Assembly: GCA_964403585.1 (NCBI GenBank)
Contig: CAYOFQ010000001.1
Coordinates: 1,408,826-1,472,825, forward strand
Source: an uncultured Gammaproteobacteria bacterium
GTDB taxonomy: Bacteria > Patescibacteriota > Microgenomatia > JALYQM01
Length of the DNA: 64,000 nucleotides
Reading direction: 5' to 3'
Part shown: positions 1 through 64,000 of the stretch, piece after piece
Layout of the letters: each line of letters starts with the position of its first letter
Position numbering within the stretch: the first letter of the stretch is position 1
Notes under the pieces: generated by a model
Told to the model about the DNA's origin: nothing
The model's database searches: none
Seen by the model: only the letters and a program-made list of their open reading frames with translations
Made by a program: the position numbers and the translations under genes

Positions 1-203
1 GGGATAAGAAACGTATCATAGTCAAATCGCACAAGCGACTGCAATAATGTTTCCCAGACAATAATACCGTCAGTCGAGCCCGACTCCTGCTTAACCTGAT
101 GAAATTTTGAACTCAAATATGATAAAGGCTTCATATATCCAGGGATAGCATTAATAATAAAAATGTAGTATAATAACCCATAGTATTTTTTGATGGACAA
201 AAC

Positions 204-698
204 ATGGACAAATACCCAATAAGCAGGTTCATTGTCTCACCACAAACTGAGGCTAACCGAGTCCTCCACACCATGGTACAAACCGCCAATGGTTTCTATT
301 TTACGCATAAATTTGCCGTATTACCGTATTTAGAAGCAAAGAATCCCTCATCGGTCCACCTTCCCAAGCTGGATTTCAGTCAGAACGATCTCTGGACTAA
401 TCTGAAAGAAATACATGACGTAATTCCATTAAATTATCCAGAATCTCAAAGTCAGGCGGTAGAAAAGCTACTCTCCCCTATCTCCAGTGAAGTATCTCAA
501 ACAGCAGGCAGATTTAAAGAGGAATGGGGAAAAGTCGAGGCCAGATTCTGGAAATTCATCAACGAGGTTATGCCGGCATATGTCAACAATATCGAAGATA
601 TTGAAGTCAGAGTGACACAGTATGGCTCCAAAGTATCGTTTGAACGCGTATCGGCAACTCAAAAAAACGATTTTATTGCTACATCCGTGAGGATATGA
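204..698 (+). CDS. hypothetical protein (164 aa)
   Basis: Long ORF whose stop overlaps the next start (ATGA at 695-698), suggesting an operon with the next gene. No recognisable motif. Confidence 0.4.
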   Translation: MDKYPISRFIVSPQTEANRVLHTMVQTANGFYFTHKFAVLPYLEAKNPSSVHLPKLDFSQNDLWTNLKEIHDVIPLNYPESQSQAVEKLLSPISSEVSQTAGRFKEEWGKVEARFWKFINEVMPAYVNNIEDIEVRVTQYGSKVSFERVSATQKNDFIATSVRI

Positions 699-1219
699 GT
701 ATCGCGAACATTGGTGAAGCCATTATTCAGGGGTTACTTTATGCCGAGAATGAACACCATCCTATGTCCTGGGAAGCCAAAGAAAGTATTGCCGACTTTC
801 TCATCCAAAAACTAGTTGAAAAGGACATCTTTCAAGAATTTAAGCCTACCCTTGCCCCTCTTAATCAACAATCAGATAACCTGCTCAAAAAATCCAATGA
901 ATATTTAGCTATGCTTGGTTTCTGTTTTGAAAAACCATTCAAAAAAGATAATAACTTAGTATATTTAAACAACACTGTCATCTCAGCGAAACTTACCTCA
1001 ATACAACACATTATTCTTGCATTATTAATAGATAAGGAAAATCAAACAGTAAGTTACGACGAGCTCGGAGATATTATCTGGACACAGGAAGATGACTTTT
1101 CTATCTGGGCAATCAATAAAAATCTACAACGCCTTAGAACTAAACTGATTTCACTCGGCGCTAAACCGGATTGTATTCAACCGGTTAAAGGAAAAGGATA
1201 TTGCTTAAATAATCTTTAA
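695..1219 (+). CDS. OmpR/PhoB-type winged-helix DNA-binding (trans_reg_C-like) domain protein without receiver domain
   Basis: C-terminal segment VSYDELGDIIW...LRTKL...IQPVKGKGYCL matches the OmpR/PhoB effector-domain pattern (recognition helix, then RxxL...hxTVRGxGYxL). No Asp-receiver region at the N-terminus. Confidence 0.5.
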   Translation: MSIANIGEAIIQGLLYAENEHHPMSWEAKESIADFLIQKLVEKDIFQEFKPTLAPLNQQSDNLLKKSNEYLAMLGFCFEKPFKKDNNLVYLNNTVISAKLTSIQHIILALLIDKENQTVSYDELGDIIWTQEDDFSIWAINKNLQRLRTKLISLGAKPDCIQPVKGKGYCLNNL

Positions 1220-1389
1220 GTTACTCCTCCTCCGTATCATTCGGAGCAACAGCAATAAATTCCTCCTGATCTTCAGGATACTGATACCCTGTTTGATCAA
1301 GGCCAAGTCGCTTATTCTCGCGGCTTATCTCTTCAAGCACAGTATCGTAATCAGAATTGTACATTCGCACCTCCTATAAAAATAAGTAT

Positions 1390-1418
1390 AAAAAAAGGAC
1401 AGCCATCAGGCTGCCCCT
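1390..1418 (-). terminator. putative intrinsic terminator downstream of the sod gene
   Basis: On the minus strand, GC hairpin (ggcagcc/ggctgtc) followed by TTTTTTT (A-run 1391-1396 on plus), about 140 nt after the sod stop. Confidence 0.35.
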
Positions 1419-1560
1419 ACATTGATTCCAATTTCCACAAGAAGTCTATCCACCATACTATCTCCAAAGAGAGAACATATATCTTGAATACACCATATCA
1501 TACTCTGCATGTAAAGAGTATAGTCATCAATTGGTTATTATGGAGGACATTAAAAAGACA

Positions 1561-2241
1561 TCAGTGTCCACAATGTCCACCGCAACCACAACCTTCACCT
1601 TCACAAGCACAACCCTCTTCACCTTCATCACAGCCACAACCAACAGCCATTTCCCAATTTTTTTCTACAGCTTTCCAATCTAAATTCTTTAAGAAGGCAT
1701 CAACATATTTCGCCCGTGCCACACCATAGTCAATAAAATAAGCATGTTCATAAGTGTCTAAGGCTAAGATTGGCGTTGCATTCCAGACCGGAAAAGTATT
1801 TTGTGAATCACCTAAATAATTAAATAAATGCCCGAGGTCGTTATCCCAGGCCAACCAAACCCATCCCCTGGCGGCAATAGCCGTAGCCTTTAGATCCTGT
1901 TCCCATTTTTCGTAGGATCCGAAGCACTTGGTGATCATTTCCAAAAGTTCGCCCTCGGGTCGACCACCCTGTCCACCCAGATGACCAAAATAAATTTCGT
2001 GATTCTTAACACCACCAAGTGCGAAGGTTAGTTCAGCTTTGAGTACACGTAATTGCGAGTAAATCTGGTTAGCATTGGCATAGTCCTCGTCCGTAAGAGT
2101 CTCAATTTTATCCATGATCTCGTTATATTTTTTAACGTATCCTTGGTATAATTTGATGTGCTCTTCCTGAGTTTTGGCACTAATACCATCCATTTTCATC
2201 AGAGCATCACTAAAAGTTTTTGGTTCAAGCACAGTATGCAT
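1561..2241 (-). CDS. Fe/Mn-family superoxide dismutase with Cys/Gly/His-rich C-terminal extension
   Basis: Motifs GGVKNHEIYFGHL and DTYEHAYFIDYG (the DxWEHAYY metal-ligand motif). 226 aa ending in GCGCDEGEEGCACEGEGCGCGGHCGH. Confidence 0.8.
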   Translation of the reverse strand: MHTVLEPKTFSDALMKMDGISAKTQEEHIKLYQGYVKKYNEIMDKIETLTDEDYANANQIYSQLRVLKAELTFALGGVKNHEIYFGHLGGQGGRPEGELLEMITKCFGSYEKWEQDLKATAIAARGWVWLAWDNDLGHLFNYLGDSQNTFPVWNATPILALDTYEHAYFIDYGVARAKYVDAFLKNLDWKAVEKNWEMAVGCGCDEGEEGCACEGEGCGCGGHCGH

Positions 2242-2278
2242 TAAAATATTCCTCCCGGGAACTAACAGTATACCTGAA

Positions 2279-2656
2279 TTATATCACTTCACCTTCAATT
2301 TCATCTCCCGGATTTTCATCAATATCTGCTATTACCACACCTTTATGTTGCCCCGGCTTATTGACCGGCCAGCCATAGCCCGCCGACATCTGATTAGCCT
2401 GCATCTCATCATACAGTGCCTCATCCTGTTCACCACTGTCTTGCAGTGCACCATCTAAAGCATTCGAGTTGTCGACATTACTTCGCGCTTCCTCTACATA
2501 GGATTTATCTGTCCCGGTGTCTCCGGCGGTGCCAACCACATTAAACGGGCCAATCTCCCCATGGGCATTAGGATGAGAGTATTGTAATCCCATTTTAAGT
2601 GCTTTATCATCGATTTTAATTGTGTCGTCATAACTTGCCATAAGACCTCCTAACAT
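2279..2656 (-). CDS. hypothetical acidic protein (125 aa)
   Basis: ORF with 2-nt spacing to the upstream ORF, same strand as sod. No motif. Confidence 0.35.
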   Translation of the reverse strand: MLGGLMASYDDTIKIDDKALKMGLQYSHPNAHGEIGPFNVVGTAGDTGTDKSYVEEARSNVDNSNALDGALQDSGEQDEALYDEMQANQMSAGYGWPVNKPGQHKGVVIADIDENPGDEIEGEVI

Positions 2657-2658
2657 AG

Positions 2659-3114
2659 CTACATCTTCACCACAGTACCGTCGTCATCAATCATGTATGA
2701 AACATTGGCTTGTCGATACGGAGATTCAACAATAGTATCCGAAATATCCGCAACTGAAGTTGGCATTTTAGCTCGGCGGTTATTTTGCTTTGCCATAAAA
2801 AACTGTTCCCATCCGTTCATAGCTTCATCTTCATCATCAGTATCATCGTCAACAAAAGTGTAGGGAACTTTTTGTAGCTGTGCCTCTTCCTGATATGGAT
2901 CCCAATCAAGAGTTCTATTTTTCTTATAAACAATACCTTTGCGTGATTTCATAAATTGTTCCTCCTCGGTACTATTGAAAAAATCACCTGCGTTTTTAAT
3001 TAAATTTGTAATGACTCCCACAGTACCTCCTTCTCTACCCACAGAACGCAAAGTATAAGAAGAAGGTGGGCAGAATTTTATATATACTAATAAAGTAATG
3101 AAAGTATATAGCAA
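2659..3114 (-). CDS. hypothetical protein (151 aa)
   Basis: ORF tightly linked to 2279-2656. Acidic DDDTDDEDE stretch. Confidence 0.35.
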   Translation of the reverse strand: MLYTFITLLVYIKFCPPSSYTLRSVGREGGTVGVITNLIKNAGDFFNSTEEEQFMKSRKGIVYKKNRTLDWDPYQEEAQLQKVPYTFVDDDTDDEDEAMNGWEQFFMAKQNNRRAKMPTSVADISDTIVESPYRQANVSYMIDDDGTVVKM

Positions 3115-3192
3115 TAATATAAGATTTGCAAGAGGTTAAAAGCATCCGGATAGAATTAATTATATGCCTTAAACAATGGGAAATTCTTTATT

Positions 3193-4353
3193 TTACTTGG
3201 TACCGCAAGCCGTCTGGGTCGCGTCGGCTGCCGACTTATGAATATTCACAATCCCTAAGCTATTAATAACAGTCGTGTAAGGAACATTGAGATAGGTTAT
3301 CGAGGTTCCGTCAACACTGTTCAGATTGTAAATAATACCGCCGGGGCTTGCACAGGTACCGGAATGAATATGCGCCGGCTGTGCCGTATAGTTTCCACCA
3401 AAGAGGCTGAGTGAAACACGGGTCTGATTCGCGCTCATTTCAGTGATAACTGCGTAACCGCTCTGTCCTGAGTTACCTTGGGTCTGCAGATATACTGCAG
3501 TTTCTTGAGCACCTGGTCCTGGGGTTGTTGTTGGCTGTACGGTTGGATCTGGCGTATTAGTCGGTGTTGGACTTGGTGTACGGGATGGTGTTGGTGAAGG
3601 TGTTCGCGAAGGAGTTGGCGTTGGGCTATTCGTCGGAATAAATGTCCCGTCATTGTTACAATCTATTCCCGGAACACAGGTTGGCGCAACACTTGAAGTC
3701 GGATCTGAAGTAGGAAGTGTAATTAATTGTGGGATTACTACTACAATGTACATTGAAAGTGCTGTCGAATTATTATCACTGGCCGGTCCAAAATTGATAA
3801 CGCTCCCCGCCGAACGCTGTGCAAAGTATGCATCGTAAACACCAATTTTCGCATTGCTGGAATTTTTGCGCAACAAATAATGGTTAAGAGACTGAAGGTC
3901 TACCGGATGAGCAGCGGTATTACTGGTAAAATCATTATCCAACCAGGCCGGCACCGCTGTCGGAGCAATTCGTCGGCGATAAAACACATAAACATTTGCA
4001 TCGGCCTTCAAGGTAATTGACCAGTTTAAATTGCGGTCGTTCTTTGCGGCAACATTATCCGTCTGAATATAGGTAAAATCACGCGGCAGAATACCGTTAG
4101 CTACATCATGAAAAGTAAACCGGGGATCATTAGCATAAATTTGGGCATTCTGTTGAACGCACTGTTTTGAAAAAGTATGACCGGGGGCTTGTGTAGTAAT
4201 ATCGAAAGCAGTTCCATTACACCCTTGTTGGGCACTGCTTGAATCAGATCGTGATAGCTGAGAAAGATTTAAAGCTGGAATTTGTATACCGACAATCACA
4301 AGTACGGTAAAAACCAGCGCAAACAAAACAATAAGTACATGTTTTTTATCCAT
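3193..4353 (-). CDS. secreted/cell-surface protein with N-terminal signal anchor and Pro/Thr-rich linker
   Basis: N-terminal hydrophobic helix (VLIVLFALVFTVLVIVGI). PT-rich linker PTPTPSRTPSPTPSRTPSPTPTNTP. C-terminal Cys-containing domain (AHIHSGTCASPGG). Confidence 0.5.
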   Translation of the reverse strand: MDKKHVLIVLFALVFTVLVIVGIQIPALNLSQLSRSDSSSAQQGCNGTAFDITTQAPGHTFSKQCVQQNAQIYANDPRFTFHDVANGILPRDFTYIQTDNVAAKNDRNLNWSITLKADANVYVFYRRRIAPTAVPAWLDNDFTSNTAAHPVDLQSLNHYLLRKNSSNAKIGVYDAYFAQRSAGSVINFGPASDNNSTALSMYIVVVIPQLITLPTSDPTSSVAPTCVPGIDCNNDGTFIPTNSPTPTPSRTPSPTPSRTPSPTPTNTPDPTVQPTTTPGPGAQETAVYLQTQGNSGQSGYAVITEMSANQTRVSLSLFGGNYTAQPAHIHSGTCASPGGIIYNLNSVDGTSITYLNVPYTTVINSLGIVNIHKSAADATQTACGTK

Positions 4354-4409
4354 CTCTTTTCAAGCGTAAGCTATTCGAAAAAGGTTGTCAAGAAATAGAT
4401 TTGGTTAAA

Positions 4410-5807
4410 TCAGCCTACAGAACCGGCCATATCGAGCTGTATTAAACGGTTCATTTCCACCGCATACTCCATCGGCAATTCCCGCAATATAGGTTCAACA
4501 AACCCCTGCACAATCATCGCTGCGGCCTGGTCCTCAGACAAACCCCGCGACATCAGATAAAACAATTGTTCCTCGCCGATCTTTCCGACACTTGCCTCAT
4601 GACCAATAGTAACATCCTGTTCTTCGATTTTCATATCCGGATAGGTGTCGGAAGCCGAAATATCATCCATTAATAAAGCATCACACTTAACCGTGGATTT
4701 ACAATTCTTTGCGTTCTTGGCAACTCGCAGTAACCCACGATAGGTCGTTCTTCCGCCATGCATGGAAATAGATTTAGAGGTAATAAGTGAGGTGGTATTC
4801 GACGCTAAGTGCACAGCCTTTCCACCGGCATCCTGGTGTTGGCCCTTTCCGGCAAAAGCCAGAGATAATACTTCACCGCGGGCGCCCGGTTCTTTAAGAA
4901 AAACCGACGGATACTTCATCGTGAGTTTCGATCCGATATTACCATCAACCCACTCCATCGTAGCAGCCCGATAAACAAATGCCCGCTTGGTAACTAAATT
5001 ATAGACATTATTGGACCAGTTTTGGATCGTGGTATACCGTACACGGGAGCCTGCCAGACAAACAATCTCAACAACTGCCGAATGGAGCGAATCAGTGGTA
5101 TAAATCGGCGCCGAACACCCTTCGACATAATGTACAAAAGATCCCTCATCGGCAATAATCAGCGTTCGCTCAAATTGTCCGGCGTTGGCTGCATTAATTC
5201 GAAAATATGCCTGCAAAGGAATCTCAACATGTACCCCTTTTGGCACATATATAAATGAACCACCACTCCAGACAGCACTATTCAAAGCTGCAAATTTATT
5301 ATCACCTGGCGGAATAATCGTACCAAAATATTTTTTAACAATTTCAGGGTAATCACGAACGGCACTATCCGTATCAGTAAAAATAACCCCCTGAGATTCC
5401 CACTTACCCTTTAAATTATGATAGACAACTTCGGAGTCATATTGCGACGATACCCCAGCCAGAAACTTCTTCTCGGCCTCAGGGATACCAATCTTGTCAA
5501 AGGTCCGCTTAATATCTTCCGGAACTTCCTCCCAGGTTCGCTCTTTTTTATCTGATGCTCTCAGAAAATAATGAATATCCTGAAAATCTATCTGAGATAA
5601 ATTTCCTCCCCAATTCGGCATTTTCTTTGCTTCAAAAATCTCATAGGCCTTCAAACGAAACTCCCGCATCCAATCCGGTTCATTTTTATAGCGGGAAATC
5701 GCCTCAACAACTTGGCGAGATAAACCCTTCGGTAATTTAACCGCATAATTTTCATCGCTTTCAAAGAAACCGTACTGGTATTGTCCAACCGGATTTGTAT
5801 CCTGCAT
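4410..5807 (-). CDS. sufB: Fe-S cluster assembly protein SufB
   Basis: 465 aa, full-length SufB-like sequence ([16 protein letters not shown]...[16 protein letters not shown]...) directly downstream of sufC. Confidence 0.9.
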
Positions 5808-5826
5808 AATACTCCTTCACGTACTT

Positions 5827-6096
5827 CTACTCGGTAGTGGTAGATAAATCAACAACTATCCTCCGCTGTCCCGGCATAAGCGGTGCTCCCCATCCGATAA
5901 ATTCAGTCTGAAATGCATTAACTATGAACATATTCATCCCTCGCGGACCAAAGTCAGACTGAAGGATACTCAACAAATAGTCCTGATTAACCGGACGTTG
6001 TCGCGACAACTCATCCTGAAGAGCTAAGCGCAGTTGGGCCTTAACAAGAGGATTCTCTACGGTAAAAGTAATCAAATCACCGACATATTCGTTCAT
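5827..6096 (-). CDS. small hypothetical protein inside the suf operon (89 aa)
   Basis: ORF between sufC and sufB, in the position where a sufD would be expected. No motif. Confidence 0.35.
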   Translation of the reverse strand: MNEYVGDLITFTVENPLVKAQLRLALQDELSRQRPVNQDYLLSILQSDFGPRGMNMFIVNAFQTEFIGWGAPLMPGQRRIVVDLSTTTE

Positions 6097-6107
6097 GAAC
6101 CCGTTCC

Positions 6108-6851
6108 TCAGAGAATTCCTTCATATCCCTTCTCCTCCACATACTCGCTCAACTCTTTGCCACCTTCTTTTGCAACTTTTCCATCAGCTACAATTGAAAC
6201 CACTTCAGGCTCCAGATACTTTAAAATTCGCATGTAATGCGTGATAACCAAAACTGACGACTCGGGATGTGCGTCAAGATACTCTCTAACCCGGTACGCT
6301 ACATGTTTTAACGCATCCACATCCAATCCTGAATCAACCTCATCCAAAACTATCAGTTTCGGCTGCAGTACCGCCATCTGTAATATCTCATTTCGCTTTT
6401 TTTCTCCTCCCGAAAATCCTTCATTAAGATTTCGTTTCTGCATCCCTTCCTTCATCCCCAGCTTCTTGACCTCTTCCTCTAACACCATCTTAAATTTGAG
6501 AACCGACAACGGCTTCTCATCTTTTGAACGCGCAACCTCGCGTTGCGCCATACGGAGGAACTGTTCTACAGGCACCCCCGCAACTTCCTGAGGATACTGA
6601 AAACTTAAAAACAATCCCTTCTTAGCTCGTTCATCAACACTCATCGACAATAAATCTTCACTCAAAAATTCAACTGCGCCACCGGTGACACGATAGCGGG
6701 GGTGGCCCGCTAAAGCATACGCCAAGGTGGATTTTCCAGAACCGTTTGGCCCCATAATGGCATGCACTTTGCCTGCCGAAACCTCAAGATTAAGGCCTTT
6801 TAAAATCTCTTTTTTCTCAACATCTACATGTAAATCGGTAATTTTAAGCAT
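6108..6851 (-). CDS. sufC: Fe-S cluster assembly ATPase SufC
   Basis: ABC ATPase: Walker A GPNGSGKST, signature FSGGEKKR, Walker B LIVLDEVDSGLD. Typical SufC length of 247 aa. Confidence 0.9.
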   Translation of the reverse strand: MLKITDLHVDVEKKEILKGLNLEVSAGKVHAIMGPNGSGKSTLAYALAGHPRYRVTGGAVEFLSEDLLSMSVDERAKKGLFLSFQYPQEVAGVPVEQFLRMAQREVARSKDEKPLSVLKFKMVLEEEVKKLGMKEGMQKRNLNEGFSGGEKKRNEILQMAVLQPKLIVLDEVDSGLDVDALKHVAYRVREYLDAHPESSVLVITHYMRILKYLEPEVVSIVADGKVAKEGGKELSEYVEEKGYEGIL

Positions 6852-6965
6852 ATCCTGGACATTATACAGAATAAAGAAATTTGAGGCAAATCAAAGGTCC
6901 GGATTATTCATGGGCCGCAGCCTGAACCGGCAACTGGAAACTGAACGTTGAACCTATCACAAGTA

Positions 6966-7000
6966 AAAAAGGGAGTCCGTGTTCTTATGAGAACGGACTC
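6966..7000 (-). terminator. intrinsic terminator (minus strand) ending a short transcription unit
   Basis: On the minus strand, the 12-bp stem gggagtccgttc...gaacggactccc followed by TTTTTT. Confidence 0.5.
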
Positions 7001-7032
7001 CCAAATATTCACCTATACGAGCAGGCGTTGTC

Positions 7033-7140
7033 TAGCGTTTGATTTTTCGAGTTGCATACCGAGGTGAACGATCCAGTACGGCTTCAACAACTGCTATTGC
7101 AACGGATAAACCTGCAAGAGAGATACCTAACGTTAACACT
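7033..7140 (-). CDS. small hydrophobic peptide (35 aa, MLTLGISLAGLSVAIAVVEAVLDRSPRYATRKIKR), GTG start
   Basis: Perfect SD GAAGGAGGTG 5 nt upstream of GTG. One predicted TM helix plus a basic tail. Sits between a near-consensus minus-strand promoter (TTGACT-17-TATATT at about 7216-7250) and the terminator at 6966-7000. Confidence 0.3.
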
Positions 7141-7215
7141 GGACCACCTCCTTCTTCGTCTTTCATAGACCCGGCGAAGAGTACTTCCCCGAACTATCAC
7201 GACTATAAACAATAT

Positions 7216-7250
7216 ACAGGGAATATAGCTGTTCTAATAGCACAAGTCAA
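7216..7250 (-). promoter_or_regulatory. sigma70-like promoter TTGACT-N17-TATATT driving the small-peptide transcript
   Basis: Read on the minus strand: ttgacttgtgctattagaacagctatatt. Confidence 0.4.
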
Positions 7251-7319
7251 GAGATAGAGAATTAAATATACTCGCCAGGTATTCCTCAGAAAGTTGAACA
7301 TATACTATATAATACCCGT

Positions 7320-8843
7320 ATGCTCAAGAAGATTGGTTCATTCATCTATCACCACTCTCCATACATTCTGGCTGGCATTATTACCTTACTGTATACAGCA
7401 TTAGCCCTTTTACGGCATTACCATTTCCGTACCTACGGATACGATTTAGGCATTTATGACCAAACGGTCTGGCTATACAGCCGATTCATCTATCCCTTTG
7501 TTACGGTGGAATACAAATTCGCCCTACTCAATCACTTCTCTCCCAGTCTGGCATTATTTGCTCCAATCTATTGGATCTGGAGCGACCCCAAAGCGCTCCT
7601 CATTCTGCAAGCCGTAATGATGGGAGCTTCAGCCATTCCCTTGAATAAAATTGGCAAAAAACTCGGTTTACCCGTCTATCTACGGGCAGTCCTGACAGTC
7701 TCATACCTGTTATTTTATGGATACCAGTATTCTATCAATTTCGACGTTCACTCAATTGTCTACGGAACTGTACTCATACCTTGGTTTATTCTCGCCCTCG
7801 AAAACAAACAATACCGGCGTGCAGCCATATTCATGGCGATAATTTTAGGGATGAAAGAAAGTTTTCCGGTCATGACCTTCTCCATCGGCGTCATATATTT
7901 TTTGCGAGGGCAAAAAAAGGTTGGTGCAATTGTCGCAGCAGCATCTTTAGCCTACATGTTTACCGTACTCAAAATTCTTTTCCCCATTATGGAAAACTTA
8001 ACCAATGAGTATTATCGCTTTAGGTCCTCTAATCCGACAACAATCCAGGATATCGTACTTAACCTATTTAATACTCCTGAAAAACGGGAAGTATGGTCAC
8101 TCAGTTCCTTGTGGTTTGCCCTCATTCCGCTATTTTCGCCCGTCACCCTCATTGCCGCAATTACCGATGTTTCGTTTTATTTTATTCTTGGAAACAATCA
8201 CACTGAGACAGGAAATATTTACTTACAGTATCGTTCATCACTTGCTCCCTTACTCGCCTGGGCAACAATCTACGGAGCATACAATCTCCATAACCTGAAT
8301 AAATATACCGTCCCGCGTACAAATAAAAAGCTTCCTTCAATACCTTACCTTTTTATTGCCATCCTCTTAGCTTGCTCCTGGGCATATTTTCAACACACCT
8401 ATCATCTTCCGCTCAATACCTTGAGTAAGAATGTTTGGTACACCTGGCCGCAATGGATCGAAGACAACCAGAAGTTGCTTAAGCAAGTTCCCCCGAACGT
8501 ACCGCTTGCAGTTCAGGACAACCTTATCCCGCATATTCAGCAAAGGAAAGAAATGCATATCCTGTGGGCATATAAATTAAATGACGGATACCGTATCTTT
8601 AATCCCGCCAATTCCCCTTGCGGTCAGGAAAAATGCTTCTGGCTTAGTTACCACAAGAATGTTAAGTACCTAGTAACCGACACCCACGAGGGGCAAGGCC
8701 CGAGAACGCTCTTAATGGAAAATGAGAAAAAACTTGATGAAGGATTGGCTAACATGGAAAAAGCCGGATTTATCAGTTTAGTAGCCCGTGAAGGCAAAGC
8801 GGCCCTCTGGAAAGTTAATAAATACCCTGAGGATACACTATAA
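7320..8843 (+). CDS. polytopic membrane protein, DUF2079-like
   Basis: 507 aa, multiple TM helices. N-terminal YGYDLGIYDQ motif typical of the DUF2079 membrane-protein family. Confidence 0.5.
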   Translation: MLKKIGSFIYHHSPYILAGIITLLYTALALLRHYHFRTYGYDLGIYDQTVWLYSRFIYPFVTVEYKFALLNHFSPSLALFAPIYWIWSDPKALLILQAVMMGASAIPLNKIGKKLGLPVYLRAVLTVSYLLFYGYQYSINFDVHSIVYGTVLIPWFILALENKQYRRAAIFMAIILGMKESFPVMTFSIGVIYFLRGQKKVGAIVAAASLAYMFTVLKILFPIMENLTNEYYRFRSSNPTTIQDIVLNLFNTPEKREVWSLSSLWFALIPLFSPVTLIAAITDVSFYFILGNNHTETGNIYLQYRSSLAPLLAWATIYGAYNLHNLNKYTVPRTNKKLPSIPYLFIAILLACSWAYFQHTYHLPLNTLSKNVWYTWPQWIEDNQKLLKQVPPNVPLAVQDNLIPHIQQRKEMHILWAYKLNDGYRIFNPANSPCGQEKCFWLSYHKNVKYLVTDTHEGQGPRTLLMENEKKLDEGLANMEKAGFISLVAREGKAALWKVNKYPEDTL

Positions 8844-10097
8844 TCGACGACCGATTTCGGGCCAACGATACATTCTTCATATCGAGAATCTCTTCCCGCC
8901 GCTTGCCTATAGATACCGGATATTCCCCGGTAAAACAAGCAGTGCACAGCGCGTGAGCTCCTACCCCCGTTGCTTTTATCATGCCCTCAAGCGAAATATA
9001 ACTCAGTTCATCAACACCCAAAACATGACGGATTTCTTCAATTTGTCTTCCAAAAGCAATCAGATCTTTCTGATTGGGAGTATCAATACCATAAAAATCA
9101 GGATAAATATCCGGCGGTGAACTGATAACCAAATGTATTTTCAAAACTCCGGCTTCTCGCAATAACCGGGCAATATGCTTGATTGTGGTTCCTCGAACAA
9201 TCGAGTCATCTACTAAAATAACATCCTTGCCTCGCAACTGCTCCGGCAACGGCATTAACTTCATCTTAGCTGCCCGCTTCCGCACTTCATCGGTTGGTTG
9301 AATAAACGTTCGCGCCACATATCTGTTTTTTATCAATCCATTACAATACGGTATTTTAGAATATTCGGCAAACCCCTCGGCAGCCGGAATTGAAGAATCT
9401 GGCACCGGTACAACGATATCAGCTTGAATTTTATTCTCAACAGCTAATTGCATTCCCATTCGCCGGCGTACTTCGTTAACCCGCTGCCCCATCAAAATAC
9501 TGTCCGGTCGGGAAAAATAAACATATTCAAAAACATCGAGCCGTTGCCGCGACGCAACCTGCTGCTTACGGTGTAACCCGTGCGAATCAACCCAAACCAT
9601 CTCGCCGGCCATAACATCGCGGATATATTTTGCACCAATCAGATCAAAGGCACAGGTTTCCGAAGCAAATACATATCCTTCTTCAAACATTCCCATCGAC
9701 AAAGGCCGAATTCCGCACTCATCACGAACAGCGGCATACTATCCTTAGTCATTACCAGCAACGAGAAGACCCCGGTAAATAAAGGATAACTTTCCTCGAT
9801 CGCCTCGGGAAGCGAAAGACCCTTCTTAACCATCTAATACCAGATCGCTGCGGACATTAACTCAGTATCATTACAGCCATCAATCGAAACATTCTTATCT
9901 TCCAAAAAGGAAATCAGTGCATCTGTTAAAGGTAAATTACCGTTATGAGCAACAACGATACCACCAAACCGGTCCACCGGTTGCACATGTGCACTCGTCG
10001 AGCCGCCCGATGTCGCATAGCGAGTATGCGCAATAGCTATATGACCGTCACTCAGCGCATCGACAATTGCGTCATCAGGAAAAACAGTTGTCACCAA
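8815..10097 (-). pseudogene. purF: amidophosphoribosyltransferase (purF), disrupted by an in-frame TAG and a frameshift
   Basis: Three collinear fragments align to PurF. N-terminus 10097-9837 (HIAIAHTRYATSGG...VVAHNGNL...CNDTELM) ends at TAG 9836-9834. The middle segment continues in the same frame (GVFSLLVMTKD). The C-terminus is in another frame from about 9738 (YAAVRDECGIRPLSMG...GYVFASETCAFD...DDSIVRGTT). The frame switch lies near 9739-9745. Confidence 0.7.
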
Positions 10098-10142
10098 CCC
10101 TTCTTATTACCCTCTTATAGAGCGGGAAGGCAAAACAGGATT

Positions 10143-10186
10143 AAAAAATTGCAACCCGCTTAGGAATAAGCGGGTTTTTTCGTTTT
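10143..10186. terminator. bidirectional intrinsic terminator
   Basis: Perfect hairpin aacccgctta-ggaa-taagcgggtt flanked by an A-run (10143-10148) and a T-run (10175-10180, then cgtttt). Confidence 0.45.
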
Positions 10187-10289
10187 AGAGGTATTAATTT
10201 GAGCTGAAACAGTCTATGTTTTAAGGCTTGAAGATGTACCGCTCACAGGCACATTGAAATTACTGCGTTACATTCGCTTAAGTGAGTGA

Positions 10290-10700
10290 GGAGCAATTTC
10301 TCTCCTATTCGGGCACACTCCACTTGGTGGAACAAAACTTGCGGTCTTACCGCGAATTTTAGCCCACCTGGGTCCTTTTGGCTTCGGCCAGGCGACTCGA
10401 GCGGAAAGTGGAGATAGGATCGAAAGTCACGATTAAAAAAGGAGACCAGCATGGAAACCATTCTCGGAATTCCGCAGAACATTCAAAGTTTGGACGACGG
10501 ATACGGAGATCGCGGTGAGGAGTGGCAGATGGCCAGGGGCCAGGCGCTGAAGGGTAATCCCTCCAGCTAACCAAAAACCGGAGGCCGCTCCTCCCGTAGA
10601 TTTCTCATCTAACCGCCGAGGCAATAGCCATCGGTGCCCGCGCTTCGGCGGTTAGATTTCATTCTTCACAACGCAGAAAAACAGGTGCCTAGCACCGCAG
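10290..10700 (-). ncRNA. GC-rich structured RNA, RNase P RNA-like (S-domain motifs on the minus strand); boundaries and identity uncertain
   Basis: Minus strand reads CAGGUGGGCUAAAAUUCGCGGUAAGACCGCAAG...UUCCACCAAGUGGAG...GCCCGAAUAGGAG. This is collinear with the bacterial RNase P motifs CAGGUAAGGGUGAAAGGGUGCGGUAAGAGCGCACC...CUCCACCCGGAGCAAGGCCAAAUAGGGG. The region is markedly GC-rich with long perfect hairpins (ctaaccgccga/tcggcggttag). Only short overlapping ORFs on both strands. No clear GGAAAGUCCGG P4 strand was found on the same strand. Confidence 0.35.
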
Positions 10701-10794
10701 GGGTAACTCAGAAATGAAGAATTGAAAGAAAAGAGTCACATCTTTTCCCGAGATTAATAATTTCAACCAACGCCAACCCCTGCGTGCATCAGTG

Positions 10795-11619
10795 TCAGCG
10801 CATCATGCCGCTTCGATACAAGCCCAATAACTTAAAATTCCCAACTGCTTTCTTAAACTGATTTCCCAGGACACCTCTTTGGAAGTGTTCGGAAAACTCA
10901 ATATCTACATAAAAAACATACTCGAATGGCTTTTCATACATCGGCCGGGATTCAATTTTGGTCAAATTCATACCTGCATCAGACAACACCTTCAATGCAG
11001 TAGATAAACTGCCCGCTTTATGAGGTAAGTTAAAAACTACAGAACATTTGTTAACCGACTCCGAAGGTAACTCTCTGCCTACCACTAAAAACCGGGTATA
11101 GTTGATCGGGGCGTTCGCAATTCCATTCATCATGATTTCCAAAGAGTAAACTTTCGCTGCACCGGAACTCGCAATCGCTGCATAGGCCGGATTTTTTTCT
11201 TGTGCTACAAACTGCGCAGCGCTGGCATTATCGGAGTAAGCTACTTGCTCAATAAACGGATACTTCTCAAATAACTGAGAGCACTGCGCTAAAGCTTGCG
11301 GATGAGCAAATACTTTCTTAATCGCATTAATTACAAACCCCTGTTTTTTAACACCTAATAAACAATGCTCTATTTTAAGATACGTTTCTCCGACAATATG
11401 AAGCTCTGAGCATGATAACAAATCATAATTCTCATATACCGATCCCGCCAGGCTGTTTTCAATCGGAATAACACCAACCTCACATGACTCTTTCTTTACC
11501 GCGTCAAAAACATCAGCGAATCGTATACAGGGAACATACTGATCTGCCGGAGTAAAATACTGCAAAGCAGCATCGTAACTATATGAACCCGGAATACCAT
11601 AATATGCAACAGTGGCCAT
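10795..11619 (-). CDS. pheA: prephenate dehydratase (PDT domain + ACT domain)
   Basis: 274 aa. An N-terminal (MATVAYYGIPGSYSYDAALQYF) consistent with PDT and a C-terminal ACT-like region. Confidence 0.8.
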   Translation of the reverse strand: MATVAYYGIPGSYSYDAALQYFTPADQYVPCIRFADVFDAVKKESCEVGVIPIENSLAGSVYENYDLLSCSELHIVGETYLKIEHCLLGVKKQGFVINAIKKVFAHPQALAQCSQLFEKYPFIEQVAYSDNASAAQFVAQEKNPAYAAIASSGAAKVYSLEIMMNGIANAPINYTRFLVVGRELPSESVNKCSVVFNLPHKAGSLSTALKVLSDAGMNLTKIESRPMYEKPFEYVFYVDIEFSEHFQRGVLGNQFKKAVGNFKLLGLYRSGMMR

Positions 11620-11708
11620 GTATTTAGAGTAGCGATTTTTTTGGTTAACAGCAATATGGACATGTTCATCCGGATGCAGAATACGACCCGTTGGTATAAA
11701 ATACCTAC

Positions 11709-13010
11709 ATGAATCAAACCTACCAAAACCTTCTTACCGAATTTATCCGGTTTAAAAGTATATCGACAGACAATACTTTCGCCACCGAAATTCAAAAATG
11801 CGCATTGTGGCTTAAAAATATATTCACCGAACACGGTTTTAAAGCAACCGTCACTAATGGGTACGGGAATCCAATCATCGTAGCGCATTACCAGGCTAAC
11901 CCGGAATACAAAACCTGCCTCATTTATGGACACTATGATGTCCAGCCTGCACACAGGAATGAAGGCTGGAATTCGGAACCATTCGAACTTTTTAATGATG
12001 GAAAACGTCTGTATGCTCGTGGTGCGATAGATAATAAGGGTCAGGTAATGATCCACATTGCCACTATTTTCGCACTCATCAAGGAAAATAAACTCGGGTA
12101 TAACATTACCTTCATGATCGAAGGCAATGAAGAAACCGGTTCTCCACTGCTTGGCAAATTCATTTCCGATCATACCGAGAAGTTAAAAGCAGATTTTGTA
12201 GTAATCTCCGATGGCGAAATAACCGGTAATCATCCAATAATTGAACTCGGATTCCGGGGAGGTTTTAATACTACAATCACGATTAAAACTGCAAGCAATG
12301 ACCTTCACTCAGGCATTTACGGAGGGATCGCCCCCAGTGCCACTCACGAAGCAGCCAAACTGATCGCAAAGCTCTATGACCACAACAATCATATAACCAT
12401 TCCTCATTTTTATGATGATGTTGCCCCAATTGATACGAATGAACCCATTCCTTTTGACAATCAAGAATATCAGCGCATCACCGGGGCTAAAGTACTACTA
12501 AACGAACCTGAATTTGACCCGTATACCCAGGTTGGGTTACGTCCGTCCATCCAGGTTACCGGTTTCAATTCCGGGTACACCGGTGAAGGCTATAAAAACG
12601 GCATTCATGCTAAGGCAACGCTAAAAATCAATTTTCGGCTGGTACGCAATCAGGATCCGGAAAAAATAGCCGAACTGTTTCGCAAATACCTCCGGGAAAC
12701 ACTCCCTGATTATGCAGACTTTGAAATGGAAGTCGATGACATCCACACAGGAGTTAAACTCAACCTGGATAACAACTATGTACGGAAAGCACAGGAAATC
12801 CTGGCAAAGGCGTATGCTACACAACCGCTTCTCAAATATAGTGGCGGTGGTCTTCCTATCGTTACATATTTTGAGGAAGCACTTACTGTTCCACAGGTCC
12901 TGGTACCCCTTGCCAACGAAGACTGCAATATGCACGGCGCGAATGAAAATTTTAACCTTGATGACGTCGAGAAATCACTTCGGTTCAGTAGTGAGTTCTT
13001 CAGCAAATAA
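11709..13010 (+). CDS. M20-family metallopeptidase (dipeptidase-like)
   Basis: M20 metal-ligand motifs GHYDVQPA, GAIDNKGQ, EGNEETGS. 433 aa. Confidence 0.75.
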   Translation: MNQTYQNLLTEFIRFKSISTDNTFATEIQKCALWLKNIFTEHGFKATVTNGYGNPIIVAHYQANPEYKTCLIYGHYDVQPAHRNEGWNSEPFELFNDGKRLYARGAIDNKGQVMIHIATIFALIKENKLGYNITFMIEGNEETGSPLLGKFISDHTEKLKADFVVISDGEITGNHPIIELGFRGGFNTTITIKTASNDLHSGIYGGIAPSATHEAAKLIAKLYDHNNHITIPHFYDDVAPIDTNEPIPFDNQEYQRITGAKVLLNEPEFDPYTQVGLRPSIQVTGFNSGYTGEGYKNGIHAKATLKINFRLVRNQDPEKIAELFRKYLRETLPDYADFEMEVDDIHTGVKLNLDNNYVRKAQEILAKAYATQPLLKYSGGGLPIVTYFEEALTVPQVLVPLANEDCNMHGANENFNLDDVEKSLRFSSEFFSK

Positions 13011-13158
13011 CTTTCGAACAGGATGCACAATAATAAGCGGAGCAGACTCTCGGGGTAACGCCGTCGCTTTAGGGAAGCCAAACTCCGGCAACGGCCGTAC
13101 TACAATATAATAGTACTGATGATTTTCTCATCCAACAACGGATTTAATTCTTTGGCCA

Positions 13159-14100
13159 TTATTGCACTCGCACTTCACGAACCACATAATTTTTTTTACC
13201 GCTGCTTGCAAAGTATCCCCGCACCACAATATCGGCAACCAACCCCATCACCAGTAATTGCACGCCAAGGATAAACATTAAAACTGAAGCTACGATCCAG
13301 CGTTCAGACGTTAAAAATCCGTAATCATTAAACGCATGAGTCAAAACAACAAATAACGTAAAAACACTGATACCGATTACCGCTAACCCCATTCCGCCAA
13401 GAATATGCAGTGGACGAGCCGAAAAACGTCCCCAAAACCAGACTGCAATCATATCCAAAAAACCCTTCACCGCACGTTTCCATGAATATTTAGATACACC
13501 ATGAATCCGTGCCCGGTGACGCACACGATACTCACTTACCCGGTATCCCTTACTCAAAGCAATCGAAACAAAGAAACGATGCATTTCACCATACAACTCT
13601 ACGTCATCCATTACCCGACGTCGAAACACTTTAATACCGCACCCTGCATCATGGATCCGATCCCGCAGGAGTAATTGTCGTAATCCATACGCTCCCCGGG
13701 AGACTAATCGCTTAAGTAAAGGATCATGTCGACGTCTTCGCCAACCAATTACAAAATCCCAACATTCATTATCCAGTTTCATCAACATTGGTATAAGATC
13801 ATACGGATCATTTTGCAAATCACCATCCATCGTGGCAATCATCTCACCACTGGCAACCTCAATTCCTGCTACCAGAGCTGCCGTCTGACCAAACGAACGC
13901 TGCATCTCAACAACCGTGACTCCTTTAAGTGAGGCCAGTATGTCTCTACTTTTGTCAGTAGAACCGTCATTAATGTAAATTAATTCATAGGGAAGATCAA
14001 GCGACTCTAAAGCCTCAACCGTCTCGGTATGTAACTTCAGGATATTTCCTTCTTCATTGAAAATAGGCACAACCACCGACAAATAGGTTTTGTCTTCCAT
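13159..14100 (-). CDS. GT2 glycosyltransferase, polyprenyl-phosphate sugar transferase (DPM1/ArnC-like) with C-terminal TM helices
   Basis: LSVVVPIFNEE...YINDGSTD...DGDLQND (DXD) and two C-terminal TM helices. Confidence 0.8.
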   Translation of the reverse strand: MEDKTYLSVVVPIFNEEGNILKLHTETVEALESLDLPYELIYINDGSTDKSRDILASLKGVTVVEMQRSFGQTAALVAGIEVASGEMIATMDGDLQNDPYDLIPMLMKLDNECWDFVIGWRRRRHDPLLKRLVSRGAYGLRQLLLRDRIHDAGCGIKVFRRRVMDDVELYGEMHRFFVSIALSKGYRVSEYRVRHRARIHGVSKYSWKRAVKGFLDMIAVWFWGRFSARPLHILGGMGLAVIGISVFTLFVVLTHAFNDYGFLTSERWIVASVLMFILGVQLLVMGLVADIVVRGYFASSGKKNYVVREVRVQ

Positions 14101-14115
14101 AACAGACGAATTATA

Positions 14116-16572
14116 CTACACCAGGCCAAAAAGTTCTTTTGTCGGCTGCCACCACACAATAAAGAGCTGTAACGCGAGGCTGAAAACCAACACTACAAGC
14201 AGTTTCCAGTTATTAAAAGGAGAAGATCGGCGCACATTCAATACGCGGATAAATTGCAATCCAACAATCGCCACAAAGGCATATGTTCTACCAAGAACAA
14301 CTCCTCCGATTGAATTTCCCAGCCAGAACAGCCACAAAGATACTGCGGCTAAAGACACCGCATTAAGTAATAAAATATTCCAGTCTTTACGTTGAATTAT
14401 CTGCGAATGAATCGCCCGCGGTGGCGTCTTCATAGTATCCTTTTCCAGAGTATCGGTAGCCAAAGCCAGCGCAGGTAAGCCATCAGTAACTAAATTCATC
14501 CACAAAATCATCAATGGCGTAAACGGCGTGTGCCCGGCATCAAACAACAGCATCGCGCCGAGAATGGTTAAAATTTCACCAATATTTGTTGAAACGAGAT
14601 AATGTACAGCCTTAACAATATTGCGGTATATTCTTCGGCCTTCTTCAACAGCAACCACTATTGTTGCGTAATTGTCATCGGAAAGAACCATATCTGCGGC
14701 TTCTTTAGCTACATCTGTACCATTAATGCCCATCGCCACACCTATATCCGCCTGTTTAAGTGCTAACGCATCATTAACCCCGTCGCCGGTAACCGCAACA
14801 ACATTCCCCTGTCCCTGAAAAAGCCGTACGATACGTAGTTTGTCCTCAGGAGTACTGCGGGCAAATATACGGACACTCGGTAACTGCTTGAGCAATTCTT
14901 CATCAGACATTCCGCGGACTTCTTCTCCGTTTAATACAACATCACCTTCAGTTAGTAGACCAATTTCTTTCCCAATTGCTCCTGCGGTTACCACATTGTC
15001 ACCGGTCACCATAACGGTGCGTATACCGGCCTCCCGGGCAGTCGCGATAGCTGCTTTTGCTACCGGCCTCGGTGGATCGGCAATCCCGACAACGCCCAAG
15101 AAAGTTAGGCCAGATTCTACATCTTCCAGTCGTAATGACGTGGGTTCAATACCGGTTACTTCCTTATAACCAAGGCCCAAAGTACGAAGTCCCTGTTTAG
15201 CCATCGCTTCAATTTGCATATGAACTTTTTCTTTATCCGAATCACTTAAAGTACACCGGTCGACAACAATTTCCGGAGCACCTTTGGTATAAACAGTCAG
15301 AAGGTCATTCTTTTTCACCACCACACTCATCATTTTGCGTACGCTATCAAACAGGAATTCTTCTTCCCTGCTATATTCATTTCTCACCGCGTCATAACTA
15401 ACCCCTGCCTGTTCAGCCAAATACAGTAAGGCACCTTCGGTAGTATCCCCGATAACTACCTCAACACCTTCATCATTCATACTTAACGTTGCACTGTTAC
15501 ACAACACGCCTGCCCGGATAAGTTCCCCAAATTGATCTGCATCCCGGGAACTCTCCTCAGTAACTTTCCACTCTCCCGAAAGCCCCCATACTTCACGAAC
15601 ACGCATACTATTAGTAGTCAACGTCCCTGTTTTGTCGGTACAAATAATTGTCGTCGCGCCGAGTGTTTCAACCGCCGAAAGCTTTCTGATAATTGCTTTC
15701 TTTTGCGCCATCTTCGACACACCTAAGCCTAAAGTTATTGTTACTACCGCCGGCAAACTCTCCGGGACAGCAGCCACCGCCAAACTAATCGCGGTTAAAA
15801 ATAAGGGAAAGAACTCTGCACCTTTAATCTCGCCGACCAAAAATACCAGGAGGCAGCAAACAATCGCGCCAATACCTAGATACTTACCCAATACCGAAAG
15901 TTGCTTCTCCAGCGGAGTTTCACTTTCGTCAATCGCCGCCATCTCGGCACTGATCTTTCCAAATCGGGTGTGCATACCGGTACCGGTAACCAGAATCGTT
16001 GCTCGACCTCGGGAAACCACGGTCCCCATAAAGACCATATGCTCATCAGCCATATCCGCTTTGCTACCGGCACTCTTTTCCACAGCCACCGACTCACCGG
16101 TTAATGCCGACTCATCAACAGCCAGATGCATTCCTTCAATAATCACACCATCGATAGGAACTTTATTACCTTCCTCAATCAATACCGCATCACCAATGAC
16201 AACTTCGGCGCTGGGAACCAGCACTTCTTTACCATCCCGGATTACCCGCACCATCGAGACGGTCATATCCCGCAATCGCTCGATAGCTTTATCTGCTTTA
16301 TACTCCTGGTAAAAACCAAGAGCTCCGTTCAACAGCACCACCAGCAGAATAAAACCGGCATCAATATACTCCTCAAAGTAAAAAGAAACACCGGCCGCAA
16401 TAATCAGCAGTAAAACTAAAAACGAGTAAAACTGGGAAAGAAAAATAAATAGAGCGCTTTTTTTATTGGTACGGGATAACTCATTTGGACCGTTTTCCAG
16501 AAGCACTTTTTTTGCTGCATCCGAGGTAAGTCCATAAGAAAGTGCCATACCCCAAAGTATAGCACATTTCAA
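14116..16572 (-). CDS. cation-transporting P-type ATPase (type II, Ca2+/Mg2+-ATPase-like)
   Basis: DKTGTLT phosphorylation site, TGDN, GDGVNDALAL, 8-10 TM segments. 818 aa. Confidence 0.9.
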   Translation of the reverse strand: MKCAILWGMALSYGLTSDAAKKVLLENGPNELSRTNKKSALFIFLSQFYSFLVLLLIIAAGVSFYFEEYIDAGFILLVVLLNGALGFYQEYKADKAIERLRDMTVSMVRVIRDGKEVLVPSAEVVIGDAVLIEEGNKVPIDGVIIEGMHLAVDESALTGESVAVEKSAGSKADMADEHMVFMGTVVSRGRATILVTGTGMHTRFGKISAEMAAIDESETPLEKQLSVLGKYLGIGAIVCCLLVFLVGEIKGAEFFPLFLTAISLAVAAVPESLPAVVTITLGLGVSKMAQKKAIIRKLSAVETLGATTIICTDKTGTLTTNSMRVREVWGLSGEWKVTEESSRDADQFGELIRAGVLCNSATLSMNDEGVEVVIGDTTEGALLYLAEQAGVSYDAVRNEYSREEEFLFDSVRKMMSVVVKKNDLLTVYTKGAPEIVVDRCTLSDSDKEKVHMQIEAMAKQGLRTLGLGYKEVTGIEPTSLRLEDVESGLTFLGVVGIADPPRPVAKAAIATAREAGIRTVMVTGDNVVTAGAIGKEIGLLTEGDVVLNGEEVRGMSDEELLKQLPSVRIFARSTPEDKLRIVRLFQGQGNVVAVTGDGVNDALALKQADIGVAMGINGTDVAKEAADMVLSDDNYATIVVAVEEGRRIYRNIVKAVHYLVSTNIGEILTILGAMLLFDAGHTPFTPLMILWMNLVTDGLPALALATDTLEKDTMKTPPRAIHSQIIQRKDWNILLLNAVSLAAVSLWLFWLGNSIGGVVLGRTYAFVAIVGLQFIRVLNVRRSSPFNNWKLLVVLVFSLALQLFIVWWQPTKELFGLV

Positions 16573-16585
16573 ATGACAATATACA

Positions 16586-17041
16586 CTACTTTACACCAAG
16601 TAACTCAACTTCAAACACTAAAGTTGAATTAGGAGGAATAACACCCATGTCACGGGCACCATATCCCATTTCAGGCGGAATAGTTAACTTTCTTTTTCCA
16701 CCAACTTTCATTCCGGCTACGCCTTCGTCCCAGCCACGGATAACCTGCCCTGCGCCCAAACTAAATTCAAACGGTTCATTACGATCTCGGGAGCTGTCAA
16801 ACTTCGTGCCGTTTGTAAGCGTACCAACATAATGTACACTGACATCTTTTCCGGCTACGGCCTCTTCGCCGGTACCGACAACCAAATCTTCTTTTTGTAA
16901 TTGACCACCATCGGTAGAATATCCGCTCACTTTGCCTCCTTCGGATTTATTTGCATCATACGCTGCTTCCCGAACACAACCGGAAAGAATAATCGCTGTT
17001 AATAATACAGGGAGAATAATAAATGATTTTTTCATATACAC
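16586..17041 (-). CDS. FKBP-type peptidyl-prolyl cis-trans isomerase lipoprotein
   Basis: Lipobox LSGC after the signal peptide. FKBP domain ([18 protein letters not shown]...[38 protein letters not shown]). Confidence 0.85.
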
Positions 17042-17121
17042 GTACTATATATGAACGAGGATCAGAAGCGCAACCTTGTGTGACATTGTCACGCTTCTGA
17101 TCACAGATAATTAACCGACAC

Positions 17122-17487
17122 TTACCGATTGTTCGGCAGATTCAGAATAGCCAGGCAGGCTGCAGCCCCAACCGCCGCAACAAATTTCCACCACGGCCAT
17201 TCTGATAACGCCCCGTCAAAATATGCAGCGCAGACGGTCAGAACCGACTGCCAGGCCAGGGATTGAATCAACAAGGAATTGATCCCCAGCTTTTGCATAA
17301 AATAGACGCTTATCCAGTACAGCACGATGCCGAACTGGAAACTAACGTAGGAGCTTGTCAGCTCCTTCAAGGAAAAACCCCCGGGAAAAATACGCGAAGC
17401 GTGGTACAGCGCACGTGCGTCACTGTACCCGGTAAGAATTGCACTTACCGCCAACCCGACCAGGAAAATCCATAGGAAAAGAGGCAT
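17122..17487 (-). CDS. small integral membrane protein (121 aa)
   Basis: Four predicted TM helices, no motif. Confidence 0.35.
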   Translation of the reverse strand: MPLFLWIFLVGLAVSAILTGYSDARALYHASRIFPGGFSLKELTSSYVSFQFGIVLYWISVYFMQKLGINSLLIQSLAWQSVLTVCAAYFDGALSEWPWWKFVAAVGAAACLAILNLPNNR

Positions 17488-17680
17488 CTCCTTCCCTCCT
17501 CGTTAGCTAAAACCGGTAGCCACGTAAGTACCCTGAGCAAGGTACTTAAGAAGCTATCGGTTCTCTATATAAATATCGGTTAAAGTGCTAAATCCAACTA
17601 CGACATACCATACTATCAACTATGTAGCCATATCGTACGTGGACAAAGATTATACAGGTTCTCAAACAAAGAATCAACTA

Positions 17681-18109
17681 CTATTCGTGGCGACTGGTCA
17701 ATATAACCAAAACCAGTAACTGCAGCAGGATTGCCAAAGCCCATAACCGTTCCCCCGTTGACCAGTGAGGGAGAACCTGGTCCTTATAGGCCACCACAAT
17801 CGTCATAATAGTTACCCAAACCAGGTTTTGCAGGAGAGCTGAGCGTACATTCGCCTGAACCATCGCTCCGACATATAAGTGATAGAGAATAATCCCGGCA
17901 AAAAAGAAACCTGCCGAAAGGAACAATTTTGACCAGTGAATTGTCGGAAACCAGCTATGCGGATTTCGGGTCCATCCTAAACTCGCCGAAGAAACAGCAC
18001 TTCCGTCGGCAAAACCGGTAGCAGAAGCAAATACTAATCCTGCAACTATATAAAAAACTACGAGCATCGTACTTACTCTCGCTTTCTTTCTTTTTGGCAT
18101 ATGCCGCAT
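17681..18109 (-). CDS. small integral membrane protein (142 aa)
   Basis: Predicted TM helices, no motif. Confidence 0.35.
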   Translation of the reverse strand: MRHMPKRKKARVSTMLVVFYIVAGLVFASATGFADGSAVSSASLGWTRNPHSWFPTIHWSKLFLSAGFFFAGIILYHLYVGAMVQANVRSALLQNLVWVTIMTIVVAYKDQVLPHWSTGERLWALAILLQLLVLVILTSRHE

Positions 18110-18136
18110 ATATCAATTAGTGTAGAGTAAGACCTT

Positions 18137-19756
18137 CTAACTTTCAACTAAATGTCCGGGTATTATTCCTTCATCAAGATATTTCTGTCGCTCTTCGCCG
18201 GTTAATTCCTTAAATCCGACAATTTTACCTCGACAAACCACACTGTCACACATACACACAATCCCTCGGCTTATCTCTGATTCCATAGTTGCGTAGTCAA
18301 CTGCGATCTCATCTCCGGCAGCAATATCCCGCCGGGCTAAAACCCGAATCATCTTGGATTCATAGTCAGGTTCAACATAAACATTTCCATCACAGGAATG
18401 ATTCAAATAATGACCCCACAGAAAATTTCCCACTTCATCAATTGGCTCGATATGCTCATTTTGGGTTAATTGAAGTGAATACATTGTACGTATTGGGGAA
18501 AGCTGGCCCTCTACCGTAAAAAGCAAATCTCCTTTTTTAAAACTTTTCTTCGCATATATCCCAAGTTCGGATTCCAAAGTAGAGCTTGCTCGAACAACCA
18601 CATTTTCGTTCTCTGGATAGTCGATACTTTCTCTATCGTTAAGATAATAATAATGCGGCTCAGGTAAGGCATGATAGTGCGTAAAGAACATTGACGTATA
18701 TGCACCAACGTCATGAAGTATCACTCGATCTCCCATCTGTAAATTTTCAGGCAACATTACTTCAGTTGCCAATGTATCATCAGGATCAAGCGTATTCCCT
18801 GAAACGTTATACTTTACCGGTGGTCCATCTTTCAGAGATTCAATCTTATATGTCAGCTTCCCGCGGCTCTCCAAAATTTCAATCAAACCATGATATACAC
18901 CGAAATTCACAAATAACCAGCGGTTCTTATGCCGCTGAATAGAACGAATTACGCTCAGTATCATACAAGCGGCATCCGCAACCAGTACCCGTCCCGGTTC
19001 ACACCAGAACTCAATATCTTTAGGAAAACTCTTTAAATGCTGATGAATCACGCCTGAAAACTCTTCTAAAGTTGGACAGTCGTTAAACTGATACCGTGCG
19101 GGAAATCCACTGCCAATGTTTAAAATCCGCAACGTCGGCATCGCTTTGTAATATCGCTTAAATAACTCTTTACAATACAACAAAACATCCTTCCAAACGC
19201 CAGTCTCCATATTCTGTGAGCCGACATGGAAACAAATACCGGAAATTGCGATCCCTTGTTCAATTGCGTAATGAAAAATATCTTCTACTTCTTTAGGATT
19301 AGCGCCAAATTTGTCACTGTACTCATAAAACTTGCCCTCGCTTGGCGGCAATATTCGCATCATGAACATACTACCCGGCGCATTTTCATGCAAATGTCCC
19401 AACTCCTCTACCGAATCAAAGGTAAATTTTCGCACCCCGCGATCAAATGCTAAGGCCACGATATGAGCAAACTTAATCGGATGAGTGAACAGGATATTCT
19501 CAGAAGGAACACCTAAGCCAATCAGCTTGTCTATTTCACCTAAACTGGCAGCATCATACGAAAGGCCTCTCCGGTTTATTTCAAGCAATAATTTATCTAA
19601 AGGATTAGTCTTTGTAGAATAGAATATGCGGAATTCTGGAAACAATGAACTAAAAACATCAATATTAGATCTAAACTGATTTAAATCATAAACAAAAGCC
19701 GGAGTTTGACACTCCTGTGATAATAATTCAAAGGAGGTGTTTTGATCGGATGACAT
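18137..19756 (-). CDS. fusion protein: ornithine/DAP/arginine-decarboxylase-fold (fold III) PLP enzyme + C-terminal SET-domain methyltransferase
   Basis: N-terminal about 390 aa carries FYSTKTN (PLP Lys), NIGSGFP, CFHVGSQ, EPGR and DVGAYT motifs of the ODC/DapDC family. C-terminal about 140 aa carries the SET hallmarks NHSCDGN, GDEIAVDY and a post-SET CMCDSVVC. Confidence 0.75.
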   Translation of the reverse strand: MSSDQNTSFELLSQECQTPAFVYDLNQFRSNIDVFSSLFPEFRIFYSTKTNPLDKLLLEINRRGLSYDAASLGEIDKLIGLGVPSENILFTHPIKFAHIVALAFDRGVRKFTFDSVEELGHLHENAPGSMFMMRILPPSEGKFYEYSDKFGANPKEVEDIFHYAIEQGIAISGICFHVGSQNMETGVWKDVLLYCKELFKRYYKAMPTLRILNIGSGFPARYQFNDCPTLEEFSGVIHQHLKSFPKDIEFWCEPGRVLVADAACMILSVIRSIQRHKNRWLFVNFGVYHGLIEILESRGKLTYKIESLKDGPPVKYNVSGNTLDPDDTLATEVMLPENLQMGDRVILHDVGAYTSMFFTHYHALPEPHYYYLNDRESIDYPENENVVVRASSTLESELGIYAKKSFKKGDLLFTVEGQLSPIRTMYSLQLTQNEHIEPIDEVGNFLWGHYLNHSCDGNVYVEPDYESKMIRVLARRDIAAGDEIAVDYATMESEISRGIVCMCDSVVCRGKIVGFKELTGEERQKYLDEGIIPGHLVES

Positions 19757-19852
19757 ATAAAGAGCTAATATTATTGACTTTCATAAAGATAAGTATAACA
19801 ATGGAATTATTAGAAATGCAATATTTTTCTAAGATAAATAGATCAACAACGT

Positions 19853-20659
19853 ATGCAGCTTACTAAAGTATCCATCGCAATACTGTGTTATTACATTCTT
19901 ATTGCGGTCTGGTGGTTAGTGCTCTACGCGCAAGGCATCAAATTTTCTCAAGTTAACTACTGGTATCAATTTGCGTTTGGACTCATACCCCTGGTTGGTG
20001 GTATTGCCGGTATTGTGCGCGCCCGTGAATGGGGATTTTTTAATAGCAAAGTTGGCATTGCCCTAATTTTTATCTCTGCCGGATTAGTTACCTGGGGCAT
20101 CGGACAGATGTTCTGGTCAATTTACTACAACCTTATCCTCGGCGTCGAAGTTCCGTATCCCTCTCTGGCCGACGTTGGATTTATTCTGAGCTGGCCACTG
20201 TGGTCTATCGGTATTATCCACCTATCCCGTGCCACCGGAGCTCATTTTTCACTCAAAAGTGTCCAAGGAAAAACATTACTTTTTTCTATTCCTGTAGTCT
20301 TTATTGCCCTTTCCTACTATCTGCTCATTGTCGTTGCCCGGGGTGGATCAATCACCGATCTTTCCGAGAGCTACTTAAAGATATTTTTTGATCTAGCCTA
20401 TCCAATCGGCGATGTGGTTATTTTATCGCTCGCTGTGCTCATATTTGGACTCTCCGTAAATTACCTGGGCGGCAGATACCGTATCTCAATTTTGACACTC
20501 CTGCTTGGATTTGTTGTTAATTACATTGTCGACTTCGCTTTCTCATATACAACAACAGCCGAAACATATTACAACGGACATTGGGTAGACTTGCTATTCC
20601 CAACTGCGATGGTGCTTATTGCTGTTGCAGTCAACAATTTCAGCACGGAGGTTGAGTAA
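19853..20659 (+). CDS. polytopic membrane protein (about 7 TM), unknown function
   Basis: 268 aa, repeated hydrophobic helices. Immediately upstream of a small ORF and the hybrid histidine kinase (possible sensor module). Confidence 0.4.
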   Translation: MQLTKVSIAILCYYILIAVWWLVLYAQGIKFSQVNYWYQFAFGLIPLVGGIAGIVRAREWGFFNSKVGIALIFISAGLVTWGIGQMFWSIYYNLILGVEVPYPSLADVGFILSWPLWSIGIIHLSRATGAHFSLKSVQGKTLLFSIPVVFIALSYYLLIVVARGGSITDLSESYLKIFFDLAYPIGDVVILSLAVLIFGLSVNYLGGRYRISILTLLLGFVVNYIVDFAFSYTTTAETYYNGHWVDLLFPTAMVLIAVAVNNFSTEVE

Positions 20660-20664
20660 CAAGC

Positions 20665-20943
20665 ATGGACCTGTATAAACAAATTATTACCAATATTATT
20701 AAAGAGCAGCAATACATTATCGGACCACTTGCTGTAACACAAGCGAACAAAGTGCCTGGATTACATATTGAATCGGTAGACAATGTCAGCCTGGAAGGCG
20801 ACGGTAAAACCATCATCCAAAATCTAGTTGAGCGGTACTCTAAACTTTTCGGACAAGCCTCAGTACAAATATGCAAAGAAGCGATTGAACCGTTACAGGG
20901 TAAACTCCAACCGCAAGATTTACCGGATATATTAAAAGATTAA
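20665..20943 (+). CDS. small hypothetical protein (92 aa)
   Basis: ORF sits between the membrane protein and the HK with 5-nt gaps (operon-like). Confidence 0.3.
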   Translation: MDLYKQIITNIIKEQQYIIGPLAVTQANKVPGLHIESVDNVSLEGDGKTIIQNLVERYSKLFGQASVQICKEAIEPLQGKLQPQDLPDILKD

Positions 20944-20947
20944 CCAC

Positions 20948-22759
20948 ATGGCCAATATAGTTAACTTATCATTTTACGCTGACCTCCAGCAGTCGATGTT
21001 GGATATCGACGACACCGAAGTGCTGGTTATAACTGCATTGAATCAAGTCTCTACCGAACTGTCTGTGATTAACCTCACTGCCAAATACCTGAGCGCGCTC
21101 TTTCTTGATGAAGAAAAGCAAATCGCCCTGATATATACAAAAAATGAGCACACCAGTGAGTATGAACAGGCAGATACCAAAACTAATGCGGAAGCCCGTG
21201 AGCTGTATGAAAAATTAAATAATATACTTAATTCAGAGAACACTGTTAGATCGGCCATCCAAAATAAGAAAATAGCCATTATACAGGACAAGGATACAAT
21301 TATCCCTTCCAATGTACCAAATCGAGATGAAACTCAAGCAATACTGGTATCACCCATATATATTGCCAAAGGATTTCGGGGGGTAATTATTTACGGGTTA
21401 GATAAACCGCCAATAGAACTGGACCAGAACCAGCTCCAGGTGGTAAAAATTATGTCCAACCTTATTGGTCAATCCTTCAGATTACAGGACTCCCAAACAT
21501 CCATTACCACTATTACCCAGGAACTATACAAAACCAATGCTCAGCTACACCAGCTGGATAAAATGAAAGATCAGCTCATCGCAGTAACCTCACACGAACT
21601 ACGTACCCCGGCAACTGTTGTCCAAAATTACTTATGGATGGTTTTATCCAAACCAGCAGCAGGAACAGTGCTTTCGGACAAAGATAACGAACGTTTGAAA
21701 AACTCCTTTACCGGCATCCAAAACCTTATCCACCTTATCAACGACATTCTCGATGTATCCAAGATCGAAAGTGGGAGCATCGAACTAAACGTGCAGCCGG
21801 TTAAGTACTCTGATGTGGTTTTTGAAATAGTACGGGATCTGATGCCAAAAGCTCAAGCAAAAAAAATCGCGCTTACCGTTACCAAAGAGGAAAAGCTTCC
21901 GGATGTAATTCAAACAGATAGCGTCAGATTAAAGGAAATTCTCGTTAACCTGATCAGTAATGGAGTCAAATTTACCGAAAAAGGCTCCGTGAACATTCAT
22001 ATATCGCAAAAAGACAACCAGCTTCAGTTTGCTATCAAAGATACCGGCCGCGGAATTGCCGCAGACTTCCTTCCCAATCTATTTAAAAAATTCCACCGCG
22101 AGGACACCGCCCTAACTGCCTCGAATCCCGAAACCGGTGGTACCGGACTCGGACTATACATCACTAAATCCATGACCGAAATTATGCAGGGGAAAATTTC
22201 AGTTGAATCGGTACACAACCAGGGATCAACCTTCACCATAACTCTTCCGGTCAATCCCAGTCTTGTTCAACCACAAAAGCCTGCCTCTGTTGCCACTCCT
22301 TTTATTCACGAGGGAGTCATTACCCGTTCAGATTATCTTCGATCGGTCGGACAATCCACTACCCCTCCTGCAAAATCTAAACCTCAGGATACCCGCAAAA
22401 AAATTCTCCTTATCGAAGATGACCAGGATATGCAGGATCTGTATGGAGATTATCTTTCAGATATCTATAACATCACCATTGCCCACAACGGCCAAGAGGG
22501 CCTCGAAAAAATGGAAAACGAGCAATATGATCTGGTTTTGCTGGACATTATGATGCCCAAAATGGACGGTGTAGAATTCCTGGAAAAGAAAAAAGGACAC
22601 GAGAAAAATTTTGGTGTACCGGTAGTGCTCCTCACTAACCTCGCAGCCGAAGAAGTCCTCAACAAATGCATACAATTGGGCGCCAAGTCGCTTATTATGA
22701 AGTCGGACATCACCCCGGATCAAATCCCACCGGTTATTAATCAGGTCTTACAATCTTAA
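20948..22759 (+). CDS. hybrid sensor histidine kinase (N-terminal sensory domain, HisKA, HATPase_c, C-terminal receiver)
   Basis: HisKA SHELRTP. HATPase N/G boxes (LISNGVKFT, DTGRGIA, GGTGLGLYI). C-terminal REC with ILLIEDD...DLVLLDIMMPKMDG. Confidence 0.85.
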   Translation: MANIVNLSFYADLQQSMLDIDDTEVLVITALNQVSTELSVINLTAKYLSALFLDEEKQIALIYTKNEHTSEYEQADTKTNAEARELYEKLNNILNSENTVRSAIQNKKIAIIQDKDTIIPSNVPNRDETQAILVSPIYIAKGFRGVIIYGLDKPPIELDQNQLQVVKIMSNLIGQSFRLQDSQTSITTITQELYKTNAQLHQLDKMKDQLIAVTSHELRTPATVVQNYLWMVLSKPAAGTVLSDKDNERLKNSFTGIQNLIHLINDILDVSKIESGSIELNVQPVKYSDVVFEIVRDLMPKAQAKKIALTVTKEEKLPDVIQTDSVRLKEILVNLISNGVKFTEKGSVNIHISQKDNQLQFAIKDTGRGIAADFLPNLFKKFHREDTALTASNPETGGTGLGLYITKSMTEIMQGKISVESVHNQGSTFTITLPVNPSLVQPQKPASVATPFIHEGVITRSDYLRSVGQSTTPPAKSKPQDTRKKILLIEDDQDMQDLYGDYLSDIYNITIAHNGQEGLEKMENEQYDLVLLDIMMPKMDGVEFLEKKKGHEKNFGVPVVLLTNLAAEEVLNKCIQLGAKSLIMKSDITPDQIPPVINQVLQS

Positions 22760-25536
22760 CTCTCTTGTGCCTTTTTAAGCGTAAACGTAAACGTACTTCC
22801 TTTACCCGGAGTTGAAGTAACTGAAACCGTTCCCCCCATAGCTTCAATATATTTTTTACAAATATACAAACCTAACCCGGTACCGGTTGTCTGCGCAACA
22901 GTCGCATACTGGTTATCCAAACGGCCAAATTTGGTAAACAACTTTGGCATATCTTCCGGGTTAATACCTTTACCGGTATCGGTTACCGACACAGACACAA
23001 AATCACCCTTATCTAACACCGTTGTTGTAATCGACCCCTGATCGGTAAATTTAAGCGAATTACCTATAAGATTAATAAGCACTTCGTGCACCTTATCCCC
23101 ATCGGCAAAGACCAGTACTTTATCCTCACTCTCAATACCTAATTTAATATTCTTCTCATCAGCCTTAATCTGCAATTCTTCGTTAACCGCTTTGATCAAA
23201 TCAACCAGCTCAAAATTCTTGTTCTCAATTTTAGTCCTTCCACCCTCAATCCGGGAAATAGTTAACATATCATTAACGAGATTAATTAAGCGCGATGTCG
23301 ACTGCGCCACCCGCTGCAGGTAATACCGCTGCTTCTCCTGCAAATCACCACCCTTACCGTTCAAAAGCATCCAAACATATCCATTAATAGCCGTCATCGG
23401 CGTTCTGAGCTCATGCGAAGCCACCGAAACGAACTCATCCTTCATCTTATCCAGCTCAATAAGCTTCTGGTTACTAACCTCAAGGGCCTCATTCGCCGTC
23501 TTCGCTTCTTCGTACAAATACGAGTTCTCTAATGCAATCCCTACCTCATCCATGAAGGCATCAAGCACATTCATTTCAGACGCCGGTACATCGTGCGGAG
23601 CTATATGCATAGCTAATGCCAAGGTCCCAAGAGGCTTATCCTTTGAAAACAAAGGATATACAATCATTCCCTTCATTCCGATTACTTGCTGTATTGTGTT
23701 TGATATTGGCCGTGGTAATCCAGGCGCCAATGCATCAGCAAGCGACGTCGTTGTAATTTTGCTACGCAAATCTAAAGCCTGCACCGCCATACTTCGCTTT
23801 TCATCAAGAGGAGTAGTAATATTTTCAAACGGACCTGGTAAGACAGAAAGTGCCCTTTTTATCGTAGGAGTCTGCGAAACTGCAGTTGGCACCAATACAC
23901 TTCTTTTAGAGTCTACTAAACTAATAATTGCGCCGTCATATCCTAACTCCCAAGAAATGGTATCTACTACTTTCTGACACATTTCCTTTAAGTCCAAAGT
24001 GGTGGTAATAATATTCTCCATGTGACGCAGAATTTCTAAGTTTTTATTTTTCTGCTTAAGCTCAAGGGTCGCTCTATCCACTTCAATTTTCAATCTCTCA
24101 CCAAAATCTCTTGAGTGCATAAAAATAAGAATATTTTCGATTCCAATTGCAGCTTGCAATGCAAATGTCTCAAGAACAGAAACATCCTCTCTAGTAAAAG
24201 CATCACCTGATTTTTTATCACCGATAATTATCGCTCCAATAACTTCATTCTTAATTTTTAAAGGTAGAACAATACTGACCTCATTTTCTAACATCCATTC
24301 AATTACTTGATTCTTATTATGGTCTTCTTTATCAATAACATCATCTTGTAAATCCTCTAACAGAACAGAACCACTACTGGTTTGTAATAAACTAGTTAGT
24401 ACTGACAACATAACCAGTTGTTTATTAGATTCTCCATAGTTATAAACTACAAATTCTTTACTCTGCGGAAATATTGTAGACAGATTATTTCTTCCTTGTA
24501 ATTTAACAGCAAAAGCCATATGCGAGATATGTAAGTTAGAATTAATAATTGTGTATACATTTTTTAATACCTCTTCAAAACCCAAAGTTGAATTTAAAGC
24601 GAGACTAAGCTCTCTTAACAAGTCAGACGGATTATAAACACTACTAAATAAATATTTATCAGTTGCTTTTCTTATATAATAAGCTAAAGAGTCATAAACT
24701 AAAGATAATAAGAAAGCTGCGAGAACAAAAATGTAAAGTAGAGTATAATCAAAATTATCACCTTTAAAACTGAAATATACAAAACCAGCAATCGAAAAAA
24801 TACCTATGATTGAAATTGTAATCAGAAGCTGAGCCAAGCCTCGCCTCAAAGCCAATCTGATATCTAGTAATCTATGTTTAATGATTGCGTATGATATTAA
24901 GGCAACAAAAATTAAAGAAAATGACGGACCTAAAGCTACAAAACCAGAAAACTGGAACAATACCACAGCGACAAAATTAGTCACAACTTGCAAAGCGAAA
25001 GTAAGTATTACTCCTATATATAAATATTTAAATTGAAGCTTAATTATTCCCTTTGCTTTTTTATATCTATGAATAGTTACCCAAATACCGTAAATCAACG
25101 AACCAAAAAATAAAACGACATAAAACAGTATTCCAAAATTTGGTTTAGGGCTAATGGTCGGAACTAATGTAACTCCTGAAAAGACTAATGGAGTCATCGC
25201 CATTAAAGCCACTGCAATAGTTGAAAAAATTAGCAAAACTACACTTCTTTTCCTAACAGAAATTTCGCTTCTTGGGAATGCTAAAAGCAACAATGCTACT
25301 GTTGGACCTAGTGGCGCTGTAGCAACCATAACCATTCTAATCCAAAATAAAGTTATTTCAGCAGAATTTGAGTTTAGTGAAAAATAATTAAAAATCGACC
25401 AAGAAGCAAAAATAATAGTTAGAATAGCTATTAATTTATGTGTAGTACTTCTAGAATTTTTTGAAAAAACTAATAAACCTAAAGATAAATTTATTAATGC
25501 AGTAAAAATGACTATTGCTAAAGTCAGAAAACTCAT
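22756..25536 (-). CDS. multi-TM sensor histidine kinase with GAF domain(s)
   Basis: 926 aa. N-terminal about 300 aa with 7+ TM helices, GAF-like middle, HisKA SHELRTPMTAI, HATPase (LIGNSLKFT, DTGKGI, GTGLGLYI). Stop codon overlaps the stop of the convergent HK (TTAA at 22756-22759). Confidence 0.85.
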   Translation of the reverse strand: MSFLTLAIVIFTALINLSLGLLVFSKNSRSTTHKLIAILTIIFASWSIFNYFSLNSNSAEITLFWIRMVMVATAPLGPTVALLLLAFPRSEISVRKRSVVLLIFSTIAVALMAMTPLVFSGVTLVPTISPKPNFGILFYVVLFFGSLIYGIWVTIHRYKKAKGIIKLQFKYLYIGVILTFALQVVTNFVAVVLFQFSGFVALGPSFSLIFVALISYAIIKHRLLDIRLALRRGLAQLLITISIIGIFSIAGFVYFSFKGDNFDYTLLYIFVLAAFLLSLVYDSLAYYIRKATDKYLFSSVYNPSDLLRELSLALNSTLGFEEVLKNVYTIINSNLHISHMAFAVKLQGRNNLSTIFPQSKEFVVYNYGESNKQLVMLSVLTSLLQTSSGSVLLEDLQDDVIDKEDHNKNQVIEWMLENEVSIVLPLKIKNEVIGAIIIGDKKSGDAFTREDVSVLETFALQAAIGIENILIFMHSRDFGERLKIEVDRATLELKQKNKNLEILRHMENIITTTLDLKEMCQKVVDTISWELGYDGAIISLVDSKRSVLVPTAVSQTPTIKRALSVLPGPFENITTPLDEKRSMAVQALDLRSKITTTSLADALAPGLPRPISNTIQQVIGMKGMIVYPLFSKDKPLGTLALAMHIAPHDVPASEMNVLDAFMDEVGIALENSYLYEEAKTANEALEVSNQKLIELDKMKDEFVSVASHELRTPMTAINGYVWMLLNGKGGDLQEKQRYYLQRVAQSTSRLINLVNDMLTISRIEGGRTKIENKNFELVDLIKAVNEELQIKADEKNIKLGIESEDKVLVFADGDKVHEVLINLIGNSLKFTDQGSITTTVLDKGDFVSVSVTDTGKGINPEDMPKLFTKFGRLDNQYATVAQTTGTGLGLYICKKYIEAMGGTVSVTSTPGKGSTFTFTLKKAQES

Positions 25537-25585
25537 ACAAATAGAGTATCTCTTGCCAATTAAATTTGCAATGGAATCAGAAAAA

Positions 25586-26788
25586 TTATTTTCTTACAGA
25601 AGTTCTCAGATCTATCATTACTTCGTCTTTTATATCAGAGCCTTCAAGATATTCCATAATAGCCGCACCCACAATTGCGCTAGATAACCGAGCTGCAATA
25701 CCTGATTGTGGCCAAAAGTTATGCCCATCAGCTACCACAGCCCCAACCGCAGATTGAAAATCATGAGTCATAAAGTGACCTATCATCTTACCAGCAATAA
25801 TTGTTTTTATATTCTGCGGCAACTCTTTTCCTTGATAATACATTTCCTCAAGCATTACCATATCATCAGGAGTTAATCGCCCACCAAATAATGTACTTCC
25901 TGGAAAATGGATCTGGTTGGCACCTGCCAATGAGATGTCTGTACCCATAAAGACTGGTGAATTTGATTTTTCACGAATAATTCCTTTTAGATAGAGTTGA
26001 TCAATTTCCTCTAGTACAATTCCTTCTAAACCTACCCACTCTAAGACTTTATGTAGTGAAACAGTATCTGACGCATCCTCTAATCCAAGATTTTGAGAAT
26101 AAGCTTTATAGTTTCCATAAGGAAAAAAATCCAATGCTCTTTGCAAAAAATGAGTCGCATGATTCAATCCATAGGAATGTACGCCACTAGAGGGGAGTCG
26201 CTGTGTATCGTGAGGGGCTACAGTTCCCCCATCTATAACAGTAAGATTTTCAGCACCTAACCACATAAGCACTTCAGCAATTGAGAAACCGACACCCGCA
26301 CCAATAATCGCAATTTTAGTCGTCCTTAAACGTTCATAAGCATCTTTAGTAAAGATCCCTTTATTGCGAGAAAAAACAATTTCCCGCATTTGATCGTAAG
26401 GAAGAATTGAAACAAACCGTCCTTCATTCAACCAAGAAAACTCAGCAATAACACTAGAGTCCAAAAAACTTGAATCTGAAATTATTCTTCTCCGTATTTC
26501 ATCATCATTGTCTTTTCTCAATTTTGCATGATCTATAAGTTGTAATGGATATTCATCTACAAGGAACCTTAATTCTAAAGCACGAGCTAACATTTGAGGA
26601 ACATCGTTACCAATTCGCCATAACAAGAATCGCTGATTATCATGTCCTTGACCTAAAGCATGAGTACGCAATGAAGAAATGAACGCAGCCTTGCCTAGCT
26701 CATCTTCTAATTGGTATAAATTAACATGAGGAGATGACTCTGTGCTTACCTTTAACTCAGAATTAGTAATAAATAAATTCTCATGCAT
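25586..26788 (-). CDS. E1/ThiF/MoeB-like adenylyltransferase-fold protein with about 170-aa N-terminal extension
   Basis: KIAIIGAGVGFSIAEVLMWLGAENLTVIDGGTVAPHDTQR matches the E1-like Rossmann/nucleotide-binding signature (GxGxxG...LxLxDxDxVexsNLnRQ). No C-terminal CxxC pairs. The start is 1 nt after the upstream gene's stop. Confidence 0.6.
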   Translation of the reverse strand: MHENLFITNSELKVSTESSPHVNLYQLEDELGKAAFISSLRTHALGQGHDNQRFLLWRIGNDVPQMLARALELRFLVDEYPLQLIDHAKLRKDNDDEIRRRIISDSSFLDSSVIAEFSWLNEGRFVSILPYDQMREIVFSRNKGIFTKDAYERLRTTKIAIIGAGVGFSIAEVLMWLGAENLTVIDGGTVAPHDTQRLPSSGVHSYGLNHATHFLQRALDFFPYGNYKAYSQNLGLEDASDTVSLHKVLEWVGLEGIVLEEIDQLYLKGIIREKSNSPVFMGTDISLAGANQIHFPGSTLFGGRLTPDDMVMLEEMYYQGKELPQNIKTIIAGKMIGHFMTHDFQSAVGAVVADGHNFWPQSGIAARLSSAIVGAAIMEYLEGSDIKDEVMIDLRTSVRK

Positions 26789-26789
26789 A

Positions 26790-27704
26790 TTAAGCTGTTA
26801 CAAACTCATATAAACGAGGCGTATCTGTTCTGCCATATAAGTGAGGCAACCAATACTGCGAGAACTTCTTATAATAAGCATTAGCCATTACTGCTTCCTG
26901 AAGAATTTGCATCTCTTCTACTGACCCTACTCCTGCATATAATAAATTTAATGCATCAACATCTGTGGTCAAATCTACCCCTAACTCATAACCTGGAATT
27001 TGTTTGAGAGACATCGGTATCTCAACAACTTCAATGCCTCCTGCCTTTACATTTCTAACAACTCTTCTTGGCATTACAGCCGCAAACGACTCTACAGGCG
27101 GAAATTTATTCTTACTTATCTCAAAACCTAAACGTAGTAAGCTACCTGTAAGTAAACCAGGGATACCTTGCAACTTACGTATATCTTCTACTAAACAATA
27201 TCTACCTACTGTAGCAACAGTAGAGTAAGGTTTTCCTACTTCTTCATTAGGCCATTTAGCTGACACTAAATCCATTTCTGCAATAGGTGACATGCCTGGA
27301 ATTCCACTATCTGTACCAAACACAAATCTCATAGTTGAAGTAACAATACGTCCCTCTTGGTTTGGTAGGTTCGTTACTGCAGCTAATACTACAGATCTAC
27401 CCTCTACTTCATTTCCGTCCTTACAAAGCAACTGATAAACCTCAGCTTGTGAAAGACGATGCTCTGGGTTAGCTAAAGGAGCATAATTAGCAGCCACAGT
27501 CTGTAGTGTAGCCTCAAGCAATTCGGGATCAGTCGTAACGTCAAGATACTCAGTATTTTTGCCTACATACTCAGAAGTCAAGTTAGGTGCAATATTGTAT
27601 CTTATTTCAAGACTTTTTGTACGTCTAACGCTGGGAATTCCTGATTCTAGTAAGGGATTCCCTTCTTTAATAACAGTAGTAGCTCTCGTTTCTAAAACTG
27701 GCAT
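26790..27704 (-). CDS. uncharacterised 304-aa protein, translationally coupled partner of the E1-like gene
   Basis: No clear family. Weak nitroreductase/SagB-like hints only (SVRRTKS near the N-terminus, NLPNQ). AT-rich codon usage distinct from neighbours. Confidence 0.45.
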   Translation of the reverse strand: MPVLETRATTVIKEGNPLLESGIPSVRRTKSLEIRYNIAPNLTSEYVGKNTEYLDVTTDPELLEATLQTVAANYAPLANPEHRLSQAEVYQLLCKDGNEVEGRSVVLAAVTNLPNQEGRIVTSTMRFVFGTDSGIPGMSPIAEMDLVSAKWPNEEVGKPYSTVATVGRYCLVEDIRKLQGIPGLLTGSLLRLGFEISKNKFPPVESFAAVMPRRVVRNVKAGGIEVVEIPMSLKQIPGYELGVDLTTDVDALNLLYAGVGSVEEMQILQEAVMANAYYKKFSQYWLPHLYGRTDTPRLYEFVTA

Positions 27705-27708
27705 AAGA

Positions 27709-27745
27709 CAAAAAAAGCGCTACTCCACTAACTAGGAGTAGCGCT
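27709..27745 (-). terminator. intrinsic terminator/attenuator in the 5' leader of the E1-like operon
   Basis: Minus strand: agcgctactcc-tagttagt-ggagtagcgct followed by TTTTTTT, ending 5 nt before the ATG of the 304-aa gene. Confidence 0.5.
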
Positions 27746-27787
27746 TTAAACACCAAAATTCATAAGAATAATACTATAAGTTGTCAT
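27746..27787 (-). CDS. 13-codon leader ORF (MTTYSIILMNFGV) between promoter and attenuator
   Basis: ATG 8 nt after AGG. Stop TAA abuts the terminator hairpin. Could be a leader peptide or a short precursor peptide. No conservation data. Confidence 0.2.
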   Translation of the reverse strand: MTTYSIILMNFGV

Positions 27788-27796
27788 AAAAAAACC

Positions 27797-27851
27797 TAAA
27801 TGTGACATTTGGAGCGCAATTATAGCACATATATACCGCAATGTCAACACT
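27797..27851 (-). promoter_or_regulatory. consensus sigma70 promoter (TTGACA-N17-TATAAT) with 13-bp perfect palindromic operator AAATGTGACATTT at the transcription start
   Basis: Minus strand reads ttgacattgcggtatatatgtgctataattgcgctccaaatgtcacattt. Confidence 0.45.
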
Positions 27852-27887
27852 ATAAGACATATTAATTTTTCTTTCTATATTTAAAAA

Positions 27888-27921
27888 AATGCCTACTCTA
27901 TAGAGTAGGCATAAAATATCT
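27888..27921 (-). terminator. intrinsic terminator after the XRE-like gene / small TM ORF
   Basis: Minus strand: tgcctactcta-tagagtaggca followed by TTTTTTT. Confidence 0.45.
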
Positions 27922-28164
27922 AGCGATGGCTATAACCATCCCGCTTACATCACTAAGCCAAATAAGTTCAGTCAGATACACCATAAAATTTCTGTATAAT
28001 TCTAATATTATAAGATTCCTTAAGGCACAACACAAGTACGATAATCCCACTGTTATAAAAATAACATATATATTATAATAAATTATAACATTAATAACTG
28101 GTGTACTGCGATCATAATTGCAATCTATCTCTCCCTTTTTAAACAAATTCTTGTCCCAGGTCAT
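27898..28164 (-). CDS. small membrane protein (88 aa), overlaps the 3' end of the XRE-like gene
   Basis: Two predicted TM helices. Overlap of 26 nt with the upstream ORF. Very AT-rich. Confidence 0.3.
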   Translation of the reverse strand: MTWDKNLFKKGEIDCNYDRSTPVINVIIYYNIYVIFITVGLSYLCCALRNLIILELYRNFMVYLTELIWLSDVSGMVIAIARYFMPTL

Positions 28165-29206
28165 AATCCGTTAATATATATAATCCTGGATTTGCCTCCC
28201 AAATAGAAGTTAAATTAAGATAATCCCTATAAGCGACCGGATAAAGATATTGAGAATTTGGCATTGTATAGTATGGGATAGCATCCGGAACCTTCTTAAC
28301 ATTAATCTCGGCTTCTGCCAGCATGTCTAAAACAAATGAAAAAACTATAGCATAAATAATTCTTACTCTTCTTCTTCTAGCAATATTACATATAAAATTA
28401 AAACCTTTTCTACAAATAATTGAATTATATTGCCAAGCCCAATTAGGGATAACTAGTCTATCCAGCTCACCTATTTCGCTTATCGACAATTGTAAATGTT
28501 CGTGAGGCCAACCATATGGAAGATCCATAAGCTCCATAATACTTAGTGGGCTTCGAGTCTCTGAATTGCCTTGCAAAAAACGAATTGTTGTAGAAAGATA
28601 TTCTCTTCCTGTATTCGGGTCAGTTGTGACACCAATAATTTCATCAGAAAAGGAATTATTAGAATAGGGATCCTTTAATAATTCCTCAAAGTAGTGTTCA
28701 GGAGGTTTTTGCATTGAAGTGCTTGTTGCATAATAGCCAGCCTGGGCACAGTTAGCTTGAAAGGACCAAAAGTTTTTAATCTTTTCGTCGCTAATCTCAC
28801 GAAGGGTATAAAATTGAATATTTTCGGAAGTTATTAATGTATTATTAAATATTGAACTTGGCTCAATTAGTTGTGAGTATTTAGAATAAGGCGACAACAT
28901 TCTATTCGTATATCCCATCTCAAGTTTCTCTTCATCATTCAGCCCTCTTAAACCAAGTGAAAGCAGTATTTCATCAGCATTGTCTAACTCTGTTATAGCA
29001 CCATTATTAATGAATATCTTTATCAAAGCTAAAATTATTCTACGATCTTTTGGAACACGTTCTCCATTCTTCCATTTAGAAAATATACTATCCTCATAGA
29101 CAAAACCCTCTTCAGCTAAAGCCGACCCAAATTTCCCGTAAGTATCTAATCCTGCTTTAAGGCGATAATAATTAAATAACTCTCCAAAATTTTTATTCGT
29201 GTTCAT
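28139..29206 (-). CDS. XRE-family helix-turn-helix domain protein with about 290-aa uncharacterised C-terminal domain
   Basis: N-terminal FGELFNYYRLKAGL...FGSAL...SKWKNGERVP fits the HTH_XRE pattern. The remainder is unknown. Confidence 0.55.
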   Translation of the reverse strand: MNTNKNFGELFNYYRLKAGLDTYGKFGSALAEEGFVYEDSIFSKWKNGERVPKDRRIILALIKIFINNGAITELDNADEILLSLGLRGLNDEEKLEMGYTNRMLSPYSKYSQLIEPSSIFNNTLITSENIQFYTLREISDEKIKNFWSFQANCAQAGYYATSTSMQKPPEHYFEELLKDPYSNNSFSDEIIGVTTDPNTGREYLSTTIRFLQGNSETRSPLSIMELMDLPYGWPHEHLQLSISEIGELDRLVIPNWAWQYNSIICRKGFNFICNIARRRRVRIIYAIVFSFVLDMLAEAEINVKKVPDAIPYYTMPNSQYLYPVAYRDYLNLTSIWEANPGLYILTDYDLGQEFV

Positions 29207-29367
29207 AAGTGTTATTAAAAAGATATTACTTGAATATTATATTAAGGTCAATAATTCAGCAAAAACCCTCCTCCGTGACTCACCTCACAGACAACTTTGT
29301 CCAAAAATTAGACAATTTTGTCATTCACCTCCCCATTATATGTCTATAAAATAAGGATAAAGCAGAT

Positions 29368-29670
29368 ATGCAAGAATATATCCAGAACCAAATTCAAAAA
29401 TACCAACACACACAACCCGATGGGAAGCAGGAATGTTTTTTGCATATCTGCCGAGAAACACTGGAGTACTACTACAAAGGAATGGTTTCCGAAAAAGACA
29501 TTGTTACCGTAATGGAAGCTTTTCTGCAATTTAAAGAACTTCTTTCGGATAAATATACCCGCCACATTATTGGCACTGCCGGAATGCTCGAGATGCCGGA
29601 AGAATTCGCTATAAAATCTCACCAAGAAATTATTTCTGAGTTGGCTCAAATTACTGCAATAGCGCACTAA
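29368..29670 (+). CDS. hypothetical protein (100 aa)
   Basis: ORF with a plausible start. No motif. Confidence 0.35.
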   Translation: MQEYIQNQIQKYQHTQPDGKQECFLHICRETLEYYYKGMVSEKDIVTVMEAFLQFKELLSDKYTRHIIGTAGMLEMPEEFAIKSHQEIISELAQITAIAH

Positions 29671-29954
29671 TGAATTCAAAAATAAGCCCATAGTAATTGA
29701 TTTTACATTAAAAAACTGCTATAATACTCTATCGTTTTAGTTACGGCCAGTACGCTGGCCTGCTAACTATAATGGTCTGAGTTTAAACCAAACTCAGCAA
29801 GTTCCTTAACAGATAGAAGCAGAAAAAAACGTAAGCGGCTAAATTGAACTCAAAACAATTTGAATTCAGCTCAGCCGCTTACTAAAGCAAGACAAACTGA
29901 CGGCGTTGTGCCGTAGCTTGCTGACTGTAACCGGCCGAAAGGAGTTCAGAGCTT

Positions 29955-30365
29955 ATGACAATTAGCTCTGCGATTCTGATCGCCAGCACACTACTGACGA
30001 TCATTCAGGGAATGTTTGGTTTTGCTACACACTACACAATGCCGACCACGAGCTCACTGCAAAACACCGTCCACGCGTCCGCCATTCAGTCTGTCCCGAC
30101 TACCAACACAGTCACTAACGCATCGCCTGACAGGGAATACCCAATCACCACCACTCGCCCCTGCGAAATCCGCAAGGTCAGTGCTAGCGTCGATGGTGAC
30201 GGCTGGGTCGGAGAGCTTACGCTCGGCGGGCTGATTTACGCGGTATATGGGTATTCAACCTCGCCTTTCGAAGGCTCGTGCGAACTAGAGTCAATCTACT
30301 ACGGATACCGCACCAGCTACACGATCGTCGAATCCAAAGCACGATTCCCCATGTACTTCTTCTGA
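29955..30365 (+). CDS. small secreted Cys-containing protein (136 aa), paralog of 30444-30782
   Basis: N-terminal hydrophobic signal. Shared C...DGxW...G...G...C...Y pattern with the next ORF. GC-richer than surroundings. Confidence 0.4.
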   Translation: MTISSAILIASTLLTIIQGMFGFATHYTMPTTSSLQNTVHASAIQSVPTTNTVTNASPDREYPITTTRPCEIRKVSASVDGDGWVGELTLGGLIYAVYGYSTSPFEGSCELESIYYGYRTSYTIVESKARFPMYFF

Positions 30366-30388
30366 CCCTGGCAAGAATCAAGTTTAGC

Positions 30389-30431
30389 CCGACACGCGGC
30401 GGAAGCTGCGCATACGCTCGTCGCGTGTCGG
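30389..30431. repeat. GC-rich palindromic repeat unit, copy 1 (CCGACACGCGGCGGAAGC...CGTCGCGTGTCGG)
   Basis: Imperfect about 43-nt inverted repeat immediately 3' of gene 29955-30365. The same arms recur at 30817-30863. Confidence 0.5.
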
Positions 30432-30443
30432 ATAGGAGAAATC

Positions 30444-30782
30444 ATGCTCAACGCAATATCCGCATTGGTGCTGGTTCTAAACCTACTTGCGAGCCTTTAC
30501 GGCAACATTACTCCTAACCAGCAACGCCAAGACATTGTGATAACCACTCCTGCCAACTCACCCGAAAAGATCGTCGATTTCTCGGCACCATGCACGGTAT
30601 CAGGTTCAAAAGAAAACAACGACGGAACGTGGACGGCAAGCATTGATATGGGGTACGGTCCAGATGTAGTCGAGGGATGGGGTTTCGGTCCATTTGATGG
30701 CAATGCCATCTGCCACACCTTTCCCACAAAATACATCTTGGAGGGTAATACCATCTTCTATTACGGCTCACCTCTGCGTTAA
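30444..30782 (+). CDS. small secreted Cys-containing protein (112 aa), paralog of 29955-30365
   Basis: Signal peptide MLNAISALVLVLNLLASLYG. Conserved Cys/Gly/Trp pattern. Confidence 0.4.
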   Translation: MLNAISALVLVLNLLASLYGNITPNQQRQDIVITTPANSPEKIVDFSAPCTVSGSKENNDGTWTASIDMGYGPDVVEGWGFGPFDGNAICHTFPTKYILEGNTIFYYGSPLR

Positions 30783-30816
30783 CAACCATTCTTAACAAGT
30801 AGCTTCTCCTAACCAA

Positions 30817-30863
30817 CCGACACGCGGCGGAAGCCTGCGAACCATGCGTTCGTCGCGTGTCGG
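30817..30863. repeat. GC-rich palindromic repeat unit, copy 2
   Basis: CCGACACGCGGCGGAAGC...CGTTCGTCGCGTGTCGG, 3' of gene 30444-30782. Confidence 0.5.
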
Positions 30864-30969
30864 CCCCGGCCATTACCAATTACTTGCTAAAAAATTTCTG
30901 CTTCTATCTCCCCAAAAATTAATTTCAATTTCAAACCAAACTTGCAATAACAGAGTATAATATAGCCAG

Positions 30970-32484
30970 ATGAAGATCCTGGATAAAAACAATATCTGGT
31001 TACTACTCATCCTGGAATCCGCGCTCGCCACACTCCTGATTATCGTGGGACCGTACTTCCCGTTCTTCGGACTCGGCCTCTCACTCGCCATACTCTCAAC
31101 TACCGTATATTTTTTCCAAAAAGAACGCACCCGGTTTCATAAAGTACTGTACATACTAACACTCCTGCTTTCCTTCTGCCTTTTTTATCGGGCAAATCCC
31201 GGCTTAACTGCATACAACGTGCTTGCCATCATTTTTCTGGGATCATTTATGGCCTGGCCACATGCAAACGGCATGCCTACCAGTTTTATTAACTTTATCG
31301 TTGCCCCACTAAATGCCTTTTTTCAGGGTATCCGAACCAAAAGTTCGTATTCCTTTAATGACACCTTCCTCAAAAAAGATACCCCGCTTAAAAAAATTGC
31401 CGTTACTGAAATTGGTAAATCACTGGCCATTACCATCCTCATACTTGCCGTAATTATTCCATTGCTCGCAACGGCCAATCCGTTCTTCGCTGATTTAATC
31501 GGAAACATCATTACGTTTTTTAACATTGAAAAAATACTCGAATCGTTATTCAAAAACTATGTATTATGGTTCTTCCGCGGCATTGTTTTCCTTGTACTCG
31601 CATTCTGGATACCCAGGTTTGTCAGCTACAGCGCGTCGGCAACTACCGAAACAAAACCGCTCAATTTTCTGGCATCAGTACAATTGCTCTTACCTAAAAT
31701 TATTGTAGCCCTTGTCCTGGGGATATTTTTTATTACTCAAGCACAACTATACACCGCATCCTCCGACACACTTGCCCGGCTCGGCTATTTAAATTACCAG
31801 TACGCACGCGAAGTCTTTGGACAATTACTGATTGTTGCCGGAATTATTGGAGTACTCTTGTACAATGATCGAACTAACACTAAGTGGTCAAGAATACTAA
31901 CGTATCTTCTTTCATTTGAAGTAGTCATGCTTGCTTTCGCCGCGCTCAAAAGTGTCTTCGACTACACCGTCACCTACGGACTGACATTTAAAAGAATTGA
32001 AGGATATATTGGAGTTGTCTGGATCACCGGAGTAGTAGCACTATTTTTATATCGCTATACAAAGAATCTTTCCGACTCCTTCTTTGTCAAAGCAGTAATT
32101 GTATTTAGTGCACTTGAACTGATCGCTGTTAACTGTTTAAATATCGACCGGATGATCTACGATTATAATCGTAACCTTTCCGCCCGCGAAGTGGATTCTG
32201 AATATCTTAGCGGGTTGTCCAGTGATGCCATGGCCTATCAAGAACTGTGGAAACTAACCGAGGAACGAAATAAAAAAATTCTAATGGGCAATCCCGGGTA
32301 CCTACCCAACGATTATAGGTACAGTGCCTACCGGTATCCCCTCCTCATGAACATTGAATATCTGCAGAAAAAATACCGCCAACCGGATTTCCGCACATTC
32401 AATCTTTCTGAATACGCGCAGTATCGGCAAATCAGGGATATTAAAATTCCTGAGCAGGAACTCAAACCCGAAAATTACTATTAA
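30970..32484 (+). CDS. large polytopic membrane protein (504 aa), unknown function
   Basis: About 12 hydrophobic helices. No catalytic motif recognised. Confidence 0.5.
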   Translation: MKILDKNNIWLLLILESALATLLIIVGPYFPFFGLGLSLAILSTTVYFFQKERTRFHKVLYILTLLLSFCLFYRANPGLTAYNVLAIIFLGSFMAWPHANGMPTSFINFIVAPLNAFFQGIRTKSSYSFNDTFLKKDTPLKKIAVTEIGKSLAITILILAVIIPLLATANPFFADLIGNIITFFNIEKILESLFKNYVLWFFRGIVFLVLAFWIPRFVSYSASATTETKPLNFLASVQLLLPKIIVALVLGIFFITQAQLYTASSDTLARLGYLNYQYAREVFGQLLIVAGIIGVLLYNDRTNTKWSRILTYLLSFEVVMLAFAALKSVFDYTVTYGLTFKRIEGYIGVVWITGVVALFLYRYTKNLSDSFFVKAVIVFSALELIAVNCLNIDRMIYDYNRNLSAREVDSEYLSGLSSDAMAYQELWKLTEERNKKILMGNPGYLPNDYRYSAYRYPLLMNIEYLQKKYRQPDFRTFNLSEYAQYRQIRDIKIPEQELKPENYY

Positions 32485-32490
32485 AAAAAA

Positions 32491-33468
32491 TTACAATTGC
32501 AAATAACCTTTTTGGGGCGAAGCAGCATCGGATTGCAGTACAAAATACAACTCATGACTATCCGTATACGATCGGGGTATCTCAAAAATTAACGCATTGC
32601 TGGTATACTGTTTTGGCTTCAAATCCGTCAAGGTAGTCAAACTTTCATCCAAAGCCCCCGAATCAACATCAATTCGCTTTCGTTTCTTATCCATGATCGC
32701 AAAAGTACGTAAATCACCCTCGGAAGTCGTAATCACCTGTACCGTATCACTGGTATTCTGCAATGTATAGTAAATCAATAACGCCTGATTACCTTCATCA
32801 ATCTGGGCCCCACTTCCTTCCTGGAGATCATTAAATTCCTCACTACTCATCATCTGGAAACCGGTAACAGTAAAACGAACTGAATCGTTTAGCAAAATAG
32901 CAGTATCTTTAGGAATTTGTTCGTATTGCGCGAACGCGGCAGTCGAACTACGGGATCCCTGAAACAAAGCTATCGTCGAACTTACTATTCCCATACGATA
33001 CGCAAGCCAACCTCCCGTAACCAGAAATAACGCAACTATCCCAACCATCACGGCTTTCTTACTCACCTTCACCGGTTCTTTCAAACTATCATTAACATAC
33101 CGTGGCATCGACAGACGCGATTGAACAGGTTTAACACTTGGTGGAGTATAGGAACGCGGATCAGCATACTGTTGCGAAGCAAATACTCTGGGTTGTGGAG
33201 GCGTATACGGTTGTATAACCGGAGGAGCAGCAAACGCAGATATATCTCCATGCGGCTCAACCGGAGGTTCAGTTAATGTTACCGTTTCACCGGTTGCAAA
33301 TGCATCAGTAGAGACATCGTTAGCCGGCAGTTGTTTATCTGCTTCAACAAACCCTAGCAAAATCTGATCATTGCTGTAGCCTTTTTTTACCAGCAAATCA
33401 ATAATCTGATCATTTGTTGCCCCGAGTCGTCGGGCTTCTAAAATGAAGTTGAGCAGCCGTTGATCCAT
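32491..33468 (-). CDS. membrane-anchored protein with cytoplasmic N-terminal helical domain, Pro-rich linker and extracytoplasmic C-terminal domain
   Basis: Single TM (AVMVGIVALFLVTGGWLAY) in the middle of a 325-aa ORF. Pro-rich segment PPVIQPYTPPQP. Confidence 0.4.
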   Translation of the reverse strand: MDQRLLNFILEARRLGATNDQIIDLLVKKGYSNDQILLGFVEADKQLPANDVSTDAFATGETVTLTEPPVEPHGDISAFAAPPVIQPYTPPQPRVFASQQYADPRSYTPPSVKPVQSRLSMPRYVNDSLKEPVKVSKKAVMVGIVALFLVTGGWLAYRMGIVSSTIALFQGSRSSTAAFAQYEQIPKDTAILLNDSVRFTVTGFQMMSSEEFNDLQEGSGAQIDEGNQALLIYYTLQNTSDTVQVITTSEGDLRTFAIMDKKRKRIDVDSGALDESLTTLTDLKPKQYTSNALIFEIPRSYTDSHELYFVLQSDAASPQKGYLQL

Positions 33469-33517
33469 AATTGAGAAAAGTTCCCTACTCAGTTACTATA
33501 ATAAAGAAGAGCTTAGT

Positions 33518-35515
33518 ATGGCAAGTAAAAGAATACCGTCCCATCTTATTATATTTGCTGGAATGTCGTTTGTCATAACCCTTATACTGGGGATTGCTTC
33601 TGTAAGTAAACCGTTAATAAGTCTTTACGATCTGACAGTATCCGATAAATCTGCAGCAGCCGAAACCAATACGTTGTCCAATTCATCATTCGAATCCGGT
33701 GGCAGCCCTATTTCCAACTGGACATTAAGCATGCACGGCAGTGCCGTAGCAACGCTTTTACAGGATAGCTCAACAAAAACCGACGGAAATTATTCGGCCA
33801 AAATAAACGTCACTGCTACCGGATCACGTTCCGACGGACAATTTTATCAATTCTCACCGCTGGTAAACGGAAAAACCTATACCATTAAATTCGCTGCCAA
33901 AGCTTCATCAAACCGGGTCATTGAATTTAAAATGGATAAAGCCAGCACTTCAGTTAACTACTTCGAAGCCACTATGAACCTCACAACATCATGGCAGAAT
34001 TTTTCCTATCAGTTCACATCACTGCAGGACGACGGAAATCCACGTTATGAATTTAACCTTGGAGACCAAACGGGCCAGGTCTGGTTTGATAACGCCACCT
34101 TAAATATGGTTATACCGGATACTCCGGCACCAACTCCAACCCGTACACCCACACCTACCCCCACCCCAATCCCAACACCTACCCGCACCCCAACTCCGGT
34201 TCCAGTAACAACCGCACCAACCCCAACTCGGACTCCCACACCGGTACCAATTGTCACCACCACACCGGTCCCCACTGTTGTTCGTACCCCCACTCCTGCA
34301 CCAATAGCTACCACTCCACCCCCACAACAAACACCACCACCGGATACAACCGACCCGTATACCCCACCACCAATAAGTACCGGTAATAACAATAGTGAAT
34401 TCGATCCTCCGGATTATGAGGATTCATCATTTACAGCAACTACCAATAGTTCACCAAGCTATATTACGGTCAGCAAAACAAGTATCATCGATTCCGTAGA
34501 CCGTAACAATGCAGTTGGAACAAAAGTCTACGGACCGGGATTCAATGTCACCAGCAACGGCGCATCGATGATTAATATCAAATACCTCTCCTCAGTCGCA
34601 GGTGTTGGATTCGAACCGGCAAATACATTGATATCTAATGGTCAAACCAAGACAATTCGATCATACATCACGACGTCCAAACCCAATGGATCATACCGAG
34701 GTGAAGCGATTGTCGAATATTATAGAGACGCCGTGTGGTACAACGGCGCCACTATCGAATACGAATTGACACTCACTGGAAACAAGCCTGCTTCACAAAC
34801 CACCCAAACTATTTTTGTACCGGAAAATCCAACTATCAGTACCTTCAATAACTCCACGTTAAGTATTATTAATCCTGCCAAAGACCAGCAATTCCTGGCC
34901 GGGCAAGCCTTACCTATCAAATGGAACCTTACCTCAACAACCAAAACCGCACAAACTGCCTTACTTATGCAAAAAGAATCCGGGGCTATTATTAGTACCA
35001 TCACCAATGAAATAGCCAGTAATCAGGGTACCAATACCTTCCCCTGGAAAGTACCGCAACTTTTCCCGGGCGATTACAAAATTGCCGTAACCACCGATCA
35101 GGATTTGGCTGCTACTTCCAATAATTTTACCGTTGGTTCACGCATCATCATTTATGCCGCCGGTACACCATTTAACGGCATCTATCCGACCATGCAATTA
35201 ACTCTCAACAATAAAATAGCTAAAACATATTACGGGGTTCAGGGAGATAGCAAAAATAGATTGTTTTCACAATATTATTTCTATTTACCAACCAAAATAA
35301 TTCCCGCCAACGTCAAAATCGCTTTCTTAAACGATGAATTTAATTCTCCGGAAAATGACCGTAATCTTATTATCGATAAAATAAACATCGACGGCCGGGA
35401 TTACGAAACTGAAGACAAAAGCGTTATTTTTACACCGAACGGTGAGAATAATCAGTGCAAATCAGGCCAGGTTCAAAACGAATGGTTACAGTGTACCGGG
35501 TTCATCAACTTCTAA
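33518..35515 (+). CDS. large secreted surface protein with CBM_4_9-like carbohydrate-binding domain and Pro/Thr-rich repeat linker
   Basis: Signal anchor. NSSFESG...W...G...DGNYSAKI...G.YT.KFAAKAS pattern typical of CBM4/9/22-like beta-sandwich modules. About 90-aa PT repeat. Confidence 0.55.
   Translation: MASKRIPSHLIIFAGMSFVITLILGIASVSKPLISLYDLTVSDKSAAAETNTLSNSSFESGGSPISNWTLSMHGSAVATLLQDSSTKTDGNYSAKINVTATGSRSDGQFYQFSPLVNGKTYTIKFAAKASSNRVIEFKMDKASTSVNYFEATMNLTTSWQNFSYQFTSLQDDGNPRYEFNLGDQTGQVWFDNATLNMVIPDTPAPTPTRTPTPTPTPIPTPTRTPTPVPVTTAPTPTRTPTPVPIVTTTPVPTVVRTPTPAPIATTPPPQQTPPPDTTDPYTPPPISTGNNNSEFDPPDYEDSSFTATTNSSPSYITVSKTSIIDSVDRNNAVGTKVYGPGFNVTSNGASMINIKYLSSVAGVGFEPANTLISNGQTKTIRSYITTSKPNGSYRGEAIVEYYRDAVWYNGATIEYELTLTGNKPASQTTQTIFVPENPTISTFNNSTLSIINPAKDQQFLAGQALPIKWNLTSTTKTAQTALLMQKESGAIISTITNEIASNQGTNTFPWKVPQLFPGDYKIAVTTDQDLAATSNNFTVGSRIIIYAAGTPFNGIYPTMQLTLNNKIAKTYYGVQGDSKNRLFSQYYFYLPTKIIPANVKIAFLNDEFNSPENDRNLIIDKINIDGRDYETEDKSVIFTPNGENNQCKSGQVQNEWLQCTGFINF
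34110..34380 (+). repeat. low-complexity tandem repeat encoding a (PTPTRTPTP)n linker
   Basis: Repeated cc(a/g)ac(t/c)cc(a/g)ac units in the sequence. Creates Gly/Trp-rich spurious antisense ORFs. Confidence 0.5.
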
Positions 35516-36537
35516 CTCCACAATTGAAAGAACCCCTTCAACTGTTCTACCAGATGCGGATCCTCGGTACGCATACAAATCTCTTCTGTTCCCAATAACA
35601 CGCCTTGCTCGACAAAATTGTGCGAACCAAATAATCCAATCTTACCGTCTACAATAATTAGTTTGGCATGCACCGTTTTAAGTAAATGCGTAAAATAGAT
35701 ATTTTGGTTCCCCATCACCCGCTTTTTAAAAACATCATAAAAATATTTCTGCGGATACGACTTAAACTGTTTCTCATTACGTGATGAAGTAACAATGCGA
35801 ACCGGAATACCTTTGGCCGCCTTCTGCAAAAATATCTCCAACAATACACCTTCCGGAACTATCTGCGAAATAAATTCTATAGATTCCCGGGCACTTCGTA
35901 CATCTTCAAGTGCCATATCGTAAATAAGAGATTCACCATTTTTACCGCTATCAACAATAAACCGGTATCCTTCTGCACAGTCAATTGAATAATTCTGCTT
36001 TGGCCGACGTTCATTAACTTGTTCAAACTGAGAAATAAAAGCAGATACAACGCGGGGATCTTCAAATCGAACCATAAAATCTACATTTTCGAAAGCTTCA
36101 TCATAAAGATTCATTCCCCCCATCCAGCCAACATTGTCTGAAATATACAACTTGGTATGATTTCTTCTGTATATTGGAAACAAACGGGCAATAATTAATG
36201 GTGAATTAAGAATGGTAACTCTAATACCCTCTTTCCGAAGTTGCGCAAAGAAATTTTCGTTCGCTTTGTGGACCTGATCTGCATATGCGCGCTTCTTCAA
36301 ATCAAACTGCGGCCCCATTCGCAAATCACCGTCCACATACTGACTGGAATTCCAATCTACCTGAAACCGCACATCACAACCACGGCGTGCTGCCGCGATT
36401 AACACTTCTGTTAAGCGATCCGATACTGCTCCAACTTCAAACACCATTGCCTGAATCCAGACACGCTGAGTCGCTTTACTCGCATGCAGAATATAATCAT
36501 CCAAAAACTCGTGAGGATTTTGCAAAACGGGAGGCAT
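35512..36537 (-). CDS. phospholipase D-family protein with two HKD motifs (cardiolipin/phosphatidyl-transfer synthase-like)
   Basis: HTKLYISDNVGWMGGMNL and HAKLIIVDGKIGLFGSHNF (HxKx4D...GSxN). Confidence 0.8.
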   Translation of the reverse strand: MPPVLQNPHEFLDDYILHASKATQRVWIQAMVFEVGAVSDRLTEVLIAAARRGCDVRFQVDWNSSQYVDGDLRMGPQFDLKKRAYADQVHKANENFFAQLRKEGIRVTILNSPLIIARLFPIYRRNHTKLYISDNVGWMGGMNLYDEAFENVDFMVRFEDPRVVSAFISQFEQVNERRPKQNYSIDCAEGYRFIVDSGKNGESLIYDMALEDVRSARESIEFISQIVPEGVLLEIFLQKAAKGIPVRIVTSSRNEKQFKSYPQKYFYDVFKKRVMGNQNIYFTHLLKTVHAKLIIVDGKIGLFGSHNFVEQGVLLGTEEICMRTEDPHLVEQLKGFFQLWS

Positions 36538-36571
36538 AACTAAAATGATACCATGCTTTTCTGTAGACCTG

Positions 36572-37699
36572 CTACTTCCGTTTAAAACGATTCATGGAAA
36601 GACTAAAAAATCCGAATATAAATAAAATTGCACTCAAACCCAGCAACAACACATATCCCGACATCCCCTGTGCATCCCACTGCTTAAAGGTCCACGGCGT
36701 AAGTAACTGGGTTATCGGTTGATTATGCAATAAATACAACCAGTACGACTGTGCTCCTATAGCTCCTAACACGCCGGCAATCCAAACATTTTTTACATTT
36801 CTGAACACCATAATCCCCATCACCATCAAACCGATTGTCGTAAGCAGATCATTAAACACTCGCCCATATTCTGTGAACCCCAAATAAAATCCAAAATACC
36901 AAACCACAGCACCAATACCTAAACACCACCATTTCAGACGATAAAATAAATCATAGTTCCAATGCACATAAACATACGCAGCAGCCATGCCAAGTCCAAA
37001 TTCAAACAACCGCACCGGTAACAATGAAAACAACAACGGATCGCCATCATGTTCAAACAACGCCCAGTAACGATACCCAACCGTCACCACAAACATTATA
37101 ACCAAGAATACCCATGGCCTAATTTTATGCAGTAACCAGTACAAAGCATCATAAAAAATATAGTACTGAAGAATCAAACCGGAAAACCACAGTGAAGGAT
37201 TAACCCGGGATATAATTCCATAAAAATCGGTCCACACAAACGGATACAGCAGCAGCCGTAAGTATGGATACAACTCTCCGGTCGGAGCGGCTACTAAATA
37301 ACGGCGCAAATAATGTAACGAAATATAATTTATTACAAAAGCAAAAATAATAGCTATTTGAAACTGTGGAAGTAATCGTATTATCCTTTTGAACCAGGCA
37401 CCACCACGGGAACCTTTTACCATTTTTGAGTATGTCAGACCAAAGCCACTCAAAAAAATGAATATGCCCACAAACTGGTATCCCTGTGCTCCCAGAAAAA
37501 CGAGCAAATTGCCTATCCACGCCCCGTCCGCACCGTTTCGAAAAATTTCCAACCGCTTCATATTTTCAGCCATAGATAGTTCAATACTCGGCCGGATATG
37601 AAAAAGTGAAACTTCCAGTACATAGTGATAGAGCGCAATAAAAATAATCGAAATCGCTCGCAGGTAATCCAGAAAATCTATTCGTTTAAATGAAGACAT
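36572..37699 (-). CDS. membrane acyltransferase, acyltransferase-3 (OatA-like) family
   Basis: 10 TM, N-terminal FLDYLRAISIIFIALYH motif characteristic of the Acyl_transf_3 family. Confidence 0.6.
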   Translation of the reverse strand: MSSFKRIDFLDYLRAISIIFIALYHYVLEVSLFHIRPSIELSMAENMKRLEIFRNGADGAWIGNLLVFLGAQGYQFVGIFIFLSGFGLTYSKMVKGSRGGAWFKRIIRLLPQFQIAIIFAFVINYISLHYLRRYLVAAPTGELYPYLRLLLYPFVWTDFYGIISRVNPSLWFSGLILQYYIFYDALYWLLHKIRPWVFLVIMFVVTVGYRYWALFEHDGDPLLFSLLPVRLFEFGLGMAAAYVYVHWNYDLFYRLKWWCLGIGAVVWYFGFYLGFTEYGRVFNDLLTTIGLMVMGIMVFRNVKNVWIAGVLGAIGAQSYWLYLLHNQPITQLLTPWTFKQWDAQGMSGYVLLLGLSAILFIFGFFSLSMNRFKRK

Positions 37700-37734
37700 A
37701 GCATAATTCTAACAGAAACAGTAAAATCCGCTCC

Positions 37735-38478
37735 ATGGTAGAAAAATCAATCCACATTGATGTAATAAGAAACCAGGTGTTTGTCGGTCCCGATTCTACC
37801 GCAGTCCGACCGCGCGAAGCACTTTATCTTTTGTCACTCTACGCCAACCCGGCAGGACTTATTATTGCCGAAGTAGCTGAATGTCTAAAACGCCGCCGAA
37901 CAGATAGTGCCGACCATGAGACAGCCAAATCAATTGCCAGTATGTTAGCCAGCTCTCGCCAGAATGCGCTTAAAGCCGAGCTGATGAAGCAAGTTTTCAA
38001 AAGAGATAAAATACTGCCCGGGTATCCCGGCAAACATGCGGTACACCGGTTAGTGAGTCCGGAAACAACAACCTTGGAACTTGCCAGATATATGCTATAT
38101 GAAAACGGGAACTATTACCTGCCGGCCGGGATACAAATAGATCCATCCTGGACAATTGTAGATATCGGAACACATACTGTCGGGACACTTCAAACCGATA
38201 CTTGTATCACACCCTTCGGCGAACAGTTAGCCATTACCATAATCGACCGACCGGAACATAAATTTACTCTGGAGGAGTTGGTCGCTATAACTAGTGAGAG
38301 AATTGCTCACACCATCGACTTCATGGGAGCATACGACAATCTCCGTGAGGTCTTAACAAAAGTCCCACAAATCAAAGCCGAAGGCTTGCACAACCGCCGG
38401 ATATATATTGAGGCTAACCAGCATATTACCTACGGAATCCACAAACCCGGCTACCGCCGTATACACGAAGTAAATTGA
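37735..38478 (+). CDS. hypothetical protein with putative N-terminal winged-helix domain (paralog A)
   Basis: N-terminal REALYLLSLYANPAGLIIAEVAECLKRRRTD resembles the N-terminus of the next ORF. Confidence 0.4.
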   Translation: MVEKSIHIDVIRNQVFVGPDSTAVRPREALYLLSLYANPAGLIIAEVAECLKRRRTDSADHETAKSIASMLASSRQNALKAELMKQVFKRDKILPGYPGKHAVHRLVSPETTTLELARYMLYENGNYYLPAGIQIDPSWTIVDIGTHTVGTLQTDTCITPFGEQLAITIIDRPEHKFTLEELVAITSERIAHTIDFMGAYDNLREVLTKVPQIKAEGLHNRRIYIEANQHITYGIHKPGYRRIHEVN

Positions 38479-38512
38479 TTTAAATTCATAAATACGATAA
38501 AATCCAACCCCA

Positions 38513-39226
38513 ATGCCGGAAACAGCAAAAAATACCCTCGATCCTATTCGAAGAAGTCTGAAAACCCCCTACGGTGAAACCGACTTAACCAGACAGGAAG
38601 TCTTACTGCTCCTCACATTGAAACATGCGTCCGGTCCAATACGATCCGAGGAACTCGCCTCCGGACTTCGACGAACACGAGTTGACCGCATCCCTAACAA
38701 CAATCATGTCTCAGTAGTGATTAACCATTTTGCCCGTCCCAAGCACAAACCGGAAAGAATCTCGATTGTCAGAGATATTATTGGCAGCAATCACGGAATA
38801 TACTGGCTTACCGAACCTGAGGAGATGGAAGTAGTAGTCGAAGATTTCGGACTTACTGAAGGTGAAGATTATTATGAACCGAAAGGAGTTCGCCTTTCCG
38901 AAAGGACCATTCTCCTGGATATGGCACGTGACACTTTATGTGACGCAAATCGTGAAATAGATATCGATCCGACCCTAAGAAGAATAAGTTTTGCCATGAC
39001 ATTGTATCCGGGAAAATATCGAAGTGCTCCTTTTTGGACCAGGCTTACCAATCGGATATTTGGTACCGACCATGCCCGCAACACCGTCTCAACTAAATTA
39101 ACCACCGCAACCGAAGAAATACCCTTCTTTAGGCGAGATTCAAGCCACTACCCCATCGTATTTGCAATTCACCAAGAAGTTGTACCGGGAATTTACATCC
39201 CGAACCGGAGAAGACTATTTTTGTAA
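38513..39226 (+). CDS. hypothetical protein with putative N-terminal winged-helix domain (paralog B)
   Basis: N-terminal TRQEVLLLLTLKHASGPIRSEELASGLRRTRVD. C-terminus diverged from paralog A. Confidence 0.4.
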   Translation: MPETAKNTLDPIRRSLKTPYGETDLTRQEVLLLLTLKHASGPIRSEELASGLRRTRVDRIPNNNHVSVVINHFARPKHKPERISIVRDIIGSNHGIYWLTEPEEMEVVVEDFGLTEGEDYYEPKGVRLSERTILLDMARDTLCDANREIDIDPTLRRISFAMTLYPGKYRSAPFWTRLTNRIFGTDHARNTVSTKLTTATEEIPFFRRDSSHYPIVFAIHQEVVPGIYIPNRRRLFL

Positions 39227-39249
39227 TAGTAAAGCAGGTAATCCCTTCT

Positions 39250-39278
39250 TGACAATAAAACCCCATATAGTAAACTAA
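39250..39278 (+). promoter_or_regulatory. sigma70-like promoter TTGACA-N17-TAAACT for the T-box leader/csaA-proS operon
   Basis: ttgacaataaaaccccatatagtaaact. Confidence 0.45.
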
Positions 39279-39289
39279 ATCTAATTAAA

Positions 39290-39550
39290 AAGCATTTGAG
39301 CTTATCCCAATAAGCGAAGCTGTGTATCCAGAAAGCCCTTCAAAGGCACAAATACACCGGAACTCTCACCGTAATACGAGATTAATGAGTTCGCGAAAAT
39401 CTGAATTTTCGCGAAAAATCAAGGTGGTACCACGAACGTTAGTCGATGGCGAACGCAAATTGCGGAGCCGGAGATCCTGAGCTATAAGCGAAGCGGCTCG
39501 TCCTTGTAATTGAGAGTATTCTCTCGATTGCAGCGACGAGCTTTTTTCGT
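39290..39550 (+). promoter_or_regulatory. T-box riboswitch-like leader (putative Pro specifier) with terminator
   Basis: AAUCAAGGUGGUACCACGAACG matches the T-box consensus AAUUAGGGUGGUACCGCG. An upstream hairpin GUGUAUCC[AGAAAGCCCUUCAAA]GG..AUACAC presents CCC/CCU in the loop. Downstream terminator gctcgtc...gacgagc + TTTTTT (39495-39549). Located upstream of proS. Confidence 0.5.
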
Positions 39551-39666
39551 ATGAGAAGGGTAGCTATGAAAAAATATTGGTTAATTTTACTTCCAACTGC
39601 CTGTCTACCACCCCTTAGGGGGAATATTCAAGCACATCCATTAAAGTAGTAATTAACTAATAAGGA

Positions 39667-40008
39667 ATGTATATGACAATCACATACGAAGATTTTGAAA
39701 AAGTAGAAATTAGAGTTGGCAAAATAACTCAAGTCGACGCTTTCCCTGAAGCACGCAAGCCTGCATATAAACTTACCATAGACTTTGGACCTGAAATTGG
39801 CACTCGCCGATCTTCAGCCCAAATAACCAAACACTATACTAAAGAAGAATTGGTTGGCAAACTGGTTATGGGAGTCGTAAATTTTCCACCCAAACAAATC
39901 GGTCCTTTCAAATCAGAATCATTAACACTTGGTCTGCCGGACGGCGAAGGTGGAGTAGTATTAATCTGTCCAACCAAAGAAGTGCCCATCGGCGGAAAGA
40001 TGTTCTAA
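39667..40008 (+). CDS. csaA: tRNA-binding domain protein (CsaA/Trbp111/Myf-like)
   Basis: 113 aa. VEIRVGKI...KLVMGVVNFPPKQIG...SESLTLGLPDGEGG is the OB-fold tRNA-binding domain pattern. Confidence 0.8.
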   Translation: MYMTITYEDFEKVEIRVGKITQVDAFPEARKPAYKLTIDFGPEIGTRRSSAQITKHYTKEELVGKLVMGVVNFPPKQIGPFKSESLTLGLPDGEGGVVLICPTKEVPIGGKMF

Positions 40009-40020
40009 AAAGGAGAATAT

Positions 40021-41457
40021 ATGTCACAAACATTTGAGAAAAAAGGCGTTACCAAAAAATCTGAAAACATGTCCGACTGGTACGTCGACGTAATCACTAA
40101 ATCCGAAATGGCCGACTACTCCCCTGTCCGTGGCTGCATTGTGTATCGCCCACTCTCGTATGCCATCTGGGAAAATGTCCAGAAGTTTCTTGATGGCAAA
40201 CTCAAAGAAATGGGCTGCGAAAACAGCTACTTTCCACTATTCATCCCTGAAAGTTTCTTAAAAAAAGAAGCCAGCCATGTCGAAGGATTTTCCCCTGAAC
40301 TCGCAGTAGTCACCATCGGTGGTGGCGAAGAGCTCGAAGAAAAGCTCGCAGTGAGACCGACCTCAGAAACCATTATGTATGCAATGTATAGCAAATGGAT
40401 TCAGTCGCACCGGGACCTGCCAATGAAACTTAATCAATGGAATAGCGTGGTCCGGTGGGAAAAACGAACATACTTCTTCCTGCGCGGTGCAGAATTTCTG
40501 TGGCAGGAAGCCCACACTGCACACGCCACGCACGAAGAATGCTGGGCACAGGTCCTCGACGGCATTAACGCCTATGAACAAACCTATGTCGATGTTCTCG
40601 CAGTTCCTGGAATTAAAGGAGTAAAAAGCCAATCCGAAAAATTTGCTGGTGCAGATAATACTACTACCTACGAAATGATGATGCCCGACGGTAAGGCCTT
40701 ACAGGGCTGTACCTCGCATGACCTTGGGCAGAACTTCTCTAAAGCCTTCGATATCTCCTTCCAAAACAAAGAAGGCCAAAACGACTATGCCTGGCAAACC
40801 AGTTTTGGCTATTCAACCCGCGCACTTGGGGCAGTAGTTATGGTGCACGGCGACGATCAAGGACTCGTGCTCCCACCAAAGGCTGCACCAACTCAAGCGG
40901 TAATCATTCCAATTGGCCAAGATGGCGAAGTCTTTCGTGCAGCAGAGAATCTTAATTTAGCATTGCAGGATCAAGGCGTCCGTACAAAACTTGATATTCG
41001 TTCAGAATATTCCTTAGGATTTAAGCGCAACGAATACGAACTAAAAGGTATCCCGCTACGACTTGAACTTGGTACCAAAGAACTTGAAAATGGCGTTGTT
41101 ACTGTCTCAATCCGCCACAATGGACAAAAGGAGCAAATCGCCATAACCGAAGCCGGTGAAAAAATAGCAATGCTCCTCGAAGAAATCCAGAAACAGATGT
41201 ACGAAAAAGCACTCAAGATGCAGCAAGACCTTACGTCAGAGGCTAAGGATTACGAAGAGTTCAAACACATCATGAACACCAAGCGCGGATTTATCCACGC
41301 TTTCTGGTGCGAGAATAAAGAATGCGAAGCTCAGATCAAAGAAGAAACCAAAGCCACTACTCGCTGTTTACCGTTTGATGCCAAGGAAGAACACGGCACC
41401 TGTGTTCATTGCAGCAAAGAGGCCAAACATAAGTGGGTATTTGCTCAGGCGTATTAA
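40021..41457 (+). CDS. proS: prolyl-tRNA synthetase, archaeal/eukaryal-type
   Basis: 478 aa class II aaRS. C-terminal Zn-binding tail CLPFDAKEEHGTCVHCSKEAKHKWVFAQAY typical of the short-form ProRS. Confidence 0.9.
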   Translation: MSQTFEKKGVTKKSENMSDWYVDVITKSEMADYSPVRGCIVYRPLSYAIWENVQKFLDGKLKEMGCENSYFPLFIPESFLKKEASHVEGFSPELAVVTIGGGEELEEKLAVRPTSETIMYAMYSKWIQSHRDLPMKLNQWNSVVRWEKRTYFFLRGAEFLWQEAHTAHATHEECWAQVLDGINAYEQTYVDVLAVPGIKGVKSQSEKFAGADNTTTYEMMMPDGKALQGCTSHDLGQNFSKAFDISFQNKEGQNDYAWQTSFGYSTRALGAVVMVHGDDQGLVLPPKAAPTQAVIIPIGQDGEVFRAAENLNLALQDQGVRTKLDIRSEYSLGFKRNEYELKGIPLRLELGTKELENGVVTVSIRHNGQKEQIAITEAGEKIAMLLEEIQKQMYEKALKMQQDLTSEAKDYEEFKHIMNTKRGFIHAFWCENKECEAQIKEETKATTRCLPFDAKEEHGTCVHCSKEAKHKWVFAQAY

Positions 41458-42278
41458 ACCATTCCTGCTACTTCCCGTAAATTGTCAAACTCAAGTTTCT
41501 TAAGCGGAAGGCCTTCTTTAAACTCACCGGCAACAAACCCGGTATCGGGGATTTTAGGAAGCGCATAGTAAAGACCATATCCGTGTTGTCCCGCCATAAT
41601 CCGCATTTGCTGTACATAATCAACTTTATCACGCTCAGCAAAATATCCGTCTGTCATATGGTCAATCGTGCTATCAACACTTAAGCGGCTTTTTAATCCC
41701 TTACCGGATAATCCTTCTTCGCTGGGCATGGCAGCAAAAATTAAGTTACGTGTACCCAATAACCACACCATTGCATCATCACTACTAATGAGCGCAGGGA
41801 AATCTACATTGCTAAAGAATCTGTTCAAAAAGTCCGCATCCTCCTTAGTCCCGGATTTAATTTTAAAAAGTTCTGCCAACTTTCCTTCGTTAACACCTTT
41901 TACTGCAACCGGATGCGTATGCCAAAAAATCAAATCAGGAAAAGGATTAGATAACGCACGTAGATGTATTTTTACAAGTTCCCACGGATGGGCACCTCCC
42001 CGTGTACCATGACGAAAAGGAATTTCTACCCGATCACCGGTCTCATTTATTCGTATGATACCCATTAACTCGTTCTTACCTAACTCATCATCTAAATTAG
42101 TCAGAACATGTTGCTCAAAAGTTCCAAGTAACTCCCCCGGAAGAGTAACGCGACGTGGCAAATCAAACACATCCAAAGGGATCTGACGCTCACCCAAAAT
42201 TTGTTTGGCATAATAATCACGCACCAAAATTCGTGGATCTTCATGAAAACGTTGCGCTTCAAAACTCGAATCAGACAT
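41454..42278 (-). CDS. hypothetical protein (274 aa)
   Basis: Contains WHTHP, but the spacing does not fit JAMM. No confident assignment. Confidence 0.4.
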   Translation of the reverse strand: MSDSSFEAQRFHEDPRILVRDYYAKQILGERQIPLDVFDLPRRVTLPGELLGTFEQHVLTNLDDELGKNELMGIIRINETGDRVEIPFRHGTRGGAHPWELVKIHLRALSNPFPDLIFWHTHPVAVKGVNEGKLAELFKIKSGTKEDADFLNRFFSNVDFPALISSDDAMVWLLGTRNLIFAAMPSEEGLSGKGLKSRLSVDSTIDHMTDGYFAERDKVDYVQQMRIMAGQHGYGLYYALPKIPDTGFVAGEFKEGLPLKKLEFDNLREVAGMV

Positions 42279-42304
42279 ACTAAAATTATACTATCAATAG
42301 TTCT

Positions 42305-43366
42305 CTAAATAAGTACTAAAAATTTCCTCAGCATCTCTCCATATTGTTCCAAACCCTCAATGCTTACCCACTCTTCATCTGTATGTAAACCGTATCCCGG
42401 CGGTCCAAACGTGACCCCGTCACACCCTACGGCATTATACAACCGGATATCCGAACCTCCATGTTTCACAATCGTCTTACCTTCTTCACCGGTAACATCC
42501 TTCACCACCTGCTTTAAAGATCTCACATACTCATTCTCAGGGTCGGTAAACTGCGGCGGTTCTTTTACCTGAACCTCTATCGTTGCATCATTACCCGCTA
42601 AGTGCTGCAATGCAGCCACAATAGTCTGTTCGTCCTCCGGCACATAGCGCACATCCAATAAAGCGTACGCACTATCCGGCACTTTGTTAAAGGTCAAATT
42701 TGGCGTTTCGATCTTTGCTAAATTTACCGTAGTTTTCCACAACTCTTCCCGTGCTTCAGGATACGCTTCGCGCAACCGCTCCAAAAATTTCTCTAATTTC
42801 CATAATGCATTCTCCCCTTGCCATGGATACGCACCATGCGCAGTAGTACCACGGGCTATAACCTTCGCCCACAATATTCCCTTTGCCCGATCATTAATAC
42901 CAAAGTCTGTCGGCTCACCGGCTATTACAAAATCTGCCCGTACACCCTGCTCCACTTGATACTTAGTTCCATCAAATCCACCAACCTCCTCGTCGGTAAC
43001 TAACTGTAAACCAACTGGGAAAGTCACTTGCGCAGCCATTTCCTTAAAAATCAGTATCTCCGCCGCCGCAGCTGCTTTCATATCCACCGCACCGCGCCCG
43101 AATAATTTTCCTTCCTTCTCAAACGGTACAAACTGTTCAACTTTTGCCGGTACAACATCTAAATGAGCGTTAAATATAATTCTAAACCGTTCAGGCCTGC
43201 TCTTCCCTGAATAAACCAGCACGCTTGGTACACCGTTTCGCTCAAAATGCTCAACAGTAAATCCCTCCAGCGGCGCCACCGCCGTCGCGATAACATTTTT
43301 TAAAGCATTCGTGTCACCTTTTACAGATGCAATGCGAATAAGTTCTTTTGCTAAATCAATAACCAT
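42305..43366 (-). CDS. M20-family peptidase/deacylase (ArgE/DapE-like)
   Basis: NAHLDVVPA, GAVDMKAAAAAEI, VTDEEVGG motifs. 353 aa. Confidence 0.7.
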   Translation of the reverse strand: MVIDLAKELIRIASVKGDTNALKNVIATAVAPLEGFTVEHFERNGVPSVLVYSGKSRPERFRIIFNAHLDVVPAKVEQFVPFEKEGKLFGRGAVDMKAAAAAEILIFKEMAAQVTFPVGLQLVTDEEVGGFDGTKYQVEQGVRADFVIAGEPTDFGINDRAKGILWAKVIARGTTAHGAYPWQGENALWKLEKFLERLREAYPEAREELWKTTVNLAKIETPNLTFNKVPDSAYALLDVRYVPEDEQTIVAALQHLAGNDATIEVQVKEPPQFTDPENEYVRSLKQVVKDVTGEEGKTIVKHGGSDIRLYNAVGCDGVTFGPPGYGLHTDEEWVSIEGLEQYGEMLRKFLVLI

Positions 43367-43375
43367 AATAACTCC

Positions 43376-44164
43376 TTATGCTAAGTGCGGTATTCCCACA
43401 ATAAATACCGCATCACGCTCACCAACATTCTCCGCAAAAAATCGGTCAATGCGTACATCATTACTGCTTAAACGACGGGTAGACAACGCGTGGGGATAAA
43501 CATTTTTACACACTAAGGTGCGCAAATCTATGTCTCCCTGCATATCTAATGCATCATACAACGTAGCAGCGACACGCATTACCGGCGCATCCGGGCGATG
43601 CGTAATCGGGTACACTGCCGGACAATATTTCCCACGGGCTCGGGCAACTGCCGGATTCTGCGTACGTCCCGCAATATATCGTATTGTATCACCGGAATCA
43701 GTATATGTTTGTGCACCACGTAAAGCCAGGCGATGTCCTACTCCATGCGCCTGGTACGCTTCTGTCACTACCATTCCCGAAACATATAACACCCCACCCT
43801 CTTCAGGAAAATAACGCATACTAACAAATCCAATTGGAGCCCCTTCATCATAGGCTAGAATAACACGATGTCCACGCAAATGCGTCTCCACATCAGTTCG
43901 AAAGGCAGCAACCTCCGCGTTCTGACCAAATCCATCAGCCGCAATTGCTACTGCATCCGCCAAATACCGTGCCTGATCGCCAGGCATTTCTGAATCATAC
44001 ATAATATCCGCATACTGTAAACGATCTTTCATACAAAACTCCTCACAATACTTTCTAATTAAGGAAAGATCGCCAACCAATCTGAATAAAATGAGCCTCA
44101 CCAAAAATATGGACACTATACATAAAAATCCTCGCCGATATACCTGGTTAATAACCACATACAT
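43376..44164 (-). CDS. GNAT-family N-acetyltransferase-like protein
   Basis: C-terminal half carries an acetyl-CoA binding-like pattern (GFVSMRYFPEEGGVLYVSGMVVTEAYQAHGVGHRLA). The true start is probably internal. GC-rich. Confidence 0.45.
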   Translation of the reverse strand: MYVVINQVYRRGFLCIVSIFLVRLILFRLVGDLSLIRKYCEEFCMKDRLQYADIMYDSEMPGDQARYLADAVAIAADGFGQNAEVAAFRTDVETHLRGHRVILAYDEGAPIGFVSMRYFPEEGGVLYVSGMVVTEAYQAHGVGHRLALRGAQTYTDSGDTIRYIAGRTQNPAVARARGKYCPAVYPITHRPDAPVMRVAATLYDALDMQGDIDLRTLVCKNVYPHALSTRRLSSNDVRIDRFFAENVGERDAVFIVGIPHLA

Positions 44165-44461
44165 CTGCGAGGACCTTCAAAAGGTGGTGCCACCTCACAC
44201 TATCTTTTCATTACTGAAAAAATCTTTGTAACCGACTCTGTTTACTTGGTAAGTGACATCGGTCTGATAGATGATTACGGCTATCTTCCGGAACCGGCTA
44301 CTTTCCTTTTCAGGATGATTCACCGCTCAGCATCAGCAGGCCCATTCTCCTGCTTCAATCGCTTTGAGTATTACTATAACAAAAACACCATCACAATGCA
44401 AGAACTCCTCCGCTTGAGATAGCACTCCGTAAAAGGTAAAATAGCACTAAGGATTTAGGCT

Positions 44462-45007
44462 ATGACTCCATATAAAGCTTATAAATACTGCCCCCGCTGT
44501 TCCGGCAATTTAAAGCACGAAACAAATAATCTGCTCAAGTGTCAAACCTGCGGCTATAATTTTTTTATTAACGCATCACCATGCGTGGGAATTATTATTG
44601 AAAACGAAAATAAGCGTATAATGCTTGGGAAAAGAGCCATCGAACCGCACAAAGGAACCTGGGATGTCTTGGGCGGTTTTATGGAACCGGGCGAAACAAC
44701 CTATATTAACGCTATTCGCGAAGCCAAGGAAGAACTCGGTGTTAGCGTACGACCTGGCTTAACAGTAACTTCAGCAACTATCAGTTACCCGTACATGGGA
44801 GTAGAGATTCCCTGTTTAATACTCTTCATGACGGCTAAAATTATCGACGGAGTCGCATTACCACAAGACGACGTCTCTGAAATTCAATATTTTTCTGAAG
44901 AAGAACTCGACCACATTCAGCTAACGTACCCTGTATTGAAAGATGCCTTTCATGAATACTTCAAGCTCCGCAAAAAACTATCTTTAAAAACACTACTCAA
45001 CGAGTAA
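44462..45007 (+). CDS. NUDIX hydrolase with N-terminal zinc ribbon
   Basis: CPRCSGN...CQTCGY (C4 ribbon), then the Nudix box GGFMEPGETTYINAIREAKEELGV. Confidence 0.75.
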   Translation: MTPYKAYKYCPRCSGNLKHETNNLLKCQTCGYNFFINASPCVGIIIENENKRIMLGKRAIEPHKGTWDVLGGFMEPGETTYINAIREAKEELGVSVRPGLTVTSATISYPYMGVEIPCLILFMTAKIIDGVALPQDDVSEIQYFSEEELDHIQLTYPVLKDAFHEYFKLRKKLSLKTLLNE

Positions 45008-45131
45008 TCACTTCTAATTCTATTGACACCGTATAACAAAACATACTACAGTAATTAGTAGATATGAAAATCCGTATTCCCAAACGTATTAAAGTTACCA
45101 AAATTGAAAGCAAAAAAATAAAGAGCTAAAT

Positions 45132-45491
45132 ATGAAGATCCATAAAAGAATCCACAAAAAGATTCCCAAAGAATTAATGCGCGTAACTCCTTTATCAAAA
45201 ACAGTCGCAGCAATCGTATTTATTACTCTGCCGTTTGTCGGATTCTTATTTGGGGTGCAGTACGGAAGATTCAGTTTAGCTGCCGAAACAGGCTTAAATC
45301 CAATCAATTATCCTTCAGTAACTAAACCGCGCGATGTTGCTTGTACCATGGATGCTAAGATCTGTCCCGATGGAACAGCGGTCGGCCGCAAAGGTCCAAT
45401 GTGTCAATTCGAGGAGTGTCCACTTCCCGGTATGGATAAACTGGATATTTCCAATGACAGCGATAGTGTGGGAACACCCTCTGCCCGCTAG
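45132..45491 (+). CDS. small secreted Cys-rich protein (119 aa)
   Basis: Signal/TM helix. CTMDAKICPDGTAVGRKGPMCQFEECP. Confidence 0.35.
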   Translation: MKIHKRIHKKIPKELMRVTPLSKTVAAIVFITLPFVGFLFGVQYGRFSLAAETGLNPINYPSVTKPRDVACTMDAKICPDGTAVGRKGPMCQFEECPLPGMDKLDISNDSDSVGTPSAR

Positions 45492-45923
45492 TTATTTCTT
45501 GCCACGCGAAAGATATGAATTTGTATTGAACAGGAATTTGGTAACCGTATACGGCATTACCAATAATTGTGCAAATCCGCCTAAAACAAAAATTCTCAGG
45601 AACCATTCGTCGGCATAATGCAACGCACCAAGACCAACCGCTATCGCTATACCAATCTCAAAAATAAAAATAAGTGACACAATCACCAGAAACGTTGTTG
45701 ACCAGGTCTTTCGCAGAAAAAGAATATCCTGCCGCTCTTCAAGTTCAACACTCGACAAAAGTGCATCAAAATATTCTTTTTCATAGTCATAATCATCACT
45801 GGAATCAATTGCCGCACGGGCAGCTTTAGGAGCTATGACTTCCTCATCGATAGCCGTATAAAACTTCTCTAGCTTTGAATCGTAATCTAAACCATTGGGA
45901 GATTTTTGCTGCCTTTGTTCCAT
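45492..45923 (-). CDS. two-TM membrane protein with acidic N-terminal domain (143 aa)
   Basis: Overlaps the ImmA/IrrE gene's 3' end by 37 nt (coupled). Confidence 0.35.
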   Translation of the reverse strand: MEQRQQKSPNGLDYDSKLEKFYTAIDEEVIAPKAARAAIDSSDDYDYEKEYFDALLSSVELEERQDILFLRKTWSTTFLVIVSLIFIFEIGIAIAVGLGALHYADEWFLRIFVLGGFAQLLVMPYTVTKFLFNTNSYLSRGKK

Positions 45924-46444
45924 ATCCCCTTCTCCAAATCTTGTAACCGGTAATTAATAACCTCTTGTGAAACAATAAATAATTTAGCTAATAAGGCAGC
46001 CGAATAACTTTTAAAACGCTCCAGCATAACAGAAGGAACCAGCAGATTAGCCGCAAAATAATTGGCCTCTTTCTCTAGTGTGACATCACTGGATAACGTC
46101 GCATCCCGATACAAAAACTGATACGCATATCGATCTGATAGTATTTCATCCCTATGTAAAAGGTAATGACCAACCTCATGAGCAACAGTAAACGCCCGTC
46201 TGTTCACCGGATCTTCTTTATTCACAAAAATAACTTTTTCCTTAAGATCAATAAAACCCGACACATTCCGGTATTCCGATGGCATCACAATCTCTTTGAC
46301 AGCCAGACCCAAATATGCCGCCACCTCAAAGGGAGAAATCGGTGGATCGGTATAAGAATAACGCTGCAATAAATCTAACGCAGCACGTTTCGCTTTATCA
46401 TAATCTGCTTTACGCGAAATACTTTCCATAGTCCGATAATACAC
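45887..46444 (-). CDS. ImmA/IrrE-family (COG2856) zinc metallopeptidase
   Basis: HEXXH in FTVAHEVGHYLLH with the surrounding ImmA/IrrE pattern. Confidence 0.7.
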   Translation of the reverse strand: MYYRTMESISRKADYDKAKRAALDLLQRYSYTDPPISPFEVAAYLGLAVKEIVMPSEYRNVSGFIDLKEKVIFVNKEDPVNRRAFTVAHEVGHYLLHRDEILSDRYAYQFLYRDATLSSDVTLEKEANYFAANLLVPSVMLERFKSYSAALLAKLFIVSQEVINYRLQDLEKGIWNKGSKNLPMV

Positions 46445-46623
46445 TAAAAACCCGAAGAAAACCAGATGAAAATAATAATCCGAAGCTTGTTCCGGATTGT
46501 GTAGCCGAACCCTTTCCGCCCTGGGAAACGACTATGAGAATGAAAAGCTCGTGGCGCGGGAAACAATAAGTAAGATAAACCGGAGCATGTGAGGTAAATA
46601 AGACGGAATAAGCGAGGTAGTAG

Positions 46624-47250
46624 TTATCCCAAATGTGCATGATCATTCATCGTTACCAGACGCCACTGACCGCTCTCCAGCAACTCACACACACTAATCC
46701 CTGTATTATTTATCCGTACAAATCGCATAAAACGCAATAATTCATCTCGGGTCATTGTTTCTCCAAACATCATTGCCGCAACAATCACCCGTAAAAAGAG
46801 CCCGTGCGTAATACACAAAATATTCTCATATTTTTGCGCAGACAAATAATCAAGCGCTTTCAGCGCACGATCCCGCAATTCACCATAACTTTCCTCATCA
46901 CTGTACTTCCAGTCAGGATCATGCCGATGCTCAGCCATTAAACCATTGATTCGCAAAACCTCAGGGTCATCTTTAGGTCTTCCTTCCAGCTCTCGCGGAC
47001 CATGAAACTCCGACAACAACTCGGTAAAAATAACCATACGCCCAATAACACCGGAGATAATGCGTGCCGTCTCTTTCGCGCGTTCATAAGGACTGGAAAC
47101 GATCACATCCAACGGAATATGCGAAAATCGTTGCGCTACAAACTCTGCTTGTTTCACTCCAAATTCAGACAGCTCGCCCTCATGATACTGATGAAGCAGA
47201 TCTTGTGCGTTATACGCACTCTGAGCATGTCGTACAAAGTAGACTTTCAT
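46624..47250 (-). CDS. histidine phosphatase superfamily (phosphoglycerate mutase-like) protein
   Basis: N-terminal VYFVRHAQSAYN (RHG motif variant), 208 aa. Confidence 0.75.
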   Translation of the reverse strand: MKVYFVRHAQSAYNAQDLLHQYHEGELSEFGVKQAEFVAQRFSHIPLDVIVSSPYERAKETARIISGVIGRMVIFTELLSEFHGPRELEGRPKDDPEVLRINGLMAEHRHDPDWKYSDEESYGELRDRALKALDYLSAQKYENILCITHGLFLRVIVAAMMFGETMTRDELLRFMRFVRINNTGISVCELLESGQWRLVTMNDHAHLG

Positions 47251-47285
47251 AGCTGCATTATAGCAAAAATAACAAATGATATAAT

Positions 47286-47876
47286 GTGATTATGGTCAAA
47301 CCGACAATCCAGATCGGACATCCGGCTTTAAAATCGCCGAATAAGCAGATCGAAGATTTCAATTCCGAACAGCTAAAAATACTCATTCAGGACTTAAAGG
47401 ACACTATGTATGATGCCGGACTCATTGGCATTGCTGCTCCACAAATCGCCGAAAACTATAGTGTTTTTGTAACCGAACCACGCGAAACTCCCGCCAGACC
47501 AAAAGATCAAACAGATATCTTTCGAGTTTTTATTAACCCCGTTATTGTCGATTCATCGGAAGCCCAAGTTATTATTTACGAAGGCTGCGGCAGTGTTCTC
47601 AACGGAACGCTCTTTGGCCCGGTTCGCCGACCCAAAGTTATTACCGTTGAAGCATATGATGAACAGGGTAAAAAATTTCAATTTACCGCCGACGGTATTC
47701 TCGGCAGAGTTATTCAGCACGAATACGACCACTTACGTGGCATTGAATTCACTGAAATTGTTGAAGATTACCGAAAACTCATGCATGTAGATTTTTATGT
47801 CCAAAATATCAGAAATTCAAAAGAACAAATGGAAGCTTCAATAATATCCCGAAAAGAATATCGGTTAAGTAATTAA
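47286..47876 (+). CDS. def: peptide deformylase
   Basis: GIAAPQ, EGCGSV, QHEYDHLRG motifs. Confidence 0.85.
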   Translation: MIMVKPTIQIGHPALKSPNKQIEDFNSEQLKILIQDLKDTMYDAGLIGIAAPQIAENYSVFVTEPRETPARPKDQTDIFRVFINPVIVDSSEAQVIIYEGCGSVLNGTLFGPVRRPKVITVEAYDEQGKKFQFTADGILGRVIQHEYDHLRGIEFTEIVEDYRKLMHVDFYVQNIRNSKEQMEASIISRKEYRLSN

Positions 47877-48251
47877 ATACTTAGTACAAACCCGTTCAAT
47901 ATAATCATCCTCGAGCTGCCACGCACGCATTTGGTCCCATGAAGGGCGGAAGCGGTATTTTTCAATATCAAATGTATAGTCCGGATGTACTTCTACGCCT
48001 TCTTTTTCCAGCATCTGTTTCATTAATAACGGAGTATTAAATTCTGTTCCTTTGATTGAAATTCTTCCGGCATTATTAACAATTCGCCACCAGGGTAAAT
48101 CTGCCTCACCTTCAAGCCGGTTTAATGTCCAACCAACCTGCCGGGCTGCCCGAGCAACTCCGGTATACGCGGCAATCTGACCATACGACGCCACAGTTCC
48201 ATAGGGAACTTGGCGAACAATATAGATAACCGCCTCGGTAAACTCAGACAT
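47865..48251 (-). CDS. alkyltransferase-like (Atl) protein / MGMT C-terminal DNA-binding domain lacking the catalytic Cys
   Basis: VPYGTVASYGQIA...PWWRIVN replaces PCHRV. 128 aa. Confidence 0.65.
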   Translation of the reverse strand: MSEFTEAVIYIVRQVPYGTVASYGQIAAYTGVARAARQVGWTLNRLEGEADLPWWRIVNNAGRISIKGTEFNTPLLMKQMLEKEGVEVHPDYTFDIEKYRFRPSWDQMRAWQLEDDYIERVCTKYLIT

Positions 48252-48256
48252 AGAGA

Positions 48257-48469
48257 CTATTGCTCAGAAGGAATTATGACAGCCAGAATAAGATACGGCA
48301 CGATACCGGGTAAACCACCGGGCAAAAGCAATATTGCCCATAATATACGAACGACGGTCACATCAATATTAAAGTAGTTAGCAAATGCCATGCAAACACC
48401 GGCTATCATTCTTCCTTGTTTTGGACGAACCAATCGTTTATTCATACGTATAGTATACAAAAAAACCAT
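48257..48469 (-). CDS. PspC-domain small membrane protein
   Basis: GRMIAGVCMAFANYFNIDVTVVRILWAIL. Confidence 0.6.
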   Translation of the reverse strand: MVFLYTIRMNKRLVRPKQGRMIAGVCMAFANYFNIDVTVVRILWAILLLPGGLPGIVPYLILAVIIPSEQ

Positions 48470-48774
48470 TAAAAGAGCAAATATTTCCCGTAGATAATTT
48501 ACAGAAATACTGTATAATAATGATAGTTGGAATGACCAACATTCATGAGAACAAAACTTAGTAGACTAAAAAAAGACATTAGTTTATTAAAGCAAAAGTT
48601 ACACTATTGCCGCGAAGTACTCCACGACAAAGAAATCACCAAAGCGGATACCCTTTCTATTGCCGACACCGCACCACCTCCAATAAATCTATCAAAAATA
48701 ACACTCTCCGAAGAATTGCTTAGTGCAACCACTAACCTCTAGCCTCCACCTCACCACCTTGATATAATTCGCCT

Positions 48775-49761
48775 ATGAACAAAATTGTCTTTTCTGGAAT
48801 CCAACCCAGCGGGAATCTACATATCGGTAACTACATCGGTGCGTTGCGACAGTGGGTACAAACCCAACACGACGGATTAACAATTTTCTGCATTGTTGAT
48901 ATGCACGCTATAACCGTACCTCAGGAAGCAAAAACACTACACGAAAAATCGCTTGAATTGGCCGCATTATATATCGCCGCCGGAATTGATCCCGAAAAAT
49001 CAATTGTCTTTATCCAGTCACATAATCCGGATCATGCCAATCTTGGGTGGCTTTTGAATTGCTACACCTCAATGGGCCAAATGAATCGTATGACCCAGTA
49101 CAAAGACAAATCCGAAGGCAAAGATTTTGTCAGCGTCGGACTATTTGCCTATCCAACGCTTATGGCCGCCGACATTCTCCTCTATAACACCACCGAAGTC
49201 CCAGTTGGTGAAGATCAGAAGCAACATGTTGAGCTGACTCGCGATGTAGCCGAACGCTTTAACAACACCTACGGCGAAACATTTGTGTTACCGCAACCGG
49301 TAATTCCTACCCATGGAGGTCGCATCCGAAGCTTGATCGATCCTACCAAGAAAATGAGTAAAAGCGATAGTAATGCCAATGCCACAGTTTGGTTGCTGGA
49401 CGAAGCACAAAGTATCCGCAAAAAAATTAAGTCTGCTACTACTGATAGTGGCTCGGAAATTTCCTATGATATGGAAAACAAACCGGGTATTTCTAATCTC
49501 CTTGATTTATACGCACAAACTTCAGGTAAAACCGTCGAGGAAATTATTATCGAATGCCAGGGTAAGCGATATGGTGAATTTAAGGAAATTGTCGCCGAAT
49601 CTGTTGTTGCATGTTTAGGCGACTTACAAAAGAAATACTATGAGTTGCGGAATTCCGATAAACTCGAAAGCATTCTCCAAAAAGGTGCCAATCGGGCGTA
49701 TGAGCTCTCTCACCGGAAACTTGAAGAAGTCTATAACAAAGTCGGATTTGTTAAGAAATAA
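48775..49761 (+). CDS. trpS: tryptophanyl-tRNA synthetase
   Basis: HIGNYIGA (HIGH) and KMSKS. 328 aa. Confidence 0.9.
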   Translation: MNKIVFSGIQPSGNLHIGNYIGALRQWVQTQHDGLTIFCIVDMHAITVPQEAKTLHEKSLELAALYIAAGIDPEKSIVFIQSHNPDHANLGWLLNCYTSMGQMNRMTQYKDKSEGKDFVSVGLFAYPTLMAADILLYNTTEVPVGEDQKQHVELTRDVAERFNNTYGETFVLPQPVIPTHGGRIRSLIDPTKKMSKSDSNANATVWLLDEAQSIRKKIKSATTDSGSEISYDMENKPGISNLLDLYAQTSGKTVEEIIIECQGKRYGEFKEIVAESVVACLGDLQKKYYELRNSDKLESILQKGANRAYELSHRKLEEVYNKVGFVKK

Positions 49762-50806
49762 ACGCTGCCGTCCGAAGTTCGGCAATAGTACGAGCACCAA
49801 CACCAAACATTGCGATCTTCAATTCTCTCGCTAATCGCTCGATAAGCTGCTCCACCGCAGATTGCGACTCTAGTGCCGCTTGTCCAAACGGAGCCGCCAA
49901 TCCAACCATATCTGCGCCCAACGCAATAGCCTTGGCAACATCGACACCCGTACGAACACCACCACTCGCTAATAAAGTAACTTTTTCTGGAGTACGGTCT
50001 ACAACGCGCTTACACATCACAATACTTTCAGCTGTCGGAATTCCCCACTCGCCAAATAAATCACCAATCTCAACCCATCCACCTTCTCGCTGACCTTCGA
50101 CAACCGACCAGCTTGTTCCACCCCATCCGGCGATATCAATATACCGGACACCTGCATCAACCAGCCGTTGGCATACCTCTTCTGAAATACCAAAACCTAC
50201 TTCCTTAACTATTACGGGCACGGTTATCTTGTGTACTAATTCCGCTATCTGAGCCAGAATATTTTTAAAGTTGTGATCCCCTTCCGCCTGTACCGCTTCC
50301 TGAATCGGGTTAAGGTGAAGTATCAATGCATCAGCTTGAATCATATCCACTGCCCGCTGATACTTCTCAACCGTAAAACCATAATTCAGCTGTACCGCAC
50401 CTACATTAGCCATAAGTACGGCACGCGAGTTTTCAGATTTTTGAGCAAATAGATGCGAACGTTCAGGCTTTTCAACAGCTCCCCGTTGGCTTCCTACCCC
50501 CATTGCAATACCATATTTCTCGGCTGCACCAATCAAATTCCGGTTTAACCGTTCCCCTTCAGTCATCCCGCCGGTCATGGAGGAGATAAAAAAAGGAAAC
50601 GCTAACCGTTTACCTAAAAATTCAACCGATGTATCAATTTCATCAAAATCTATCTCAGGTAAGGCATTATGAATAAAACGGTAATCATCAAAACCGGTAC
50701 GCCCGGTTTGCGCTCGTGGAGATAAAGAAATTTCGAGATGCTCACGCTTTCGCTTCTGTAACTGGTCCATGTTCATGCTCGGATGATACCAGAAGTAATG
50801 ATCCAA
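49751..50806 (-). CDS. fni: isopentenyl-diphosphate delta-isomerase type 2 (FMN-dependent)
   Basis: RKREHLEISL...FPFFISSMTGG...TIM-barrel IDI-2 pattern. 351 aa. Confidence 0.8.
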   Translation of the reverse strand: MDHYFWYHPSMNMDQLQKRKREHLEISLSPRAQTGRTGFDDYRFIHNALPEIDFDEIDTSVEFLGKRLAFPFFISSMTGGMTEGERLNRNLIGAAEKYGIAMGVGSQRGAVEKPERSHLFAQKSENSRAVLMANVGAVQLNYGFTVEKYQRAVDMIQADALILHLNPIQEAVQAEGDHNFKNILAQIAELVHKITVPVIVKEVGFGISEEVCQRLVDAGVRYIDIAGWGGTSWSVVEGQREGGWVEIGDLFGEWGIPTAESIVMCKRVVDRTPEKVTLLASGGVRTGVDVAKAIALGADMVGLAAPFGQAALESQSAVEQLIERLARELKIAMFGVGARTIAELRTAAFIS

Positions 50807-51380
50807 TTAAACGAGCAAAGGTAGCAATGTCTTCCTCGAGTATATGACGCGGCGTAAAAACAAAGTCAGCCGAAGACTTAATTGAGTCAAGTGAGAGCTG
50901 TTTATCAACCGAAATGCGGGCTCGTTCTGCAACAGGCCGCGAAGTACCTATCCGATCCGAGGCAATCTCATGCTCCACATCAAAGTAAATCATATAACTT
51001 TTCCCGGGAAATTGAGCTTTCATTTCGGCAATATAATCAGACAACGGAGAAACAATAGTAATAAAATTCTGAATCATCGAGTATTTTTTCAGCTGAAATT
51101 CAATATCAATACCATAATATGCACTATATATATCCAGATGGTTCCAGATTTTTGACTGTGAACGCAGATAATTGTACCGTTCTTTGGAAACAAAAATATG
51201 CTCAAAAGTATGCTCTTCCCCGGGGCGGGGCGCCCGGGTCGCATACGTTTGCAGATAGCGAAGTGAAGGGTAACGCTCCAGCATCTTTCCGGTTAAGGTA
51301 GTTTTTCCAGCACCACTAATGCCACAAATTTGAATTAATTGCCGTTCCATGACTATTGGTTTCTCCACCACTCCAAACAA
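50742..51380 (-). CDS. guanylate-kinase-like P-loop kinase (paralog 1)
   Basis: P-loop GISGAGKTT and YATRAPRPGEEHTFEHIFVS resemble the GK TTRxPRxGExxGxDYxF pattern. Confidence 0.55.
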   Translation of the reverse strand: MFGVVEKPIVMERQLIQICGISGAGKTTLTGKMLERYPSLRYLQTYATRAPRPGEEHTFEHIFVSKERYNYLRSQSKIWNHLDIYSAYYGIDIEFQLKKYSMIQNFITIVSPLSDYIAEMKAQFPGKSYMIYFDVEHEIASDRIGTSRPVAERARISVDKQLSLDSIKSSADFVFTPRHILEEDIATFARLIGSLLLVSSEHEHGPVTEAKA

Positions 51381-52342
51381 TCCTGTAAAGTTTGCTCAAG
51401 AGAAATTTCCGGCGCCCACCCAGTTAATTGTCTAAGTTTATCGTAGTTTCCGTATAAGATTGGCATATCGGTAGGCCGGACTCGCGACCGATCAACAGTA
51501 TGCGAAATTTTCTTTTTTGATAAAGAAAGGAGAATATCCACCAGCTGTTCCATTTGAACCGCCTTGCCTGAACAAACATTGTACCGTTCACCTCTCACCC
51601 CTTTTTCCATTAATCCCACATACCCTTTAACCATATCCCGTACATCTGTATAGTCACGGTAGACAGACAATGTCCCGGTCGAAAGAACCGGATCTTTCTT
51701 CCCTTGTTCTATCTCAACTATTTGCTTACACACATCAGGAACAATAAATCCTTCACGCTGTCCAGGCCCCATATGCGAGAATAGCACCATATAAACTATA
51801 TCCAAAGCAAAAGACCTGATATACATCTTCGTAAGATAATAACCACTTACTTTCGAAATAGCATACGGGTTGGCAGGATTAAACGGTGAAGACTCTTTAA
51901 GCGGTAAGTCATTCTCATTAACCAGACCATACTCCTCAGAAGTACCCGCCATCATAATGCGCGGGTTGTAATTTGCCAGATCATTTTTTAAGCCACGCAC
52001 GCATTCCAGTAAGTTAATTGTTCCAATAACATTTGACTCAAAAGTCTCTTGCGGTTCCTTAAATGAGTACCCTGGTTTTGACTGCGCCGCCAAATGAAAA
52101 ATAACATCCGGCTTAATATCGGTCAGCAGTTTAAACAACCCAACTCTATCCAGCAGATTTCCCTTAACAATTACCACATCATTCTTAATTTCACTCTTAC
52201 CTTCTCGAGATAAACCGTATACGCTGTTATCACCCTTTTGTAACTCTAATGCCAAATAGGGACCGACAAAACCATTAATACCCGTTATCAAGACTTTTTT
52301 CATATTATTTAAAGATCCGCGAAAGTAATGGTAAATAAGCAA
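51353..52342 (-). CDS. NAD-dependent epimerase/dehydratase (GDP-4-keto-6-deoxymannose reductase / fucose synthase-like)
   Basis: N-terminal VLITGINGFVGPYLALEL Rossmann. In a cluster with gmd. Confidence 0.6.
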   Translation of the reverse strand: MLIYHYFRGSLNNMKKVLITGINGFVGPYLALELQKGDNSVYGLSREGKSEIKNDVVIVKGNLLDRVGLFKLLTDIKPDVIFHLAAQSKPGYSFKEPQETFESNVIGTINLLECVRGLKNDLANYNPRIMMAGTSEEYGLVNENDLPLKESSPFNPANPYAISKVSGYYLTKMYIRSFALDIVYMVLFSHMGPGQREGFIVPDVCKQIVEIEQGKKDPVLSTGTLSVYRDYTDVRDMVKGYVGLMEKGVRGERYNVCSGKAVQMEQLVDILLSLSKKKISHTVDRSRVRPTDMPILYGNYDKLRQLTGWAPEISLEQTLQDCLEWWRNQ

Positions 52343-52916
52343 ACCGTTTCGATTTAACCGGCACTCCGGTCGATATAAGGTTCAATTTTAAACAAGCCAA
52401 AAATACTGCGGTTATTGCCGGTTCACAAAAGACTTCTCCGCTTTTTATTCGATCCACAAATTCTGCCAACGGCATCCTGATCAATTCCATATCCGACTCG
52501 TTATAATCGATTTTCGGATCAGCAACTTTTTCCAACCCTGTCGCTATTAAAATATACGTTTTACTGATTGTTCTCGTCGGGTTCTCATAGACCACGCTCA
52601 ATAATTCTACCGCAGCTGCACGATAACCGGTTTCCTCAAGTAATTCACGCTGTGCACAGGCAACAGGATCTTCATCTTTTTCAATCACCCCACCAATAGT
52701 TTCTAGAGAAATATCTCCGACTCCATGCTTATACTGTCTATCAACCAAAATATCACCATTATCAAACAAAGCAATTAAGTTAATAAAATCAGGCTGTGCA
52801 CCAAGAAAATAATCATCAAAAACTTTACCACCTTCGGTTTTAACTACATCTTTCCGTACCTTATACCACTTTGTATCAAAAACAATTTCTGAACTAATTA
52901 GATCCCATTTTTTCAT
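52305..52916 (-). CDS. NUDIX hydrolase (sugar-nucleotide/ADP-ribose pyrophosphatase-like)
   Basis: Nudix box GGVIEKDEDPVACAQRELLEETGY. Confidence 0.7.
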   Translation of the reverse strand: MKKWDLISSEIVFDTKWYKVRKDVVKTEGGKVFDDYFLGAQPDFINLIALFDNGDILVDRQYKHGVGDISLETIGGVIEKDEDPVACAQRELLEETGYRAAAVELLSVVYENPTRTISKTYILIATGLEKVADPKIDYNESDMELIRMPLAEFVDRIKSGEVFCEPAITAVFLACLKLNLISTGVPVKSKRFAYLPLLSRIFK

Positions 52917-53566
52917 ACGGTATCAATACTTTCTATAATCTCCCGTTCAAGCTCGGCCACAAAAGATCGCATATACTCAATCCGCGGCGCAGCAATAGCT
53001 TTAGCAGTATCAGTATAAAGCATATTAAACCATTCTAGCTGAAACGCTACCACTTCACTTAGGCTACGAAAGTTACGAGTAGCTTCCCCTTCAAAAGTAA
53101 TAGTATCAGTATATTCCGGAAGAAAATATTTTGACACATATGCTCGCTGGATACCAATTGCGCCAAGACCGTCTAACTTATCTGCATCCTGTAAGATATG
53201 TGCGAGTTCACCCTCAGATTGTTTTTTTGAATGTTGCTCGATAGCAGAAATAATTCGCTGACGCGCATCCTCCGGAAAATCCATAGCATCAAGCAATTCA
53301 GTTACAAGGGACATTCCTGCTTCTGCATGTTCTTCATCACTATCGGTTAATGTTCTCCCCATATCATGAAGGAGTCCGGCAGACTCAGCCTCAATAACAT
53401 CATATCCCTCTTTTTCAGCCAACACCCGGGCATTATGTGCCACACGCAAAACATGTGTAATACCATGTGCAGGAGTATGATGACCTTTAAAAGCTTCTAC
53501 AACCTTCTCTCGTAAAATCTGGATATCCATAGAACCCTTTCTATCTAAACCTCTCCAAATCTGCAT
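52913..53566 (-). CDS. HD-domain phosphohydrolase
   Basis: HGITHVLRV...LLHDMGR. Confidence 0.7.
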   Translation of the reverse strand: MQIWRGLDRKGSMDIQILREKVVEAFKGHHTPAHGITHVLRVAHNARVLAEKEGYDVIEAESAGLLHDMGRTLTDSDEEHAEAGMSLVTELLDAMDFPEDARQRIISAIEQHSKKQSEGELAHILQDADKLDGLGAIGIQRAYVSKYFLPEYTDTITFEGEATRNFRSLSEVVAFQLEWFNMLYTDTAKAIAAPRIEYMRSFVAELEREIIESIDTV

Positions 53567-54593
53567 CTACCATCAGTTCAATTAAATCTTTGAACGAAGT
53601 TTTCGGCTCCCATCCAAGCTCTTTTTTAGCCAAAGAATAGTCACCTTTAAGCACTTTGATTTCAGTCGGACGCATTAGTTTATCATTAGTAACCACATGA
53701 TCTTCCCAGTTTAAACCAACGTGAGCAAACGCCACCTGGCAAACTTCACGAATAGAATGAGAGGTATTAGTACCAATCACATAATCCTTCGGTTCTTTAT
53801 TCTGTAACATCAACCACATCGCTTCTACATACTCCTTGGCATATCCAAAATCCCGCTGAGCATCAAGAAAACCCATATGCAGTTTACCCAAAGCATCAAT
53901 CAAAGGCTCACCAATCTCATTTAATGGAGGATTTTTTACGCCGTTCTTAATACAGGCAGCGCCTGCCGTAATTTTACGGGTAACAAAGTGCAAGCCGCGT
54001 CGCGGGCTCTCATGATTAAAAAGTACACCCCCACACGCAAACATATTATATGATTCACGATAACAGCGAATCATCATGTGAGCATAAGCTTTAGCAATTC
54101 CATACGGGTTATTTGCATCAATCGGCGTTTCTTCGGTTGCCGCCTCAGCCTCGATATTTCCCAGAATCTCCCGGGAAGTAGCCTGGTATACCTTGGCATG
54201 AGGAACAAATTTATATACTGCCTCGAACACGCGAACCGGCCCTAATGCAGTAATTTCTCCTGTATATATAGGATGACTCCATGAATCGGCAGGAACCGAC
54301 TGAGCTGCAATATTATAAACTTCATCAGGCTCATAACGACGGATCACATGTTCTATGCTGGCGTAATCAAGCAAGTCCGCAGCTTCAATTCGAATTTTCC
54401 CGTACAAATGCTGAATATTCGGATGTTCAATATGCGTACTTCGGCGTATGGTACCAATAACTTCATAACCTTTTTCAAGTAAAAGATCTGCTAAGTACGA
54501 TCCGTCCTGGGATGAAACACCAAAAATAACTGCTTTCTTAGCCATGGTCCGCTCTCCTTTTTGTGACACTAAGTATGAAGCCATGCTACTCAA
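53541..54593 (-). CDS. gmd: GDP-mannose 4,6-dehydratase
   Basis: FGVSSQDGSYLADLLLEKGYEVIGTIRRST N-terminus and YAKEYVEAMWLMLQ. Confidence 0.85.
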   Translation of the reverse strand: MSSMASYLVSQKGERTMAKKAVIFGVSSQDGSYLADLLLEKGYEVIGTIRRSTHIEHPNIQHLYGKIRIEAADLLDYASIEHVIRRYEPDEVYNIAAQSVPADSWSHPIYTGEITALGPVRVFEAVYKFVPHAKVYQATSREILGNIEAEAATEETPIDANNPYGIAKAYAHMMIRCYRESYNMFACGGVLFNHESPRRGLHFVTRKITAGAACIKNGVKNPPLNEIGEPLIDALGKLHMGFLDAQRDFGYAKEYVEAMWLMLQNKEPKDYVIGTNTSHSIREVCQVAFAHVGLNWEDHVVTNDKLMRPTEIKVLKGDYSLAKKELGWEPKTSFKDLIELMVDADLERFR

Positions 54594-54636
54594 AAAAGCT
54601 ATCTATGTCAAATTAGGCGTGTTAGAATAAATTCAT

Positions 54637-55191
54637 ATGATAAAACCGCTGATCATTTCCGGGCCGTCGGGAGTTGGTAAAACATATCTGGAAAAATATC
54701 TTATTGCACACCATAACTTTAAACGTATTCAGTCCACCATAACCCGCCCCATCAGGGCTGGAGAGGTTCAAGGCCTGGACTATAATTTCATCACTGAAGA
54801 AGAATATAAAAAAATGGAAGCCCAGGGAAAATTCATCACCTCAGCTTTTGCACTTGGTTGCTGGAGAGGTTTTGAGAAACGCTTGGTTGAAGCAATCATC
54901 GCTGAGGGGAAAATCCCGATAACTATTGTCGTCCCATCAGTAGTTCCGCAATTCGTAAAGGCATATCCAGGCACAATCCCTGTGTACTTAAAACCAATCG
55001 ATAATCAGTTACTCATCAGTCGAATGAAACAAAGAGGAGATCCCGAGCAGAACATTCAGGAGAGAATAAACCATGAACAAGAAGAAAATCAGTATTTTGA
55101 ATCTATCAAACAGTACTATCATAAGGTAATAACAGTAAGCTCAACCAATTTTGATGAAACTGTTAAGGAAATACTAAATCTAGTACAATAA
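54637..55191 (+). CDS. guanylate kinase-like protein (paralog 2)
   Basis: GPSGVGKT P-loop. TITRPIRAGEVQGLDYNFI. Confidence 0.65.
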   Translation: MIKPLIISGPSGVGKTYLEKYLIAHHNFKRIQSTITRPIRAGEVQGLDYNFITEEEYKKMEAQGKFITSAFALGCWRGFEKRLVEAIIAEGKIPITIVVPSVVPQFVKAYPGTIPVYLKPIDNQLLISRMKQRGDPEQNIQERINHEQEENQYFESIKQYYHKVITVSSTNFDETVKEILNLVQ

Positions 55192-55195
55192 GGCA

Positions 55196-55732
55196 ATGCT
55201 TGTAGTCCTACTCTATTTTCTTCTCCCTGCCGCTATTGCCAATATGTCGGCAGCACTTTCGGCTAAACTCTTTCCAAAGCTAAACTTTCCCCTGGATTTT
55301 AATAAAACATTTCGGGGAATCAGAATCTTGGGAGACCACAAAACAATTCGCGGCTTTGTATTCGGCATTATTACTGCCACCATAGTCTATGCACTACAGA
55401 TATATTTATATAATGCCGGTAACTATACTCATAAAATTAGCCTTATCAACTACAACAAAACACCCTTCTATCTCGGTAGTTTACTCGGTTTAGGTGCAGT
55501 CGGTGGAGATGCTGTTAAAAGTTTTTTCAAGCGGCAGCTCAATAAAAAGCCCGGGAAATCCTGGATACCATTCGATCAAATCGACTGGGTCGCGGGTGCC
55601 CTGGTAATTACCTCATGGATAGTTCCCTATCCACCCGTCATTATACTCGTCTCACTTACCATCTGCTTTTTACTTCACTTCGTGGTCAAATTTATTGGAT
55701 ATCTGCTTAAACTTGATAACGCACCATTATAA
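55196..55732 (+). CDS. CDP-archaeol synthase (CarS/DUF46)-like small membrane CTP-transferase
   Basis: 178 aa, 4-5 TM. GDHKTIRGFVFG resembles the CarS GxxKTWRG motif. Confidence 0.4.
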   Translation: MLVVLLYFLLPAAIANMSAALSAKLFPKLNFPLDFNKTFRGIRILGDHKTIRGFVFGIITATIVYALQIYLYNAGNYTHKISLINYNKTPFYLGSLLGLGAVGGDAVKSFFKRQLNKKPGKSWIPFDQIDWVAGALVITSWIVPYPPVIILVSLTICFLLHFVVKFIGYLLKLDNAPL

Positions 55733-56659
55733 AGATTCAAGTAAACGATTCAGATAATGCTTGGTGGCATTTAAGGATAACTCCGGTATTACCATACCTC
55801 GTTTAACAAAATTAGCCTTAGTCTCCCAAAACCAGCGGGTATCTACAAATCGCACACCCTCCGGAGAAATAATAATATTATCTGTTTTAGGCAACCAGTC
55901 AAAAAGTTCAAACACCGGATACCGAGGCCGTGTATCAGGTAACAGTCTAATCTCATAATGCATAACCAGAATCAGATAGATAATCAATATAAGCTGGATT
56001 TTTTGTTCCTGAGTCATATTCCGCCGGCGCATATCATGTAAGGTCGTACCGGCAACAAACTGCTGAAAAATATACACAGTATCATTCTCTTTATTTTCCG
56101 GAGATATCGAGGGGCCATAAATAGTATATTCTTTAGGTAAAAAGTTATATGTTCGCACATCAGATCTGAGTATCGGTTCAATTTTTCGGGAGATATCTAT
56201 TTTATAAAACTCCTCTATCGCCGGAAGTAATGGCAGTAACGAAGCCCGGATCCGTCTTTGGGCATCAAGACAATCCTCAGTATGAACAAGAAAAATATCA
56301 TCCTTCGTACTGAAAAATCCAAAATACTCCACAAACTTAAGATAGGTTTCATATTGACGCTTCACTTCATCAAGTGTTGGCAATATCTGCGAAGAGAACC
56401 GCTTTAACACCCCATCTGTTACCGCCGGAGGCATCGGAAGCTTAATCTTGTCATGAAGCTGAAGATGCACATCCCATTTGCCTTCCTTCATTACCCAGGG
56501 TTCATTCTCTACCTTAAATACCCGAAAAAAAGTTCCACTCGAAAGCGGCGAATAAGAGAACTGCGCAAGAATCTCCTTGATTGGGGCAGGAACAATTTCA
56601 TCCACCGATTTTATTGCATAACGGCGAATTAGCTCTTCAAAATGTTCCATAGTAGACAA
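55727..56659 (-). CDS. hypothetical protein (310 aa)
   Basis: No motif. Overlaps the neighbour by 6 nt. Confidence 0.35.
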   Translation of the reverse strand: MSTMEHFEELIRRYAIKSVDEIVPAPIKEILAQFSYSPLSSGTFFRVFKVENEPWVMKEGKWDVHLQLHDKIKLPMPPAVTDGVLKRFSSQILPTLDEVKRQYETYLKFVEYFGFFSTKDDIFLVHTEDCLDAQRRIRASLLPLLPAIEEFYKIDISRKIEPILRSDVRTYNFLPKEYTIYGPSISPENKENDTVYIFQQFVAGTTLHDMRRRNMTQEQKIQLILIIYLILVMHYEIRLLPDTRPRYPVFELFDWLPKTDNIIISPEGVRFVDTRWFWETKANFVKRGMVIPELSLNATKHYLNRLLESL

Positions 56660-56753
56660 TTATACTAATAATAACAGAAATCCACAAAGCGGGTGTAGCC
56701 ACGGACTTTCATACCGCCTTGACTCTCAAGCTCAAACCGATTACCCTTGACCC

Positions 56754-57452
56754 ATGAAGATCGCCGCCTTTTTTGTCCACATCTATACCGCTCTGGGTTC
56801 AGTTCTTGGATTCCTCATGGTTATCGCTGCTATTAACCATGATACAACGCAATTTCTTTGGTTAACACTTGTAGCAATGACAATTGACGGTACCGACGGA
56901 TTTTTAGCACGCAAGTTTAATGTCAAAAAAAACATTCCCTGGATTGATGGCGCGACACTGGATAACATTGTCGATTACATCACCTACGTTTTTGCACCTG
57001 CGGTTCTTTTCTGGGTTAACAACTATATTCCGCACAATCTCTTCGGTACAGGTATCATCGCAGCAGTACTCCTCTCATCATGTTACCAATTTTGTCGCTC
57101 CGATGCGAAGACAGACAATCAGAACTACTATTTCCTTGGTTTTCCGGATTATTGGAATATAATTGCGTTCTATGTCATTGCTCTTAATTTGGATACTTCG
57201 ACCACCAGTATCATATTACTCCTTTGTTCGATACTCGTATTTATCCCTATCAAATTTCTCTACCCATCGCGAACAAAACAGTTACAAAAACTCACAATTC
57301 CGCTTACTGCTCTATGGTTTGTAGCTTATATTGTTATCATGCTCCAACTTCCAACACCTAATCTCCAGCTCGTCACACTCTCATTACTCTACCCTCTCTA
57401 CTACATCGTGGGGAGTTTATACCTTACCTACAAGACCAAAATAACTAATTAG
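56754..57452 (+). CDS. CDP-alcohol phosphatidyltransferase family protein
   Basis: DGTDGFLARKFNVKKNIPWIDGATLDNIVD matches DGx2ARx8Gx3Dx3D. Multi-TM. Confidence 0.7.
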   Translation: MKIAAFFVHIYTALGSVLGFLMVIAAINHDTTQFLWLTLVAMTIDGTDGFLARKFNVKKNIPWIDGATLDNIVDYITYVFAPAVLFWVNNYIPHNLFGTGIIAAVLLSSCYQFCRSDAKTDNQNYYFLGFPDYWNIIAFYVIALNLDTSTTSIILLLCSILVFIPIKFLYPSRTKQLQKLTIPLTALWFVAYIVIMLQLPTPNLQLVTLSLLYPLYYIVGSLYLTYKTKITN

Positions 57453-58776
57453 TGAAGACTACCGCGTTAGGCAAGTTTCTGCCCGGTCCTACCTTATATC
57501 CCCCAAAATAAAGTGCTGCCGAACCACCACCGTCCAAATTCATAGCATATTCGGCACCTAAGGCCTGGAATACATACGCAGACTCTGGAACCGTAGCCCC
57601 TCGAGTCATAACTGCCCACAACGTTTTACCTCTAAATCCTATTCCTCCACGCATTGTTTTGGTACCGGCCGACTTTGCATCAAGGTTAACTTGCATTGCC
57701 ACACCACCATTGTGAATGAGTGTCGGAAAATTTGAGATAACCCCATTAGCGCTCGTATCTCTACCAAAACCCAAAGCCTGGGTATAATAATGTGCACCGT
57801 CACCATAAAAACTGATCAAAGGATTAACACTATACTGATTCTGGGCCGAATTCAAATATTTTTTCGTCCGGTAATCAAATACCAGTAAATCAAAGGCATT
57901 TACTTTCCTGGAACAGGAATCATAATCCGCGGGACAGAAATACGTTCCGTTTATTCCGGCGACACCACCATTTTCTGATACATAGGAAGCTAATGGCTTC
58001 AACGGGCAGTTGGTTGCACAATCATTCTCACTGGCAGTGAAAGTCTTCACTTTAATACGATTCAAATCGACAGTTAAGAGATCGACACTATATGAACCAA
58101 TACTGGTCCCAATTGTTTTCCGCTCATACGTAACTCCACCTACCGATTGAGGCGAAATCGCCGTCACTGTAGCAGCCGAAGCTGCCGCCAGAGCAGCTTT
58201 TTTATCGGCTTCTTTTTTTTGGGCAAGTAATGAATTAAGCGAAGTATCCAAAAGCGTTAACAGTGACGGAAGAGTATCATACGACTTCTCCGACAATTGG
58301 GCACTGGCCGAAGCTAAAGAAGAGGAAACTGTGGCAACATTTACTCCAAGCTTTTTATAATCATCCCGCTTCTTTGTGATATCGGCAATTTTTTTCGAAA
58401 ACTCTGCGGCCAGTTTTGTGTCATCTTCCCGTGCAGTACCAATTTTTTCCGCCAACGCTGCACTCAAACTCGAAGCCTTCTCATATTCTCCCTGTGCAAA
58501 AGCAATCCGCAAATCAGCATAAATCTGGCTCATGGAAGCAGTACTAATTTTATCGGCAGCCAAAGTAGACATCGCTTTTTGCGAATCGTCTAAAAAAACC
58601 AGCGATTTCTGATGGGCTTCGAGCTGAGCAAAAATTGCTCTATCTCGCTGACTAATACCCTGAACGCGCGAAGCAGCGTACTGTCGGGATAGCATAAAAG
58701 CCGGATAGATCGCGGCACACAATACAATTACCACTCCGACAAATACATAAAAATGGCCGGGGAATCTTCTTTTCAT
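57445..58776 (-). CDS. membrane-anchored phosphodiester glycosidase (DUF2233/NAGPA-like) domain protein
   Basis: GINGTYFCP...MNLDGGGSAALYFGG. N-terminal TM and coiled-coil. Confidence 0.5.
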   Translation of the reverse strand: MKRRFPGHFYVFVGVVIVLCAAIYPAFMLSRQYAASRVQGISQRDRAIFAQLEAHQKSLVFLDDSQKAMSTLAADKISTASMSQIYADLRIAFAQGEYEKASSLSAALAEKIGTAREDDTKLAAEFSKKIADITKKRDDYKKLGVNVATVSSSLASASAQLSEKSYDTLPSLLTLLDTSLNSLLAQKKEADKKAALAAASAATVTAISPQSVGGVTYERKTIGTSIGSYSVDLLTVDLNRIKVKTFTASENDCATNCPLKPLASYVSENGGVAGINGTYFCPADYDSCSRKVNAFDLLVFDYRTKKYLNSAQNQYSVNPLISFYGDGAHYYTQALGFGRDTSANGVISNFPTLIHNGGVAMQVNLDAKSAGTKTMRGGIGFRGKTLWAVMTRGATVPESAYVFQALGAEYAMNLDGGGSAALYFGGYKVGPGRNLPNAVVFTN

Positions 58777-58819
58777 CTAATATATACATAATAGAGTGAG
58801 GAATGAGTAAACTCAATAA

Positions 58820-59767
58820 TTAATTCCGCCTAATCTTACAAACAAAAAAACCGTCCCATGATTCAGAAGGAAGAATTCGGGCACTCTTGTGTAATCGCTC
58901 ATCAAATACATCACTATTCCACCGGGTAAGTCCCGGCAAAAAATTTCCGGAGATTGGCTCTATTTCAATCGCACCTTCAAATTTTTCTAACGCAAAATTG
59001 ATAACTGCCTCATTCTCCTCAGGAGCAAAGGTACAGGTTGAGTAAATCAACACGCCACCTTGCTTTAAACACATCACCGCCGAAAAAATAAGTCTTTTCT
59101 GAATTGCAGCCATTCGTTCAATATTTTTTAAACTCCATCGTTTTTTTTCATCAGCAACTTCCTCTTGTAAATCCGCAGCTTTAAATCTGCCTTCACCACT
59201 ACAAGGCGCATCCAGAAGCACAATGTCGAAGATCGGGCCAAACTTTTTCCATATTGCCGATGCGTCACTTTGACTCACTAACACATTGTTCACCTGCAAT
59301 TGTCGTAAAACTGACTTCATTTGAAAAATTCGCTGACGACTGACATCAAGAGCATAAATCTCCTCCCGACCGCCTATCAAAGCAGCCAGCTGTGAAGTTT
59401 TAGAGCCCGGTGCAGCACACATATCCAGAGCATGCAATCCGTCGTTACTCAACACCGGTTCACCCACCAGTGTAGATACCGGCACCATACTCGAAAGTGA
59501 CTGCAAATAGTACCAGCCGTTTTTGTATTCTTCCAAATCAGTAAACTCACGTTTGCTGCGATTAGTTAAAATATAAGCCAACGGAATTTCCGGTACTGTT
59601 TCTACAACAATCCCCAGTTCTCGTAAACGTGCGATCCCCTGCTCTTCCGGTACAACTAAGGTATTTACACGAAAACTGGGCAACTTATCAATCGAAAAAG
59701 ACTCGACCACTGCACCATACGTATCACCAAAAAGCATTCGCAGCCGGTCCCAAAACAATGCATCCAT
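58820..59767 (-). CDS. NOL1/NOP2/Sun-family RNA m5C methyltransferase (RsmB/RsmF-like)
   Basis: DMCAAPGSKT, DAPCSGEG, catalytic TC in YSTCTF. Confidence 0.8.
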   Translation of the reverse strand: MDALFWDRLRMLFGDTYGAVVESFSIDKLPSFRVNTLVVPEEQGIARLRELGIVVETVPEIPLAYILTNRSKREFTDLEEYKNGWYYLQSLSSMVPVSTLVGEPVLSNDGLHALDMCAAPGSKTSQLAALIGGREEIYALDVSRQRIFQMKSVLRQLQVNNVLVSQSDASAIWKKFGPIFDIVLLDAPCSGEGRFKAADLQEEVADEKKRWSLKNIERMAAIQKRLIFSAVMCLKQGGVLIYSTCTFAPEENEAVINFALEKFEGAIEIEPISGNFLPGLTRWNSDVFDERLHKSARILPSESWDGFFVCKIRRN

Positions 59768-59769
59768 AC

Positions 59770-61002
59770 TTAACTCCTTAAGCGGGTACCAAAAAAGGCT
59801 AAACTCATAAAAGTCCAGAATTCCATGCTCAAATCATTTTTGAAATACGGAACATCGACTAAACCGTGTACAAAGACTAGGAAAACGACACCATACAAAA
59901 TAATCCGCATATCACCTTGCTGCTTGTCTGCCGTGCGCAACACACAAAATACAATCCACAGAAAACTAAACATACCTAATAACCCTATCTCAGTCCAAAA
60001 ATTAAGAAAAATATTATGGGGGTACTGAAGATGCTCATCATACTGGACAGGTAAATACTGACTCGCATAGAGGGACTTATATCCTCCCAATCCCGCACCA
60101 AAAATCCAGTGTTCAGACAACAAGTTAAAAGTTCCGGTCCATACAATCATTCGAATTAAGAATGTATCTGAACCTTTATACAAAATTGGGGGCAAATCCT
60201 CGACGCGCGAATACGCACCTGCAACAAGAAGCAATGTAGTCACAAATAACCCGATAACAAAATATATGTATGTTCGTGACACAATCGGCAGCAGCTTTTT
60301 GGTAATTCCTAAATAAACAGGCAACGCCCGTACCAATAAAATTCCTAATAAGCCTACAAAAGCGACCAATCCTCCTAAAGATCGGCTTAGGCTGATTGCT
60401 ATCACTGATAGAACCAGAGTAAGTGCAAAAAACAAACCGCGTTTACTCACTTTAAAATCATGCAGCACCACAACTCCAAGCGCGAATATAATCGGCTCCA
60501 GATAAAGCGCCAACGCGTTAGCACTGTTAAATAAGCCACTTACTCGCCCGGCCGCAATTTCATGGGGCGCAAACCAGTCTGTTTGAAATGCATACTGCAC
60601 GATTGCCAATACACTCAAGTAAAAAGCGCTCATTGCCAATCCAAGCAAAACGTCTGTTGTATACAAAACACGCCGTTTCCCCAAATCAACCAGCATTACA
60701 AATAAAGCCACCGGCTCAAGGAAATAAGCCCTAAAAATCCCAAATCCGCTCCGCATATCCGCAGAAACCAGTACACTCAACAAAGCTATTCCCAAAAAGC
60801 AGCTAAGTGCGGTCTTCAGCGGAGTTCCAAAAACTGTCTCCCGGAATCTACCAGGTATTACCGCTTCAAGTAACCACACCAGGAAAAAAGGAATAAAAAT
60901 AAATTCCAGCAAGGTGGTCGGCAAGCCAATCAGTGAAAAACGCAGAATATAGAGGGGAAAAAACGATATTAATACAATACTGCCAAAACGAAAAAACCGC
61001 AT
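59770..61002 (-). CDS. polytopic membrane protein, O-antigen ligase/polymerase (Wzy_C)-like
   Basis: About 10-12 TM with a large periplasmic loop. Glycan-related context. Confidence 0.45.
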   Translation of the reverse strand: MRFFRFGSIVLISFFPLYILRFSLIGLPTTLLEFIFIPFFLVWLLEAVIPGRFRETVFGTPLKTALSCFLGIALLSVLVSADMRSGFGIFRAYFLEPVALFVMLVDLGKRRVLYTTDVLLGLAMSAFYLSVLAIVQYAFQTDWFAPHEIAAGRVSGLFNSANALALYLEPIIFALGVVVLHDFKVSKRGLFFALTLVLSVIAISLSRSLGGLVAFVGLLGILLVRALPVYLGITKKLLPIVSRTYIYFVIGLFVTTLLLVAGAYSRVEDLPPILYKGSDTFLIRMIVWTGTFNLLSEHWIFGAGLGGYKSLYASQYLPVQYDEHLQYPHNIFLNFWTEIGLLGMFSFLWIVFCVLRTADKQQGDMRIILYGVVFLVFVHGLVDVPYFKNDLSMEFWTFMSLAFFGTRLRS

Positions 61003-61037
61003 ACGCCTATTCTACACCAAAATGATATAATAAGATA

Positions 61038-62093
61038 ATGAGCTTTTCATGGCAACAACAACCAAAACCTATCATCGGACTTGCCCCTATGGACGGGATC
61101 ACCGATTTTGCCTACCGTCAAATCCATGCCAAATACGGCAAACCGGCGGTGATGTTTACCGAATTTACCAATGTTGAGGGAATGTTCTTATCCGATAACG
61201 ACTACCTCTTAAACGATTTCAGGTATCACATTCTCCAACGACCAATCATCGCCCAAATTTTTGGTTCAACCCCCGAATATTTCTATAAAGCCGCGATTGT
61301 TTGCGCTGAGCTTAATTTCGACGGAATCGACATTAATATGGGCTGTCCAGCTAAAAACGTAGCTCACCATGGTGGTGGCGCAGCGTTAATAGGCAAACCG
61401 GACCTGGCCAAAGAAATAGTACGTGCAGTTAAGCGCGGAGTTACCGACTGGACAAACGGAAAAAGCATTAATGATCTGGGTTTACCCGAGTTCAAAATTA
61501 GTAAAATCCGTGAGTTAAAGAGCTTTTCAGAAAGCACGAGCGAAAGCAATCGCCGCAGTATTCCTGTCTCGGTAAAAACCCGATTGGGAATCGATGAGAT
61601 CATTATTGAAGAATGGGTAAAACATCTCCTGGAAGTTGAGCCTGCCAACATTACCCTACACGGCCGGACTTTAAAGCAAATGTATACCGGCCAGGCTGAC
61701 TGGTCAGCCATCGGACGTGGAGCAGCTATAATCAAGCAAACATCAACTACCGTACTTGGCAACGGTGATATTAGCTCACGCAAGGACGCCCTAAATAAAA
61801 TTGACGAGTATGGTCTCGACGGAGCATTAATAGCTCGCGCTTCGATGGGCAATCCGAACATCTGGAACGAACAACCGGCTTTAACACCGACACAAAAACT
61901 AACGCTTGCCCTTGAACATGCTAAAATTCACGCAGAAAATAAAGACGAAAAACTTTTTCTGCAAATGCGCAAACACTTTAGTTTCTATATCTCAAATTTC
62001 CCGAATTCAACTGAAATTAAGGTGAAATTAATTCAAACTAAAAGTTACTCCGAAGCTGAAGAAATCATTCAGAGTTCCTTGACTAATCTATAG
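61038..62093 (+). CDS. dus: tRNA-dihydrouridine synthase
   Basis: LAPMDGITDFAYR...INMGCPAKNV...HGRT. Confidence 0.85.
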   Translation: MSFSWQQQPKPIIGLAPMDGITDFAYRQIHAKYGKPAVMFTEFTNVEGMFLSDNDYLLNDFRYHILQRPIIAQIFGSTPEYFYKAAIVCAELNFDGIDINMGCPAKNVAHHGGGAALIGKPDLAKEIVRAVKRGVTDWTNGKSINDLGLPEFKISKIRELKSFSESTSESNRRSIPVSVKTRLGIDEIIIEEWVKHLLEVEPANITLHGRTLKQMYTGQADWSAIGRGAAIIKQTSTTVLGNGDISSRKDALNKIDEYGLDGALIARASMGNPNIWNEQPALTPTQKLTLALEHAKIHAENKDEKLFLQMRKHFSFYISNFPNSTEIKVKLIQTKSYSEAEEIIQSSLTNL

Positions 62094-63507
62094 CCTGAGA
62101 AAAAGCACCTGACAGAACTTGTAAATGCGACTGCCAGCTGAATTTTTCTCTCACTCGCTCAATACCTGCTCGTCCCATCCGCTCACGTAAAGCCGGGTTA
62201 TCAAGGAGTTCAGCCAGTCGCTGCGCATACTGTTTTTTATCATATCCTTCAACCAGATATCCGGTCACACCATCTTCAACTGTATCTGTAGGACCGCCAA
62301 CATTCCAGGCTACTACGGGAAGCCCCTGCCCCATCGCTTCAATAACAACAATACCAAAATCCTCACGTTCCGAGGGAAAAGCATAAACTGCGGCATAACG
62401 ATAGAGCGCAAACAATTCCTGCTGATCAATCTCACCTAAAAAAATAATCCGGTCGCGCATATGCAATGCAGCAGCGAGTTTCTGCAATTCTTCAGTATGC
62501 GTAGTAAAAGGCCCGGGAATTACCAAATATACAGAATTTTGTCGCAATAATGAGAAAATTTCAATTAGCCAGTCGATCCGTTTCCACGGTTGATGTCGAC
62601 CGGTATACAAAACAAAATCTTGACCCAAGTCAAAACCCTTGATAACTGGCGCAGTATTTTTAACCATCATATGCAAAGTCTCGGTATCCTGATGCGCCAT
62701 CTGCCGAAGATTAAACCGGTTTTCAATCTCACCACCAAGCAAACTGCCCCACTGATCATCCTCACGTAACTGAGTAACATGCGCGTGATCAAGATAGGCA
62801 AAATGGCGATGCGCATAAAGAGACAAGGGAAAGGAAAACGGCAGTGAAAACACCGGCTTATCAATAACAATTTTCTTAACTTCACAATTCTCGCGCTGAG
62901 AATAACCCGTTAAAAATGGCGTACCGGAAGGACAGGCAACCCAACTGCAACCATATATTTTTTCAATTTCACGACCGATGAAATAACCGTTTACATACCG
63001 TTCCGAAGCACCAATAATACTAACCTTATCTAAATATGCCAGCATCGGACGCACAAAAGCAAAAAGTTTACTTAAAAACCTGAAATCGGAGACTGTTGCC
63101 CAGTCTTCGTGTTCACGGGGATATAATATCCGGTTCGGATGATTTAAAAAAGCTACATACGGCTTACGTAGTAAACGTGAGAGAATATAAGCTAACCACG
63201 CACCCGGCTGGTTCTCTCCAACAAATATATCTGTTTTAATAAAACGAAAAATAAAAAAAGGAACCAGTAAACAGCTCAACAACAATGTTACTGCATGTCG
63301 CAATGGAAACCAACCGGGCAATTGCGGTAAAAATGTTTTGATATTATATGATTTTATAATGTCCGGGAAACATTTCGTGTAATCAACAATCGGAGCGTAA
63401 CATTCAACTTCATAACCGGAGTTTTTGAGATGAGAAATTTGTTCTAAGACAATTCTCTCACCACCTCCGGTATAAATGAAGGAGCAGTGAATAATCGTGA
63501 CTTTCAT
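62083..63507 (-). CDS. GT4-family glycosyltransferase with N-terminal extension
   Basis: EREDFGIVVIEAMGQGLPVVA (EX7E). Confidence 0.7.
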   Translation of the reverse strand: MKVTIIHCSFIYTGGGERIVLEQISHLKNSGYEVECYAPIVDYTKCFPDIIKSYNIKTFLPQLPGWFPLRHAVTLLLSCLLVPFFIFRFIKTDIFVGENQPGAWLAYILSRLLRKPYVAFLNHPNRILYPREHEDWATVSDFRFLSKLFAFVRPMLAYLDKVSIIGASERYVNGYFIGREIEKIYGCSWVACPSGTPFLTGYSQRENCEVKKIVIDKPVFSLPFSFPLSLYAHRHFAYLDHAHVTQLREDDQWGSLLGGEIENRFNLRQMAHQDTETLHMMVKNTAPVIKGFDLGQDFVLYTGRHQPWKRIDWLIEIFSLLRQNSVYLVIPGPFTTHTEELQKLAAALHMRDRIIFLGEIDQQELFALYRYAAVYAFPSEREDFGIVVIEAMGQGLPVVAWNVGGPTDTVEDGVTGYLVEGYDKKQYAQRLAELLDNPALRERMGRAGIERVREKFSWQSHLQVLSGAFSQAID

Positions 63508-63509
63508 TT

Positions 63510-63806
63510 TTAGTAATCATCGCCGGCATCAACAGAATCTTCAGTGGCAGCCCCGGCAACATTGCCTGCTTGTGGCTGAGCAGCCCGAAGTTGATCAATT
63601 TGTCGCTGTTCGGCCAACATCTGTTCTACAGCGGCCTCACGACGGGTTACATCAGTACGTAAGGTTACAAAATAAGCAATACTAAAAAACAATACTACAA
63701 ACACAACAGTGAGAGTAGAAATTAATGCGAGCAACGCATCTTTCTCCTGTGATGTTTTCATAAAGAACCCTCCGTCTACTAATATATACTTTTTACAGTA
63801 GAACAA
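63510..63806 (-). CDS. small membrane protein (98 aa)
   Basis: One TM helix. 2-nt spacing to the upstream GT4 gene. Confidence 0.3.
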   Translation of the reverse strand: MFYCKKYILVDGGFFMKTSQEKDALLALISTLTVVFVVLFFSIAYFVTLRTDVTRREAAVEQMLAEQRQIDQLRAAQPQAGNVAGAATEDSVDAGDDY

Positions 63807-64000
63807 ACGAAAGCTCAGGTCAAGAGTAAAACTAATTCACAGCTGGCGTTACAAACGGATTGCCCAAATCCTGTTCTTTCTTATTCAGAAACTTTGTCAT
63901 ATCCGCAAACCCCTGCCAGTAGGTACATTTCGAACAAGTCTTCCATTCAGATAAATCACCCCGCAACATATCCGAACGTAACTTCTGGTATTTCTCTCCA

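Follow-up and report, generated by a model that had tools for sequence, protein, structure and literature searches.

A fold-type III PLP decarboxylase fused to a SET-domain methyltransferase in a conserved gene cassette beside a membrane-sensor/kinase module

The window, by which we mean the whole 64-kb stretch of DNA analysed here, carries on its minus strand a 539-aa open reading frame that starts with ATG, contains no internal stop codon and joins an N-terminal decarboxylase to a C-terminal SET domain (Table 1). The protein matched the Pfam families Orn_Arg_deC_N at residues 27-260 (E=2.3e-38, 132 bits against a cut-off of 23.4), Orn_DAP_Arg_deC (E=2e-11, 44 bits against 23) and SET at residues 398-488 (E=3.1e-12, 47 bits against 22.4), all far beyond chance. 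This is the architecture that a first-pass annotation had proposed: both domains, the SET half included, pass their cut-offs within one uninterrupted frame, and every motif quoted there is present. The AlphaFold2 model of the fusion (pLDDT 92.4, pTM 0.76) consists of two confident domains connected by a short flexible linker, in which residues 376-382 are the sole internal stretch of low confidence (pLDDT <50). Among fusions the linker is variable in sequence and length and conserved in position; that of the window corresponds to a 12-nt intergenic spacer in L091 (L numbers denote loci). Across the clade alignments, neither domain varies at its catalytic residues.

Table 1. Features of the fusion gene and its neighbourhood (window coordinates)
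Feature	Position	Strand	Basis
Whole fusion ORF, 539 aa + stop	18137..19756	minus	ORF, Pfam, homologues, AlphaFold2
N-terminal fold-type III PLP decarboxylase, residues 1-372	18641..19756	minus	Pfam, phmmer, Foldseek, motifs
Interdomain linker, residues ~373-385	18602..18640	minus	Low pLDDT, gap-rich part of fusion alignment
SET domain, post-SET CxCx4C and C-terminal helical tail, residues 386-539	18137..18601	minus	Pfam, homology, Foldseek, conservation
tm142, small 4-TM membrane protein, 142 aa	17681..18109	minus	Family members beside decarboxylase; starts 27 nt downstream of fusion
tm121, tm142 paralogue, 121 aa, 30% identity	17122..17487	minus	Sequence comparison
Divergent intergenic region, 96 bp, between fusion and 8-TM gene	19757..19852	.	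Conserved blocks
TM268, ~8-TM multi-pass protein, presumed sensor	19853..20659	plus	Homology to HK membrane domains, conservation
s92, conserved 92-aa soluble protein	20665..20943	plus	Always after TM268, sometimes fused
Hybrid histidine kinase HisKA-HATPase_c-REC, closing the TM268-s92-HK trio	20948..22759	plus	Pfam

Downstream of the fusion lies tm142, which is probably part of the same operon. Members of its family share a conserved acidic position in TM1 and directly adjoin the decarboxylase in L004, L006, L101-103, L111, L112, L136, L122 and L175, making tm142 a candidate exporter or transporter of the product. Profile-profile comparison revealed no relationship of tm142 to SMR-like small membrane proteins, so it represents an uncharacterised family. 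SMR-like 4-TM genes stand beside the pair in L008, L095, L096 and L099, with sub-threshold matches (Multi_Drug_Res E=3.5e-4, EbrA 5e-5, QacCGHJ 2e-4), and L012 and L048 have genes of the EamA type, which fits a cationic product. No credible family for TM268, s92, tm142 or tm121 was found in Pfam or NCBIfam, even at relaxed thresholds.

On the other side, the intergenic region contains two blocks conserved among relatives, CATTGTTATAC and GTCAATA. A promoter-like TTGACT..AACAAT at 19774-19802 (+) overlaps the GTCAATA block, in a promoter and terminator scan that overall stayed at chance level, with nothing above shuffled expectation. A search for riboswitches around the operon yielded none, and the 64-kb window contains no rRNA, tRNA or other Rfam family. 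TM268 is rich in W, Y, D and E at invariant positions. Homology links it to the membrane domain at the N-terminus of some histidine kinases, and metagenomes contain 241 relatives. TM268 and s92 form a single ORF in L165-168, L171, L120 and L174, and a kinase occupies the same position in L004, L006, L008, L013, L091, L093, L095 and most metagenome loci. The fusion gene thus belongs to a conserved cassette beside the TM268-s92-HK trio, a novel, previously undescribed membrane-sensor/kinase module. In L091 and L095, type IV pili are encoded beside the cassette.

The decarboxylase domain is, as judged by sequence, a member of the ODC/LDC/ADC-like branch of fold-type III (group IV) and not DAPDC-like. 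Its closest PDB match by phmmer is the Lys/Orn decarboxylase 5gjm (E=8e-47), and Foldseek aligned the model, a TIM barrel with a beta-domain, with 2plj, 5gjm, 2nva and 1f3t (TMt ~0.9). The PLP-binding lysine is K49 in FYSTKTN (nt 19604-19624), and NIGSGFP, FHVGSQN, CEPGRV and DVGAYT are in place. Residues D68, E74, R134, H177, G215-G217, E253-R256, D324, D327 and Y353 are kept; K49, the residues from D68 to R256 in this list and Y353 are invariant or nearly so across the clade alignments. In the numbering of T. brucei ODC, transferred with an offset taken from the phmmer alignment ranges, D324 corresponds to D361, the distal-amine-binding Asp. Additional acidic residues are found in the DPDD motif and at E293 and E296.

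The first-pass annotation had noted the lack of a cysteine at the usual catalytic position, and correctly so: GNTLDPDD (nt 18776-18799) places Leu323 where ODC has Cys360. The exchange is a property of the clade, with Leu in 29 members and Ile in one, as opposed to Cys in 94 other relatives. All of the at least 29 SET-linked ODC-like decarboxylases carry G(N/K/W)TLDPDD, whereas GP(S/T)CDxxD is kept in those 94 relatives and in every decarboxylase paired with an NNMT-like methyltransferase. The Cys-less motif is thus restricted to SET-partnered decarboxylases, and the fusion clade defines a new Cys-less subfamily of ODC-like enzymes. That loss of the cysteine tracks SET partnership suggests a metabolite shared by both enzymes.

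A second Cys-less type of SET-associated decarboxylase is represented by BurI/SMMDC, the DAPDC-like S-methylmethionine decarboxylase (PMC7496086, PMC11464771). As proxies for BurI we used the DAPDC-like enzymes encoded next to SET genes in Desulfatibacillum (L090) and Rhodospirillaceae (L038), which read GNINE(S/P) with Asn instead of Cys. In both groups the lost cysteine adjoins the acid that binds the distal cation; as the replacing residues differ, its loss was probably convergent. The L090 enzyme scored 218 bits on TIGR01048 lysA, placing it in the DAPDC-like lineage, and shares only 23% identity with the window decarboxylase. Descent of the latter from the BurI/SMMDC lineage was rejected, its closest relatives being L/ODCs.

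Profile, NHSC and DY motifs, CxCx4C and fold all identify the C-terminal domain as a SET-domain SAM methyltransferase (class V). NHSC (nt 18392-18403), GDEIAVDY and CMCDSVVC were confirmed, and the clade shows no variation at G399, H435, N452-H-S-C455, Y488, E492, C501, C503 and C508. The nearest solved homologue by sequence is BurB (9l4t, E=2e-10, compared with 4e-5 for MLL1). A Met S-methyltransferase of the SET type, BurB has been crystallised with Met and with SMM and SAM (PMC12542666). Foldseek also ranked BurB first, with MLL-type SET domains nearly as good at equal TM-scores, so that the model does not separate a BurB-like from a KMT-like domain. Membership in the BurB clade itself was rejected: identity to BurB-family proteins is 29-34%, the window SET clade stands apart from the BurB clade in a neighbour-joining tree, and the residues distinguishing BurB (LHSC, His72, Ser88-Gly89 and Asp at the 438-equivalent) are absent, the window clade having NHSC (N452), Tyr/Thr426, Pro438, Gly448 and H/A449. 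A secreted SET effector of the AnkI/LegAS4/RomA type was likewise dismissed, as the NCBIfam match reached 16.7 bits against a cut-off of 550 and covered the SET region only; Pfam found no ankyrin domain in the fusion protein.

Besides that of the window, about 15-16 full-length fusions with 35-70% identity were found on other contigs, from different samples and phyla-level backgrounds, and a metagenome scan added three more (L137, L138, L145). Orthologous fusions of 64-70% identity keep the gene order on other MAG contigs. The first-pass annotation had raised the possibility that the halves are separate genes in all relatives; they are fused in many and adjacent where separate. Each unfused clade decarboxylase examined has a SET gene next to it, as in L091/L092 (12-nt spacer), L093/L094 (convergent), L095, L096, L097, L109 and L110. 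Adjacent separate genes in close relatives make this a Rosetta-stone fusion and support a functional link between its halves. An assembly, frameshift or stop-codon artefact can hardly be entertained. A single error could join genes that, as in the L091 relatives, lie just 12 nt apart; however, the junction is free of stops and frameshifts, the identical ORF is present in a 1.57-Mb NCBI contig and in a separate Logan assembly, and the linker position is conserved throughout the other fusions. The fusion is genuine and recurrent.

The relatives come from an unclassified 'bacterium' MAG, Patescibacteria and Paceibacteria MAGs, a Solirubrobacteraceae MAG and groundwater metagenomes, and the cassette system has so far been seen mostly in MAGs assigned to Patescibacteria (CPR) and in groundwater-labelled metagenome contigs. 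The matches listed from a genome-collection scan were dominated by a generic YLNHSCxPN SET pattern, which under-samples the fusion and makes its taxonomic distribution unreliable. Our literature search found no published account of a decarboxylase-SET fusion. The first-pass annotation had likewise known of no described fusion; the functional pairing is already known from the separate BurB and BurI.

Equivalent loci show what is conserved in the cassette. In L003, L012, L013 and at least nine metagenome loci, the SET gene is accompanied by a divergent AdoMet_dc-like pyruvoyl decarboxylase that had no PDB matches. The canonical substrate of the AdoMet_dc family is SAM, a sulfonium amino acid. 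Elsewhere, the same slot holds a canonical Cys-containing decarboxylase and a methyltransferase of the NNMT/PNMT/TEMT family, so that the decarboxylase is swapped among three unrelated or divergent types. A different SET clade occurs in L048 within a SpeA-deoxyhypusine-synthase-like polyamine operon. Replacement by non-homologous enzymes of the same chemistry indicates that decarboxylation and methylation are conserved, not protein-protein targeting. The swaps of either enzyme strongly support the action on a small molecule considered in the first-pass annotation, presumably as methylation followed by decarboxylation, and disfavour its other suggestion, methylation of a protein target directed by the PLP domain.

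Very probably, then, the fusion is a two-step small-molecule enzyme that methylates and decarboxylates one metabolite, uniting two proteins that are separate and adjacent in sister lineages. A specific version, conversion of Met via SMM to DMSP-amine, is put forward tentatively by analogy with BurB and BurI. With SAM as donor, the SET domain would methylate a free amino acid on its side chain, most likely Met to S-methylmethionine as in BurB, and the Cys-less ODC-like PLP domain would decarboxylate the resulting 'onium' amino acid. This would yield a methylated amine bearing two positive charges, for which 3-dimethylsulfoniopropylamine (DMSP-amine) is the likeliest candidate. Since an aminotransferase and an aldehyde dehydrogenase are absent downstream, the amine itself and not DMSP is probably the end product. 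The downstream 4-TM proteins would move it across the membrane, and its production appears to be genetically wired to the divergent TM268-s92-HK module, which may regulate the cassette or sense the product. The Met version has to contend with the generic KMT-type residues of the SET domain, with MLL scores in Foldseek close to those of BurB, with solved decarboxylase relatives that act on Lys, Orn or Arg and with the low identity to the BurI-like enzyme. As D324 is retained, a basic amino acid fits as well as a sulfonium, and the methyl group may be placed on either S or N.

The latter placement leads to another reading, itself somewhat unlikely, in which the SET domain methylates the side-chain amine of free Lys, Orn or an Arg-derived amino acid, with decarboxylation after or before, to give a diamine that is N-methylated or quaternary, for instance trimethylcadaverine or methylputrescine. 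Methylation of the Lys ε-amine is the ancestral SET chemistry, the window clade keeps the KMT-type NHSC and Tyr, and MLL SET domains match the model about equally to BurB. The nearest solved decarboxylases with their Lys/Orn and Arg substrates, the D361-equivalent and the extra acidic residues point the same way. So do the SET gene in the polyamine operon of L048 and the slot occupied in other lineages by an L/ODC-like decarboxylase with an NNMT/PNMT/INMT-like amine N-methyltransferase; by analogy, the fusion might likewise make N-methylated diamines. Moreover, free lysine is a side substrate of the SET enzyme Rubisco LSMT (Trievel 2003, cited in PMC8085414). Against these points, the S-methyltransferase BurB is both the top sequence match and the sole SET enzyme with a demonstrated physiological activity on a free amino acid, the other partner of the SET clade comes from the AdoMet_dc family, which has a sulfonium amino acid as its parent substrate, and the other Cys-less SET-adjacent decarboxylases are BurI-like (in the DMSP-gene locus L090 and similarly in L038). 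The decarboxylation plus N-methylation suggested in the first-pass annotation is one option; the BurB/BurI precedent is S-methylation before decarboxylation.

Two further explanations concern one half each. Without the proton-donating cysteine, the decarboxylase might catalyse decarboxylation-dependent transamination or oxidative deamination and release an aldehyde in place of the amine. S-methylmethionine could then give DMSP-aldehyde directly, a route that has been proposed for Wollastonia. Loss of Cys reportedly diverts T. brucei ODC to decarboxylation-dependent transamination (C360A/S, Jackson et al. 2000), the Leu is conserved clade-wide, and the cassette lacks a separate aminotransferase. 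We nevertheless consider this outcome improbable: the BurI-like enzymes of L090 and L038 are Cys-less too, and the characterised type is reported to yield DMSP-amine; no aldehyde dehydrogenase is encoded nearby; and single-turnover transamination would leave PMP, for which there is no obvious recycling route. More improbable still is a protein-lysine methyltransferase acting on a nucleoid protein, pilin, s92 or the kinase, with the decarboxylase being an independent enzyme or serving in targeting or regulation. BurB apart, the bacterial SET proteins that have been characterised are protein KMTs, generic KMT motifs are kept, the small conserved s92 is encoded nearby and a weak match to Legionella AnkI/LegAS4 exists. 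That match is far under its cut-off, however, and the NNMT/PNMT-type small-molecule methyltransferases in the SET position, the exchange of the decarboxylase among three types and the strict co-variation of SET with the decarboxylase motif argue for a common metabolite.

The fusion might even be the 'synthase' of an unrecognised modular small-molecule signalling system, although this is rather doubtful. The cassette would yield a doubly charged methylated amine by means of a TLDPDD-type, AdoMet_dc-like or canonical ODC-like decarboxylase and a SET or NNMT-like methyltransferase. The amine would be exported by the small 4-TM proteins and sensed by the TM268-s92-HK trio, which would signal through single-domain receivers, with the neighbouring type IV pili of L091 and L095 as possible targets. 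The strict linkage of the cassette to the undescribed trio offers a candidate ligand-receptor pair, and as a single-polypeptide enzyme the fusion makes a functional test in vitro simple. It is also a Rosetta stone linking to small-molecule metabolism a widespread uncharacterised bacterial SET clade whose members are usually assumed to be protein-lysine methyltransferases. Should the product be DMSP-amine, sulfonium metabolites would gain a new source and role outside the sea, and their synthesis, here ending at the amine, would no longer be confined to marine and plant systems and might reach into CPR-type and groundwater bacteria.

Among known proteins, the Lys/Orn decarboxylases and Chlorella-virus Arg decarboxylase (5gjm, 2plj, 2nva) and eukaryotic ODC (1f3t) have in common with the window protein the fold, the PLP Lys, the Gly loop, EPGR and the D361 and Y389 equivalents. 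The window protein differs in Leu for Cys360, YSTKTN for YAVKAN, a clade-specific GLIEILES segment, the DPDD motif and the C-terminal SET domain, at 26-29% identity. SET lysine methyltransferases (MLL/KMT2, ASH1L, vSET, Legionella RomA/LegAS4) share the fold, the NHSC and Tyr motifs and the post-SET Zn-Cys cluster, whereas identity is ~22%, chromatin and ankyrin modules are missing from the window protein and its context indicates a metabolite. Spartina anglica SDC is an S-methylmethionine decarboxylase derived from plant ODC (PMC11464771), and thus the ODC branch can evolve specificity for a sulfonium amino acid. The likeness, drawn from its description, ends there, SDC being a plant enzyme that is not fused to SET and whose partner MMT is unrelated to SET.

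The only characterised precedent for pairing SET with a fold-III decarboxylase is BurB/BurI, encoded by separate genes and active in bacterial DMSP synthesis (PMC7496086, PMC12542666), with DMSP-amine as the reported product of BurI/SMMDC (PMC12542666). BurB and BurI of Burkholderia thailandensis equal MSMT and SMMDC of Streptomyces mobaraensis and catalyse the first two steps of the methionine-methylation route to DMSP. Both systems couple a SET methyltransferase genetically to a fold-III decarboxylase (fused here, adjacent in L091, L093, L095-L097 and L109), which in BurB/BurI act on one free amino acid, and the decarboxylases of both have lost the ODC/DAPDC cysteine. In the BurB-orthologue locus of Desulfatibacillum (L090), the gene order is MetK, SET, fold-III decarboxylase (4-nt overlap), Aminotran_3 and Aldedh; in L089, TauD, Aminotran_3 and Aldedh genes come after burB, then a large ORF running off the locus, with burI not within it. 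Searches with jackhmmer seeded from L090 detected no BurD/BurE-type Aminotran_3 or Aldedh in the 64-kb window or the TM268-linked loci, except for an ALDH fragment in L162, and a complete BurB-I-D-E pathway at the window was rejected. The window protein further differs in being a fusion with the decarboxylase preceding SET, in an ODC/LDC/ADC-branch decarboxylase with Leu for Cys compared with the DAPDC-like, Asn-containing BurI type, and in a SET domain from a separate clade without the BurB-specific residues. In place of a PKS/NRPS context, it is accompanied by the TM268-s92-HK module.

The fusion of a fold-III PLP decarboxylase to a SET domain is not an artefact. The coordinates given in the first-pass annotation proved exact, the ORF being an uninterrupted 539-aa frame on the minus strand; all motifs quoted there lie in the ORF, and both decarboxylase domains and the SET domain were recovered by domain search. 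An identical protein is present in two assemblies, a 1.57-Mb contig at NCBI and a Logan assembly. Sixteen full-length fusions of decarboxylase and SET, with 35-70% identity, were recovered in a search of 5.8 billion proteins, and an independent metagenome scan added three (L137, L138, L145), so that the halves are not separate genes in all relatives. One of the 16 is annotated as coming from a Solirubrobacteraceae MAG, and the host of fusion P0013 (39% identity) clearly belongs to a lineage different from that of the window because it carries F420, LigD/Ku and sortase genes. Decarboxylase-only proteins with about 50% identity fall into the fusion's clade, and a SET gene directly adjoins every one whose context was fetched. 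Occurrence of both fused and adjacent arrangements is the classic signature of functional coupling.

Location of the fusion, its neighbors and related loci
Feature	Location	Strand	Remarks
Fusion ORF	18137-19756	minus	ATG start, 539 aa, no internal stop
Orn_Arg_deC_N	residues 27-260		Pfam E=2.3e-38, far over gathering score
Orn_DAP_Arg_deC	up to residue 351		Pfam E=2e-11, far over gathering score
SET	residues 398-488		Pfam E=3.1e-12, far over gathering score
4-TM protein (tm142), 142 aa	17681-18109	minus	starts 27 nt downstream of fusion
4-TM paralogue, 121 aa	17122-17487	minus	after 142-aa gene
Fusion/TM268 intergenic region	19757-19852		CATTGTTATAC and GTCAATA, kept in L004, L006, L091
TM268 - s92 - hybrid histidine kinase	19853-22759	plus	divergent from fusion
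Second kinase, 926 aa	22756-25536	minus	HisKA_7TM-GAF-GAF-HisKA-HATPase_c; convergent with hybrid kinase
Low-G+C stretch	24001-30000		G+C 0.32-0.37, about 0.43 elsewhere
ThiF-family gene	25586-26788		in low-G+C stretch
Separate decarboxylase and SET	L091/L092		same strand, 12-nt spacer
Separate decarboxylase and SET	L093/L094		convergent; Patescibacteria MAG
Separate adjacent decarboxylase and SET	L095, L096, L097, L109, L110
Type IV pilus genes	L091 1-5219; L095 1-5238, 10640-14821		flank cassette and sensor module
Divergent AdoMet_dc-family gene	L003 5340-5720; L013 9445-9825; L012 9606-9980		also at least 9 metagenome loci
Canonical decarboxylase, then NNMT-like gene	L102 6103-7218, 7228-8004		also L101, L103-L105, L118, L119, L122
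GGPTCVSLD decarboxylase	L112 6782-7912		also L111, L136
Possible amine genes with weak Neur_chan_LBD match	L009 314-4064		Desulfobacteraceae MAG
Polyamine operon with SET	L048 9541-13497

AlphaFold2 (79-sequence alignment; pLDDT 92.4, pTM 0.76) predicts two well-folded domains with internal disorder only at residues 376-382. The N-terminal domain resembles the Lys/Orn decarboxylases 2plj and 5gjm, the Chlorella-virus Arg decarboxylase 2nva and T. brucei ODC (Foldseek, target-normalized TM about 0.9). Diaminopimelate decarboxylase was rejected as an identity, since the NCBIfam lysA score of 150 bits is well under the equivalog cut-off of 298. As previously noticed, the ODC-type Cys is missing, the fusion having GNTLDPDD at the site of the GP(S/T)CDxxD motif of ODC-type enzymes. 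In an alignment of 129 relatives, the ODC Cys360 position is occupied by Cys in 94 sequences, Leu in 29 and Ile in one, and all 30 Leu/Ile sequences are SET-fused or SET-adjacent. This TLDPDD clade also shares YS(T/V)KTN in place of YA(V/M)KAN, a GLIEILES segment and the DPDD motif. The missing Cys is a clade character tied to the SET partnership, and the Cys-less decarboxylase is a specialized rather than decayed enzyme, as its cofactor and catalytic residues (K49, D68, E74, R134, H177, G215-217, E253-R256, D324, Y353) are all invariant.

The divergently oriented trio comprises TM268, a 268-aa multi-pass membrane protein with approximately 8 TM, the 92-aa soluble protein s92 and a hybrid histidine kinase. 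Neither TM268 nor s92 belongs to a Pfam or NCBIfam family. In all relatives examined, even the fusion P0013 (39% identity) from a different lineage, the trio stands beside the decarboxylase and SET; it recurs in L003, L008, L013, L091, L093, L095 and L096-L175. TM268 and s92 are joined as one ORF in L165-168, L171, L120 and L174, and the membrane domain of a PAS-kinase in L093 is a TM268 homologue. The two conserved blocks between fusion and TM268 are candidates for common promoter or regulator sites. The paralogous 4-TM proteins on the other side carry a conserved acidic residue in TM1; elsewhere, their relatives adjoin decarboxylases of all three types, and hhalign detected no relationship of tm142 to SMR. 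Further features were seen nearby. The pilus genes of L091 and L095 encode PilM, pilins, prepilin peptidase and T2SSE/F ATPases, and single-domain receiver proteins occur alongside in L008, L093 and L095. L004 and L006, the closest relatives, retain the 926-aa kinase, and the L003 cassette likewise has a HisKA_7TM kinase in its vicinity. The low-G+C stretch includes the 5' part of the 926-aa kinase gene, the ThiF-family gene and neighboring Pfam-less ORFs, and may have been acquired. No tRNA, rRNA, riboswitch or other Rfam family reached the gathering score across the 64 kb.

A metagenome scan seeded with TM268 yielded 241 relatives. For 41 loci, upstream sequence of at least 2.6 kb is available, and 29 of these have a decarboxylase and/or methyltransferase cassette in it. 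Seven combine a TLDPDD decarboxylase with SET (three of them fused), four pair SET with a divergent pyruvoyl decarboxylase of AdoMet_dc-like type (five more in truncated loci, and also L003, L012 and L013), and seven combine a canonical Cys-containing L/ODC-like decarboxylase with a class-I methyltransferase of the NNMT/PNMT/TEMT family. The remaining 11 are decarboxylase-only (3), SET-only (3), NNMT-only (2), canonical SpeD-type AdoMet_dc plus SET (2) and unclassified AdoMet_dc-like (1). Pairing is strict: SET accompanies Cys-less or AdoMet_dc-like enzymes and NNMT-like proteins accompany canonical decarboxylases. The NNMT-like proteins (PF01234, E about 1e-35; best PDB matches NNMT, INMT and PNMT) belong to a family that, to our knowledge, is rarely discussed in bacteria. 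The divergent AdoMet_dc-family protein (124-126 aa), encoded directly upstream of a window-clade SET gene, carries a conserved Cys97 and the motif F-I-E/Q-T-S-N-x-V-C-H, in which L012 has Gln; a sequence search of the PDB gave no match. Its role may be pyruvoyl-dependent decarboxylation of a sulfonium or basic amino acid. SMR-like or EamA-like small membrane proteins often adjoin the cassettes, the SMR matches being sub-threshold (E 5e-5 to 3.5e-4).

Other gene arrangements were also observed. A third decarboxylase type beside TM268 (motif GGPTCVSLD) retains the Cys, has Val for the distal-amine Asp and no methyltransferase nearby, which hints at a non-basic substrate. L009 has, in this order, a gene with a weak match to Neur_chan_LBD (pentameric ligand-gated channel) and genes for a methyltransferase of NNMT-like type, an ODC-like decarboxylase that contains the Cys, and SET; it may be another amine-synthesis and receptor arrangement. 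In L048, genes for a small EamA-like protein, a SET protein from another clade, an arginine decarboxylase of SpeA type and a deoxyhypusine-synthase-like protein are consecutive.

Because both enzymes have been replaced in this slot by non-homologous ones that perform equivalent chemistry, decarboxylation plus methylation of one metabolite is its conserved feature. This strongly favors a small-molecule pathway over methylation of a protein target, which the first-pass annotation had also proposed. Two reaction orders are suggested, depending on cassette type. SET would act before decarboxylation, as it would recognize the amino acid via backbone groups like BurB; the decarboxylase would then have to accept a methylated 'onium' side chain, which would explain its remodeled pocket, with Leu for Cys beside the distal-cation Asp. 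In NNMT-like systems, a standard amino acid could be decarboxylated first and the amine N-methylated afterwards. All small-molecule versions lead to a small methylated amine with two positive charges, which fits the SMR/EamA-type neighbors.

Our leading, still tentative candidate is a sulfonium route from Met via S-methylmethionine (SMM) to DMSP-amine. It is favored by the BurB precedent, by the AdoMet_dc-like alternative partner and by the Cys loss common to the fusion and BurI-like enzymes. SAM, substrate of the AdoMet_dc parent, is a sulfonium analogue of SMM. A second, somewhat less probable candidate is an ammonium route by N-methylation, for example from Lys via trimethyl-Lys to trimethylcadaverine. 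In its favor, the window SET residues are generic and KMT-like, the decarboxylase has L/ODC ancestry with acidic residues retained or extra, L/ODC plus PNMT-like cassettes exist in parallel, SET occurs in the SpeA/deoxyhypusine-synthase-like operon of L048, and Rubisco LSMT is reported to methylate free Lys (cited in PMC8085414). The likelihood left by these two routes is shared among altered reaction specificity, protein methylation and artefact.

The sulfonium route has a biochemical model. BurB, the best solved homologue of the SET half (9l4t/9l4v; E=2e-10, versus 4e-5 for MLL1), is a SET enzyme whose reaction is S-methylation of free L-Met, giving SMM; it binds the amino acid by main-chain contacts (PMC12542666). 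SMM is then converted to DMSP-amine by BurI/SMMDC in B. thailandensis and S. mobaraensis, and the aminotransferase and aldehyde dehydrogenase BurD/E complete DMSP (PMC7496086). BurI/SMMDC is DAPDC-like, and the plant SMM decarboxylase is derived from ODC (PMC11464771). We found the bur cluster at the BurB orthologue locus of B. ubonensis and a compact operon MetK - SET - fold-III decarboxylase - Aminotran_3 - Aldedh in Desulfatibacillum aliphaticivorans, where the SET and decarboxylase genes overlap by 4 nt. The Cys is also absent from this BurI-like decarboxylase and from the SET-adjacent one in L038 (GNINES, GNINEP). Partnership of SET and a fold-III decarboxylase on a free amino acid is thus already known, a precedent missed previously. 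In line with the earlier claim, we found no published description of a decarboxylase-SET fusion, nor any publication on the TLDPDD clade or the TM268-s92-kinase module. A modular amine-synthesis cassette with a dedicated sensor kinase, found mostly in Hainich groundwater-labelled contigs and Patescibacteria-assigned MAGs, may be a genuinely new system.

The fusion nevertheless differs from the Bur enzymes. Its decarboxylase belongs to the ODC/LDC/ADC branch, whereas BurI is DAPDC-like, and shares only 23% identity with the D. aliphaticivorans BurI-like enzyme. BurB-family proteins are 29-34% identical to the window SET, which in an NJ tree forms a clade with other decarboxylase-partnered SETs and is not nested in BurB. 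Derived BurB residues (LHSC, His72, Ser88-Gly89, Asp at the counterpart of position 438) contrast with generic bacterial/KMT-type residues in the window clade (NHSC, Tyr/Thr426, Gly448, Pro438). With the SET model, Foldseek ranks BurB top (E=8e-10) with MLL1/3 near (equal TM, E about 1e-8). In the representative library, the SET half scores highest against P0171 and P0172 (1449-1479 aa), whose unusual architecture comprises 6-8 tandem SET-like stretches. Searches with Desulfatibacillum seeds found no Aminotran_3 or Aldedh homologues in the 64-kb window or related loci. The fusion is a new variant of the BurB/BurI two-enzyme logic, distinguished by its decarboxylase lineage, its SET clade, the absence of downstream DMSP enzymes and its biological setting.

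Follow-up and report, generated by a model that had tools for sequence, protein, structure and literature searches.

The described systems that most likely stand closest to the locus considered here are the oxazolone synthetases OxzAB, TyzABC and TrzAS, and the likeness to OxzA, TyzA and TrzA is one of logic and fold. In OxzA/OxzB of Pseudoalteromonas rubra an N-acyltransferase acts first and a ThiF-type cyclase then works on the small molecule (bioRxiv 10.1101/2020.06.11.147165; PMC12596934). In the tyrazolone system of M. tuberculosis, TyzA/TyzB/TyzC, the three functions reside on separate proteins, and the nearest structures to TyzA are FeeM and an AHL synthase (PMC10404671). TrzA/TrzS (Rv1356c/Rv1355c), associated with tryptazolone in mycobacteria and Rhodococcus, likewise consists of an N-acyl amino acid synthase (NAS) and an ATP-dependent, ThiF-like cyclase; mutation of Asp217 in TrzS abolishes cyclisation, and with its oxidase disabled, or under limiting O2, the enzyme yields an oxazolone that is cyclised but not oxidised (PMC12856293). 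Cyclisation can precede desaturation, which makes a saturated oxazolone a real enzymatic product. Oxazolones have been proposed as possible signals (bioRxiv 10.1101/2020.06.11.147165; PMC10404671), the authors of the OxzAB study having speculated that these labile compounds may act in this way (bioRxiv 10.1101/2020.06.11.147165).

Organisation of the locus

Within the window, the whole 64-kb stretch of DNA that was analysed, the genes concerned are the following.

20948-22759, plus strand: 603-aa hybrid histidine kinase with a receiver domain (Pfam HisKA, HATPase_c, Response_reg)
22756-25536, minus strand: 926-aa sensor histidine kinase (Pfam HisKA_7TM, two GAF, HisKA, HATPase_c)
25586-26788, minus strand: open reading frame (ORF) for a 400-aa cysteine-free ThiF/E1-like protein, a predicted adenylating cyclase of the TrzS/OxzB/TyzB clade
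26790-27704, minus strand: ORF for a 304-aa NAS-like acyltransferase of GNAT fold ('domain X')
28139-29206, minus strand: 355-aa protein with a conserved N-terminal domain of ~100 aa and a second NAS-like GNAT domain

The gap of 1 nt between the stop of the NAS-like gene and the start of the E1 gene was described correctly in the original prediction, and both ORFs are real. The 7TM kinase gene lies 49 nt downstream of the E1 gene on the same strand, and the hybrid kinase gene is convergent with it and overlaps its end. The AT-richness remarked on earlier is also borne out, with a GC content of 0.377, 0.392 and 0.339 for the 400-, 304- and 355-aa genes against a window gene mean of 0.422 (sd 0.028), and the low-GC block takes in the downstream kinase gene too (GC 0.36), extending over ~22756-29500. 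Since this block and its flanks are syntenic in the related genome L001, it does not represent a recent insertion. The small transmembrane ORF of 88 aa that had been described as overlapping the 355-aa gene is probably not a gene, as it has no protein-level match at related loci and ends within a conserved terminator hairpin.

The E1-like enzyme and the NAS-like proteins

Assignment of the 400-aa protein to the E1/ThiF group holds, with a Pfam ThiF match (E=1.5e-10) over residues 141-244, as does the reported lack of CxxC pairs, for the protein contains no cysteine at all. The N-terminal extension exists as well, but it runs to ~140 aa before the ThiF match rather than ~170 aa, and from about residue 110 onward the protein is common to TrzS-type enzymes. 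Its top NCBIfam match is the Rv1355c (TrzS) family (1.2e-10), at a score far under the cutoff (40 vs 476 bits) of a model that spans the oxidase domain too. The same family is by far the top NCBIfam match for relatives in which the NAS-like and E1 parts are fused (1.3e-33 and 3e-28) and likewise for the E1 of L018 (4e-22), and direct BLASTP against annotated Rv1355c-family proteins backs the placement, at ~27% identity over 173 residues. Along the whole E1 domain run the clade motifs YPW, the SR/DR Arg finger, GxGxxG, R197, EExD263xLxxK268, D284 and WPQ. On these sequence grounds the protein is placed among the ThiF-like cyclases, in the clade that includes TrzS/Rv1355c, OxzB and TyzB, and we infer that D263 is the counterpart of TrzS Asp217. 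The structural model is poor (pLDDT 59), and the first ~110 residues are uncharacterised.

For the 304-aa protein the earlier hint of a nitroreductase or SagB-like enzyme gives way to a GNAT fold, no signal of the former kind being present. Its structural neighbours, like those of TyzA, are FeeM and an AHL synthase. Members of the family have weak matches to Acetyltransf_5, FeeM, Autoind_synth and TIGR03694, and the Pfam and NCBIfam matches of the 304-aa protein itself all fall below the family thresholds. One putative actinobacterial TrzA-like neighbour showed no sequence homology to the family, and a planctomycete branch of it is paired with a FAD oxidase.

Residues ~142-346 of the 355-aa protein (nt 28169-28783) form a paralogue of the 304-aa protein (X-family HMM E=2e-25; BLASTP 5e-5), a relationship that the first reading had missed. 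The XRE-HTH label given to this protein found no support in Pfam, PDB profile, PHROGs or home-made HTH profile searches, with a weak PHROGs HTH match (E=0.022) in one orthologue. An orthologue that is 34% identical is encoded at L001:19403-20449. With its own NAS-like domain, the 355-aa protein may contribute ligand binding or act as a second synthase.

Conservation of the gene pair and of the kinase

Wherever the flanks of a relative can be read, the NAS-like and E1 genes are neighbours. They overlap or are separated by at most 12 nt in the window, L001, L002/3, L008, L096-98 and L090, stand 45 nt apart in L018/56, and are fused into a single protein in two lineages (P0016 and P0019), one fused relative being annotated as Candidatus Levybacteria (CPR). 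The pair is thus kept together across relatives, and the original view of a non-housekeeping E1-like enzyme that is functionally coupled to the 304-aa protein stands.

A HisKA_7TM kinase lies downstream of the pair or fusion in all six divergent lineages with enough downstream sequence, represented by loci L001, L003, L007, L008, L018 and L093-95. The 603-aa hybrid kinase is kept in L001 (75% identity), and receiver-only proteins adjoin the module in L007 and L093. Neither the 64-kb window nor five of the six related lineages contain a nitroreductase-type desaturase; the sixth, L018, has an Acg/FDO-type nitroreductase, and through it the clade connects to genuine oxazolone clusters.

Promoter and leader

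The regulatory features upstream of the NAS-like and 355-aa genes are listed below.

27819-27847, minus strand: sigma-70-type consensus promoter TTGACA-17-TATAAT (with TG) of the NAS-E1-kinase operon, 12/12 matches, kept in L001 and L008
27847-27856, minus strand: first copy of CTTATAGTRT, abutting and overlapping the -35 hexamer
27771-27780, minus strand: second copy of CTTATAGTRT, inside the leader, forming codons 3-5 of a short ORF
27746-27787, minus strand: short leader ORF MTTYSIILMNFGV, read from the sequence, its stop codon touching the terminator stem
27714-27747, minus strand: 13-bp terminator-like hairpin and T-run, ending ~10 nt before the NAS start codon; putative attenuator
27889-27912, minus strand: terminator-like hairpin closing the upstream transcript and sharing sequence with the end of the 88-aa ORF, itself not conserved; the hairpin is kept in L001 at 9788-9815
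29290-29322, minus strand: 12-nt palindrome GACAAARTTGTC in two exact copies at 21-nt spacing, upstream of the promoter of the 355-aa gene

CTTATAGTRT occurs just twice in the 64 kb, where 0.17 occurrences are expected, and its two copies are 76 nt apart in L001 and the distant L008 as well. Counterparts of the leader ORF are MKTYSIFLIYFLF (L001) and MKTYSMWFSLILEKRGGIRA (L008). A 5' hairpin (~27795-27813) in the consensus fold would sequester the Shine-Dalgarno sequence of this ORF, and a counterpart of the terminator-like hairpin with its T-run is found at the same position in L001 and L008. The palindrome GACAAARTTGTC has five matches at up to one mismatch against 0.82 expected, both exact copies lying at 29290-29322; it was not found upstream of the L001 orthologue of the 355-aa gene.

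A possible pathway and its alternatives

What might such a module make, and why should a membrane kinase accompany it? As a whole, the locus probably encodes two enzymes that form a pathway of the oxazolone-synthetase type and are transcribed together with a 7TM sensor kinase of their own, and within this explanation the identity of the 304- and 400-aa proteins as a NAS and a ThiF-type cyclase is the firmest part and very probable. Judging by fold and family, the NAS-like GNAT would move an acyl group from acyl-CoA or acyl-ACP onto the alpha-amino group of an amino acid to give an N-acyl amino acid. Clade membership and the conserved ATP/Mg residues suggest that the cysteine-free ThiF-like enzyme would then adenylate the carboxylate of this compound, whereupon the amide oxygen would attack the acyl-adenylate to form a 2-alkyl-oxazol-5(4H)-one (azlactone); alternatively, another nucleophile may capture the activated acyl group. 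That the product is an oxazolone has somewhat less than an even chance, and such an oxazolone would be saturated and electrophilic because the nitroreductase-type desaturase is absent. From conserved gene order, the HisKA_7TM-GAF kinase may detect, within the membrane, the lipid-like product or the N-acyl amino acid from which it is made, and signal through the adjacent hybrid kinase/receiver. Expression would be set by the consensus promoter, flanked by the two copies of the 10-nt motif, and by the leader with its short ORF and terminator. The position of the kinase directly downstream of the pair in every relative examined suggests that the small lipid-like product is a signal, and a role for the kinase as receptor of that product is proposed only tentatively, for gene order alone fits both a kinase that senses the product and one co-expressed for another reason and cannot distinguish them. 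As a working model, the locus would provide both the synthase of a signal derived from an N-acyl amino acid and the receptor for that signal.

The same enzymology could instead serve a structural or protective membrane lipid or a reactive acyl donor, with the kinase sharing or controlling the operon without binding the product. In M. tuberculosis and Rhodococcus most of the oxazolone stays with the cells, and the tyz genes have been connected with resistance to oxidative stress (PMC10404671; PMC12856293); membranes can contain N-acyl amino acids (PMC10404671), and the two cytoplasmic GAF domains of the kinase could bind an unrelated ligand. This alternative is nonetheless unlikely, though it deserves to be taken seriously, since the kinase is found directly downstream in all six divergent lineages, fused ones included, a closer association than a general envelope sensor would lead one to expect. 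When the window genome is set against L001, moreover, the divergence of the kinase's 7TM region (72% identity) is similar to that of the 304-aa protein (72%) and the E1 (65%), with the catalytic core at 91%, ProRS at 89% and the 355-aa protein at 34%, in a comparison where several unrelated flanking genes are as divergent as the synthase proteins or more. A further reading, that the E1-like protein is a degenerate, non-catalytic scaffold or ligand-binding partner of the acyltransferase and that only an N-acyl amino acid is made, draws on the replacement of the Lys of 'GxNKA' by His in the window E1 and by Gln in its relatives, and on SAE1 (SUMO-activating enzyme subunit 1), a non-catalytic E1 subunit, being among the best single-sequence PDB matches; it is improbable given that R141 (the Arg finger), GxGxxG, D186, R197, D263 (the Mg/ATP Asp), K268 and D284 show little or no variation anywhere in the clade, and this holds for the TrzS family too, whose biochemical activity is established (PMC12856293).

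The original prediction had pointed towards RiPP maturation, ubiquitin-like conjugation or anti-phage defence. In a RiPP-like or lipopeptide pathway the E1 would adenylate a short ribosomal peptide at its C-terminus or on a side chain, for example the product of the upstream 13-aa ORF, with the N-terminal extension of the enzyme as a clamp, and the GNAT would acylate the peptide. The ~110 unexplained residues, the peptide-binding N-terminal domains of MccB- and PaaA-type ThiF enzymes (PMC12596934) and the M-(T/K)-T-Y-S start that the short ORF preceding the NAS gene has in common at three loci are in keeping with this. The conserved part of the ORF, however, coincides with the 10-nt DNA motif, repeated in non-coding form at the -35 box with fixed 76-nt spacing; the peptides differ in length and C-terminus (V, F, A), the stop abuts the terminator in the manner of an attenuator, no comparable ORF was seen upstream in L002/3, L093, L096 or L018, no RRE was detected, and MccB and PaaA are more distant from the E1 than the small-molecule cyclases that are its nearest relatives, all of which renders a peptide substrate very improbable. 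Conjugation, anti-phage function (CBASS Cap2, Bil, 6A-MBL) or a housekeeping ThiF/MoeB role is the least likely of all and effectively refuted: the PADLOC E1-E2 (best E=7.8e-5), NCBIfam ThiF, MoeB and cap2_3 matches are weak, each covering ~40-85 residues around the nucleotide-binding loop, an E1 free of cysteine makes a thioester, persulfide or Zn site impossible, E2, JAB, Ubl, ThiS and MoaD genes are absent nearby, searches of viral contigs and plasmids yielded no relatives, and the partner is a GNAT that fusion proteins join to the E1.

Comparison with known systems

The pair had been thought unassignable to any described system, yet it fits the N-acyltransferase and ThiF-like cyclase logic of OxzAB, TyzABC and TrzAS (bioRxiv 10.1101/2020.06.11.147165; PMC10404671; PMC12856293). 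OxzB of Proteobacteria is a ThiF-nitroreductase di-domain protein, whereas the ThiF-like enzyme of the present family is either a separate protein or joined to the acyltransferase, and OxzAB has no known receptor or kinase partner. L018 holds the same set as TyzABC (NAS-like, ThiF-like and Acg/FDO-type nitroreductase), but the window is without a TyzC-type oxidase; TyzB, at 318 aa, lacks the long N-terminal region, and the tyz neighbours are cysteine-biosynthesis and MmpL genes, with no kinase. Compared with TrzS, the window E1 has the extra ~110-aa N-terminal region and His for the GxNKA Lys. No mention of a histidine-kinase linkage was noticed in the TrzAS paper (PMC12856293), and there is none at the one annotated Rv1355c locus inspected. 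The cyclic t6A synthase TcdA/CsdL, a detectable relative, is also E1-like and uses ATP to close an oxazolone-type ring by cyclodehydration of an N-acylated amino-acid moiety (PMC12596934), but its substrate is tRNA, its clade is another, and it is not partnered by an acyltransferase or a kinase. Neither the constant association with a 7TM histidine kinase nor the form without a desaturase has been described in the literature that could be searched. In comparison with FeeM-type NAS and LuxI-type AHL synthases, SAM-dependent lactonisation is not implied, ring closure would be driven by ATP through the E1, and the paired receptor would be a 7TM histidine kinase rather than a LuxR-type regulator.

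Organisation of the locus

The locus comprises three minus-strand open reading frames, which were recovered as originally described, including the 1-nt spacing between the genes for the 304-aa and 400-aa proteins:

25586-26788 (-), 400-aa ThiF-like protein, termed E1
26790-27704 (-), 304-aa protein with a predicted GNAT fold, termed the NAS-like protein
28139-29206 (-), 355-aa neighbour

All three are indeed richer in AT than the window: their GC contents are 0.377, 0.392 and 0.339, where genes average 0.422 (sd 0.028). The next gene downstream, which encodes a 926-aa HisKA_7TM-GAF histidine kinase (22756-25536, -), is AT-rich too (GC 0.36). The low-GC block and its flanks are syntenic in the sister genome (locus L001), and recent insertion or horizontal acquisition of the block was rejected because this flanking synteny is kept. 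Rfam and tRNA scans of the window gave no matches.

Between the 355-aa gene and a DUF4153 membrane protein there is a local GC-rich patch (GC 0.54 at 30000-30499) that holds two small plus-strand ORFs, 29955-30365 (136 aa) and 30444-30782 (112 aa); at the equivalent position L001 lacks both this stretch and the 355-aa gene. Three lineages have an amino-acid decarboxylase gene a few genes away from the module, and the enzyme type differs in each. In the window (18137-19756, -) it is an unusual Orn/Arg decarboxylase with a fused SET methyltransferase domain; in L001 (17915-19274) it is a pyruvoyl-dependent Arg decarboxylase, with a PrmA-like methyltransferase and the 355-aa gene's orthologue beside it; and in the related locus L008 (5853-7409) it is a group II PLP decarboxylase whose gene runs divergently from the NAS-like gene. 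These enzymes may be the source of an amine nucleophile, or their position may be coincidence.

The putative 304-aa acyltransferase and the second copy of its domain

Searches with the 304-aa protein in Pfam, NCBIfam, PADLOC and PDB sequences gave no matches, and word-indexed protein searches returned just three relatives for each of the 304-aa and 400-aa proteins, or six with a profile. With a profile built from three sequences, a full HMMER scan over 1.84 billion representatives recovered 43 proteins, and a family alignment of 34 sequences was the input for an AlphaFold2 model with a mean pLDDT of 89.2. From this model the protein is predicted to adopt a FeeM/AHL-synthase-like GNAT fold, and it would thereby represent the adjoining N-acyltransferase that is a feature of oxazolone pathways. 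Weak Pfam matches occur among the 34 family members, to Acetyltransf_5 (8/34), Autoind_synth (3/34) and FeeM (2/34), and some members also match NCBIfam TIGR03694. The nitroreductase/SagB hint reported earlier for this protein was not borne out by any such signal. The LuxI-family AHL synthase model PF00765 did not match the 304-aa protein and reached three of the 34 family members at E values of at least 0.04, and on the modelled structure only the fold would be common to it and LuxI-family AHL synthases. The family profile shows no similarity to a putative TrzA-like counterpart on a Rhodococcus plasmid, the product of a 252-aa gene divergent from an Rv1355c-family gene; low identity has been noted even between OxzA and TyzA (PMC10404671).

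A planctomycete branch of the acyltransferase family has an FAD_binding_4 oxidase as its partner or fused to it, with neither E1 nor kinase, a pairing that may provide an alternative route to N-acyl dehydro-amino acids:

L099, 7001-9321, planctomycete-type acyltransferase/FAD_binding_4 locus (acyltransferase-family protein P0033)
L100, 7001-8167, planctomycete-type acyltransferase/FAD_binding_4 locus (acyltransferase-family protein P0040)

The 355-aa neighbour had been described as an XRE-HTH protein. With this protein there was no Pfam or PDB-profile match for an HTH_3/Cro-C1-type domain, a home-made HTH profile was negative, and none of four HTH tests gave a significant match; a PHROGs 'transcriptional regulator' match at E=0.022 was seen only in the L001 orthologue. 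The profile of the 304-aa family matches residues ~142-346 (E=2e-25; pairwise BLASTP 5e-5), so that the 355-aa protein holds a second copy of the 304-aa domain, and pairwise alignment suggests that this copy keeps the invariant residues. Two exact palindromes upstream of the gene's promoter-like site look operator-like from their sequence, and none was found upstream of the L001 orthologue:

29290-29301, 12-nt palindrome GACAAARTTGTC
29311-29322, 12-nt palindrome GACAAARTTGTC, 21 nt from the first

The putative ThiF-like cyclase

The E1/ThiF identity of the 400-aa protein stands, with a Pfam ThiF match over residues 141-244 (E=1.5e-10), as does the absence of CxxC pairs, the protein having no cysteine at all. 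Its top curated family is the NCBIfam 'Rv1355c family protein' (E=1.2e-10), a match far under the curated cutoff of a model that also expects an oxidase domain. Relatives match the same family more strongly: two fusion proteins reach 1.3e-33 and 3e-28 and the L018 enzyme reaches 4e-22, with the second-ranked family for these three at 1e-19 or worse. BLASTP against annotated Rv1355c-family proteins of actinobacterial plasmids gave 5.9e-9 for the window E1 and 2e-25 for the NAS-E1 fusion P0016. In a ten-sequence alignment R141, G163, V166, G167, R197, P223, D263, K268, D284, Q361 and G383 are invariant and W119, D186, N209, E260 and P360 nearly so. The motifs common to the TyzB/OxzB/TrzS clade span residues 119-383, and include the clade-specific YPW ahead of the Rossmann fold and WPQ near the C-terminus as well as the ATP/Mg residues. 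On these matches and motifs E1 is placed with the ThiF-like cyclases of the TyzB/OxzB/TrzS clade, within which D263 is the likely counterpart of the TrzS Asp whose substitution abolished cyclisation (PMC12856293). Structure prediction from an input of five sequences gave a poor model with low confidence in the N-terminal part; the top structural match of E1 is AclA (9egb).

A genome-contig scan with the E1 alignment returned solely the already known sister genome, and a degenerate DNA pattern for WPH...GE(L/F)GRF drew 83 loci from metagenomes, ~5 of them true. A desaturase-less subclade of ThiF cyclases is hereby defined, and two 'hypothetical' or 'ThiF family' annotations are corrected. Another ThiF and GNAT pair without a desaturase is found on a plasmid of Streptomyces sp. 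NBC_01426 (L102, 4842-6616). Its ThiF-family member, a stand-alone protein of 390 aa, falls in the same clade (E=1.5e-11 against the window E1), and the gene for it overlaps by 4 nt that of a 201-aa GNAT unrelated to the window acyltransferase family; no annotated oxidase adjoins.

Conservation of the pair and its link to a sensor kinase

The pair is conserved as a neighbourhood, for which the original prediction had called for evidence. In L001 the NAS-like gene is followed directly by the E1 gene, and the same order is found in L002/L003, L008, L018/L056, L096-98 and L090. In L002/L003 the E1 is just 29% identical, and the 282-aa protein upstream of it is matched by the family HMM at 2e-12 and 1e-8. 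Fusions of the two proteins are also known, namely P0016 (692 aa) and P0019 (641 aa, annotated Candidatus Levybacteria), and both take in the N-terminal region of E1. A histidine kinase with the HisKA_7TM domain, PF16927, is the next same-strand gene in 6/6 divergent lineages with downstream sequence, a small sample. L018 has an oxidase gene in convergent orientation between the NAS-E1 pair and the kinase; the encoded Acg/FDO-type nitroreductase is matched by the C-terminal half of the Rv1355c model. Receivers occur beside the module, as a hybrid kinase-receiver in the window (603 aa, 20948-22759, +) and L001 and as receiver-only proteins in L007 and L093. Searches of viral contigs and of plasmids found no relatives.

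Between the window and L001, identity is 72% for the 7TM region of the kinase, 72% for the NAS-like protein, 65% for E1 and 34% for the 355-aa protein. Identity is higher in the kinase core (91%) and in ProRS (89%), and several unrelated flanking genes have diverged as far or further, for instance a CBM protein at 49% and a 268-aa protein at 38%. This unevenness would fit signal and receptor specificities that diversify together, and is only suggestive of this.

In several relatives the module is flanked by genes of type IV pili (T2SSE/T2SSF ATPase and platform, PilM, N_methyl pilins), and no pilus gene was found among the window ORFs scanned (40 out of 55 that reach 150 aa or more). Pilus control is a possible output of the kinase.

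L093, 2461-7462 and 12232-12759, type IV pilus genes
L096, 1-7797, type IV pilus genes
L018, 3599-4060, type IV pilus genes
L100, 2521-3048, type IV pilus genes

Promoter and leader region

A conserved promoter and leader precede the NAS-like gene, at 27705-27925 (-) in the window, 9775-10003 in L001 and 7770-8003 in L008. The window elements are:

27912-27889 (-), terminator hairpin between the 355-aa and NAS-like genes
27847-27819 (-), perfect sigma-70 promoter, TTGACA-17-TGnTATAAT
27847-27856 (-), CTTATAGTRT copy at the -35 box
about 27813-27795 (-), 5' hairpin over the Shine-Dalgarno of the short ORF
27787-27746 (-), 13-codon leader ORF
27771-27780 (-), CTTATAGTRT copy inside the short ORF
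27747-27714 (-), 13-bp terminator hairpin with T-run, ending ~10 nt before the NAS start codon

CTTATAGTRT has exactly two copies in the 64-kb window, where 0.17 are expected, and both recur with identical 76-nt spacing in L001 and the distant L008. From its sequence the region resembles a duplicated operator together with an attenuator coupled to translation. The small transmembrane ORF of the original prediction (88 aa, 27898-28164, -) did not hold up as a gene, there being no protein-level conservation. A ~50-nt patch at ~27996-28045 (-) with a promoter-like TTGTG(C/T)-17-TA(T/C)AAT is conserved in L001 (9644-9693), as is a terminator hairpin ~95 nt beyond it (L001 9788-9815), and together these could mark a gene for a small RNA of ~115 nt immediately preceding the operon promoter.

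Proposed mechanism and alternatives

In the proposed scheme the NAS-like enzyme would make an N-acyl amino acid, which E1 would adenylate; ring closure through attack of the amide oxygen, with loss of AMP, would then yield a saturated 2-alkyl-oxazol-5(4H)-one; alternatively, the activated acyl group might be handed to another nucleophile. The lipid-like, hydrolytically labile product or precursor would then be sensed by the co-transcribed 7TM-GAF kinase. The basis of the scheme is the fold, the clade, the conserved ATP-site residues, the absence of Cys, adjacency or fusion, and kinase linkage. As a whole it would constitute a new chemical signalling system, in which a NAS and a desaturase-less cyclase yield a saturated acyl-oxazolone (azlactone) or derivative, the kinase of the same operon is the dedicated receptor, specificity is maybe diversifying between related genomes, and autoregulation operates through CTTATAGTRT and the attenuator; this is put forward tentatively, at well below an even chance. 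Such a system would be an autoinducer-like synthase and receptor pair, with a CPR annotation in at least one relative.

That the product is instead a membrane or stress lipid, next to an unrelated sensor, is a doubtful reading that deserves to be kept in mind. A catalytically dead E1 is improbable, the ATP/Mg residues being retained; in its favour, the Lys of GxNKA is replaced, by His in the window E1 and by Gln in several relatives. A RiPP or lipopeptide system acting on the short upstream ORF, which runs to 13-20 codons and starts M-T/K-T-Y-S across three loci, is very improbable. The ORF is conserved only where it overlaps the repeated DNA motif, the second CTTATAGTRT copy lying at its first codons, which would explain why these are kept, and the suspected RRE or peptide clamp (MccB, PaaA, EnfB type) gave no Pfam, NCBIfam or PDB signal in E1, whose N-terminal model is of low confidence. 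The chance of a Ubl, defence or housekeeping role is negligible. A sulfur-carrier adenylyltransferase of ThiF/MoeB type was rejected on the lack of Cys and of any small beta-grasp gene nearby, the NCBIfam ThiF and MoeB models reaching only E values of at least 1e-3, and a bacterial E1-E2/Ubl or CBASS Cap2-type defence module on the lack of a catalytic Cys; PADLOC matches of E1 are confined to ~40-85 residues around the nucleotide-binding loop.

Comparison with known oxazolone pathways

Three enzymes make up the acyl-oxazolone pathways: an N-acyltransferase resembling FeeM, an ATP-dependent cyclase of ThiF-like type, and a flavin oxidase of nitroreductase type. They are represented by OxzA/OxzB of Pseudoalteromonas rubra (bioRxiv 10.1101/2020.06.11.147165), TyzA/B/C of M. 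tuberculosis (PMC10404671) and TrzA/TrzS, that is Rv1356c/Rv1355c (PMC12856293), and the same gene trio is present in producers of N-acyl dehydrotyrosines (PMC12479983). The known acyltransferases N-acylate Tyr, Phe or Trp with acyl-CoA, after which the ThiF-like enzymes adenylate the carboxylate and close the oxazolone ring and the oxidase adds the exocyclic double bond. With TrzS cyclisation comes first, and the saturated oxazolone builds up if oxidation is blocked (PMC12856293). The ring is opened by acids and by alcohols (PMC12856293).

Acyl-oxazolones were discovered only in 2020-2025, in makers as unlike as Pseudoalteromonas and M. tuberculosis, and their biological role is explicitly unknown (bioRxiv 10.1101/2020.06.11.147165; PMC10404671; PMC12856293). 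The wiring of the pair, sometimes fused, to a membrane sensor kinase in all lineages sampled makes testable the idea that oxazolones, or the N-acyl amino acids they derive from, act as signals recognised by a cognate receptor, which, if true, would be the first biological role assigned to oxazolone natural products. If the host is of CPR/Patescibacteria type, as one fused relative is annotated, the system would be one of few candidates for communication by small molecules in cell-attached bacteria. The searchable literature yielded no paper tying such pairs to HisKA_7TM kinases or CPR bacteria.

The oxidase is one of the defining features of OxzAB, TyzABC and TrzAS, whereas the window pair is without one in the window: phmmer of the whole window with the L018 oxidase gave no match to a flavin oxidase of the nitroreductase superfamily, fused or adjoining, no nitroreductase Pfam was matched among 40/55 window ORFs of at least 150 aa, and among relatives only L018/L056 carry such an enzyme. 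A saturated, reactive azlactone as end product would be new chemistry. The pair is likened to the acyl-oxazolone pathways because of the same combination of acyltransferase and ThiF-cyclase and the clade of its E1, by which it belongs to that kind and, as judged from sequence, would work like it.

Follow-up and report, generated by a model that had tools for sequence, protein, structure and literature searches.

A candidate attenuator-type leader with a duplicated octamer, found before swappable biosynthetic cassettes and a conserved histidine kinase in uncultured bacteria

We have analyzed the promoter and leader region of an operon encoding a LuxI/FeeM-like acyltransferase, a ThiF-type enzyme and a 7TM-GAF kinase, located within a 64,000-nucleotide stretch of DNA from an uncultured bacterium (the whole of which is called the window here; positions are those of the window, and all the features described lie on its minus strand). 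We give an even chance to a composite model in which this region is a lineage-specific attenuator-type leader for the operon, and in which a duplicated sequence box points most simply to a putative sequence-specific factor. An element comprising a promoter, a leader ORF and a terminator is of a classical kind, and the present version is undescribed as far as searches of Rfam and of the published papers tell. It is distinguished by an invariant 8-mer that occurs on both sides of a consensus promoter at a spacing of 76 nt, and by its modular use before swappable cassettes ending in one kinase.

The same leader architecture is present in ten further instances on related contigs from uncultured bacteria, making 11 with that of the window and representing at least four lineages. 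The set comprises the window, L001, L012, L013, L004, L016, L005, L014, L008 and two tandem copies in L010. A further contig, L002 (from run SRR16481187), is identical to the locus of the window. These loci were reached by way of GNAT homologues, orthologues of the kinase and a scan of metagenome contigs with a two-box DNA pattern. The identity of the adjacent proteins among the instances falls as low as 36%, with a value of 72% for the GNAT protein of L001. All 11 instances can be placed in a common register, in the order box 1, -35, 17-nt spacer, (TG)-10, TCCAAA, box 2, ORF stop and terminator. Three of the five matches to the two-box pattern in the metagenome contigs (L006, L007 and L009) were rejected as chance or unrelated, and the same scan of viral contigs gave no matches. 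A profile built from the module and run with nhmmer recovered no additional copies, whether in the window or in the related loci. Scanning metagenome contigs with a GNAT protein pattern found nothing, and a genome scan with the GNAT pattern returned the L001 contig only. The window and eight of the related loci gave no match in Rfam 15 at the gathering threshold, and only sub-threshold chance matches at E ≤ 5.

The promoter is of the sigma-70 type, TTGACA-17-TGcTATAAT with an extended -10 (27819-27847). The TTGACA hexamer occupies 27847-27842 and is followed by a 17-nt spacer, with TG at 27827-27826 and TATAAT at 27824-27819. An earlier note on this DNA, made from the sequence alone, had described a TTGACA-17-TATAAT promoter on the minus strand, and it is indeed present, agreeing with the consensus at 12 of 12 positions. 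It is the only such match in the 64 kb window, where one other site scores 11/12. The -35 and -10 elements are kept in all 11 instances, as TTGAC(A/T) and as (TG)n followed by TATAAT, TATTAT or TACTAT. The spacer is 17 nt long in ten instances, and 15 nt in L013.

All the elements listed in the earlier note are present in the window, but the most distinctive feature, a duplicated octamer, was overlooked. The first copy of CTTATAGT (box 1; 27849-27856) is one base away from the -35 hexamer, and the second (box 2; 27773-27780) is located 76 nt downstream, inside the leader ORF. The octamer occurs at just these two places in the window. It is identical in all 22 copies (two boxes in each of 11 instances), box 1 thus being the same 11 times out of 11, and the spacing between the boxes is exactly 76 nt in every instance except L013, where it is 74 nt. 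Searching the literature for the 8-mer yielded nothing beyond primers and similar sequences. Between the boxes, a TCCAAA motif (27808-27813, defined by fixed-register alignment) lies at the predicted start-site region, and TCC(A/T)AA or a close variant is found at this position in all 11 instances. Upstream of box 1 the module is insulated by a further terminator, GCCTACTC-tata-GAGTAGGC with a T-run (27882-27912), the sequence of which is kept in several relatives.

A leader ORF of 13 codons plus stop (27746-27787), with its ATG at 27787 and TAA at 27748-27746, encodes MTTYSIILMNFGV, in agreement with the short ORF reported previously; there is a further in-frame ATG at 27808. Box 2 is read in this frame as (A)CT-TAT-AGT, i.e., T-Y-S. 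The same geometry is found throughout the set, box 2 being read always as (T/S)-Y-S within an ORF of 13-29 codons, for which an in-frame ATG is available in each of the 11. The first stop codon of the ORF invariably falls near the beginning of the terminator stem, no more than 10 nt into the stem or 8 nt ahead of it, and in the window it is 1 nt before the stem. The two alternative reading frames of the leader have earlier stops. A different ORF of 28-30 codons, which overlaps the promoter and extends from box 1 to a TAG in box 2, is uninterrupted in the window, L001, L004 and L005, but it is broken in L008 and in L010 copy 2 and was rejected.

The peptides that would be encoded are diverse. 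Those of 13 amino acids are MTTYSIILMNFGV, MKTYSIFLIYFLF, MKTYSIYLIIFEN and MKTYSIFLYILLN, and the others can be grouped as MKTYSMWFSLILEKRGGIRA and MKTYSILFSLNVYKRGGIRA; MKKTDISYSYLSIVSVNELQGSRVRRCAA and MTKTDISYSYLSVLSVRSICIKR; and MNIHILEKTYSYFIFIINA, MNYKIFCKTYSNLLVLSIAN and MNLDIFYETYSILLNLKRL. Their C-terminal residues over the 11 instances are V, F, N, N, A, A, A, R, A, N and L, that of the window being Val. Outside the box the substitutions in the leader ORF are overwhelmingly nonsynonymous while the length of the ORF or the position of its stop is retained, and beyond the box there is no conservation of the peptide. The alignment of homologous leaders that the earlier note had suggested thus gives a divided answer; the ORF, its in-frame ATG and the position of its stop are kept, while the peptide beyond the box and a palindrome that had been taken for an operator are not. 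Judged from these comparisons, the maintenance of openness, frame and stop position while the sequence varies is the signature of a regulatory leader ORF. We also shuffled the variable segments to obtain a null expectation. The probability per instance was 0.07-0.42 for the placement of the stop and 0.06-0.19 for the ATG, and the product taken over one representative of each of four lineages was 6e-7, a rough null that ignores local composition such as the A-rich tract before the terminators. The statistics are limited by the fact that the 11 instances correspond to perhaps four or five independent lineages.

The conservation of box 2 is of another kind. The codons of the T-Y-S box exhibit zero synonymous variation, and the same 8 nt are found in untranscribed DNA at box 1, from which it follows that the box is conserved as nucleic acid and not as peptide. 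In several instances there is neither an SD-like sequence before the ATG of the leader ORF nor an ATG at the predicted 5′ end. Initiation at the leader ORF is thus putative, and its translation, like the start site and termination, is inferred.

The leader ends at an intrinsic terminator (27710-27747), with a stem of 13 pairs (core GCGCTACTCC/GGAGTAGCGC), an 8-nt loop and seven T residues. The core stem occupies 27744-27717, the 13 pairs are reached with an A/T extension (27747-27714), and the T7 run is at 27716-27710. The hairpin alone has a predicted folding free energy of −19.2 kcal/mol, and six of 11 terminator pairs have compensatory changes in the related loci. A strong hairpin and T7 run located 5 nt ahead of the ATG of the 304-aa gene, as previously described, are clearly present, and the distance from T-run to ATG is 0-9 nt in the nine instances that precede cassette genes. 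We folded the leaders truncated before the 3′ arm of the terminator, and found no consistent pairing of the 5′ arm and thus no conserved antiterminator. Since there is no conserved antiterminator helix, termination is likely to be the default. There is also no -10-like hexamer ahead of the ATG of the 304-aa gene and, taken with the gap of just 5 nt between T-run and ATG, this means, on the sequence itself, that the structural genes can be expressed only by read-through of the terminator.

The absence of an SD sequence before the 304-aa gene had been attributed to the closeness of the terminator. The gene does indeed lack its own SD, but the deduction is uninformative, as an SD-like motif precedes only nine of the 44 long ORFs of the window. 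In about a third of these 44 ORFs the ATG is preceded at 6-9 nt by a TATAAT-like hexamer, a leaderless arrangement. The missing SD is thus normal in a genome that is largely devoid of them. A literature search found no paper joining Patescibacteria with leaderless or SD usage.

The first gene after the terminator (26790-27704) encodes a 304-aa GNAT-fold protein of the LuxI/FeeM type (N-acyl amino acid or AHL synthase-like). It had been taken for an E1-like enzyme, but the ThiF/E1-like protein is the product of the second gene. The 304-aa protein has no direct match in Pfam or NCBIfam. An exhaustive HMMER search gave a small family of 36 representatives; three of these match PF21926 (FeeM, N-acyl amino acid synthase), and two carry a fused ThiF domain. 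An AF2 model of the protein has a pLDDT of 89.5, and its best Foldseek matches in the PDB are AHL synthases (BjaI, LasI and TofI) and other GNATs. The second gene (25586-26788) starts 1 nt after the stop of the first, and encodes a 400-aa ThiF/E1-like adenylating enzyme that matches PF00899 with E = 1.5e-10; its best NCBIfam match is the Rv1355c family. A word-index search with this protein returned only itself, and single-sequence AF2 gave a low-confidence model (pLDDT 34.6). The third gene (22756-25536) encodes a 926-aa histidine kinase with the domains 7TM, GAF, GAF, HisKA and HATPase, a gene that the relatives keep at the distal end of the operon.

In contrast to the kinase, an orthologue of which follows the cassette in every contig that is long enough, the genes placed between leader and kinase differ from locus to locus. 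The combination of GNAT and ThiF genes is found in the window, L001 and L004, with a GNAT gene also in L005. L014 carries genes for an unrelated 298-aa protein and a histidine-decarboxylase family protein, L016 for proteins of 91 and 409 aa, and L012 and L013 have a methyltransferase-like gene. The cassette of L010 copy 2 encodes a FabD-like acyltransferase and methyltransferases, and those of L010 copy 1 and L008 encode small proteins. The leaders of L004 and L016 are nearly identical to each other, as are those of L005 and L014, though the cassettes that they precede are different. Near-identical leaders before unrelated cassettes indicate that the leader peptide tracks the lineage of the organism and not the enzymes.

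The earlier note had likened the region to leader-peptide attenuation, an idea that is strengthened by the recurrence of the order promoter, ORF, terminator and ATG in ten further instances with the stop always beside or inside the terminator. We propose the following mechanism. The near-consensus, constitutive-looking promoter would generate a transcript of roughly 100 nt that starts near 27811-27809 and by default is ended at the strong terminator before the first gene, at 27716-27710; read-through transcripts would be the minor species. A ribosome that reaches the stop of the leader ORF would occupy the 5′ arm of the hairpin, so that termination is averted, and the same ribosome could feed or reinitiate at the nearby SD-less start downstream. 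If translation of the leader ORF were blocked or stalled, termination would result. The CTTATAGT boxes would be the recognition site of a putative factor that sets the switch, acting on DNA, on RNA or on both; on DNA it would bind sites near -41 and +36 and might act by looping or as a roadblock.

Some features expected of an attenuator are found in all 11 instances. A short leader ORF lies upstream of an intrinsic terminator that precedes structural genes (cassette genes in nine), and the end of the ORF is placed such that a ribosome would overlap the 5′ arm of the terminator (-10 to +8 nt). Clustered regulatory codons and mutually exclusive antiterminator and terminator helices are both missing, so that the leader fits only the pyrBI subtype. 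In pyrBI attenuation in E. coli the leader ORF extends up to or into the intrinsic terminator, and control is ribosome dependent and operates without an antiterminator helix. The present leader resembles it in having a short ORF with its stop at or inside a strong terminator directly before the first structural gene, no alternative antiterminator structure, and a peptide whose sequence is unimportant. It differs in showing no obvious nucleotide-sensing pause logic, in carrying the invariant 8-mer twice, within the ORF and ahead of the -35, and in serving several unrelated cassettes in an organism that is largely without SD sequences. With the amino-acid leaders (trpL, hisL and pheL) it shares the order of promoter, short ORF, terminator and biosynthetic genes, but has neither a run of regulatory codons nor the alternative 1:2, 2:3 and 3:4 pairings. 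Clustered codons for a sensed amino acid are absent from all 11 instances, which have just single T/S, Y and S codons.

Two observations sit uneasily with an attenuator. One box lies beside the -35 in non-transcribed DNA, which a ribosome model alone does not explain, and the fixed 76-nt spacing points to a constraint at the DNA level. An invariant box duplicated at a fixed spacing requires an additional component beyond the ribosome.

It is conceivable that this component is the whole of the mechanism, so that control is exerted purely on the DNA. A regulator bound to both copies of CTTATAGT (near -41 and +36) would then repress or activate by looping or as a roadblock, and the ORF would be a by-product of the box and A/T-rich sequence. 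We regard this as a genuine possibility, though one that we would not favor. Operator pairs that flank a promoter and repress by DNA looping are familiar from gal OE/OI and lac O1/O3. The two identical sites here likewise bracket the promoter at a fixed distance, but they are 8-bp direct repeats just 76 bp apart, and one of them is in a translated-looking ORF. The invariance of all 22 copies of the 8-mer, including those outside the transcript, argues for such a regulator, as do the retention of the 76-nt spacing in ten of 11 instances although the intervening sequence varies, the lack of synonymous change in the box codons and the confinement of the box to these two places in the window. This proposal does not account for the retention, in 11 of 11 instances, of an in-frame ATG and of a stop beside the terminator, nor for the constant presence of a strong terminator right against the first gene. 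Moreover, no candidate DNA-binding protein is conserved beside the module, and activation seems unnecessary at a promoter that is already near consensus.

Attenuation, DNA-level control and a functional peptide are not mutually exclusive ideas. More speculatively, and with considerable doubt, we suggest that the module is the control element of an undescribed type of signaling locus in an uncultured bacterial lineage, in which a swappable cassette for small-molecule synthesis is placed between the conserved leader and the conserved 7TM-GAF kinase. The putative factor would read CTTATAGT both as DNA next to the -35 and within the ORF, coupling control of the promoter to ribosome-dependent read-through, possibly with autoinduction.

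If the attenuator model is true, then a box, a consensus promoter, a second box in the leader ORF and a terminator make up a compact and easily recognizable cassette. It would mark loci that wire different small-molecule biosynthetic cassettes to the same kinase in poorly known uncultured bacteria, and would provide a handle for finding such loci and defining the regulon. The leader offers a test of an attenuation mechanism in an organism largely without Shine-Dalgarno sequences, and the duplication of the invariant 8-mer at a fixed spacing points to a putative regulator.

Could the product of the ORF itself be functional, as a signaling or membrane peptide or as the precursor of a RiPP? The terminator would then set a high ratio of peptide to enzyme transcripts, as in the arrangement of microcin C or the lantibiotics. 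A consensus promoter followed by a terminator would indeed give an abundant short transcript, the ORF is open in each of the 11 instances, the peptides vary toward their C-termini, and a multi-TM sensor kinase closes the locus in the manner of peptide quorum-sensing loci. We nevertheless consider this reading improbable. The type of leader follows the lineage, preceding GNAT and ThiF, the 91-aa and 409-aa proteins, the 298-aa protein with the histidine-decarboxylase family protein, or methyltransferases, and the only conserved residues are conserved as nucleotides that are duplicated at the promoter. There is no exporter or protease among the operon genes.

The comparison with microcin C had been made in the earlier note, on the basis of architecture. 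The microcin C operon (mccA, hairpin, mccB) has in common with the present locus a tiny ORF, a hairpin and enzyme genes that include a member of the ThiF/E1 superfamily. However, the window peptide ends in Val and not Asn, the lack of a C-terminal Asn having already been remarked upon; the gene that follows the hairpin encodes a GNAT, which is thus the first enzyme; the ThiF-like protein is nearest to the Rv1355c family, with MccB not among its PDB sequence matches at E ≤ 10; and near-identical leaders stand before unrelated cassettes, including some without a ThiF enzyme. As the leaders cluster by lineage and not by cassette, the ORF cannot supply the substrate of the downstream enzymes, and the analogy is thus unsupported.

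A better precedent for the enzymes is found in acyl-oxazolone biosynthesis, where a FeeM/LuxI-like N-acyl amino acid synthase acts with a ThiF-type ATP-dependent enzyme, as OxzA/OxzB and TyzA/TyzB/TyzC (PMC10404671), and where the acyltransferase has BjaI as its nearest solved structure (PMC10404671). The window too has a FeeM/LuxI-like acyltransferase with a ThiF-type enzyme, and BjaI is again the closest solved structure. Its pair differs in being predicted to be co-transcribed with a sensor kinase, and a domain search found no nitroreductase-superfamily flavin desaturase in the 400-aa protein or the operon, unlike OxzAB/TyzABC. Free amino acids are known substrates of a FeeM-like/ThiF pair in that synthesis (PMC10404671), and with free N-acyl amino acids as the substrates of OxzAB/TyzABC there is an enzymological rationale for the pair that needs no ribosomal peptide substrate.

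The transcript of roughly 100 nt might alternatively be a trans-acting small RNA or a ligand-binding riboswitch, in keeping with the recurrence of a discrete promoter-terminator unit in several loci. This is very unlikely, given that the unit is always directly before genes and matches no Rfam family, that conservation in the RNA extends to only about 15 nt, and that the terminator is the only conserved structure. A conserved 5′ stem-loop was considered as a defining feature and rejected. The predicted 5′ hairpin is strong in four of 11 instances, weak in the window, and absent in L013 and L010_1.

The perfect palindrome of 13 bp noted previously is present in the window. This sequence, AAATGTCACATTT (27798-27810, read from 27810 to 27798), has the form 6-N1-6 and is located just downstream of the -10; as RNA it folds weakly, at −1.9 kcal/mol. 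It had been proposed as an operator, possibly for an adjacent XRE protein, the candidate being the 355-aa product of the gene directly upstream of the leader on the same strand. In the fixed-register alignment, however, the palindrome is not conserved in any of the ten related instances, including the closest relative, and TCCAAA is the sole conserved part of the region. At the corresponding position L001 has CCAAAC-aatg-GTTTGG, and elsewhere there are other inverted repeats or none. The window contains 22 perfect 6-N1-6 palindromes, which is the chance frequency. Despite a suggestive position just beyond the -10 and an immediate neighbor on the same strand, an operator for a 355-aa XRE protein is thus extremely improbable, when the palindrome is conserved in none of ten instances and has 22 equivalents in the window, the gene is found at none of the related loci (L001, L004, L005, L012, L013, L014 and L016 all lack it), and the protein has no Pfam HTH match even at E ≤ 1 and no PDB sequence match. 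The C-terminal half of the 355-aa protein is weakly similar to the 304-aa GNAT protein.

The 7TM-GAF histidine kinase of the window operon and its orthologues are preceded by a biosynthetic cassette that varies by genome. Such cassette-kinase loci were found in the window (22756-27704, minus strand) and in six related uncultured-bacterial contigs (L001, L004, L012, L013, L014 and L016). Ahead of the kinase stand a GNAT with a ThiF-like protein, a FabD-like acyltransferase/methyltransferase, a 298-aa protein with a histidine decarboxylase, a 91-aa with a 409-aa protein, or an aromatic lyase with a ThiF-like protein. In the window, L001, L012, L013 and the P0044 locus, the genes that flank the kinase include a convergent hybrid kinase-receiver and two others, of 92 aa and 268 aa. 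The leader module lies ahead of the cassette in all such kinase loci whose DNA was examined. This layout resembles that of a polymorphic signal-synthase/sensor locus. In the window, the kinase gene and the convergent hybrid kinase gene (20948-22759, plus strand) overlap by 4 nt at their 3′ ends (22756-22759).

Within the window operon, the GNAT stop and the start of the ThiF-like gene are separated by 1 nt (TAA-T-ATG, 26786-26792, minus strand), a gap suggesting that the two genes are translationally coupled. Across the whole window no SD-like motif was seen at 35 of the 44 long ORFs, and roughly one in three carries a TATAAT-like hexamer 6-9 nt ahead of its ATG. The position of these hexamers suggests that this organism commonly makes leaderless mRNAs. 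In 8 of the 11 leaders an additional ATG, in frame with box 2, lies 10-19 nt past the −10 hexamer (window 27806-27808, minus strand; equivalents in L001, L004, L005, L008, L010 and L014), and with this spacing the leader ORF might begin near the RNA 5′ end in some lineages.

Directly upstream of the module is a second conserved unit (window 27882-28036, minus strand; L001 9640-9815; L012 3255-3411; L013 3320-3480; L008 1717-1860, minus strand). It has a TTGTGT-17-TATAAT promoter, a stretch of about 120 nt that includes a GGGATGG motif, and a terminator, CCTACTC-N4-GAGTAGG followed by a T-run, whose sequence is conserved. Possible readings of the unit are a small RNA, a small ORF and a degenerate paralogue of the module. 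In the window it contains a degenerate box, ATGGTTATAGCC (27939-27928); in L004 (5732) and L016 (about 3228) an intact third CTTATAGT lies there instead, read as a mini-ORF M/V-A-Y-S-D/N-stop. An 88-aa ORF at the unit (window 27898-28164) is probably spurious.

The neighbouring 355-aa protein (28139-29206, minus strand) had been called XRE in the earlier note; a search for an HTH in its N-terminus gave no match. Its C-terminal half weakly resembles the 304-aa GNAT (BLASTP E = 5e-5), sharing the motif RF..G...P....MDL...WP. The otherwise syntenic L001 lacks this gene and the 29.9-31 kb neighbours.

The promoter spacer of the L013 instance of the module (3506-3652) is 15 nt rather than 17 nt, and the boxes are therefore 74 nt apart instead of 76 nt; this copy may have weakened or be in decay. 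L010 has two complete modules in tandem (3908-4470, minus strand), the second without a preceding terminator. A 64-aa gene lies downstream of the first, and a FabD-like acyltransferase/methyltransferase operon downstream of the second.
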